A stretch of DNA of 33,691 bases from an uncultured bacterium (GCA_964010765.1 CAXGMD010000034.1:1-33691); one strand, 5' to 3'. Counted from the stretch's first letter, positions 1 through 33,691 are shown. The notes: generated from the letters alone by a model not told the origin. Numbers and translations are program-made.

Positions 1-51
1 CAGGGTTTGTCTATACCGTTCTGCTTCAGCTACTGCGAGCATCTGACTTTG

Positions 52-549
52 TCAGAATGGTACGTCGTCTTCAACATAAGGAGCGTTATTTCCTTGGTTG
101 AAGTCATTGTTTGAAGAGCTGGATGATGGATTGCGACGGTTGTCCGAAGGTCCTCCACTGGGATATTCATTACCGTAAACAGCGGGCCCATCGTCAACGC
201 TTCCCCCACTCCGTTCTGTCCCTTCTCGAGAATCTAAGAAGCGCACTTGATTGGCAACAATCTCTGTTCGGTATTTTTTTTGACCCTGCTGATCGTCCCA
301 ACTACGTGTCTGCAATTTACCCTCAATATACACCATCGAACCTTTTTTCAGATAGGACTGTGCTTGATCAGCTAGGCGATCCCAGGCCACGATATCGTGC
401 CATTCGGTTTTTTCCTGTCGTTGCCCCTGTTTGTCTCTCCAGTATTCAGAAGTTGCGATAGAAAATGAGGCGACAGCGTTGCCAGATTGAGTATATCGGA
501 TCTCCGGGTCACGACCCAGCCTGCCGATCAGCATAACTTTATTGAGCAT
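52..549 (-). CDS. ssb: Single-stranded DNA-binding protein
   Basis: [19 protein letters not shown]...EKTEWH OB fold; acidic C-terminal tail DDVPF. Confidence 0.98.
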
Positions 550-562
550 ACGTTCTCCTTAT

Positions 563-1177
563 TTAGCGTTTTGACAGCAATCCCAAAGCGAGTCTGAGCT
601 TGATTTCAAAGCCTTCTGCTTCTGGAGGAAGGCTTGCTAGCACGGTCAGAATCTCTTTTTCTGCAAAACCCATGTTTTTTAGGGCAGATTGTAGAGAGGC
701 TGTTTCACCCGATGGTATGACGGATGATGTTGCCTTGCCAGTAATCAAGGCAGATTCCAGTCCTTGGATGGGAGATTTGCTGAAGCTGTCTTTCAACTCC
801 AGGCAAAGCCGAGCCGCAGTTTTTTTGCCGATGCCTGGAACTTGACTGAGGGTGTTGACGTCTTCACGCAGGATGGCTTGAACAAGATTTCGTGGTTCAA
901 GTACAGAAACAATGGTCAGCGCCAGTTTTGGGCCGACTCCAGATGCCTTGAGGAGACGTTCGAACAATTGTCTTTCGGCTGTTGTCTCGAACCCATATAG
1001 GCTGATTTCATCCTCGCGCACACTGGTGTGAATGTGTAAGCTGAGTACTTCACCGACAGAGTGTCTGTTACCAAGCTCTTGGGGTACCTGCACGAGGTAC
1101 CCTACTCCACCACTAGTTTGTAGGACTAAGCGCTGTTCTTCTACAAGCGAGACATCCCCACTTAGATAAGCGATCAT
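563..1177 (-). CDS. ruvA: Holliday junction branch migration protein RuvA
   Basis: MIAYLSG, GVGY, VREDEISLYGF, HhH motifs SGVGPKLA and PGIGKKTA, C-terminal ALKNMGF. Confidence 0.97.
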   Translation of the reverse strand: MIAYLSGDVSLVEEQRLVLQTSGGVGYLVQVPQELGNRHSVGEVLSLHIHTSVREDEISLYGFETTAERQLFERLLKASGVGPKLALTIVSVLEPRNLVQAILREDVNTLSQVPGIGKKTAARLCLELKDSFSKSPIQGLESALITGKATSSVIPSGETASLQSALKNMGFAEKEILTVLASLPPEAEGFEIKLRLALGLLSKR

Positions 1178-1881
1178 TGTATGATCAAAGGCTTAGCGCG
1201 TTCCCCAAATAGAGCGGTGCCCAGTCGAATCATTGTTGCCCCTTCTGCAATGGCGATTCGGTAATCAGAGGACATCCCCATCGAAAGTTCCGTGAAAGTA
1301 GTCAGATTAAATTCATTGCGGAGCTTTTCAAGCCAAGTACGAAGTTGTGCGAAAGTTCTACGGATTTCGTTTGCGTCATCTGTGGCTGCAGCCATAGTCA
1401 TCAAACCTCTACAGCTCAGCCACTGACAATCCTGTGCCTTCTCTAATAACCTGCACAAATTATCGTAGTCACTGACTCCACTTTTGCTGTCTTCTTGCGA
1501 TAGATTGGCCTGTAGTAGAATTTGTATGGATTGTCTTTGCAGAGCACACTGCTTTTCGAGTAATTCCAATAATTCTTGGGAATCAACCGAATGAATCCAG
1601 TCGAAGCGCCCCGGGCAGAAGCGAGCCTTATTTTTTTGCAAATGCCCGATCAAGTGCCATTCGATACCTGGCTTCTGTAGTCTTTCAATTTTTTCTGAGG
1701 CTTCCTGAACCCGATTTTCACCGAAGCGCACCTGTCCAGCTTGGAAAGCTTCTGCGATTAGTTCACTAGGATGAGTCTTCGAGACGGCAATCAACTTGAT
1801 TTCTTCTGGAGAGCGACCAGCCTCTGTTGCCAATTCAGCTAGTTCAGCACTCAGTTCGGTTAGACGCTCTTTCAGACTCAT
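1174..1881 (-). CDS. yggS: PLP homeostasis protein, YggS family
   Basis: LIAVSK (PLP lysine), FGENRVQE, WHLIGHLQKNK, LSMGMSSD, GATMIRLG. Confidence 0.97.
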   Translation of the reverse strand: MSLKERLTELSAELAELATEAGRSPEEIKLIAVSKTHPSELIAEAFQAGQVRFGENRVQEASEKIERLQKPGIEWHLIGHLQKNKARFCPGRFDWIHSVDSQELLELLEKQCALQRQSIQILLQANLSQEDSKSGVSDYDNLCRLLEKAQDCQWLSCRGLMTMAAATDDANEIRRTFAQLRTWLEKLRNEFNLTTFTELSMGMSSDYRIAIAEGATMIRLGTALFGERAKPLIIQ

Positions 1882-2519
1882 TGATTTGTACTACCCTGCA
1901 ACTGTTCATCCCATAGTCCAACTTTTTTGTTCCGGGCCATTGCTTCGGCAGCCAAGAATTGCTGTTCATCAGGATTGGCGCCTTCCGTTAGCAAATAGAA
2001 GGACCAGCCGTTTTGCACCATCCAGAGATTAACGTTTGTGTCGCCAGATAAAACAATGCCGTTGAGCCGATAAAGTTCTTCTTGAAGCTCATACTCAACT
2101 CTGACGGATCGACCACTGAAGGACTTACCCAACTCAAAAGCTACTTTTTTCTGGAACCATTCGTTGTATTCTTTGCCTCGGTTAATCGACAGCTTAGGAG
2201 ACACATACTTTAGGTAGACTCGAATTTCCTGTCGACTTAGGTTGAGGCTACTTTTCGAGAGTTGATAAGTCCATTTTCGGAACTCACCACGATCGTCGAT
2301 TCTTAGCCAAATACTCTCAGAATCTGCTACACGAGATATGACACCACTAACTATCTGACGCTGTGGAGCGTTCGTTGTTACACTATTTGTCTTATTCTTG
2401 TTCTTGGCTCCTTCGAATAGCTGGCTACGGATGCGCTCCGTATCAAGTAGAGAAGACTGGGCAAATGGCAGTGCTGGAAGCCAACAAATCAGAAACAGGA
2501 GCAAAATGAGGTGCTTCAT
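1878..2519 (-). CDS. Secreted thermonuclease (SNase)-fold protein with a degenerate active site
   Basis: Start moved to ATG 2519 (MKHLILLLF..., signal peptide). C-terminus NVNLWMVQNGW...AAEAMARNKKVGLW is typical of the SNase family. Confidence 0.7.
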   Translation of the reverse strand: MKHLILLLFLICWLPALPFAQSSLLDTERIRSQLFEGAKNKNKTNSVTTNAPQRQIVSGVISRVADSESIWLRIDDRGEFRKWTYQLSKSSLNLSRQEIRVYLKYVSPKLSINRGKEYNEWFQKKVAFELGKSFSGRSVRVEYELQEELYRLNGIVLSGDTNVNLWMVQNGWSFYLLTEGANPDEQQFLAAEAMARNKKVGLWDEQLQGSTNQ

Positions 2520-2549
2520 TGGGTTTCTGGTGAAAATGGGTGGATTATT

Positions 2550-2572
2550 TGATTCCTGATGATCAGGAATCA
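2550..2572. promoter_or_regulatory. Perfect 11-1-11 palindrome in a divergent intergenic region (candidate operator)
   Basis: TGATTCCTGAT-G-ATCAGGAATCA. Confidence 0.45.
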
Positions 2573-2655
2573 GCCTGCAAAAAAGTTGCATCTCTGCAGG
2601 AGTCTTCGTAGATTGGGCTTCTTGTTCCGTTCTGTCAACCACAACCATTCCCTCC

Positions 2656-5175
2656 ATGCATAACGGTCGTAGCCGGTTACTTCGCTTATGTTTGGTTTGG
2701 CTGCTTTGTTGGGGATTTACTCATTCCCTGCAGGCCCAGCCAGCTGATCTGCGTGTTGAGGCCCGCTCCTACATCTTTGATCCTGAAACAGAAATCTATC
2801 GCTATGAAGATGCCCGCTTCGAATGGGGTACTATCGCACTTGAAGGTCAGAAAGTCGAGTTCTTGCGCAAGGAAAACCTGATCGTTGCGCAAGGGTTTGT
2901 TCGACTGCGAGAAGGTTCGATTACGTTGATTGCTGAAGGATTGGAAATCAACTTAGATGACAACTCCGGTGTTTTTCGGGAAGTCTTCTTCTTCGATGCA
3001 AAAACTGAGGCTTACATAACAGCACGTGAGGTACGTCGTGTTCCAGAAGGACACTTCATCGGATATGACTGTACGTTCACAACTTGTAACCCTGAACAGC
3101 CTGCCTGGGAAATTCGTGGTAGTACGGTGCACTACTATCCAGAGAATTATTCTTCAGCTATTTCAACGAGTCTGCGAGTTCGGGGTGTCCCGATCTTTTA
3201 CTTCCCCTATCTGGCTTGGCCCACAGTCACACGAAGGCAAACGGGTCTACTACCACCGGAGTATGCTCTACAAACCTCGAGCATTGAAAAGTTCAATCTA
3301 GGCTATCGTCTCTCCCTTCCATACTTTTGGGCGATTGAACGAGAGCAAGATCTCACGATCCGTACTGAGTGGGTACAGTTCCGAGGGTTGGGTCTGGGGT
3401 TGGATTATCAGTATGCTTTCAGCGAGAATTTGCGAGGTGAGGTCAAGTTTTTACGCTATTTCGAACGTGATCCTCGGGATCCACAAACAGAGTCTGGCCA
3501 GCTTGCACCAGAAGATGTGAATCCGAATACCTTGCGCCCAGAGCGCTACAAGTTGATTCTCAATCACAACCAACAGCTAGACGAGCGAAGCCGGCTGATT
3601 GTTTCTGGTCTAGTTTACAGTGATAGTCAGTTTCAGCGAGAATATGAGGGAGTTCGTAACCCTGAACCAAATTATGCACAGAGTTTTACCGGATCTGTCA
3701 ACTATCAGTACGATTCCGGGAGCGTTACGCTGTCCGCATCTCAGGAGAAAGTCTTCCAAGAAATTGCCTTGCTGAACTGGGCAACCGACCCTACCCGGAT
3801 TCAACGTCTCCCAGCACTCAGTTTCCAATTTAGTGAACAACCCTTCCGAACAGTGGATCTGACAATGTCGGCTGCGGGATCACTCGTCCGCTACTTCCGT
3901 GAAGAAGGCTATAATGGGACTGGATTGGTGGTTAATCCAACACTGCGTTACCGACGAAATATTTTCCAGTATTTCAAAGGCATCTTGGGGCTTGGTCATT
4001 CAATATCTACTTACGACGTTTGGTCTCCCAGTGCATCTGACCCCTCTGATCAGTATACTTTCCAGATTTGGACAGCTGATGTGGAATTCAATACTACGTT
4101 GTCAAGGATCTGGGCATCAGAGAGTGATCTCTACAGTCGCTTTAAGCATCTGATGACTCCCAGAATTCGTTATGACTACATTGAGGACGTACCCCAGAAT
4201 TCTATTTCTGGTGTGCCGTTCGGAGGTGGCATTGCTACGCGTCGCCTACTTGAACTGCGATTAGATAACATTTTGCTGGCCAAGCGTCGCCAATATGAAC
4301 CATCGCAGCGTTTCACAAGACGTTCTTTCTTGCGTCTACAGGAACAAGGATTTCCGGAAACTCTGTTGTTGCGTTTGCAGAGCCTTCAAGACCGTGAATT
4401 TGCTAGTCGTAGTAAGTTGCAGGAAGTGTTGGAATCCATGTTTGGTGAGGCACTCGATGAGGAAAATTTGCTGCAAATTCTTGCAGTGGTAGAGAGTGGC
4501 GTGGCTCTTCTTGCTGAGGATCAATCAGAGGAAAATTTGCGAATTGGCGAAAGTTTGGTGCTGGCCCGTTTGAATTTGATTCAACCATATGACTACCTGC
4601 GTGTGGAGGAAGACTACCAGTTTCAAGGTCCGACTCCAAAAGGCGATGAGACAGAACCAGGGGAACCATTATTACCCTTGAGAATTGAACTATCGCTGCA
4701 GCCTGGATCAGGTTTGGCGCTAAACTTTCGTAATCGGTACAACCACCAGCAGCAACGAACAGTTGAATACTCACTATCAGTAGACGTAAATGTTAGTCAG
4801 TATAGTAAAGCATCTGTTGCCTTCAGAGAAAACGAGAGCACTTACACTACACCGTATGGTCAAACTTTCGAAGCGGCCTCCAGCTTCAGTTTCAGCAATA
4901 CCCACCAGGCTAGCGATGAGCTATCCTTCGGCTTTTCGGGAACAGTTGATCTTAATCCTGCCAGTACTGCATTTCGTCGTCGATTGGTTTCCGATACGGT
5001 TTTTCTAAGTTATCGTCCAGATTGTTGGACATTCAACCTAAGACTGGAGGAGCGAGTTGACAAAACTACAACAAGTGGAGGACAAGAGACGGAATACGTT
5101 GATCGAACAATCTTTGCCAGCGTGATTCTGGGAGGGGTCTTGTTGCCGGAACAAACGTTGCCAAGAGCCTTCTGA
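2656..5175 (+). CDS. lptD: LPS-assembly protein LptD
   Basis: Signal peptide, OstA-like N domain, FTTC...PAW, GVPIFYFPY, RQTGLLPP, LPYFWAI, KHLMTPRIRY, C-terminal DCW. Confidence 0.92.
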   Translation: MHNGRSRLLRLCLVWLLCWGFTHSLQAQPADLRVEARSYIFDPETEIYRYEDARFEWGTIALEGQKVEFLRKENLIVAQGFVRLREGSITLIAEGLEINLDDNSGVFREVFFFDAKTEAYITAREVRRVPEGHFIGYDCTFTTCNPEQPAWEIRGSTVHYYPENYSSAISTSLRVRGVPIFYFPYLAWPTVTRRQTGLLPPEYALQTSSIEKFNLGYRLSLPYFWAIEREQDLTIRTEWVQFRGLGLGLDYQYAFSENLRGEVKFLRYFERDPRDPQTESGQLAPEDVNPNTLRPERYKLILNHNQQLDERSRLIVSGLVYSDSQFQREYEGVRNPEPNYAQSFTGSVNYQYDSGSVTLSASQEKVFQEIALLNWATDPTRIQRLPALSFQFSEQPFRTVDLTMSAAGSLVRYFREEGYNGTGLVVNPTLRYRRNIFQYFKGILGLGHSISTYDVWSPSASDPSDQYTFQIWTADVEFNTTLSRIWASESDLYSRFKHLMTPRIRYDYIEDVPQNSISGVPFGGGIATRRLLELRLDNILLAKRRQYEPSQRFTRRSFLRLQEQGFPETLLLRLQSLQDREFASRSKLQEVLESMFGEALDEENLLQILAVVESGVALLAEDQSEENLRIGESLVLARLNLIQPYDYLRVEEDYQFQGPTPKGDETEPGEPLLPLRIELSLQPGSGLALNFRNRYNHQQQRTVEYSLSVDVNVSQYSKASVAFRENESTYTTPYGQTFEAASSFSFSNTHQASDELSFGFSGTVDLNPASTAFRRRLVSDTVFLSYRPDCWTFNLRLEERVDKTTTSGGQETEYVDRTIFASVILGGVLLPEQTLPRAF

Positions 5176-5864
5176 TGTCACGATGCGCTTTGTGCTTATT
5201 GCTGCTCGGAGGATTGTTGCCAACTCTCACTTTGGGTCAGGTAGATCCTGAAGATTATCCAGAGATGCTGGAGCGGAGTTCGGAGACTCGTACGTTGTCA
5301 CCAGAACCAGAAATGTTTTCAGAATCCTACAGGACCCGTGGTCGAGGTGTCAGCTTTGGAGTGGGATTCCGTCGATTAGATTTTACCCTCAATGACGGAC
5401 AGACGAGAACTTTTGGTGATAGTACGGCAAATGGTATTGGTTTCCATATTAGCTATGTGGAACCTGAGAGAGCCCTTGAATATGAGCGACAGATCAGCCC
5501 AGTCGCTATTTCAAAAGAGATTCAGTACCAAGGAAAAAACTACAACTCACTAGAAGTTATCCAAAATAACGTCTGGTATTGGTGGGCGACTCCGCTTTCA
5601 TCACGATGGTGGAGTCACTACGGAAGTGGTTTCCAATTTGCCCAGATTCGTCCAATTGCTGAGGACCAAACCAAAACCTATGTAGATGAAAGTTCACTTG
5701 TTTTTGGAGGTGGTCTGGGCTGGTTTGCAGTGCCCAGTTTGCTGCTGAGCTATCGATTTACACTAAGCTTCCACCTGTCAACGATGGGCATCTCTGAACA
5801 TGATCCGATTTTACCCAGAAGTCAGGTGCATACGATTTACTTTGACTACTTCTATGCGTTGTAG
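5175..5864 (+). CDS. Hypothetical secreted protein, probable small outer-membrane beta-barrel
   Basis: Signal peptide, amphipathic Gly/aromatic strands (GVSFGVGF, LVFGGGLGWF), aromatic C-terminus YFDYFYAL; TGATG overlap with lptD. Confidence 0.6.
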   Translation: MSRCALCLLLLGGLLPTLTLGQVDPEDYPEMLERSSETRTLSPEPEMFSESYRTRGRGVSFGVGFRRLDFTLNDGQTRTFGDSTANGIGFHISYVEPERALEYERQISPVAISKEIQYQGKNYNSLEVIQNNVWYWWATPLSSRWWSHYGSGFQFAQIRPIAEDQTKTYVDESSLVFGGGLGWFAVPSLLLSYRFTLSFHLSTMGISEHDPILPRSQVHTIYFDYFYAL

Positions 5865-5953
5865 CTTCTGGCTTGCCTTCGTGATGGGTTGTCCTAGAAT
5901 CTGGCAACTTCAACACACAACACTATTTAGATCAACTTGAGATCGGCTTTTAC

Positions 5954-7534
5954 ATGACTTCCACCTTTCCTCTACTCTCTCTTTTGGTGTTTTCGCCGTT
6001 ATTGGGTGTGCTCTTAGTATTGACCTTTCGGGATGCGCACCAGGGACGTGCAGCGCAGTGGGGAGCCGTAACCAGTAGTTTGGTGACAGCAATCCTTAGT
6101 TTGTTTGTTTGGACAGCTTTTCAGGAAGGAACTGCGGGATTACAACTAGTCGAGCGTTTCACTTGGATTGGTTCATTTGGCATTGATTATTTTCTTGGGC
6201 TGGATGGTCTGAATCTTTTTTTCTTAGTGGCAACAGCCTGGTTACAGCCCCTGATTTTACTGGCCTCCTGGAATATGCAGGAACGAGCTTGGCAGTTCAA
6301 TCTCCATCTGCTTTTGCTACAGTGTGGTGTGTTGGGATGCTTTGTAGCACTAGACGTAATCCTGTTCTATGTGTTCTTTGAGTTGATGCTGATACCTTTA
6401 TATTTCCTGATTGGTGGTTGGGGGCGCACTCAGAGCTTGGTCGCTGCAAATCGTTTCTTCATTTATACGGTTTGGGGTTCACTACTGATGCTCGTGTCCC
6501 TGATTTACACAGCGGTATTATTTTATCAGTCTGCAGGATATTGGTCATTTCAGATCACAGATTGGTACCAGTTGGAGATTCCAGTAGCTACTCAAGTTTG
6601 GCTATTCCTAGGCATGTTCCTGGCCTTCGCAATTAAGATCCCTCTATTTCCTTTTCACGGTTGGCTTCCTTCCTTCCATGAACAAGCTCCAACAATTGGT
6701 TCTGTCGAGATGGCTGCCATCATGATGAAACTGGGACCATATGGTTTCCTCCGCTTTGCATTGCCAACGTATCCAGAAGCGGTGGCTTTATTGAGTGATT
6801 ACCTGATGGTGCTATCACTCGTTTGCATCCTCTATGGTGGCCTAGTTGCGATTGTACAGACAAATCTGAAGCGCTTGATGGCCTATTCTTCCATTTCACA
6901 TATGGGTTATATTCTGCTTGGGGTGTTTGCTCTAAATCAGCAGGGGATGACAGGTGGATTGATGCAGATGGTCAACTACGCAATCGTAACCAGTGCACTT
7001 TTTCTTTGTCTTGGAATGCTGCTCCATAAGAGCGAAAGCCAAGAAATTGGAAGTTTCGGTGGGCTCCTCAAGACGATGCCAATCTTCAGTGGATTTTTCA
7101 TTCTCTTCAGCATGGGGTCAATAGGTCTGCCCGGACTCAACAGCTTCATTGGTGAGGTCTTGACAATGATTGGCGCAGCAAAGGTTAATCTCTGGTTTGG
7201 GGTGTTTGCAGCTGTTGGCGTCTTGATTGCCGCCATTTACATGCTCTGGATGGTCCAACGTGTTCTTTTTGGTCCAGCTACCAAGTCTCATCGTTCTGAT
7301 CTGGGTTTGCGTGAAATTGTTGTGTTGAGCCCACTGGCATTTCTAGCTGTTTTGTTGGGAGTATACCCCCAACTGTTCTTCGACAAGGTAGAGCCAACGG
7401 TGTCCTTTTATGCCCAGCAGATTCAGGTTCAACCAACCTTACAGACTGTAGGTATTCCGGAAAAAGCACTTGAAAACGCAGAGCATCTTCCGTATTTTGC
7501 TGGATCTCAGAGCATACACTCTGCGGAAAGGTGA
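5954..7534 (+). CDS. nuoM: NADH-quinone oxidoreductase subunit M (stand-alone)
   Basis: YFLGLDGL, FYVFFELMLIP, FAIKIPLFPFHGWLP, KLGPYG, AYSSISHMG, GLPGLNSFIGE. Confidence 0.9.
   Translation: MTSTFPLLSLLVFSPLLGVLLVLTFRDAHQGRAAQWGAVTSSLVTAILSLFVWTAFQEGTAGLQLVERFTWIGSFGIDYFLGLDGLNLFFLVATAWLQPLILLASWNMQERAWQFNLHLLLLQCGVLGCFVALDVILFYVFFELMLIPLYFLIGGWGRTQSLVAANRFFIYTVWGSLLMLVSLIYTAVLFYQSAGYWSFQITDWYQLEIPVATQVWLFLGMFLAFAIKIPLFPFHGWLPSFHEQAPTIGSVEMAAIMMKLGPYGFLRFALPTYPEAVALLSDYLMVLSLVCILYGGLVAIVQTNLKRLMAYSSISHMGYILLGVFALNQQGMTGGLMQMVNYAIVTSALFLCLGMLLHKSESQEIGSFGGLLKTMPIFSGFFILFSMGSIGLPGLNSFIGEVLTMIGAAKVNLWFGVFAAVGVLIAAIYMLWMVQRVLFGPATKSHRSDLGLREIVVLSPLAFLAVLLGVYPQLFFDKVEPTVSFYAQQIQVQPTLQTVGIPEKALENAEHLPYFAGSQSIHSAER
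7470..7498 (+). promoter_or_regulatory. Candidate sigma70 promoter for tRNA-Ser/SRP RNA, inside the nuoM 3' end
   Basis: TTGAAA (7470-7475), 17-nt spacer, TATTTT (7493-7498), 26 nt before the tRNA. Confidence 0.55.
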
Positions 7535-7614
7535 CCGAGTGGCCGAAGGTGCACGACTGGAAATCGTGTGTGCGTGAAAGCGTACCGAGGGTTCGAATCC
7601 CTCCCTTTCCGCCA
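7525..7614 (+). tRNA. tRNA-Ser (GGA)
   Basis: Acceptor stem GGAAAGG/CCTTTCC, anticodon arm CACGA-CTGGAAA-TCGTG, long variable arm, T arm GAGGG-TTCGAAT-CCCTC, discriminator G and encoded CCA. Confidence 0.98.
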
Positions 7615-7652
7615 GCTATGCCCCTCCTGTTTCCTTGTGGGAAGCTGCAAAT

Positions 7653-7744
7653 GGTTGGGTTTTGCGCAATCGAAAGTTTCGAACCGTGTCAGGTCTTAAC
7701 GGAAGCAGCACTAAGATCCTGTAGATGTGCCGCAAAACTCAGCC
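7653..7744 (+). ncRNA. ffs: Small bacterial SRP RNA (4.5S)
   Basis: Domain IV motif GTGTCAGG-TCT-TAAC-GGA-AGCAGCAC; terminal helix GGTTGGGTTTTGCG/CGCAAAACTCAGCC; typical position between tRNA-Ser and dnaX. Ends approximate. Confidence 0.93.
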
Positions 7745-7765
7745 TCTCCAATCCCCCCTACTAGC

Positions 7766-9664
7766 ATGTCCTACGTTGTTCTTGCCCGCAAACTGCGACC
7801 ACAACGGTTCTCCGATCTAATCGGTCAAGAAGTCATTGCGCAAATTCTTCAGAATGCGATTCGTAGCAACCGAGTAGCCCATGCATTTCTATTTAGTGGG
7901 TCTCGTGGGGTAGGAAAAACCAGTGCGGCTAGAATCTTAACAAAAGCTCTCAACTGCTTGGAGCCCGACAACGTTGATCCGTGCAACACATGCGAGAACT
8001 GCCGGGAAATCAGCAGCAATGCTTCTGCTGATGTGTACGAGATTGACGCAGCCTCAAATCGTGGAATTGAAAATATTCGGGAACTTCGTGAAAACGTAAA
8101 ATACGCACCGGCTCGCTGTCGCTACAAGGTTTACATCATTGATGAAGCCCATATGCTGACGCTAGAGTCTTTCAACGCCTTGCTGAAGACCCTGGAGGAA
8201 CCACCGAGCCATGTGAAGTTCATTCTGGCCACAACAGATCCCCACAAGGTGCCGGTTACTATTCTTTCACGATGTCAACGTTATGATTTCCAGCGAATCC
8301 CCTTGCAAAGGATGCTAGAATTTCTGGGCCAAGTAGCTGTTCAGGAAAATTTACAACTCAGTCCAAAATCATTGGAATTGATTGCTCGTCATGCTGCTGG
8401 AGGTATGCGGGACGCTCTGACAGCTCTTGATCAAGTACTAAGCTTTGCCGGTGAGCAGGCAAGTGAAGCTGAGGTGCGGCAGATTTTGGGAATTGCTGAT
8501 GCCTCAATGCGTTTCCAATTGCTAGAATGCCTTTTCCGTAAGCAATTGGGACCTGCAATGCAGGCATTTCAGGAACTCTATCAACACGGATTTGACCTGC
8601 AGGAGTTGTTGCAGGAATTACTGCAATCAGTGAAAACTCTATCTCTTTACTTGGCTTTATCTGGAGATTTGAGCTTTGCAGAAGTCGCAGAGGATGAACA
8701 GGAGCAGTATCGTCAATTGGCTAGTTTGACGACACAAGGGGAGTTACAACAGATGTTTCATCTACTGATGCAATTGGAAGAGCAGATGAAACGTAGTGTT
8801 CATGCACGAATTTGCTTCGAGATGACGTTACTGCAATTAGCTTCTGTGCAGCCGTTGGTCGGAGTGAAGGATATGCTCCAGCAAATCCGCACATTACGGC
8901 AAGAGGTCGATGGAAGAGTTGATTCACCAGAGCTAGAGCCAGCAAAGACAACAGATCAATCAAATCAATTTCAGCCAACCAACCCTCCAACAAAACCTAG
9001 TTTCTATGCTTCAGCTACCAACGTAGCTTCGCCACCACCGGTTGTTGAGGAACCATCAGTATCCAATGAATTCCCCATCGAATCGTTTGAGGAGCGTACT
9101 TCTGTAGCTAAAACAGCAATCCAAAGGCTCAAGGCACAGGGTGGTGGAACAGGGTTGGAGCAAAAAAAAACTCCAAATTTCGGCGCTGAGCCGCAACAAT
9201 CATTAAAACCTATTGAAGTCAGAGAGCCAAAGTCTTCAGAAAGTTGGTTAGAGGTTGTATCTGAACAGTGGGATGAACCAGAGGAACTCCCACTGAATTG
9301 GCAGGAATTCGTACAATTCGTGCACAGTCGCGCCTCGGTGATTGGTACGTTGCTGCGCACAGCGCTCCCTGTAGATTTGCAAGCTGATGTTTGGCAACTG
9401 CGATTTCGGCATCCGCCTGATTTGTTCAGTAAGGAACATCAGGTAAAGCTTGAACAACTGGCACAGGAGTTTGCTGGTAGATCAGTTCATATTCAGCGAG
9501 ATGATCAGCCGACAACAGAAGGCACTACGTTGCAGGAATATGATCAATGGAAGAATCGGGAACTGAAAAGACAGCGGGAGAATCAAGCCCGTGAGGATGC
9601 TCAAGTGAAGAATATCCTTCAGGTCTTTGCTGGTAGCGAAGTCTACGATATTGAATTGCACTGA
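7766..9664 (+). CDS. dnaX: DNA polymerase III subunit gamma/tau
   Basis: Start at ATG 7766 (MSYVVLARKLRP); Walker A GSRGVGKT, Zn motif C..C..C, IIDEAHML, SRC. Confidence 0.98.
   Translation: MSYVVLARKLRPQRFSDLIGQEVIAQILQNAIRSNRVAHAFLFSGSRGVGKTSAARILTKALNCLEPDNVDPCNTCENCREISSNASADVYEIDAASNRGIENIRELRENVKYAPARCRYKVYIIDEAHMLTLESFNALLKTLEEPPSHVKFILATTDPHKVPVTILSRCQRYDFQRIPLQRMLEFLGQVAVQENLQLSPKSLELIARHAAGGMRDALTALDQVLSFAGEQASEAEVRQILGIADASMRFQLLECLFRKQLGPAMQAFQELYQHGFDLQELLQELLQSVKTLSLYLALSGDLSFAEVAEDEQEQYRQLASLTTQGELQQMFHLLMQLEEQMKRSVHARICFEMTLLQLASVQPLVGVKDMLQQIRTLRQEVDGRVDSPELEPAKTTDQSNQFQPTNPPTKPSFYASATNVASPPPVVEEPSVSNEFPIESFEERTSVAKTAIQRLKAQGGGTGLEQKKTPNFGAEPQQSLKPIEVREPKSSESWLEVVSEQWDEPEELPLNWQEFVQFVHSRASVIGTLLRTALPVDLQADVWQLRFRHPPDLFSKEHQVKLEQLAQEFAGRSVHIQRDDQPTTEGTTLQEYDQWKNRELKRQRENQAREDAQVKNILQVFAGSEVYDIELH
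9162..9170 (+). other. A9 slippery run in dnaX (candidate tau/gamma switch)
   Basis: GAG CAA AAA AAA ACT; alternative-frame stops TGA 9187-9189 and TAA 9204-9206. Confidence 0.65.
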
Positions 9665-9722
9665 AGGGTGGGTTTACGCCAGCGAAAATTCACCCAAGAA
9701 TCGACCATTTATAGGAGTGATT

Positions 9723-10061
9723 ATGTTTGACATGGGCGAGCTGATGAAAAAAGCTCAAGAACTCTCCACCAATATGCAGGAGCAGCAGGAGCAGCTAGCA
9801 AAAGAAACCTACGAAGTCTCTGTTGGGGGAGAAATGGTCAAGATGACCTTCAACGGAAAACTCGAAGCGCAGTCCCTACAAATCGATCCTGAAGTAATCG
9901 ACCCGAATGATCCCGAAACCCTCCAAGACCTCGTGCTGTCTGCTGTCAATGAAGGTATTCGCCAAGGACAGCAGCGGATGCAAACCGCGCTGACCCAGCA
10001 GTTTGGTAACTTTGGCAACATTGCAGCCAACCTGAACCTGCCTGGCTTCCCAAAGGCCTGA
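9723..10061 (+). CDS. ybaB: YbaB/EbfC nucleoid-associated protein
   Basis: Start at ATG 9723 after AGGAG; MGELMKKAQ, GGEMVK, IDPEVIDPNDPETLQDLVLSAVN; follows dnaX. Confidence 0.95.
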   Translation: MFDMGELMKKAQELSTNMQEQQEQLAKETYEVSVGGEMVKMTFNGKLEAQSLQIDPEVIDPNDPETLQDLVLSAVNEGIRQGQQRMQTALTQQFGNFGNIAANLNLPGFPKA

Positions 10062-10904
10062 ATGACAGACCTTATCCTTACTCCTTCCTGGTACCTGATC
10101 GAAGAAGAAGAGCCACGTAGCGGTAGCTTCAATATGGCTGCTGATGAATGGCTTCTTCGCCAGCAAAGTTCAGGAATGGTTCCTACTCTTCGGCTCTATC
10201 GCTGGAATCGCTGGACACTGTCATTGGGTCGTAATGAGAAGCTCGATGAGGAGTTTGATTTAGATTGGTGTCGTCAGCGGAATATCGTTGTGCTCCGTCG
10301 TACAACAGGCGGGCGCGCTGTCCTGCATGGTGGGGACTTGACCTACTCGCTGATTGGCTGTTTGCAGGAACCTCCATTTTGTGGTGGGCCGATTGAGACT
10401 TATGAACTCATCGCTCAAGGATTCTACCAGTTTTTTGAGGAGATTGGCCTGAAGCCCCAAATACAGGAGCGTAAGGCCAGTGCCCCGATGGAATCCCATG
10501 TTTGCTTTTCTGCTCCTGCAGCCTACGAGATTCTGTTACAGGATCGCAAGGTGATCGGCAACGCTCAGCGAGTGATCACGAGTGGCCCATATGTCCCTGG
10601 TCAAGCACGCTCTCGCTCTTTTCTGCAGCATGGTTCCATTCCACTGCAGGACCAGATTCCGATTCTTGCAGGTATTTTTCGCAACGCAACGGCGGCACAA
10701 TTGCGTCGTGAGATGATCTCTTTGGAAGCTACCGGATGCTTGAGCCAATTCTCACAACGAGAATTGCAAGACGTGCTCTTGGAGGCACTTTCTCAATCTT
10801 TCGGCATTCAATGGCAGCGTCGTTCTTGGACCGAAGAAGAACTGGCTGGTATTGCTAGTTTGCAAGAAGAATTCGAACTTCTCGAAGGCGCTGAAGCAAA
10901 CTAG
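10062..10904 (+). CDS. Lipoate-protein ligase / octanoyltransferase family (LplA/LipM-like)
   Basis: NMAADE, PTLRLYRW, RRTTGGRAVLH, RKVIGNAQ, LQHGSI. Confidence 0.92.
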   Translation: MTDLILTPSWYLIEEEEPRSGSFNMAADEWLLRQQSSGMVPTLRLYRWNRWTLSLGRNEKLDEEFDLDWCRQRNIVVLRRTTGGRAVLHGGDLTYSLIGCLQEPPFCGGPIETYELIAQGFYQFFEEIGLKPQIQERKASAPMESHVCFSAPAAYEILLQDRKVIGNAQRVITSGPYVPGQARSRSFLQHGSIPLQDQIPILAGIFRNATAAQLRREMISLEATGCLSQFSQRELQDVLLEALSQSFGIQWQRRSWTEEELAGIASLQEEFELLEGAEAN

Positions 10905-10929
10905 ATAGGTTTTGATACTGTGGAGAAAT

Positions 10930-10987
10930 GATTGTGCCCAAGTTCTCTTGGAAGGTTGGGCACAATCGGATTGGCTGGAACAGCCAA
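10930..10987. terminator. Two adjacent hairpins between convergent genes (candidate bidirectional terminator)
   Basis: GATTGTGCCCAA (10930-10941) / TTGGGCACAATC (10956-10967); TTGGCTG-GAA-CAGCCAA (10971-10987). No strong U-tract. Confidence 0.55.
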
Positions 10988-11065
10988 GAGGAGTTGCCAG
11001 TCTTACCAGTGATTACCTAAAAGTCATTGGAGACTTAGGCTGCTGACAAAGAAACCGAAGCTCTC

Positions 11066-12478
11066 TTAGTCAGCCTGTAAAAACAGGTACTGGGAACCTT
11101 GAGGGGTGCTCAAGAGTAACAATACACCATCCTCAGTGGAGATATCACGAGCTGCTCGCTGGAAGTCAGCCATAGAGTTAATGCTCTGGCGATTCATCTC
11201 CACAATCATCATACCTGCGCGTAATCCCCCGTTGAACGCTGGAGAATCTGGTTTGACAGCTGTGATTACAATCCCACTCTGGATTGTTTCATACCCCAGA
11301 CGTTGAGCCATTTCTGGTGTCAATTCCTGGACTGCAAAGCCGAGCTCAGGGCTTGGTGACTTGGTTGAAGAATTGATGTCCGCCTGTCCGGTTTGCTTAG
11401 GTCGCTCGTCTAGTCGTACACTTAGTGTCATCGGTACTTTGTCGCGGACTAGGTCGAGATCGACTTTGGCATCTGCACGGGCTTCAGCAACTAGATTGCG
11501 TAATCCGTTACTATTCTCGATTGTGCTACCGTTAAGGCGTAAGATTACATCGCCTTTCTGTAGTCCTGCCTTCTCAGCGGGTGTGCCTGGCATCACTCCT
11601 GTCACTAAGGATCCCTTGGCTTGATCAAGCCCAAAGGCCTTGGCCAGCTCTGGAGTCATGTCCTGAATACCAACGCCCAACCAACCACGGGAAACTTGAC
11701 CAGTTTCGATCAGTTCATTCATGACCCGACGAGCCATGTTGATCGGCACGGCAAAGCCGATTCCCTGGTAGCCACCCGAGCGACTGAAAATAGCTGTATT
11801 TACGCCTACAATCTTGCCTTCTAGGTCAACGAGGGGGCCTCCGCTATTCCCCGGATTGATTGCAGCATCGGTCTGAATGAAGTCTTCATATTCGGCAATC
11901 CCCATTCCAGTTCGCCCCTTGGCGCTGACAATGCCGAAGGTAACGGTGTGTGACAGACCGAAAGGGTTGCCAATGGCAATCACAGATTCCCCAACCAGGA
12001 TGTTATCGGAGTCTCCCATCTGTAGGACGGGCATGTCCGTTCCTTCAATCTTGATCACGGAAATGTCGGTGGCTGGATCGGTGCCAATCAAGCGTGCCTT
12101 GAGTTCCTGACCATCATAGAGTTGGACCGTGATCTTATCAGCCTCACCGACAACATGGTGGTTAGTTAGGATATAACCATCAGATCGAACGATTGCACCT
12201 GAACCGGAGCCTGCCTGACGAGGTCGGTTTTGGAACGGCCCCCTCACGTTGACAAGTTTCTGCTCCACCTTGATGTGGACCACGGACTTCTGAACTGATT
12301 GTACTAACTCAGCCCTTGCCTTAGAGGCCTGAGTTAACGGATTCATAAACGGCTTGCTCTCAGACCAGGCTGGGACCGTGGTCATGAGTAAAATCAGCAA
12401 ACCTCCCAGCAAGGCTAACAACTTGAGTTGGTAACTCTGGAAACCTAGTTTCCTGTGGACTAAAGAATTGTTCTGCAT
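11066..12478 (-). CDS. HtrA/DegP-DegQ (Do) family serine endoprotease with two PDZ domains
   Basis: Signal peptide, GSGSG, TNHHV, TDISVIKI, FIQTDAAINPGNSGGPL, RGWLGV, two PDZ domains. Confidence 0.96.
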   Translation of the reverse strand: MQNNSLVHRKLGFQSYQLKLLALLGGLLILLMTTVPAWSESKPFMNPLTQASKARAELVQSVQKSVVHIKVEQKLVNVRGPFQNRPRQAGSGSGAIVRSDGYILTNHHVVGEADKITVQLYDGQELKARLIGTDPATDISVIKIEGTDMPVLQMGDSDNILVGESVIAIGNPFGLSHTVTFGIVSAKGRTGMGIAEYEDFIQTDAAINPGNSGGPLVDLEGKIVGVNTAIFSRSGGYQGIGFAVPINMARRVMNELIETGQVSRGWLGVGIQDMTPELAKAFGLDQAKGSLVTGVMPGTPAEKAGLQKGDVILRLNGSTIENSNGLRNLVAEARADAKVDLDLVRDKVPMTLSVRLDERPKQTGQADINSSTKSPSPELGFAVQELTPEMAQRLGYETIQSGIVITAVKPDSPAFNGGLRAGMMIVEMNRQSINSMADFQRAARDISTEDGVLLLLSTPQGSQYLFLQAD

Positions 12479-12556
12479 GATTCCTCAAAAATTGGATAAA
12501 AGTTGTTGAGTACGAGCAACTACCAACTTCACTTAGACAGTATTAGTCGGCAGAGT

Positions 12557-13249
12557 TTAGGTGGCATCATGCTCAGCGTCACTTTCGGATTCGCCGTGTT
12601 GCCATCGAGAATGTTGTTCATCGTCTCGTTCCCCATGACGCATGCGGTGGTCTCTCATCCCACGCTGCCACATCCCCATTTGCCTAGGTTGTTGTTCCTT
12701 CCACTGCTTCCACTGGAAGGGTGTCAGTACCTGGTGAACAGTGGCCAGTTCTGTTGTGTGCAGATTAGCCATCTTCAGGTGCAGGTCTGCCATCTGCTGA
12801 TTGTGTTTCTGCAAGGCTTCCTGATCGAAGGTTTCCTGCTGCATCAACTGGCGCTGATCCAGTTGCAGTAACTCACGCTGGGAGCGCAGGGTGATCATTT
12901 CCCGCTGGCTTTGCTGAGCAGTGTCTTCCAAGCGATTGATTTGCTCTTCACTGAGGTTCAGGTCCTCCTGCATGTGTAGGAGGGTGAGTGATAGTGAAAC
13001 CGGCCCACGTTGGAATTGATGGACTCCCCAAGATCCTCCACCACCCTGATGCCGGCGCTTACCCTGATGCCTGCTATCTCTATAGTGCCCCCAATGTTTG
13101 CCACCCTCGCCCCGGTAATCAACAAGTTGCGCTTGCCAGCCCGAGGTCGTATTGACCGAATCGGTGGTCTGTGCCAGCGCAATCGGGGTAGCGAGGCTTG
13201 TGGCGAGTAGGGTGCCGACGATGGCTTTTTGCCAGAGTTGCTTTTTCAT
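12557..13249 (-). CDS. Spy/CpxP/ZraP-family periplasmic chaperone with His-rich flanks
   Basis: Signal peptide, LTXXQ-like motifs LNLSEEQ and VLTPFQ, Gln/Met-rich helices; RBS AAGGAG. Confidence 0.85.
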   Translation of the reverse strand: MKKQLWQKAIVGTLLATSLATPIALAQTTDSVNTTSGWQAQLVDYRGEGGKHWGHYRDSRHQGKRRHQGGGGSWGVHQFQRGPVSLSLTLLHMQEDLNLSEEQINRLEDTAQQSQREMITLRSQRELLQLDQRQLMQQETFDQEALQKHNQQMADLHLKMANLHTTELATVHQVLTPFQWKQWKEQQPRQMGMWQRGMRDHRMRHGERDDEQHSRWQHGESESDAEHDAT

Positions 13250-13315
13250 TGTCTCTCCTTCATTTGGATTGGATCATTACTAAACTCGGGTGCTTGTCCC
13301 GATACATTAATCATG

Positions 13316-13371
13316 ATTCTATTTAGAAAATATGAAGAAATTTTGGAGGGATTGTGGAGATTTTGTGAAGA
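13316..13371 (-). promoter_or_regulatory. Promoter of the spy-degP operon: four 11-bp-phased direct repeats and a -10 box
   Basis: Minus strand TCTTCACAA-aa-TCTCCACAA-tc-CCTCCAAAA-tt-TCTTCATAT (13371-13330), then TAGAAT (13321-13316). Confidence 0.7.
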
Positions 13372-13470
13372 ACGAAAATGCTGAAGGAGTAGTTGGATCT
13401 TACTTGTCGTTTCTAGGGTTGTGGCTATAGTAGCCGACGGTTTGATGGATGTAATTTCGAGAGGGGATCT

Positions 13471-13986
13471 GTGGAGAAAGTGTTTTTTGGGCTGGGTAGT
13501 AATTTGGGAGATCGAGCCCGCTATCTACAGCAGGCACGTGAAGCTTTGGCCGATCTGCCTTTACAGGAATTTCAGGCGTCTTCGATTTATGAGAGCCTAC
13601 CACTAGCTAATATGGATCAACCGCTCTACCTAAATCAGGTAGTTTGTGGTCAGACCACACTAGGCCCAGAGGCTTTGCTGGAGACTTGTCTGCAAATTGA
13701 GAAAAGATTGGGACGGATTCGCTGGGAACACTGGGGTCCCAGAATTATTGATATTGATTTGTTGTCGTATGGCAATCTCTGCTTACGATCACAGCGTTTG
13801 ACCATTCCCCACCCAGAACTATCGAATCGCAGCTTTGTGCTGCTTCCCTTGTCTGAATTGGAACCGAGTTGGATACATCCAGAAAGTGAAGAAACCTTGG
13901 ATACGATCTGGCAGCAGTGGCAAGCTCAACACCCTGATGAAAGCCTGCCGATAATTTGGAACCCAAAGAAAAGTCTGGCGAAGTAA
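13471..13986 (+). CDS. folK: 2-amino-4-hydroxy-6-hydroxymethyldihydropteridine diphosphokinase
   Basis: GLGSNLGDR, SSIYES, YLNQV, WGPRIIDIDLL, IPHP, RSFVLLPL. Confidence 0.97.
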   Translation: MEKVFFGLGSNLGDRARYLQQAREALADLPLQEFQASSIYESLPLANMDQPLYLNQVVCGQTTLGPEALLETCLQIEKRLGRIRWEHWGPRIIDIDLLSYGNLCLRSQRLTIPHPELSNRSFVLLPLSELEPSWIHPESEETLDTIWQQWQAQHPDESLPIIWNPKKSLAK

Positions 13987-13993
13987 AGTTGAT

Positions 13994-15031
13994 TCAACTC
14001 TGCAGCGCATGGGCTGTATCAACAAAATGCTGTACTTTGGTGAAGGGTGTATCTGCTAGCAGTCCGTGGCTCAAGTTCAGAATGTGAGAGCGGCCACCGG
14101 TGGCCGCCAGACAGGCTTGGGTGGCTTGAGTAATCTCTGTCAAGCTGCCATCTCTGAGAAGTTGATTGCTCACATTACCTTGCCAGATCAGATCAGGGTA
14201 CAGTTCTTGTGCTTTTCCTAGATCGATACACGAGCCCACACTAAGCCCTTTGGCACCGCTCTGTGCCATCCAGTCAAGATATGGGCATTCTTTGGCAAAT
14301 AGTAAGGAGTTTGCACCTTGATTGAGTCCTGCAAATACTTCTTGTTGAGTCGGTAGTGCCCAGCGTTCATAAAGTCCTGGGCTCAGTTCGTCGGCAAAGG
14401 ATTCAAATAATTGCACTGCCTGAGCCCCTTGGGCTAGTTGATAGTTCAGGTAGTCGATGGTCATCTGAGTTAGTTTTTCGAGCAATAGCGCTACAAGCTT
14501 GGGATGATCTTCAAAGATTTCTAGAACCTTTTTCTGCTGACGATGAGGGGAGCCTCCGGCCAACAAAAAGAAAGCCAGTGTGACAGGAGCTCCAGCAAAT
14601 CCAAGTACAGGTAGCTCACCCCGCAGTTCATTGCGAATTCCTTGTAAGATGGCTCCAACATGACTCAGATCGGTTGCTGGATCGGGTAGTCGTAGTTGGT
14701 TAACCTGTTCCAGGGTTTGAATTGGTTCACTGATTGGTCCTGGACGAAAAATGAATGGCGCACCCATCGGAGCCAGTGGTGTCAGGATATCCTGAAACAT
14801 GATGATCGCATCAACCCCAATTCGCTTGGGTAGCAGGGAAACTCGAATTGATTGTGCTACATCCCCAAACAGTTCCTCCAAGGGACGCCCGTCTGCTTCC
14901 CGAATGGCGATATACTCGGGATCTGTTCTGCCAGCCTGCCGCATCATCCAAACAGGTACTCTGGACACCGGCTCGCCACGGAAGATACGGAGCAAGAGGT
15001 CATTTTTTGGGGTGTTGTCGATTTGATCCAT
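13994..15031 (-). CDS. hemE: Uroporphyrinogen decarboxylase
   Basis: PVWMMRQAGR, DAIIMFQDIL, LGFAGAP, QLFES, ILNLSHG; start placed at ATG 15031 (MDQ). Confidence 0.95.
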   Translation of the reverse strand: MDQIDNTPKNDLLLRIFRGEPVSRVPVWMMRQAGRTDPEYIAIREADGRPLEELFGDVAQSIRVSLLPKRIGVDAIIMFQDILTPLAPMGAPFIFRPGPISEPIQTLEQVNQLRLPDPATDLSHVGAILQGIRNELRGELPVLGFAGAPVTLAFFLLAGGSPHRQQKKVLEIFEDHPKLVALLLEKLTQMTIDYLNYQLAQGAQAVQLFESFADELSPGLYERWALPTQQEVFAGLNQGANSLLFAKECPYLDWMAQSGAKGLSVGSCIDLGKAQELYPDLIWQGNVSNQLLRDGSLTEITQATQACLAATGGRSHILNLSHGLLADTPFTKVQHFVDTAHALQS

Positions 15032-15050
15032 TAATCTATTGGGAATATGC

Positions 15051-15947
15051 ATGAAGAAGAAAAGTGCGCTATTGATCCAGAACGCACCTTGCGAACGTTG
15101 TCACGGCACCCATGTCCTGATTGAAGCGGTCCCCAGGCAACGCTACGCAAGAGGGCGGCTCTGCGAGTGCTTCCCTACACCTTGCCACGCTTGTAGTGGA
15201 ACAGGCTTTATTTTGCGACGTGACCGTTTCCATCGCGAAATGGCAGCGAGTTGCCCAGAGTGTGTTGGTCGCCTGCAGCGGGTGGAATTGTACAACGAAG
15301 CCCGAGTGCCGAGGCGTTATCTGCATAGCCGTCTGCAAGTAGCGGATCAAGACAAGCACAATGCTCAGATTTTCTCTCTGCTTGACGCAATTCATCGCAA
15401 CCTGCCGGACTATCTACGTACGCATCAAGAACAAGGTTCAACAACGGATGACCTGAAAGGCATGGTACTGATGGGGCCACCCGGTACAGGCAAGACACAT
15501 TTGCTTAGTGGCTTTGTGTATCAGTGTACGATTACCCATGGGATTTCCTGCGTGTTCCAAGGCTTTACTGAATTACTTTCTGAACTCAGACAAGGCTATT
15601 CCGATGGCAAGTCGGACATGGAAATTATAGAACCTCACCTGCTTGCAGATGTGTTGATCATCGATGATATGGGCAAAGGACGTAACACTCCATGGGAATT
15701 GGGTATTCTGGATACCTTGATCACGGAGCGCTACAACCGAGATCGAATTGTGATGGTGACGACTAACTACACGGAAGCAGAGGAAAATACATTACGTGAG
15801 AGAGTTCTGAGCAAGGACCGAAGCGAGGAAGAACAGTTTCTCAGTGATACTATCCGCAAGCGAGTCGGAGAGAGAATTTACTCACGTTTACGTGAAATGT
15901 GTTACTTCGAAGAATTGAATGGTCCTGATCGTAGGCAAGTCGATTGA
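15051..15947 (+). CDS. DnaC/IstB-like AAA+ ATPase with an N-terminal Cys-rich zinc-finger region
   Basis: Walker A GPPGTGKT, Walker B LIIDD, ITERYN, VTTNY, GERIYSRLREMC; 8 Cys in the N-terminal region. Confidence 0.85.
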   Translation: MKKKSALLIQNAPCERCHGTHVLIEAVPRQRYARGRLCECFPTPCHACSGTGFILRRDRFHREMAASCPECVGRLQRVELYNEARVPRRYLHSRLQVADQDKHNAQIFSLLDAIHRNLPDYLRTHQEQGSTTDDLKGMVLMGPPGTGKTHLLSGFVYQCTITHGISCVFQGFTELLSELRQGYSDGKSDMEIIEPHLLADVLIIDDMGKGRNTPWELGILDTLITERYNRDRIVMVTTNYTEAEENTLRERVLSKDRSEEEQFLSDTIRKRVGERIYSRLREMCYFEELNGPDRRQVD

Positions 15948-15994
15948 ACCTAGTCTCAAACAGAATCTACTCCGCACGTTCTACAAAGACTGAA

Positions 15995-17026
15995 TCAGAC
16001 TAGTCCTGTTGAGGGTGCCAGCCCAAACATTAGATTCATATTCTGCAACGCTTGCCCTGCAGCTCCCTTCACTAGATTGTCGATTGCACTAACGATCACC
16101 CAATCCTGGCCTTGTTCGTGCCGGAACAAGTTCATCACACAATGATTACTGTGTGCAACGGCTTTTAGATCAGGCATCACACCTGGCTCCAACAAGTGCA
16201 CAAAGGCCTTGTCGGCACAGAAATCCTGATAGCATTTTCGCAGTTCTGCCTCTTCAATTGGCTCACTAAAGCGAAGATAGATTGTACTTAAGATACCTCG
16301 GTTCACGGGTAGCAGATGAGGTGTGAAGATAATATCCCCAAGTTGTTCTTCAGGATAGCCCTGCTGGGCTAGATATAGCTGAATTTCAGGTTGATGTTGG
16401 TGCTGGAAGATCTTGTAGGGTTTCAGATTCTCATTGACATCAACATAGTTGGTTGTTGACTTCTCTACCCTTCCACCAGCCCCACTGACTCCAGACTTGG
16501 CATCAATCACCGGAGGAACGTTCAGTTTTTTCAGGTGATCTCCCAGTGGCCATAGAGCAAGCAAGGCCCCAGTGGGATAACATCCTGGATTAGCAACCAG
16601 CCTGGCAGTGGCGATCTGTTCAGCAAAGACCTCAGCGAGTCCAAAAACAGCTTTTTCTAACCAACTTTCTTCAGGAGCAAGCTTGTAATGCTTGGCTGTC
16701 AGTTCTGGTGTTTGGAGCCGAAACATTCCTGAAAGATCAATTACTCCTACTCCGTCACCATGAAGACGAGGGACCCACTCCAAGCTGGCTTCGTTAGGAA
16801 CTGCGAGGAAAGCGACATCACACTCGGCTACATCAATGTCGTGACCTGTGAAGGTTAGTGAGGAACCTTGATAGGCAGGTAATAACCGACCAACAGGCAT
16901 ACCGTCATAGCGTTCTGATGTGACATGACGCACGTTGGCATTCGGATGTCTCCTGAGCCAAGTCAGTAATTCCAGACCAGAAAGACCTCCAGCCCCAAGG
17001 ATGGCGATCTGCAAATGTTCGGACAT
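15995..17026 (-). CDS. argC: N-acetyl-gamma-glutamyl-phosphate reductase
   Basis: ANPGCYPT, DAKSGVSGAG, HQHQPEI, FTPHLLP..RGILST, IDNLVKGAAGQA; start ATG 17026 after GAGGA. Confidence 0.97.
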   Translation of the reverse strand: MSEHLQIAILGAGGLSGLELLTWLRRHPNANVRHVTSERYDGMPVGRLLPAYQGSSLTFTGHDIDVAECDVAFLAVPNEASLEWVPRLHGDGVGVIDLSGMFRLQTPELTAKHYKLAPEESWLEKAVFGLAEVFAEQIATARLVANPGCYPTGALLALWPLGDHLKKLNVPPVIDAKSGVSGAGGRVEKSTTNYVDVNENLKPYKIFQHQHQPEIQLYLAQQGYPEEQLGDIIFTPHLLPVNRGILSTIYLRFSEPIEEAELRKCYQDFCADKAFVHLLEPGVMPDLKAVAHSNHCVMNLFRHEQGQDWVIVSAIDNLVKGAAGQALQNMNLMFGLAPSTGLV

Positions 17027-17084
17027 GCCGTAGATCCTCAAGAAAATCTTTCAATCAAAGTTGACGTTTCACAATTCGGTTGAT

Positions 17085-17435
17085 TCACCTGAATCGTTGT
17101 TGATAGTACTCCTCGTGAAAGCCTACCAGAAATTCATCATCAATACGCCAGGTAGGAGCTCGCAGATTCCCACTAGGACCCATCACGCTGGCAAGAATCT
17201 CCTCAGGATTATCTGTAGCTGGATTCCATTCCAACAGTTTCTTTCCTTTAGCTACAGTCACTTTCGTAGCTCCCCGAATTAGCTCCCAAGCCGCTTCTGC
17301 TGGGATTTTTTCTTTGCTGGCGTTGATGCGTTCCTCTATAGAAACACTATTTGCGTCAAGAAACTCTTGCGCTCGTTTACACGTGGTTCAACCGTTACGG
17401 AAGTAACCCCATTGAATTGAGATAGACACAATCAT
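17085..17435 (-). CDS. ArsC/Spx-like thioredoxin-fold selenoprotein (UxxC), 116 aa, missing from the ORF track
   Basis: Manual translation: MIVSISIQWGYFRNG-U(TGA 17390-17388)-TTCKRAQEFLDANSV...KVTVAKGKK...VMGPSGNLRAPTWRIDDEFLVGFHEEYYQQRFR*; fills the mgsA-argC gap on the operon strand. Confidence 0.88.
17353..17372 (-). promoter_or_regulatory. Candidate bacterial SECIS hairpin
   Basis: GCG-CAAGA-GUU-UCUUG-A-CGC, starting at nt +16 after the UGA; apical loop begins with GU at +24. Confidence 0.7.
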
Positions 17436-17465
17436 TCTCAAAGAAAAGTTAGGCCACCTGCTCCT

Positions 17466-17888
17466 TCAGGGAAGGCTTGGATGGCGAGGATAGTCTTGTC
17501 CTAGCAATGTAGAACTGAACAAAAAATCAGCTGTTGCCGTGCTACAAGCCATGGGAATATCCCAAACAACAGCGAGCCGAAGCAGGGCCTTGACATCGGG
17601 ATCATGTGGCTGAGAAGTCAAGGGATCCCAGAAGAAAACAAGTAGATCTAGTTTTTCTGTGGCAATGAGTGCCCCGATTTGCTGATCACCACCAAGGGGT
17701 CCGCTGAGCAATCGTGTGATAGGCAGATTCAACTGTTGCTGAAGCAGAGAGCCTGTTGTGCCGGTTGCATAAAGCTCGTGCTGGCGCAGTTGCTCCAGAT
17801 GCCGTTTTGCCCAGGCCAGCAGGAGAGGTTTCTTGTAATCGTGAGCAACAAGCGCGATTCGCTTTTGTTTGGGCAGGGAAGAGGCCAT
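17466..17888 (-). CDS. mgsA: Methylglyoxal synthase
   Basis: [46 protein letters not shown]. Confidence 0.98.
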
Positions 17889-17912
17889 TCAAAAGAACTG
17901 GAAGCGGAGATC

Positions 17913-18854
17913 TTAGGGTTGCCAGAGATAAAGAAATCCAGAACTGGGCATCAGTGAGTCTGGTACACGAACGAGGTTGACTTCTGCGGCACTGCTTCCT
18001 AACAAAGATGGTTGGAAGGAACTCGGCCGCTGATAGGCTACTACGGTTGCGCTCGCAGCGCCTGTACGCATTTGAGCAGCTAACAAAGCATCCTCCAAGT
18101 ATCCCACATGATCTACGAGTTTCAATCTTCGAGCATCCTCTGCTGGAAAAATGCTTCCATCTGCTAACTTGAGCGCATCTTCTTGCGGAAGTTGTCGATT
18201 TTCAGCGACAAGTCCTACAAAGCGCTCATAGTGAGCGTTTAGAATACGAAGTAAGATTTCACGACTTTCTTTGCCGATAGGCTTCAAAGGTACTGCCAGT
18301 TCTTGCTTCGTAGATCCACTCGCGAGCACTTCCCCCTGGATACCAATTTTTTCAAGCAGCCCTTCAGCATTGAAGCGCACCATGACCACGCCAATACTCC
18401 CTACAACCGATGTTGGATTGGCCCAGATTTCATCACCAGCCAAGGCCGCATAGTAACCTCCTGATGCCCCAATGGCTCCAATGCTGACGACAATCGGCTT
18501 GCCGCTGCGTTCCCTAAATTGTTTCAACTCATGAAACAGCACATCAGCAGTAGTTACCTCTCCTCCGGGTGAGTTGATGTGCAGCAGCACAGCTCGAACT
18601 GCAGGATCTCTAGCTGCCATCACCAACTGTTCTCGCACTTCATCCACGTCAATACTGCTTCTGCGACTGCCCACATTGGAAATCCAGTCAGACGCCATCA
18701 TCCCACTGAGTTCAATCAGCGCGATCTTGGTCGCTCCACTTCCACCTAGGACACGCTCTTCCAGAGGTTGATCACGACTGATGGGTAACTCCAGATTGAC
18801 GTAGCAACCACTGAGAGAAATAAGGAAAGTGATGGCGATTAGTAGTTGTCTCAT
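17913..18854 (-). CDS. sppA: Signal peptide peptidase SppA (S49, short type), lipoprotein
   Basis: Lipobox LSGC, INSPGG, GASGGYY, GSIGV, ADGSIF, LVDHVG. Confidence 0.93.
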   Translation of the reverse strand: MRQLLIAITFLISLSGCYVNLELPISRDQPLEERVLGGSGATKIALIELSGMMASDWISNVGSRRSSIDVDEVREQLVMAARDPAVRAVLLHINSPGGEVTTADVLFHELKQFRERSGKPIVVSIGAIGASGGYYAALAGDEIWANPTSVVGSIGVVMVRFNAEGLLEKIGIQGEVLASGSTKQELAVPLKPIGKESREILLRILNAHYERFVGLVAENRQLPQEDALKLADGSIFPAEDARRLKLVDHVGYLEDALLAAQMRTGAASATVVAYQRPSSFQPSLLGSSAAEVNLVRVPDSLMPSSGFLYLWQP

Positions 18855-19399
18855 TGGGAATCTTGTTCAAGAAGATGGGTGTCGATCTGATGGAGGATTC
18901 CCTCAGGAGTCAGCTGACTAGTGTCAATGATTAGATCAAAATTGGCTGGATCAGCGATGTCTACACCATAGAGGCGTTGAAAATTTTGGCGCATTGTGCG
19001 GTATCGCTGTCGATTGGTAAGAATGGATTCTTCAATATTTTTTGCACTCTCCGTGGCCCGATGAGCAGAAAAAATACGTTCTGCAGCCACTTCTTCGCTC
19101 ACGGTGAGCAAAATTTTGCAAGCGTCAGGTACACAATGAAATCCCAGGTGAGCGTCCAAGACGAAGTTTTCGTTTTCTTCACCAAATTTACGTTGAGCTT
19201 CGTCAATTTTACGATCCACTTCTGGATGGGTTGTGACAAATTCAGTCAAAAATTGAGTGATGTCTTGAAAGCCTTGTTCCAATGCCATTTGGCGCATGAA
19301 ATCACCTGTGGAGCGGATTTCCAGACCATATTTGTCAGCCAACAATCGTCGTACTGTCGATTTGCCAGAACCAGGAGGGCCAGCTAGCGTCAGTTTCAT
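18851..19399 (-). CDS. cmk: Cytidylate kinase, short archaeal-type family
   Basis: TLAGPPGSGKST, STGDFMRQMA, DRKID, YGVDI.D...FDLIIDTS. Confidence 0.8.
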   Translation of the reverse strand: MKLTLAGPPGSGKSTVRRLLADKYGLEIRSTGDFMRQMALEQGFQDITQFLTEFVTTHPEVDRKIDEAQRKFGEENENFVLDAHLGFHCVPDACKILLTVSEEVAAERIFSAHRATESAKNIEESILTNRQRYRTMRQNFQRLYGVDIADPANFDLIIDTSQLTPEGILHQIDTHLLEQDSQ

Positions 19400-19431
19400 G
19401 AAAAATCCTCACGAGCCGAGTGAGTAGAAGA

Positions 19432-20310
19432 TCATTCGATGTTCTGCATTTGTTCACGGATTTTTTCCAGTTCAGCCTTGATCTCAACTACGGTGTGGCT
19501 GACACTGGTGTCGTTGCATTTAGAAGCCATCGTATTGGCTTCCCGATTCAATTCTTGAAGCAGGAAGTCACCACGTTTGCCAATCTCTCTCTCCTGCTGC
19601 AGAGTCTCCTGTAGGTGCTGCAGGTGTGTGTCGAAGCGGACGATTTCTTCACTGATATCGAGACGTTCAGCCATCAAGGCTACTTCCTGATGTAGCCGCT
19701 CAGCGTCAAGCTTGGCCTGTAGGTCACTCAGATGATCCAGCAGTCTTTGTTGGAATTGCTGTGGTAGGTGCTTGGAGTTTTCTTCGATCTGTTGTGCGAG
19801 TTGAGCGCAGCGCTGAAGGCGTGACTGGATGTCTTCCAGCATGGCCTGGCCTTCCCGCTCTTTCATCGATTTGAGGGCTTGCAAAGCAAGTTCAAGACTT
19901 TCCCAGATTAGCTTTTCTCCTAGTTCAGAAGGAATTTCCAGATCAATCGATTCGCCAAGTAAGTCTCGCTGACTGAGCAGATCTTTCATTGAAACTTGAA
20001 CCTCACGCCCAGTCAATTCCTCAAATTGGGAAAGTAAGCTGGCGTAATGTCGTATGGCAGGTTCCTGCCAGTGTGGGAAACCTTGGGCACTCTGAGTCAT
20101 GGATTCCAGACGTATGCTGCCATCGACCTTGCCTCGTTGGCATACCTTTTTCACTTTCTCCTTGACAGATGCCTCCAATGTCAGCAATCCATTGGGGAGG
20201 CGTAGTCGAACATCCAAGAACCGCTGATTGACAGATCGGATTTCAACTTGGCAGAGCCAGCCGTCCTGTTCGCATTGTGCGGTGCCATAACCTGTCATCG
20301 AAACGGCCAT
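19432..20310 (-). CDS. yicC: YicC/YloC family endoribonuclease
   Basis: SMTGYG, EIRSVNQRFLD, RGKVD, DISEEIVR, DFLLQELNREANT..SK, LEKIREQMQNIE. Confidence 0.96.
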   Translation of the reverse strand: MAVSMTGYGTAQCEQDGWLCQVEIRSVNQRFLDVRLRLPNGLLTLEASVKEKVKKVCQRGKVDGSIRLESMTQSAQGFPHWQEPAIRHYASLLSQFEELTGREVQVSMKDLLSQRDLLGESIDLEIPSELGEKLIWESLELALQALKSMKEREGQAMLEDIQSRLQRCAQLAQQIEENSKHLPQQFQQRLLDHLSDLQAKLDAERLHQEVALMAERLDISEEIVRFDTHLQHLQETLQQEREIGKRGDFLLQELNREANTMASKCNDTSVSHTVVEIKAELEKIREQMQNIE

Positions 20311-20453
20311 CTACTGCTCCTAGATTTGTGAAAATTGTGACAAGAAAAACAAAACAAGCGATATGGGCAGTTGGTGACCTTTACTTTCTTTCAGGAATCT
20401 AGCAAGCTCTTAGTAACAGCCATGTTTGCCAATTTCTCATCCTGACAAAAGCC

Positions 20454-20900
20454 ATGTTCCAGCTTCTACGTAAGTGGCAACGTCGTTCTCAGGAACTGCC
20501 AGAAGATATTATTGATTACAAGCACCAGTGCGAGCAGTTGGTCAATAAGTATGAGACGCTGCTGGATCAGATTTCTCAGTACATGCAAACTGAGGAACGC
20601 ATCCTTGGCAAAGAACAAGCGGAGGTAGTAATCCCCCCGCCCCAAGATACGGGCATCTTCGAACTGTTGACAATCAAAGGCGAACTGCTGCGCATTACGG
20701 AAGAGTGCGATAAATTGATGAACAAAGGATTCCGTGAACCAACTATCGCGCCACTGCAAAAAGAAGCGATGGAGCTGCTGATTAGCCAACTTCAAAATTT
20801 GCGGCAGTATTCTGATCAGATCGAAGAAGCACTTTTAGACTTCGAGGAAAAACTGATGGAGATGGAAGAACTGGCTTCCACCCGTGGTCTTCGTAACTGA
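20454..20900 (+). CDS. Hypothetical coiled-coil protein
   Basis: 148-aa Glu/Leu/Gln-rich ORF filling the gap; no family recognised. Confidence 0.7.
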   Translation: MFQLLRKWQRRSQELPEDIIDYKHQCEQLVNKYETLLDQISQYMQTEERILGKEQAEVVIPPPQDTGIFELLTIKGELLRITEECDKLMNKGFREPTIAPLQKEAMELLISQLQNLRQYSDQIEEALLDFEEKLMEMEELASTRGLRN

Positions 20901-20917
20901 ATTGGTACTACTCTCTT

Positions 20918-21622
20918 TCACCAGCGCCAGCCACCATCTTGATAAACCGTGGTGGTGATGATCTCTTCGTCTGGAACATCCTGATTGAAGGCCTGACGGT
21001 CTCTCCGTTCCTGCGCAAGCTGACTGCCCTGTTCAATCACATCAGCAATCACTTCTTCTCCCATCACCTCATTCCCGTCTTCATCTTCATAGCCTAACTC
21101 ATCAATGCGAATCTGCTCTCTGGTGATGGACTCCAACTCATCGAAGAGCGTTCCCATTGCCAGATCAAAGTACCAATCAGGGCTGGCAAAGAAACTCTCA
21201 TCGCTGAGCATCGCCAAGAAGACAACACGATATGGATCAATCCCCTTGTGTTCCGCTACTGCTACGCGTAAGTCAGCCCAGCGCTCGTCCTCAAGCAGAT
21301 CTGTCTCTGGATCAGCAAAAGTTCCTGCTCCTAAATCGACAAAGGCATAGATTTCAAAGTGAGCCTGGTAAGAAACTTGTTGCTGAACCAATCGGTCATA
21401 GCTTTGCTGACCTTTTTCACTGAGTTGGTAGTACTGCTCCACATCAAGCTGAACAAGGTCCTGCTGTTCCAATTCTTTGAGATTGGATTCGATCGTTTTG
21501 TGATTCTGATCCAGAAAAGAAAAATGAATCTTATCTTGTGAACTGGCAATGTGGTGGAGCAGTAACAAGATACTGAATTCTTGACGTTGTGGGTCTGTCA
21601 GGGACTTACGTTCGGTGCTCAT
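20918..21622 (-). CDS. Hypothetical acidic protein with a possible N-terminal winged helix
   Basis: 234-aa ORF 9 bp downstream of cyaY; LKELEQQDLV...YQLSEKG resembles a wHTH wing. Confidence 0.7.
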   Translation of the reverse strand: MSTERKSLTDPQRQEFSILLLLHHIASSQDKIHFSFLDQNHKTIESNLKELEQQDLVQLDVEQYYQLSEKGQQSYDRLVQQQVSYQAHFEIYAFVDLGAGTFADPETDLLEDERWADLRVAVAEHKGIDPYRVVFLAMLSDESFFASPDWYFDLAMGTLFDELESITREQIRIDELGYEDEDGNEVMGEEVIADVIEQGSQLAQERRDRQAFNQDVPDEEIITTTVYQDGGWRW

Positions 21623-21631
21623 AGGGGTGTT

Positions 21632-21952
21632 TCAGAACGTGGTGGATGTTCCTAGATGATCGCTGAGTAATCTTGCGAAGCAGTCATAGAATTCTTCTTG
21701 CTCAGCTTCTGCGAACCAGCGGTCATTGTCTGCTTGGTATTTAAAGTGCCAGCCTCGGGCGTTGCCCGCCAACCAAATTTCATGAATAGCCCGCTGGGTA
21801 TTGAGCACAATGATTCCAGGACGCTCTTCGAATGCAATTTGTAGCTTGTCTGGAGTGCGGTCGTAGTCCAGCAGATCCTCATGTCGATCCAGCAGTTGTT
21901 CGACCTGCCGAAAGACGTGTTCTGCGCGTTGTGAATACTCCTTATTGTCCAT
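21632..21952 (-). CDS. cyaY: Frataxin-like iron donor CyaY
   Basis: IVLNTQRAIHEIWLA...GWHF motif; start ATG 21952 after GGGGAG. Confidence 0.9.
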   Translation of the reverse strand: MDNKEYSQRAEHVFRQVEQLLDRHEDLLDYDRTPDKLQIAFEERPGIIVLNTQRAIHEIWLAGNARGWHFKYQADNDRWFAEAEQEEFYDCFARLLSDHLGTSTTF

Positions 21953-22101
21953 TATTTTCTCCCCAGTTGAGCAAATGAAACAGGTTAGAGCAGCGTCTTT
22001 GAGAGTCAATACAAAACCCCATGGCTTTGTGGTTGCTTCTTGGTAGCAAACCTTGCAGACTGAATTGCTTATTCTGACAACATTTTTGAGTGGAGGCTTC
22101 T

Positions 22102-25100
22102 ATGCGGTCTGTCCGGAACCTGATGATGTGGTTCGTGTGCTTGCTGCTAATGGTGGGTCCAGTTTTGGGTAGTACTCTGGATTCGATGGATGAACGTTTT
22201 GAACAGCGAAGTTATCGGCGTTTTGTGTTGCCCAACGGGTTGAAGATTCTGTTGATTTCAGATCCGATGGTGCGCAAAGCCGCAGCATCTTTGACTGTGG
22301 GTGTTGGTGCGATGAGTGATCCGGAAATGCATCAAGGATTGGCGCACTACCTTGAACACATGCTCTTCTTAGGCACGGAAAAGTATCCGGAGGCTGGAGA
22401 ATACCAGCAGTTTGTCTCCAATCGAGGTGGCTACACGAACGCTTACACGGCTGGAGATCACACAAACTACCACTTCGAGATTGACCCAGAACACCTGGAT
22501 GGGGCGCTGGATCGCTTTGCACAGTTTTTCACAGCACCTTTGTTCAATACACAGTATCTGGAACGAGAGCGGCGCATTGTTGATTCTGAACACTCCAAGA
22601 ATATCCCCAACGATTTTCGCAGACTCTTCGAAGTCCGTAAGCAGACCTATGTTCCGGGACATCCCCTGCAGAAATTCAGTACGGGTAATCTGCAAACCCT
22701 CGGATTCACCACGCGCGATGACGTGGTTGACTTCTACACGCGCTACTATTCCAGCAATCGAATGACCCTCGCTGTCTCAGGTACACAGTCACTCGATGAG
22801 TTACAGGAAATGGTCGTGCCTCGTTTCTACGAGATTGTTGACCGGAATCTTGATGAGATTACCTTCCCTACAGAATATCTTGCTCCGAACTCTAGATTTC
22901 GGCTGCTGCAAGTGAAGCCACTCAGCGAGATTCGTTCTCTAACGCTCAGTTTCCCATTGCCCTCTACCCAGCAGTATTATTCGAGTCAACCACTGAATCT
23001 ATTGGGATTTCTAGTTGGGCACGAAGGAAAAGGCAGTCTGCTTTCCCTGTTGAAATCTAAGAACTTAGCGACAGGACTCTCAGCCGGTGCAGGATCATCG
23101 ACAAATTCTTATTCCTCCTTTGAGGTGACGGTCCAGTTAACCCCACGAGGAGTTGATCGGTATCGAGATGTGATCACTCACCTGTTTCAGTACCTGCGGA
23201 TGCTGCGTGAGGAAGGCCTGCCACGCTACATTTTCAATGAAGTGCAGCGGATGAACGAAATTAACTATCGATTCTCCGAACGCGTGGAAGGTACTAGACT
23301 CGTCAACACTCTCTCCGCATTGTTGCGCTTTGTTCCTCTGAGGGAAGTGGAACGCTCACCGTTCTTGCTGACTGAATTCCGCAAAGACTTGTTCGATAGT
23401 ATGCTCTATCGCCTGACCCCAAATAACATGTTAGCGATTCTTGTGGATCAGGGTGTGAAGGTTGACAGTACGGAGAGCTACTATGGTACAGAGTACTCCT
23501 ATCGTCAGGATCGTGCCAACTGGGTACAGGTGTGGAAGACCGCCAGACGACATCCCAACCTTTCGCTTCCGGTGCCTAACGACTTTATTCCACAGGACAT
23601 CGCCTTGAGAGAACCTAAGGCTCCCTTTACCTTCAACTACGAATCAATTGCTGGCTTGAGTGAAGAGAATTTGCCAGAGGGTGTGATGTCCTTACTCAGC
23701 CAAGAATCTAGTCGTAGTTGGCAATCCTGGTCGGAACTGGCTGTAGCCCTGCAATTGCCGCAGGGTCAACAGAAGGCTGCACGAACCGTAATCATGCGTC
23801 ATGCTGTGGAAGAGCCACAGCGCTTGGTGGATCTGCCCAAGGGACGTGTTTGGTTCCAGCCAGATTTCCGTTTTGAACAACCGAAGGGTAGAGTCATGCT
23901 ACGTATTTTGACTCCAGAGGCGTATGCTACCCCTCGTCATGCGGTTTTGACTCAACTCTACGTTGCAGCAATTGAAGAAGGACTCAACGAGTTCAAGTAT
24001 CCAGTCAGTTTGGCTGGTCTTGACTTCAACCTGCGTAACGACAAAGAAGGAGTACAAATCAACTTTGACGGTTACTCAGATCGTTTATTGGAGTTGGTGG
24101 AGAGCGTTGCAGCCCAGTTGCAAAATATTCAGATCGATCAAAAAACTTTTGCCTCTCTGCAGGATGCAAAACTGAGGAGTTATCGTAACTTCACTCTTCA
24201 GGAACCATATCAGCAGGCTTTCTATGAGAGAGGCCTATTGCTGGAAGGTTTTCGGCATTCGATTCGTCAATATGAAAAGATTGTTCCGGACGTTACACTG
24301 AAAGAGTTGACTGCCCATGCGCGACAACTTTTTGCCAAGACCTACGTAGAAGCAGTCGTCTATGGCAACCTTGAATCTGATAAAGTGCAGCCGATCATGG
24401 AACGAATTGTCAGTGACTTGAGTCAGCAGGCTCTACCGCTGGAGGAGCGATTTTACGAGCAGGTCCGGCAGATTCCTGTTGGTATGACCCTCACCTTTCA
24501 ACAAGATGTGACGGTCAACAATTCAGCGATCGTACTAGAGTTACAGCAAGGCGATGACACTCCGGAAAACTGGGCAACCCTACAGGTACTTTCCCAGTGG
24601 ATTCAGCCACAGTTCTACAATGAGTTGCGGACACGTCAACAAACGGGCTACATCGTGAGTTCTGGTTCGACGTTGACCGAAGAGACTCTGAGTCTGTTCT
24701 TCCTGATCCAATCTGGTGATTTTGCCCCGGATGACCTCTCAGAGCGGGTACGAAGCTTTCTGCCCAAACTCCACGAAAATCTCCAGAATCTCAGTCAGCA
24801 GGAATTTGAAACGATCCGCCGCTCTGTCTTGCGTGCTAGTCTGGAGCGTCCTGATGAAATAGATGAGGCCACTGGTCGCTTATTCCAGATTCTTTTCGAA
24901 GAAGATGGGGATTTTGATTTCAAGAGTGACAAGCTTCGGTCCCTGGCTTCCCTGGAGCACCAAGAATTTCTGAAACAAGGACGTCAGATGTTGGAACCAA
25001 CTCAACAGCGGCAGTTAGTGCTTCAGATGGTTGGTGCAGGAATGAGCAGTCTACTGCCACAGGAGGGAGTTGTGCGGGACGCAAGCGATATGGCTGAGCG

Positions 25101-25134
25101 TCTACCCTGCCCAGAGTTCTGTCGACCTAATTGA
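22102..25134 (+). CDS. Periplasmic M16A metallopeptidase (pitrilysin/insulinase family)
   Basis: Signal peptide, GLAHYLEHMLFLGTEKYP (HxxEH), NAYT, LDRFAQFF, GHEGKGSL, ELRTRQQTGY; start ATG 22102 after GGAGG. Confidence 0.95.
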   Translation: MRSVRNLMMWFVCLLLMVGPVLGSTLDSMDERFEQRSYRRFVLPNGLKILLISDPMVRKAAASLTVGVGAMSDPEMHQGLAHYLEHMLFLGTEKYPEAGEYQQFVSNRGGYTNAYTAGDHTNYHFEIDPEHLDGALDRFAQFFTAPLFNTQYLERERRIVDSEHSKNIPNDFRRLFEVRKQTYVPGHPLQKFSTGNLQTLGFTTRDDVVDFYTRYYSSNRMTLAVSGTQSLDELQEMVVPRFYEIVDRNLDEITFPTEYLAPNSRFRLLQVKPLSEIRSLTLSFPLPSTQQYYSSQPLNLLGFLVGHEGKGSLLSLLKSKNLATGLSAGAGSSTNSYSSFEVTVQLTPRGVDRYRDVITHLFQYLRMLREEGLPRYIFNEVQRMNEINYRFSERVEGTRLVNTLSALLRFVPLREVERSPFLLTEFRKDLFDSMLYRLTPNNMLAILVDQGVKVDSTESYYGTEYSYRQDRANWVQVWKTARRHPNLSLPVPNDFIPQDIALREPKAPFTFNYESIAGLSEENLPEGVMSLLSQESSRSWQSWSELAVALQLPQGQQKAARTVIMRHAVEEPQRLVDLPKGRVWFQPDFRFEQPKGRVMLRILTPEAYATPRHAVLTQLYVAAIEEGLNEFKYPVSLAGLDFNLRNDKEGVQINFDGYSDRLLELVESVAAQLQNIQIDQKTFASLQDAKLRSYRNFTLQEPYQQAFYERGLLLEGFRHSIRQYEKIVPDVTLKELTAHARQLFAKTYVEAVVYGNLESDKVQPIMERIVSDLSQQALPLEERFYEQVRQIPVGMTLTFQQDVTVNNSAIVLELQQGDDTPENWATLQVLSQWIQPQFYNELRTRQQTGYIVSSGSTLTEETLSLFFLIQSGDFAPDDLSERVRSFLPKLHENLQNLSQQEFETIRRSVLRASLERPDEIDEATGRLFQILFEEDGDFDFKSDKLRSLASLEHQEFLKQGRQMLEPTQQRQLVLQMVGAGMSSLLPQEGVVRDASDMAERLPCPEFCRPN

Positions 25135-25144
25135 GATAGTATTT

Positions 25145-25564
25145 ATGATTCGAAATACTCTATTTCATAAAGTCTATCGCTTCGCTCCAATTCCTCTGGT
25201 CTTACTATGTGCCTCCTGTGTGAGTTCAAGCAAAACGTTCTTGCCAGACGGCAGTGAAGGCTACGTGGTGAGCTGTAGTGGCAGCATGATGAGCTGGGGA
25301 GACTGCGAGGCCAAAGCTGGCAGTCTTTGTGGGGCAGGTGGGTATGAGATTGTTTCGAAGAATGCTAACCAGCAAAACGTTAGCTCTTCGGAGCGTTCAA
25401 TGATGATTGCCTGTAATAGCAGCAGAGAGCCGACCACTACCGACAAATTGGTTCAGAAAAGTCAGGAAATGTTGGATGAGGGTGTGGATAAAGGGAAGGA
25501 GTTGTTGGGTGAAGGAGAAGAACTTCTGGATAAAGGGGTTGAGAAGGTCAAAGAGTTGTTCTGA
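25145..25564 (+). CDS. Hypothetical Cys-rich lipoprotein with an amphipathic repeat tail
   Basis: Start ATG 25145; LLCASC lipobox-like; PDG...CSG...WGDC...AGSLC...GY; tail with ELL.KG repeats. Confidence 0.7.
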   Translation: MIRNTLFHKVYRFAPIPLVLLCASCVSSSKTFLPDGSEGYVVSCSGSMMSWGDCEAKAGSLCGAGGYEIVSKNANQQNVSSSERSMMIACNSSREPTTTDKLVQKSQEMLDEGVDKGKELLGEGEELLDKGVEKVKELF

Positions 25565-25575
25565 GTGGAGGCCTG

Positions 25576-26016
25576 TTGAACGCTCCTGAAATAGACCGAT
25601 TCAGGCCGAGTAAGGAAGAAATCAGCCTATTTTTAGAAAGAGAATTTCCACAAACAAAATGTCGGGTTGTGGAGGTGGGCAATCAGGCAGCTACAATTGC
25701 TCACAAGATTGGAGAGGCAGAGTTGCGTCCTGGAGGAACAGTTTCTGGCCCGGTGCTGATGGAGGTAGCTGACGTTGCGCTTTATGTGGCCCTCCTTGGA
25801 GAGATTGGAATCGTGCCACTGGCAGTGACCACTGGCCTGACAATCAATTTCTTGCGCAAACCACCGGCTACTCAGAAGATCATTGCTGTGTGTACGTTGC
25901 TCAAAGTTGGTCGGACCCTTGCTACTGGGGAGGTCCGACTCTACTCCGAAGGCCACAAGGAACCTGTCGCTCATGCGGTTGGTACCTACTCGATTCCACC
26001 GGTCCAGCGTTCCTAG
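25576..26016 (+). CDS. PaaI family thioesterase (hotdog fold)
   Basis: LRPGGTVSGPVLM..AD, AVTTGLTINFLRKP, LKVGRTL, VAHAVGTYSIPP; GGAGG before the TTG start. Confidence 0.93.
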   Translation: MNAPEIDRFRPSKEEISLFLEREFPQTKCRVVEVGNQAATIAHKIGEAELRPGGTVSGPVLMEVADVALYVALLGEIGIVPLAVTTGLTINFLRKPPATQKIIAVCTLLKVGRTLATGEVRLYSEGHKEPVAHAVGTYSIPPVQRS

Positions 26017-26018
26017 AG

Positions 26019-26082
26019 GTGGATTGCTCTAGCGTAGGCTTTTCAGTGCCGTGGATTGCTCTAGCGTAGGCTTTTCAGTGCC
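26019..26082. repeat. Exact 32-bp tandem duplication
   Basis: GTGGATTGCTCTAGCGTAGGCTTTTCAGTGCC at 26019-26050 and 26051-26082. Confidence 0.97.
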
Positions 26083-27092
26083 TTGGCCATTTTCTCAGGA
26101 ACCTGTTGAATTTGCTCACGACTCACCATCAGGTTAGCGACAGCCCGTAGTGCTTCAGGTCCAAAGTCCAGCATCCCTACCCATTCCTTCTCCAAAGCTT
26201 TCGAGAGGGCAGCAGCTGAAGTCCCTGGCGTCTGAAAAACGATTATGTTTGTTTGCACGCTGTCCAGATCAACCCCAATGCCTTCCACCTGGCTCAGCCC
26301 TTCTGCCAGCAGGCGTGCGTTAGCATGATCTTCTGCGAGCCGCTCCCGGTGATTTTCCAAGGCATACAAAGCCCCGGCTGCGATGATGCCTGCCTGTCGC
26401 ATTCCACCTCCAAACATTTTTCGGAAGTGACGCGCTCGTTGAATGAAAGCTTTGCTACCTGCCAGAGCTGAACCGACCGGTGCTCCCAAGCCTTTAGAAA
26501 AGCAGACGCTGACGCTGTCAAAGTCAGATACCAGTTCAGCTTCTGGTGTGCCTAGCGCAACGCTGGCGTTCCAGAGTCGAGCACCATCCAGATGCAGCGC
26601 AAGGTCACGCTCTCGGCAAACGACACCAATTTTACGGATTTCTTCCAGCGGATAGATTCGTCCACCCCCTCGATTGTGAGTGTTCTCAAGGCAGACCAGC
26701 CGTGTGATTGGATGGTGGACGTCCGGTTTGCGCAGTGATTTCACCAACTGGTCAGCAGTGAAGACACCGTGGTCTCCAGAAATCAGACGACAGGAAGCAC
26801 CAGACAGCGCTGCTGGACCACCACCTTCGTAGTAGTAAATATGGGCCTGAGCCTCCAAAATCACCTCATCACCCGGTTGAGTGTGAGTGCGTAGCCCAAC
26901 TTGGTTGGTCATCGTGCCAGAAGGCATGAAGACCGCCTCTTCCTTGCCTAGAATAGCGGCTGTTTTCTCTTCTAGACGAAGTACAGTTGGATCTTCGTGA
27001 TGAACATCATCACCGACCTCGGCTTCAGCAATGGCTTTGCGCATTTCGGTGGTTGGTTTGGTGACAGTATCGCTTCGCAGGTCAATCCACAT
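26061..27092 (-). CDS. ltaE: Low-specificity L-threonine aldolase
   Basis: [64 protein letters not shown] before ATG 27092. Confidence 0.96.
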
Positions 27093-27169
27093 CAAATCCT
27101 CCTAAAGAGTGAAGTATCAGAAAAAAGTTCAGCGTGCCGAGGTCTGCTTTGGATGTCAAATCCGAATGA

Positions 27170-28174
27170 TCAGGCAGAATCCATTCGTGCATGGTGACAA
27201 GCTACCAATTGGCCTGTTCGGATTTGCCGAAATTCGGGTCGCTGTTGGCGGCACTCGCTGGTCACTTGCGGACAACGTTCGGCAAAAACGCAGCCAGTAT
27301 GCTGCTTGGTAGGACTCGGCACATCCCCAGCGAGCACGCGCTCACCCAGAGGACGTCGGTTCTTTGGATCTCCAGAGGGAATTGACCGCAGAAGAGCTTG
27401 TGTGTAGGGATGGGCAGGAGTTTGGAAGAGTTCCCTCCGGTTGGCGATCTCCACGATGCGGCCTAGGTACATCACCGCAACTCGATCTGCCAGATGCTGA
27501 ATCACTGCCAGGTCATGACTGATGAACAGATAACTCAACCCTTGTTGTTGTTGTAATTCAAGCAATAGGTTGAGAATTTGCGCCTGAATCGAGACATCGA
27601 GTGAGGAAACCGCTTCGTCACAAAGTACGATTTCAGGACGCAGAGCCAGCGCCCGGGCAATACTGATACGCTGACGTTGACCACCAGAAAACTCGTGCGG
27701 AAAGCGTTTCAAATGTTCGGATCGCAACCCAACCTGTTCCAGCAGCTTCGTGGCAAAATCCTGAGTCTCTGAGGCACGGATGTGTCCATGATAGCAAGCT
27801 GCGCTGCTGATGATCTCTTCAATCGTCAGTCGTGGATTGAGAGAAGCGTAGGGGTTCTGAAAAATCAACTGCATCCGCAGTCTTTGTTTCCGAAGCTCTG
27901 TAGAACTCAGCACACCGAGTTCAGTATCTTTCAGCCAGACTCTTCCTCCGGTGGGGGGATGGAGGTAGAGCAAGCTGCGCGCAAGCGTAGACTTTCCACA
28001 ACCAGACTCTCCCACTAGCCCTAAGGTCTCACCGGCATTTAACACAAAGCTGACTCCGTCCACTGCCCGGACAAAGCCCACTGTCCTACCTAGCAGTCCT
28101 TGGCGAATAGGGAAGTAAGTCTGTAGATCCTGCACTCGGAGGATAGAAGTTTTGGAAGAGGAGGAACTTTTCAT
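27170..28174 (-). CDS. oppF: Oligopeptide ABC transporter ATP-binding protein
   Basis: [43 protein letters not shown], Cys-rich C-terminus; start ATG 28174. Confidence 0.92.
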
Positions 28175-28175
28175 C

Positions 28176-29165
28176 TCAGGTATCCTGAGGGAATTCGTAC
28201 CAGCGGTAACAACGGCTCCGATGTGAGAAACCCAATAATTCAGGTATCTTGACGGAACAGTCGGGTCCTGGCCAGGGACAACGATCGAGGAAGCGGCAGC
28301 CCTCGGATAACTCCTGCAAGGCAGGAACATTTCCTGGAATATGGTAGAGTCTTTCTCGTTGGCCTGAGATCTCCGTTAGACTGGGTCTTGATTTGAGTAG
28401 CCCACGGGTGTAGGGATGCCGTGGACGTTCGAAAATTGCCCGAACCGAGGTTTCTTCAATGATGTCTCCGGCATACATCACTGCGACCCGATCGGCCATT
28501 TCAGCGATCACCCGAAGGTCGTGGCTGATGAAGAGCAGGGCCATCCCGTGTTGCTTTTGCAGTTGGCGCAACAGGTGAAGAATCTGGACCTGAATCGTGA
28601 CGTCCAGTGCAGTGGTTGGCTCATCGGCAATTAACAATGCTGGCTCACAGGCCAAGGCCATGGCAATCATCACCCGTTGACACATGCCTCCACTCAACTC
28701 ATGCGGATAGCGTGACCATTGCCGCTCAGGGTCGGGCAGCCCGACTTCGCTGAGTAGCGACAAGCCTCGCTCACGAGCACGGTTGAGTGAGAAACCCTTG
28801 TGACGACGTAGTGGTTCAGATATTTGCTTGCCAATCGTCAGTACAGGATTCAGAGCCGAGCTAGGGTCCTGAAAAATCATTGAGATCTGGTTGCCGCGTA
28901 GTTCTCTTCGTTTTCGTTCCGAGAGTTTCAGTAGGTCTTCTCCAGCAAAGTGAATTTCTCCGCTTGTGATTCTTCCGGGTGAACTGATTAGTCCCATAAT
29001 CGCCAAGGCTGTCAGGGACTTGCCACAACCAGACTCTCCAACCAACCCAAGTGTTTTTCCTCGTTCCAGTTGCAAATCCAATTCATTGATTGCGGTCACT
29101 TTTCCACTACGCAGTAGGAAGTCAACTTTCAGATTTTCCAACTGTAGTAAGGGGGTTTGAGCCAT
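28176..29165 (-). CDS. oppD: Oligopeptide ABC transporter ATP-binding protein
   Basis: [41 protein letters not shown]. Confidence 0.93.
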   Translation of the reverse strand: MAQTPLLQLENLKVDFLLRSGKVTAINELDLQLERGKTLGLVGESGCGKSLTALAIMGLISSPGRITSGEIHFAGEDLLKLSERKRRELRGNQISMIFQDPSSALNPVLTIGKQISEPLRRHKGFSLNRARERGLSLLSEVGLPDPERQWSRYPHELSGGMCQRVMIAMALACEPALLIADEPTTALDVTIQVQILHLLRQLQKQHGMALLFISHDLRVIAEMADRVAVMYAGDIIEETSVRAIFERPRHPYTRGLLKSRPSLTEISGQRERLYHIPGNVPALQELSEGCRFLDRCPWPGPDCSVKIPELLGFSHRSRCYRWYEFPQDT

Positions 29166-30104
29166 TCAGTCCTGTAACTTGGGATCAAAGGCATCACGCA
29201 GGCCATCTCCTACAAAGTTGAAGGCCAGAACAGTCAGGGTCATTGCGGTTGCTGGAGCTAAAATCAGGTGAGGGTAGGAACGAATTCCTTCCAGTCCTTC
29301 AGAAATCATTGCGCCCCAACTTGGAACAGGTGGATTGACTCCCAGTCCAATGAAGCTCAGCACCGACTCGAAGATGATGTAATCCGGAATCGCGACAGAC
29401 TCAGCGACGATACAAGTTCCCAGTAGATTGGGAAACAGGCGACGAAAAAGAATAGTTGGCACCCCAAAGCCCTGCACGAGATCAGCTTCGATAAATTCTC
29501 GGCGCCGTAGCGAGAGGGTCTCTGCTCGGGCAATCCGAGCCATCCTTACCCAAGAAGTCAGCCCGATTCCGATGAAAATGGAAAGCAGGCCTCCCAATTG
29601 ACTATCCCATTCATAGAAGATCGCCTTGAATCCGGTGAACTCGTCTGGATTCCCTGCACGAAAATAGACCATTATCAGGATCACAAACAGCAGAGTGGGA
29701 ACTGCATTGAGAATGTCAACAAACCGCATCATCCATTCATCCAGCTTGCCCCCGTAGTAGCCAGCAACCAACCCGTAGCTGACACCAATGATAAAGCTTG
29801 CTAGAGCGGCACAGATCGCAACTGTTAGTGAAATTCTAGCCCCATAGAGGATCCGGCTCCAGACATCACGACCCAAAAAGTCGGTACCTAGCAGGAATTC
29901 TTCTTCTCCGGGTTGCAGATAGGTAGCGAGGAAGTCCTCTTCAGCGAAGTGTCGCGGAGCGAGCCAATCAACGAAGATGGCAACTAGAAAAAGAATCAGC
30001 AGAAACAAAAAACTGCTCAATGCCAATCGGTTTCTGGCGAACCGTCGGAAAGCAAGCCGATTGAGACTTTTACTGATGGTCGGTGAGGCAGAAGTTTCAA
30101 TCAT
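29166..30104 (-). CDS. oppC: Oligopeptide ABC transporter permease
   Basis: LGTDFLGRD, GARISL, ARIARAETL, ESVLSFIGLG, SWGAMI, GDGLRDAFDPK. Confidence 0.93.
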   Translation of the reverse strand: MIETSASPTISKSLNRLAFRRFARNRLALSSFLFLLILFLVAIFVDWLAPRHFAEEDFLATYLQPGEEEFLLGTDFLGRDVWSRILYGARISLTVAICAALASFIIGVSYGLVAGYYGGKLDEWMMRFVDILNAVPTLLFVILIMVYFRAGNPDEFTGFKAIFYEWDSQLGGLLSIFIGIGLTSWVRMARIARAETLSLRRREFIEADLVQGFGVPTILFRRLFPNLLGTCIVAESVAIPDYIIFESVLSFIGLGVNPPVPSWGAMISEGLEGIRSYPHLILAPATAMTLTVLAFNFVGDGLRDAFDPKLQD

Positions 30105-30126
30105 GGATGGGTCATGGGGAAGATGG

Positions 30127-31044
30127 TCATTCTAATCGAATCCTTGGATCTGCCCAGGCGTAGAGGATGTCTACTAAGGTGTTCATGAGAATGATCAGAA
30201 ATCCATAGAGCAGGTAGATGCCCATGACGACGGGGTAGTCACGGTTACTGATGCTAGTGATGAAGTAACTTCCCAAACCAGGAATAGCAAAGATCTCTTC
30301 CACCACCAGAGTGCCCGTGAGCAGATAAGCCAAAATGGGGCCCATGATAGTAAGCACAGGGAGTAAGGCATTGCGGAGTGCATGCTGACCAAGGACAGAA
30401 ATTTCTGAAAGTCCTTTGGCTCGAGCTGTACGGATAAAGTCTTCTTGAATGACTTGGAGCATGCTGGAACGAGTCAGCCTGGAAATCACTGCCGCAATGC
30501 CCAGCCCTAAAGCAAGCGTTGGTAGCACCTTGGAATCCCAGGTCGTCCAGCGAGCAATGGGTAGCCATTTAAGAAAGAGTCCAAAGAAGAGGATCAGCAT
30601 TGGGGCCAGCGCCAAGTTGGGGATGCTAGTGCCCAAAACAGCCAGCAAGGTGGCTACATAATCTGGTAGTTTGTTATGGTATGCAGCTGCAAGGACTCCC
30701 AGTGGCAGCCCAAACAAGATTCCAAAGAGCATGGCATAGAAGCCAAGTTCCAGTGAGATTGGCAGGCGTTGCACGATCAGGTCGATGACAGGTAGATCCC
30801 GTTGGGAATAGCTGACGCCCAAATCTCCTTGCAGGGCATTACCAACGTAGCGCACAAACTGCTCCCAGAGTGGCTTATCCAAGCCATAATAGGCTTCGAT
30901 ATTGCGCAGGATCTCAGGTGGGAGGCTTTTTTCTGTGTCGAAAGGCCCCCCAGGGAGTGCCTTCAGTAGTAGAAAGACGAGGGCAGCGATCACGAGCAGC
31001 GACAGGGCACCGCTACCCAATCGCCGCACCAGGAAGTTCAGCAT
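30127..31044 (-). CDS. oppB: Oligopeptide ABC transporter permease
   Basis: PGGPF, YGLDKPL, GDLGVS, RTARAKGL, HALRNA, PGLG, RDYP, DPRIR. Confidence 0.94.
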   Translation of the reverse strand: MLNFLVRRLGSGALSLLVIAALVFLLLKALPGGPFDTEKSLPPEILRNIEAYYGLDKPLWEQFVRYVGNALQGDLGVSYSQRDLPVIDLIVQRLPISLELGFYAMLFGILFGLPLGVLAAAYHNKLPDYVATLLAVLGTSIPNLALAPMLILFFGLFLKWLPIARWTTWDSKVLPTLALGLGIAAVISRLTRSSMLQVIQEDFIRTARAKGLSEISVLGQHALRNALLPVLTIMGPILAYLLTGTLVVEEIFAIPGLGSYFITSISNRDYPVVMGIYLLYGFLIILMNTLVDILYAWADPRIRLE

Positions 31045-31054
31045 TGGCTTGGAA

Positions 31055-32686
31055 TCATGGGCGTCCCGTCAAGCGCCAGTAGCGGATCTGCTGTCCACCC
31101 AACGCCATGTGATACCAGTCTTTCAGCCGAGAATTGATCAGGTACTTGGAAGTGTAGAAGTAGAGCGGAATAATCGCAGCCTCTTCTTCGTTGAGGATCT
31201 GCTCGGCTCGACGGTAGAGTTGGATGCGCTCACTCGGATCTGTCGAACCCATCGCTTTTTCGGTCAACTGGGCGTATTCGCTGTTTTGCCAACGAATGCG
31301 ATTGGTGGACTTGGTTGGGTGGAATACTTCCATCAGCCAGTTGTTGGCGTCTGGATAGTCAGCGCACCAGCCAAAGCGGAATAGATGTGGGGCATCGGGT
31401 TGGGTAGTTGACTTCAGGTAGACTTTCCATTCCTGGTTTTCGATTCTGATGTTGATTCCAAGGTTGCGCTTGAGCATGGCTTGTACAGCCTGAGCGATCT
31501 TGGCGTGGTTTTCCGAGGTGTTGTGCATGTAAGTGATAGTGGGGAATCCTTCACCATCTGGATAACCAGCTTCTGCAAGCCAACGACGGGCCTGCTCTGG
31601 ATCATAGCCAATTCCAATACCTTCCTTCGGATCTACGGACCCAAAGATTGGAGGCCGAGTGAAAGTCGTTGCCGGTTCTTCTCCACCCTTGGTGATTCGT
31701 TCCACCAAAGTCTTACGGTCGATGGCTGCAGAAAGCGCCTTGCGGACCAGTGGATTGTTGGTCGGTTCCCGTTCGTTGTTCACTCCCAGGTAGTAGGTGC
31801 AGAGGTCTGGTTGAGCAGAATATCGGTCTGCATATTCTTTGCGCACGCGGTCGATCTCTGCGACGGGAATCGAGAGAAAAGTTCCTCCAATGATGTCCAG
31901 TTCTCCGTTCTCAAACATCGCTAGGCCGGTGGAGGATTCAGGAATGATATAGTAATTTACCTCCTCAATCTGAGCAGGCTGCTGGGTGACCGAGTCTTTG
32001 TAATCAGGATTGCGCTTGAGGATCAACTGATTGCCTTTTTCCCAGGTGGCAAGCCGATAGGATCCGTTTGTCAGGATGTGCTCAGGCTCCGTCCAGGCAG
32101 TGCCAAAGGCTTCAATGGAACGTCGAGGCAGAGGTCGATAGGTCCAGAGGCCTGCCATCGCTGGGAAAAATCCAGCGGGTTGTGTAAGCCGAAATTCGAC
32201 CGTGTAGTCATCCACTGCACGGACTCCGAGGCTGTTGAAGTCCTTGCTTTCCCCCTTATTGATTGCTTCTGCCCCTTCGAGAATGTAGAGGGCATAGGCG
32301 TAGGGGGAGGCCGTCTCGGGGTTGATGTTGCGACGAATCGCATATTCAATGTCATGGGCTGTGACTGGAACCCCATCACTCCAGAAGACATCCTTGCGCA
32401 TCTCGAAGGTGTAGGTGCGACTGTCCGCACTGGCTGACCATTTTGTGGCCAACTCCGGAATCACCTCATAGGTCTTCGGATCGTAGTCAGTCAGGCCGAG
32501 AAAGAGCTGTTCAATGACCTCAATGGAAGAGGAATCCTGGGCCAACCCTGGGTCCAGAGTTGGGATGGCACTCATTTGAGGCAAACGCAGAGTTTTTGTG
32601 ATGTCCTGGGCGATGACAGCAGGAGCGGAGAGCAGCAACAGCCCACTAAGCAGGCAAAGAGTTCGACGAACAGCAGCAAGCAGCAT
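31055..32686 (-). CDS. oppA: Oligopeptide ABC transporter substrate-binding protein
   Basis: Start ATG 32686 after GGAGG, signal peptide; TLDP, WSDGVPVTAHD, NGSY, VRKALSAAIDR, GWCADYPD. Confidence 0.93.
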   Translation of the reverse strand: MLLAAVRRTLCLLSGLLLLSAPAVIAQDITKTLRLPQMSAIPTLDPGLAQDSSSIEVIEQLFLGLTDYDPKTYEVIPELATKWSASADSRTYTFEMRKDVFWSDGVPVTAHDIEYAIRRNINPETASPYAYALYILEGAEAINKGESKDFNSLGVRAVDDYTVEFRLTQPAGFFPAMAGLWTYRPLPRRSIEAFGTAWTEPEHILTNGSYRLATWEKGNQLILKRNPDYKDSVTQQPAQIEEVNYYIIPESSTGLAMFENGELDIIGGTFLSIPVAEIDRVRKEYADRYSAQPDLCTYYLGVNNEREPTNNPLVRKALSAAIDRKTLVERITKGGEEPATTFTRPPIFGSVDPKEGIGIGYDPEQARRWLAEAGYPDGEGFPTITYMHNTSENHAKIAQAVQAMLKRNLGINIRIENQEWKVYLKSTTQPDAPHLFRFGWCADYPDANNWLMEVFHPTKSTNRIRWQNSEYAQLTEKAMGSTDPSERIQLYRRAEQILNEEEAAIIPLYFYTSKYLINSRLKDWYHMALGGQQIRYWRLTGRP

Positions 32687-32829
32687 GGGAACCTCCACTG
32701 GAATCGTGATGATTATGATGAGGAACAGAGCCACAAAGGTACCCATCATGGTTCTGGAAAACAAGTCTGACAACATAAGAAAGGCACCAATGGAACAACA
32801 TTTATTCAATCTTTCAAGGAGATAGACTG

Positions 32830-33666
32830 ATGGACCTGCCACTAAAGCAAGGCGCCACTTTTTCTTTGTTGGAAGGACCAGAAACTGGGCGATTACTCCT
32901 AATGATTCATGGCGCCACAGTGCCTCACTGGGAGTTTGACCAACTCGTACCTCATTTGCACAAGGCCAACTGGCAAACACTCCGTATGGATCTCTATGGT
33001 CATGGTCGTTCTGCTCGCCCTGAGAGAGACTACACCATCTCATTGTTTACGGAGCAAATCTGGGAAGCACTATCCTACTTGAGAACCAAGACAGGTATCT
33101 CCGTACTAGGCCATTCTCTTGGGGCGGTGATTGCTGTGAATCTTGTTCAACAACATCCAGAATTTTTCCGACATTTGATACTGGTTGCGCCAATGCTGGA
33201 TTTCATTGCAAAGCAGTGGTGGAGCCGATTACTACAAGTACCCGGTTTAGGTGAGTGGATGATGAGAAAGGTTGTGATCACCCAACTCCGAAAACGTCGT
33301 CAGCGCAGATACAGTGCTATTGGAGTGGAGTCCTTTATTCCTCGCTTTGAAGAGCAGCTAGCTTACCCTGGTTTCGATAGGGCGCTGCTTTCGATGTTTC
33401 GTTGTGGCACACTCGCAGACCAAGGGATGGTCTATAGGAATTGTGGTTCTCTCACCAAGGATGTAGCCAAGTTCTTGCTCTGGGGTGAGGAAGATCACGT
33501 TGTTTCGAGGCAAGATATTGAGAAGATCTGCGCTCTGATTGGCCCTCATCAAATGGAAATAATGTCGGATACAGAGCACAATCTCTTCATTACCCATCCT
33601 GAACAGGTCGCTGCCAAACTGCTGAGCTTTTTGGAAGGCACACCAACCATGTCACAAACGGGCTAA
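32830..33666 (+). CDS. Alpha/beta hydrolase
   Basis: IHG, DLYGHGRS, nucleophile elbow GHSLG, WGEED, catalytic His in TEHN; RBS AAGGAG. Confidence 0.92.
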   Translation: MDLPLKQGATFSLLEGPETGRLLLMIHGATVPHWEFDQLVPHLHKANWQTLRMDLYGHGRSARPERDYTISLFTEQIWEALSYLRTKTGISVLGHSLGAVIAVNLVQQHPEFFRHLILVAPMLDFIAKQWWSRLLQVPGLGEWMMRKVVITQLRKRRQRRYSAIGVESFIPRFEEQLAYPGFDRALLSMFRCGTLADQGMVYRNCGSLTKDVAKFLLWGEEDHVVSRQDIEKICALIGPHQMEIMSDTEHNLFITHPEQVAAKLLSFLEGTPTMSQTG

Positions 33667-33691
33667 GAGATAGCTAAGAAGCCAAGGCCTG

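Follow-up and report, generated by a model that had tools for sequence, protein, structure and literature searches.

The window analysed here is a 33,691-nucleotide stretch of DNA from an uncultured bacterium (GCA_964010765.1 CAXGMD010000034.1:1-33691), and corresponds to contig C34 of a SAR324 cluster genome, a 3.86-Mb assembly in 266 contigs that is 92% complete. On its minus strand lie mgsA, coding for methylglyoxal synthase (17466..17888; NF003559, 201 bits), a gene for an ArsC-family (seleno)protein (17085..17435), and argC, coding for N-acetyl-gamma-glutamyl-phosphate reductase (15995..17041; TIGR01850, 341.5 bits). Under translation table 11, the minus strand of the mgsA-argC gap holds only two ORF fragments, of 58 and 31 amino acids. 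An earlier note on this sequence had claimed that the apparently empty gap contains a frame broken only by a TGA at codon 16, and closer inspection agrees, with the peptide as given there and the flanking genes as named. The frame extends over 116 codons, from an ATG at 17435-17433 to a TGA stop at 17087-17085, and the TGA at codon 16 is its sole interruption.

With that TGA read as selenocysteine (Sec, U), the product has 116 residues and its N-terminal peptide is IQWGYFRNG-U-TTC-KRAQEFLDA. The Sec codon (17388..17390, minus strand) provides the first residue of a U-x-x-C redox motif. The putative resolving cysteine of U-T-T-C, Cys19, is coded by TGT (17379..17381, minus strand) and is invariant in an alignment of 41 sequences; its codon nevertheless varies among 30 Sec-form genes from SAR324, being TGC in 17 and TGT in 13. 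Towards the C-terminus, where the protein reads GPSGNLRAPTWRIDDEFLVGF, the family signature G89-N-L-R-A-P94 (17154..17171, minus strand) occurs in 41/41 sequences and presumably holds the cis-Pro loop beside the active site. The codons for this signature are saturated even though the peptide is invariant, with five codons in use for Leu, six for Arg, four for Ala and four for Pro.

The protein matches the NCBIfam model NF041106, "ArsC family (seleno)protein", from end to end (model positions 1-107 of 107) with 127.9 bits against a cut-off of 85, which bears out the proposal that the gap codes for an ArsC-like UxxC redoxin with a GNLRAPT...LVGF end. Since this full-length match to a curated model spans the TGA, the frame is beyond what chance would produce. 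A six-frame search of the genome with the same model likewise recovers the gene, at 17103-17417, with one TGA and 120.4 bits.

The position of the start codon is less certain. An alternative start (17427..17429, minus strand) lies two codons further in than the ATG at 17435; it is GTG in the window and ATG in relatives from the same genus, and it corresponds to the start position in other genera, where the equivalent start M-S-K-x-I-D-W is used. ATG at 17427-17429 is also found in contigs from two RNA libraries (C>T at 17429 on the plus strand). Comparison of these sequences suggests that the real start of the selenoprotein gene may be at 17427-17429, not at 17435.

Gene neighbourhood and RNA libraries

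The TGA that terminates mgsA lies 30 nt before the ATG of the selenoprotein gene, and argC follows 43-58 nt past the stop of the latter. No terminator-like or promoter-like site was found on the minus strand between mgsA, the selenoprotein gene and argC. Judged from the arrangement of the genes, mgsA and the selenoprotein gene form a probable co-transcription unit, and in SAR324 the selenoprotein gene is probably co-transcribed with argC. Adjacency to mgsA is seen in this genus only; adjacency to argC is conserved across SAR324 genera, and an ORF of 342-361 amino acids for a semialdehyde dehydrogenase lies directly downstream in the SAR324 loci scanned (L043, L048, L053, L060 and L063).

Taking all taxa together, the 84 flanking ORFs of 47 loci include no partner that is conserved across taxa. 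The neighbours are lineage-specific: argC in SAR324, a GyrA-like gene in five loci, ArsP_1 in four, and NFACT and DUF815 in three each. One Desulfobacterota-type lineage (L070, L081, L099, L115 and L116) carries the gene directly after a GyrA/ParC-like gene of 753-770 amino acids on the same strand, and an NFACT-family gene lies downstream of the family member in L081 and L099, and also in L114. The ArsP-type predicted permease (PF03773) adjoins the gene on the upstream side in L071 and L100 and on the downstream side in L077 and L091, and is the sole arsenic- or metalloid-flavoured context among the 47 loci scanned.

Further out in the window, the plus strand at 15039-15947 codes for a 302-residue IstB/DnaC-like AAA ATPase, convergent to argC, with a Cys-rich N-terminus and a weak match to the DnaJ CXXCXGXG motif. 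An IstB-like ORF is likewise present beyond argC in L049, with ORFs of similar size in L050 and L058, and because similar ORFs recur in this position the ATPase looks more like a conserved neighbour than like an IS21 helper. Upstream of mgsA, the minus strand at 17913-18854 codes for a protein of the S49 family that resembles signal peptide peptidases (Peptidase_S49, 143.5 bits).

The locus is also represented in RNA libraries, 17 metatranscriptome runs containing at least 79% of the words sampled from it. In three of the four runs examined, a single contig covers all of 16900-17950, from mgsA through the selenoprotein gene into the beginning of argC, and carries the TGA intact; contigs from four independent runs cover 17388-17390 with no difference listed. 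Such libraries may contain DNA, so these contigs speak for the presence of the locus and an intact TGA, not for transcription or an operon.

The hairpin downstream of the UGA codon

Inside codons 22-28 (A-Q-E-F-L-D-A) lies a candidate SECIS hairpin, GCG-CAAGA-[GUU]-UCUUG-A-CGC (17353..17372, minus strand), which is built from three lower and five upper base pairs, with an A bulged out of the stem and GUU as the loop, and which forms part of the minimum free energy (MFE) fold. The hairpin at 17372-17353 is thus as first described; the distance of +24 given at that time counts from the A of the UGA, and 23 nt separate the UGA from the loop, whose G is at 17364. For the bacterial SECIS, the legend to Figure 2 of a 2026 review (PMC13188914) gives an apical loop of 3-9 nt, an upper stem of 4-16 bp, a G at loop position 1 or 2 and a UGA-loop spacing of 16-37 nt, and an energy criterion of <= -7.5 kcal/mol is given in the same review. 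In loop, stem, position of the G and spacing, the window hairpin falls within this published structural model, in line with the earlier proposal, and its energy is borderline and varies with the length of sequence that is folded, at -7.0 kcal/mol for the 20-nt hairpin and -8.5 kcal/mol for the 27-nt stretch with flanks. Like the fdhF-type SECIS of E. coli, it is a coding-region hairpin just after the UGA, with a loop that opens G-U and a spacing in the range of 16-37 nt; it differs in being very small, with no more than 5 bp in the upper stem and 3 nt in the loop, and in having an energy at the edge of the bSECIS threshold.

Taken alone, the fold does not reach significance (z = -0.77; 43 of 200 shuffled sequences fold as well), and a search of 17200-17500 against Rfam at E <= 10 gave three unrelated matches at chance level and no SECIS family. 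As a single sequence does not set the hairpin apart from chance, only the comparison of relatives gives it significance. Given 20 SAR324 sequences, RNAalifold returned exactly the same hairpin, with 99.3% of cells paired. Two of the pairs have changed on both sides, from G-C to A-U four times and from A-U to G-C once, and there is one A-C break in the covarying pairs; the observed score was reached in 1 of 500 shuffles.

Codon usage points in the same direction. Across 30 Sec forms from SAR324, synonymous sites are frozen in the hairpin codons +7 to +10 and the freeze is limited to these: Gln+7 is CAA in 29/29, Glu+8 is GAG in 30/30, Phe+9 is TTT in 19/19 and Leu+10 is CTT in 29/30. Invariant residues elsewhere are saturated, with five codons for Leu+75 and six for Arg+76, and Glu+35 is split evenly between GAA (11) and GAG (11). 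The conserved peptide forces part of the nucleotide conservation in the hairpin region. When codons +6 to +12 are recoded synonymously, only 24 of the 1536 possibilities (1.6%) fold as well, and the native sequence beats the other 98.4%. In all 74 distinct Sec forms the G of codon +8 is unpaired, lying in the apical loop that the MFE fold predicts; this loop is GUU in 38, GGU in 23, AGUU in 10, GGC in two and AAGCG in one. The cysteine orthologue retains the Q-E-F-L peptide, but the loop G is absent, since GAA is used there and not GAG; the lower stem is lost as well, and the energy is -3.6 against -7.0 kcal/mol. Some Sec forms also have weak hairpins, namely L029 and L033 (both -4.2 kcal/mol) and L026, which has an A-C mismatch and an energy of -2.7 kcal/mol.

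On a wide alignment of 57 sequences RNAalifold returned no hairpin. With a continuous stem imposed, 72.8% of cells are paired, and a slid control reached a covariation of 0.150 against 0.131 for this stem, so covariation statistics alone are insufficient on this set. A single consensus fails here because clades differ in register, the lower stem being either bulged or continuous and the loop either 3 or 4 nt long. Core pairs are nevertheless common to all: 22-34, 24-32 and 25-31 are present in 57/57 sequences, and the pair 21-35 switches between U-A (22) and C-G (8).

Selenocysteine and cysteine among relatives

The earlier note had inferred that the organism possesses the Sec machinery, and the genome, at 92% completeness, does encode all four components. 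ARAGORN identifies a tRNA-Sec with anticodon TCA, which scores 60.1 bits to Rfam RF01852 against a gathering score of 47, and SelA scores 437 bits. SelB lies in a frame of 664 amino acids with a wing-3 domain (50.3 bits); a 550-residue piece of it has TIGR00475 as its best family, with 204 bits against a cut-off of 242 that applies to the whole protein, and reaches at most 91 bits with EF-Tu models. SelD, read through one in-frame TGA, scores 384.6 bits to TIGR00476. This SelD is itself a selenoprotein, with an N-terminal TCG-U-AAK motif (contig C141, L004:1465-2520, plus strand). TGA is otherwise a normal stop in this genome, and terminates both the selenoprotein gene and mgsA.

Relatives of the gene were sought with NF041106 in all six frames of 41 genomes. 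All 21 matches over the cut-off fall within the taxonomic family of the window: they come from 21 of the 24 genomes of that family other than the source genome (G000), against none of 16 in the sister family. Every full-length match has exactly one TGA (21/21); a 22nd is a fragment at a contig end that lacks the Sec site. Phylum-wide, 88 genomes gave 43 matches over the cut-off, 42 with one TGA and one (G068) without, and across 31 phylum loci the TGA stands in one column, where G068 has TGT. Among species-representative genomes 483 loci were confirmed, and the top 80 of these belong to SAR324, Desulfuromonadales, Desulfobacterales and other former deltaproteobacteria. The combined set of 111 loci, 110 of them with the site, carries TGA in 109 and TGT in one; it was put together from two sets that overlap in genomes, so the independent sample is best taken as 74 distinct 48-nt Sec-form sequences. 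Locus L047 is incomplete at a contig end; L089, also cut by a contig end, was left out of a separate analysis of the loci. The possibility that relatives would all turn out to have TGC or TGT, which had been named as a refutation of Sec decoding, is therefore not what we find.

When 41 proteins are placed in a tree, with U treated as C and the root at the midpoint only, they divide into two clades at 100/100 support. One, of 10 rows, is Cys-only; the other, of 31 rows, holds 29 Sec forms together with a single SAR324 Cys gene (two identical rows), which falls inside a supported subset of 28 rows. Given a root between the two clades, we infer that the SAR324 Cys gene is a secondary replacement of Sec by Cys. 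This gene, L027 of G068, is the only Cys (TGT) form of the phylum and is nested among Sec forms, and its former SECIS has decayed, GAG having become GAA and the lower stem having been lost. To judge by these traces, Sec appears to have reverted to Cys in this gene.

It had also been stated that a lack of conservation upstream of the TGA would speak against Sec, and here too the data go the other way, since the peptide is fixed and synonymous sites vary. In 30 distinct SAR324 Sec-form genes, W-7, Y-5 and R-3 are invariant upstream of the UGA, while Arg-3 uses all six codons and Tyr-5 is TAT in 16 and TAC in 14. The pattern indicates that purifying selection is acting at the protein level on the 5' side of the UGA. 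Fixed residues with varying codons on this side suggest that the UGA is translated through; a gene starting downstream of the UGA would lack such an upstream pattern of selection.

The expectation that standard gene callers miss or truncate the gene holds for the public databases. Among the best 120 public protein hits, 75 start after the Sec site, 27 have W there and 11 have Cys; of the remainder, one is misaligned, five are unclear and one lacks the anchor motif. Several of the public hits bear the NCBI name "ArsC family (seleno)protein". The hits with Trp at the Sec site (P0002-P0028) are typical of short contigs called under genetic code 4, and P0002 runs through the true TGA stop, which adds 65 spurious, out-of-frame residues. 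One 73-residue hit with no source (P0048) appeared chimeric and was discarded.

Family, fold and probable chemistry

Sec-containing ArsC-like proteins have been described in bacteria before, as the earlier note stated, and three publications (PMC1794560, PMC2398784 and PMC13188914) list the family among selenoproteins. In the relevant part of Zhang et al. 2006 (PMC1794560), an "ArsC-like" selenoprotein family is reported from Desulfotalea psychrophila and a "distant ArsC homolog" from Desulfuromonas acetoxidans. The corresponding section of the GOS study (PMC2398784) has an "Arsenate reductase 2, UxxC" family, for which it counts 42 selenoproteins and 238 homologues with Cys, and treats "ArsC 1, UxxS" as a different entry; the UxxS family is described in the Sargasso Sea paper (PMC1088965), in the portion that concerns it. 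The 2026 review (PMC13188914) lists NF041106 as "Arsenate reductase-like protein, UxxC", credits the GOS study, and in the same portion of its text calls the functions of such families largely uncharacterised. The window gene is an ordinary member of this selenoprotein family, which was already catalogued in 2006-2008 and is curated as NF041106. The two agree in the full-length match, the position of U/C-x-x-C, the GPSGNLRAP...GF signature, a SECIS directly downstream in Sec forms, and a marine and deltaproteobacterial distribution, and we see no difference of substance between them.

The features that define membership are all present in the protein, namely U/C-x-x-C where strand 1 gives way to helix 1, GPxGNLRAP, and GF. 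Invariant columns among 41 sequences are W9, Y11, R13, C/U16, C19, G86, P87, G89-P94, G105 and F106. An AlphaFold2 model built on this 41-sequence alignment (mean pLDDT 92.6, pTM 0.83) has a strand at 9-12 followed by a helix at 17-28; Sec16 is therefore placed at the N-terminus of the helix and Cys19 one turn later, which in the model is the classic redox position of the thioredoxin fold. The central region of the model contains a beta hairpin, with strands at 58-63 and 66-70. Foldseek ranks Spx, YffB and ArsC-related structures at the top, with a TM of about 0.5, and glutaredoxins come within 1.5 Z in the structure comparison. Sequence profile comparisons with 2m46, Spx and YffB reach E-values of about 1e-3 only, yet run over the full length, and in the alignment with the solved ArsC-type protein 2m46 the R92-A-P94 loop falls close to its K-R-P. 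Among Pfam models, Glutaredoxin alone matches, with 17.8 bits and under its cut-off. With a TM of about 0.5 and a profile E-value of about 1e-3, and scores below those for membership of ArsC proper and of Spx, the protein appears to stand apart as a remote branch of the ArsC/Spx/YffB superfamily.

We consider it very probable, on the comparative evidence, that this is a genuine selenoprotein gene, in which a 116-residue thioredoxin-fold protein of the NF041106 family is made by decoding UGA-16 as Sec. In this the earlier reading of the UGA agrees with TGA at 109 of 110 loci, Cys at the site in 11 public homologues, and conservation on both sides. The frame is broken under table 11 and gene callers return fragments only, as could be expected if a Cys-type ArsC-like gene carried a nonsense mutation or pseudogene lesion here, or if the TGA had arisen by an error of sequencing or assembly. 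Such an accident would not recur in the same column in many genera and at least two phyla, nor would it leave purifying selection on both sides of the TGA, and with four independent RNA-library runs in agreement at 17388-17390 we regard it as next to impossible. Decoding of the TGA as one of the standard amino acids (Trp or Gly under codes 4 or 25) might seem to be favoured by the W called in 27 of the best 120 public hits. Against this, the selenoprotein gene and mgsA both stop at TGA, the code-4 call P0002 passes the true stop into out-of-frame sequence, homologues carry Cys at the site and never a genuinely encoded Trp, and a complete Sec machinery is present together with a SECIS; decoding by codes 4 or 25 is accordingly scarcely credible.

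What kind of protein is made from the Sec-decoded gene is a separate question. One candidate is a true glutaredoxin-coupled ArsC arsenate reductase in which Sec replaces the catalytic Cys. In R773 ArsC, a triad of catalytic arginines surrounds the nucleophile. The window protein gives at most 11.6 bits with ArsC reductase models (NF008107, 11.6 against a cut-off of 121) and has no match to PF03960 at E <= 1, and the context in the window is mgsA and argC with no ars operon. The literature cited above, in the parts that deal with these families, separates the UxxC family from the UxxS "arsenate reductase" selenoproteins: ArsC 1 of the Sargasso and GOS studies (pfam03960/TIGR00014) shares with the window protein an N-terminal active-site Sec, what looks like the thioredoxin fold of the ArsC superfamily and an origin in marine bacteria, but is UxxS, lacks a resolving Cys and is recognised by true ArsC models, whereas the window protein is UxxC and stays under the ArsC model cut-offs. 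An arsenate reductase is therefore improbable. Another candidate is a redox-sensing regulator of the Spx/MgsR kind, which would bind RNA polymerase and not act as an enzyme. Spx and YffB do lead the structural ranking, but at the modest TM given above and with glutaredoxins close behind; the window protein is 15-18% identical to Spx of B. subtilis and YffB (PA3664), has Sec in place of their first Cys, and falls under the family cut-offs, with 26.2 bits to the Spx/MgsR model TIGR01617 (cut-off 75.05) and 16 and 12.5 bits to Spx equivalogs, which does not reach family level. The central region of Spx is helical. That of the window protein is modelled with a beta hairpin, and a regulator of this kind is very improbable.

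For the Sec-decoded redoxin, comparison supports a scheme in which SelB and Sec-tRNA(Sec) would insert selenocysteine at UGA-16, directed by the small SECIS hairpin that lies 15 nt downstream of the UGA. The SECIS would be written into the codons of helix alpha-1 (A-Q-E-F-L-D-A), with its G(U/G)U loop at a distance of 23 nt from the UGA. Motif and fold suggest that the selenolate would then attack an oxidised substrate, which may be a disulfide, a mixed disulfide or possibly an oxyanion, that Cys19 would resolve the adduct to give a selenenylsulfide, and that a thioredoxin or glutaredoxin system would re-reduce the latter.

A more specific proposal, which we put forward as speculative and on balance unlikely, is that the family are distinct selenenylsulfide redoxins, neither arsenate reductases nor of the Spx type, possibly acting on an anionic or metalloid substrate, in which SECIS and peptide constrain each other. 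Such a substrate is hinted at by R13, K65 and R92, which are invariant and surround U16, and by the ArsP-type permease next to the gene in 4 of 47 loci. An unusually minimal SECIS, with a 5-bp stem and a G[U/G]U triloop, would on this proposal be hard-wired into the A-Q-E-F/V-L of helix 1. If the mutual constraint is real, it would account for nearly all members outside the Cys-only clade having stayed with Sec.

As a gain in knowledge the present case is small: one more member of the family from SAR324, a comparative description of its SECIS, and one apparent reversion from Sec to Cys. What is added is descriptive and concerns the SAR324 lineage, the linkage to argC, and the bulged SECIS stem as against the continuous stems of Desulfobacterota. 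For the UxxC ArsC-like family as a whole, public gene calls are mostly wrong among the best 120 hits, and an unaided reading of the sequence can recover a recoded gene that ordinary gene callers break.
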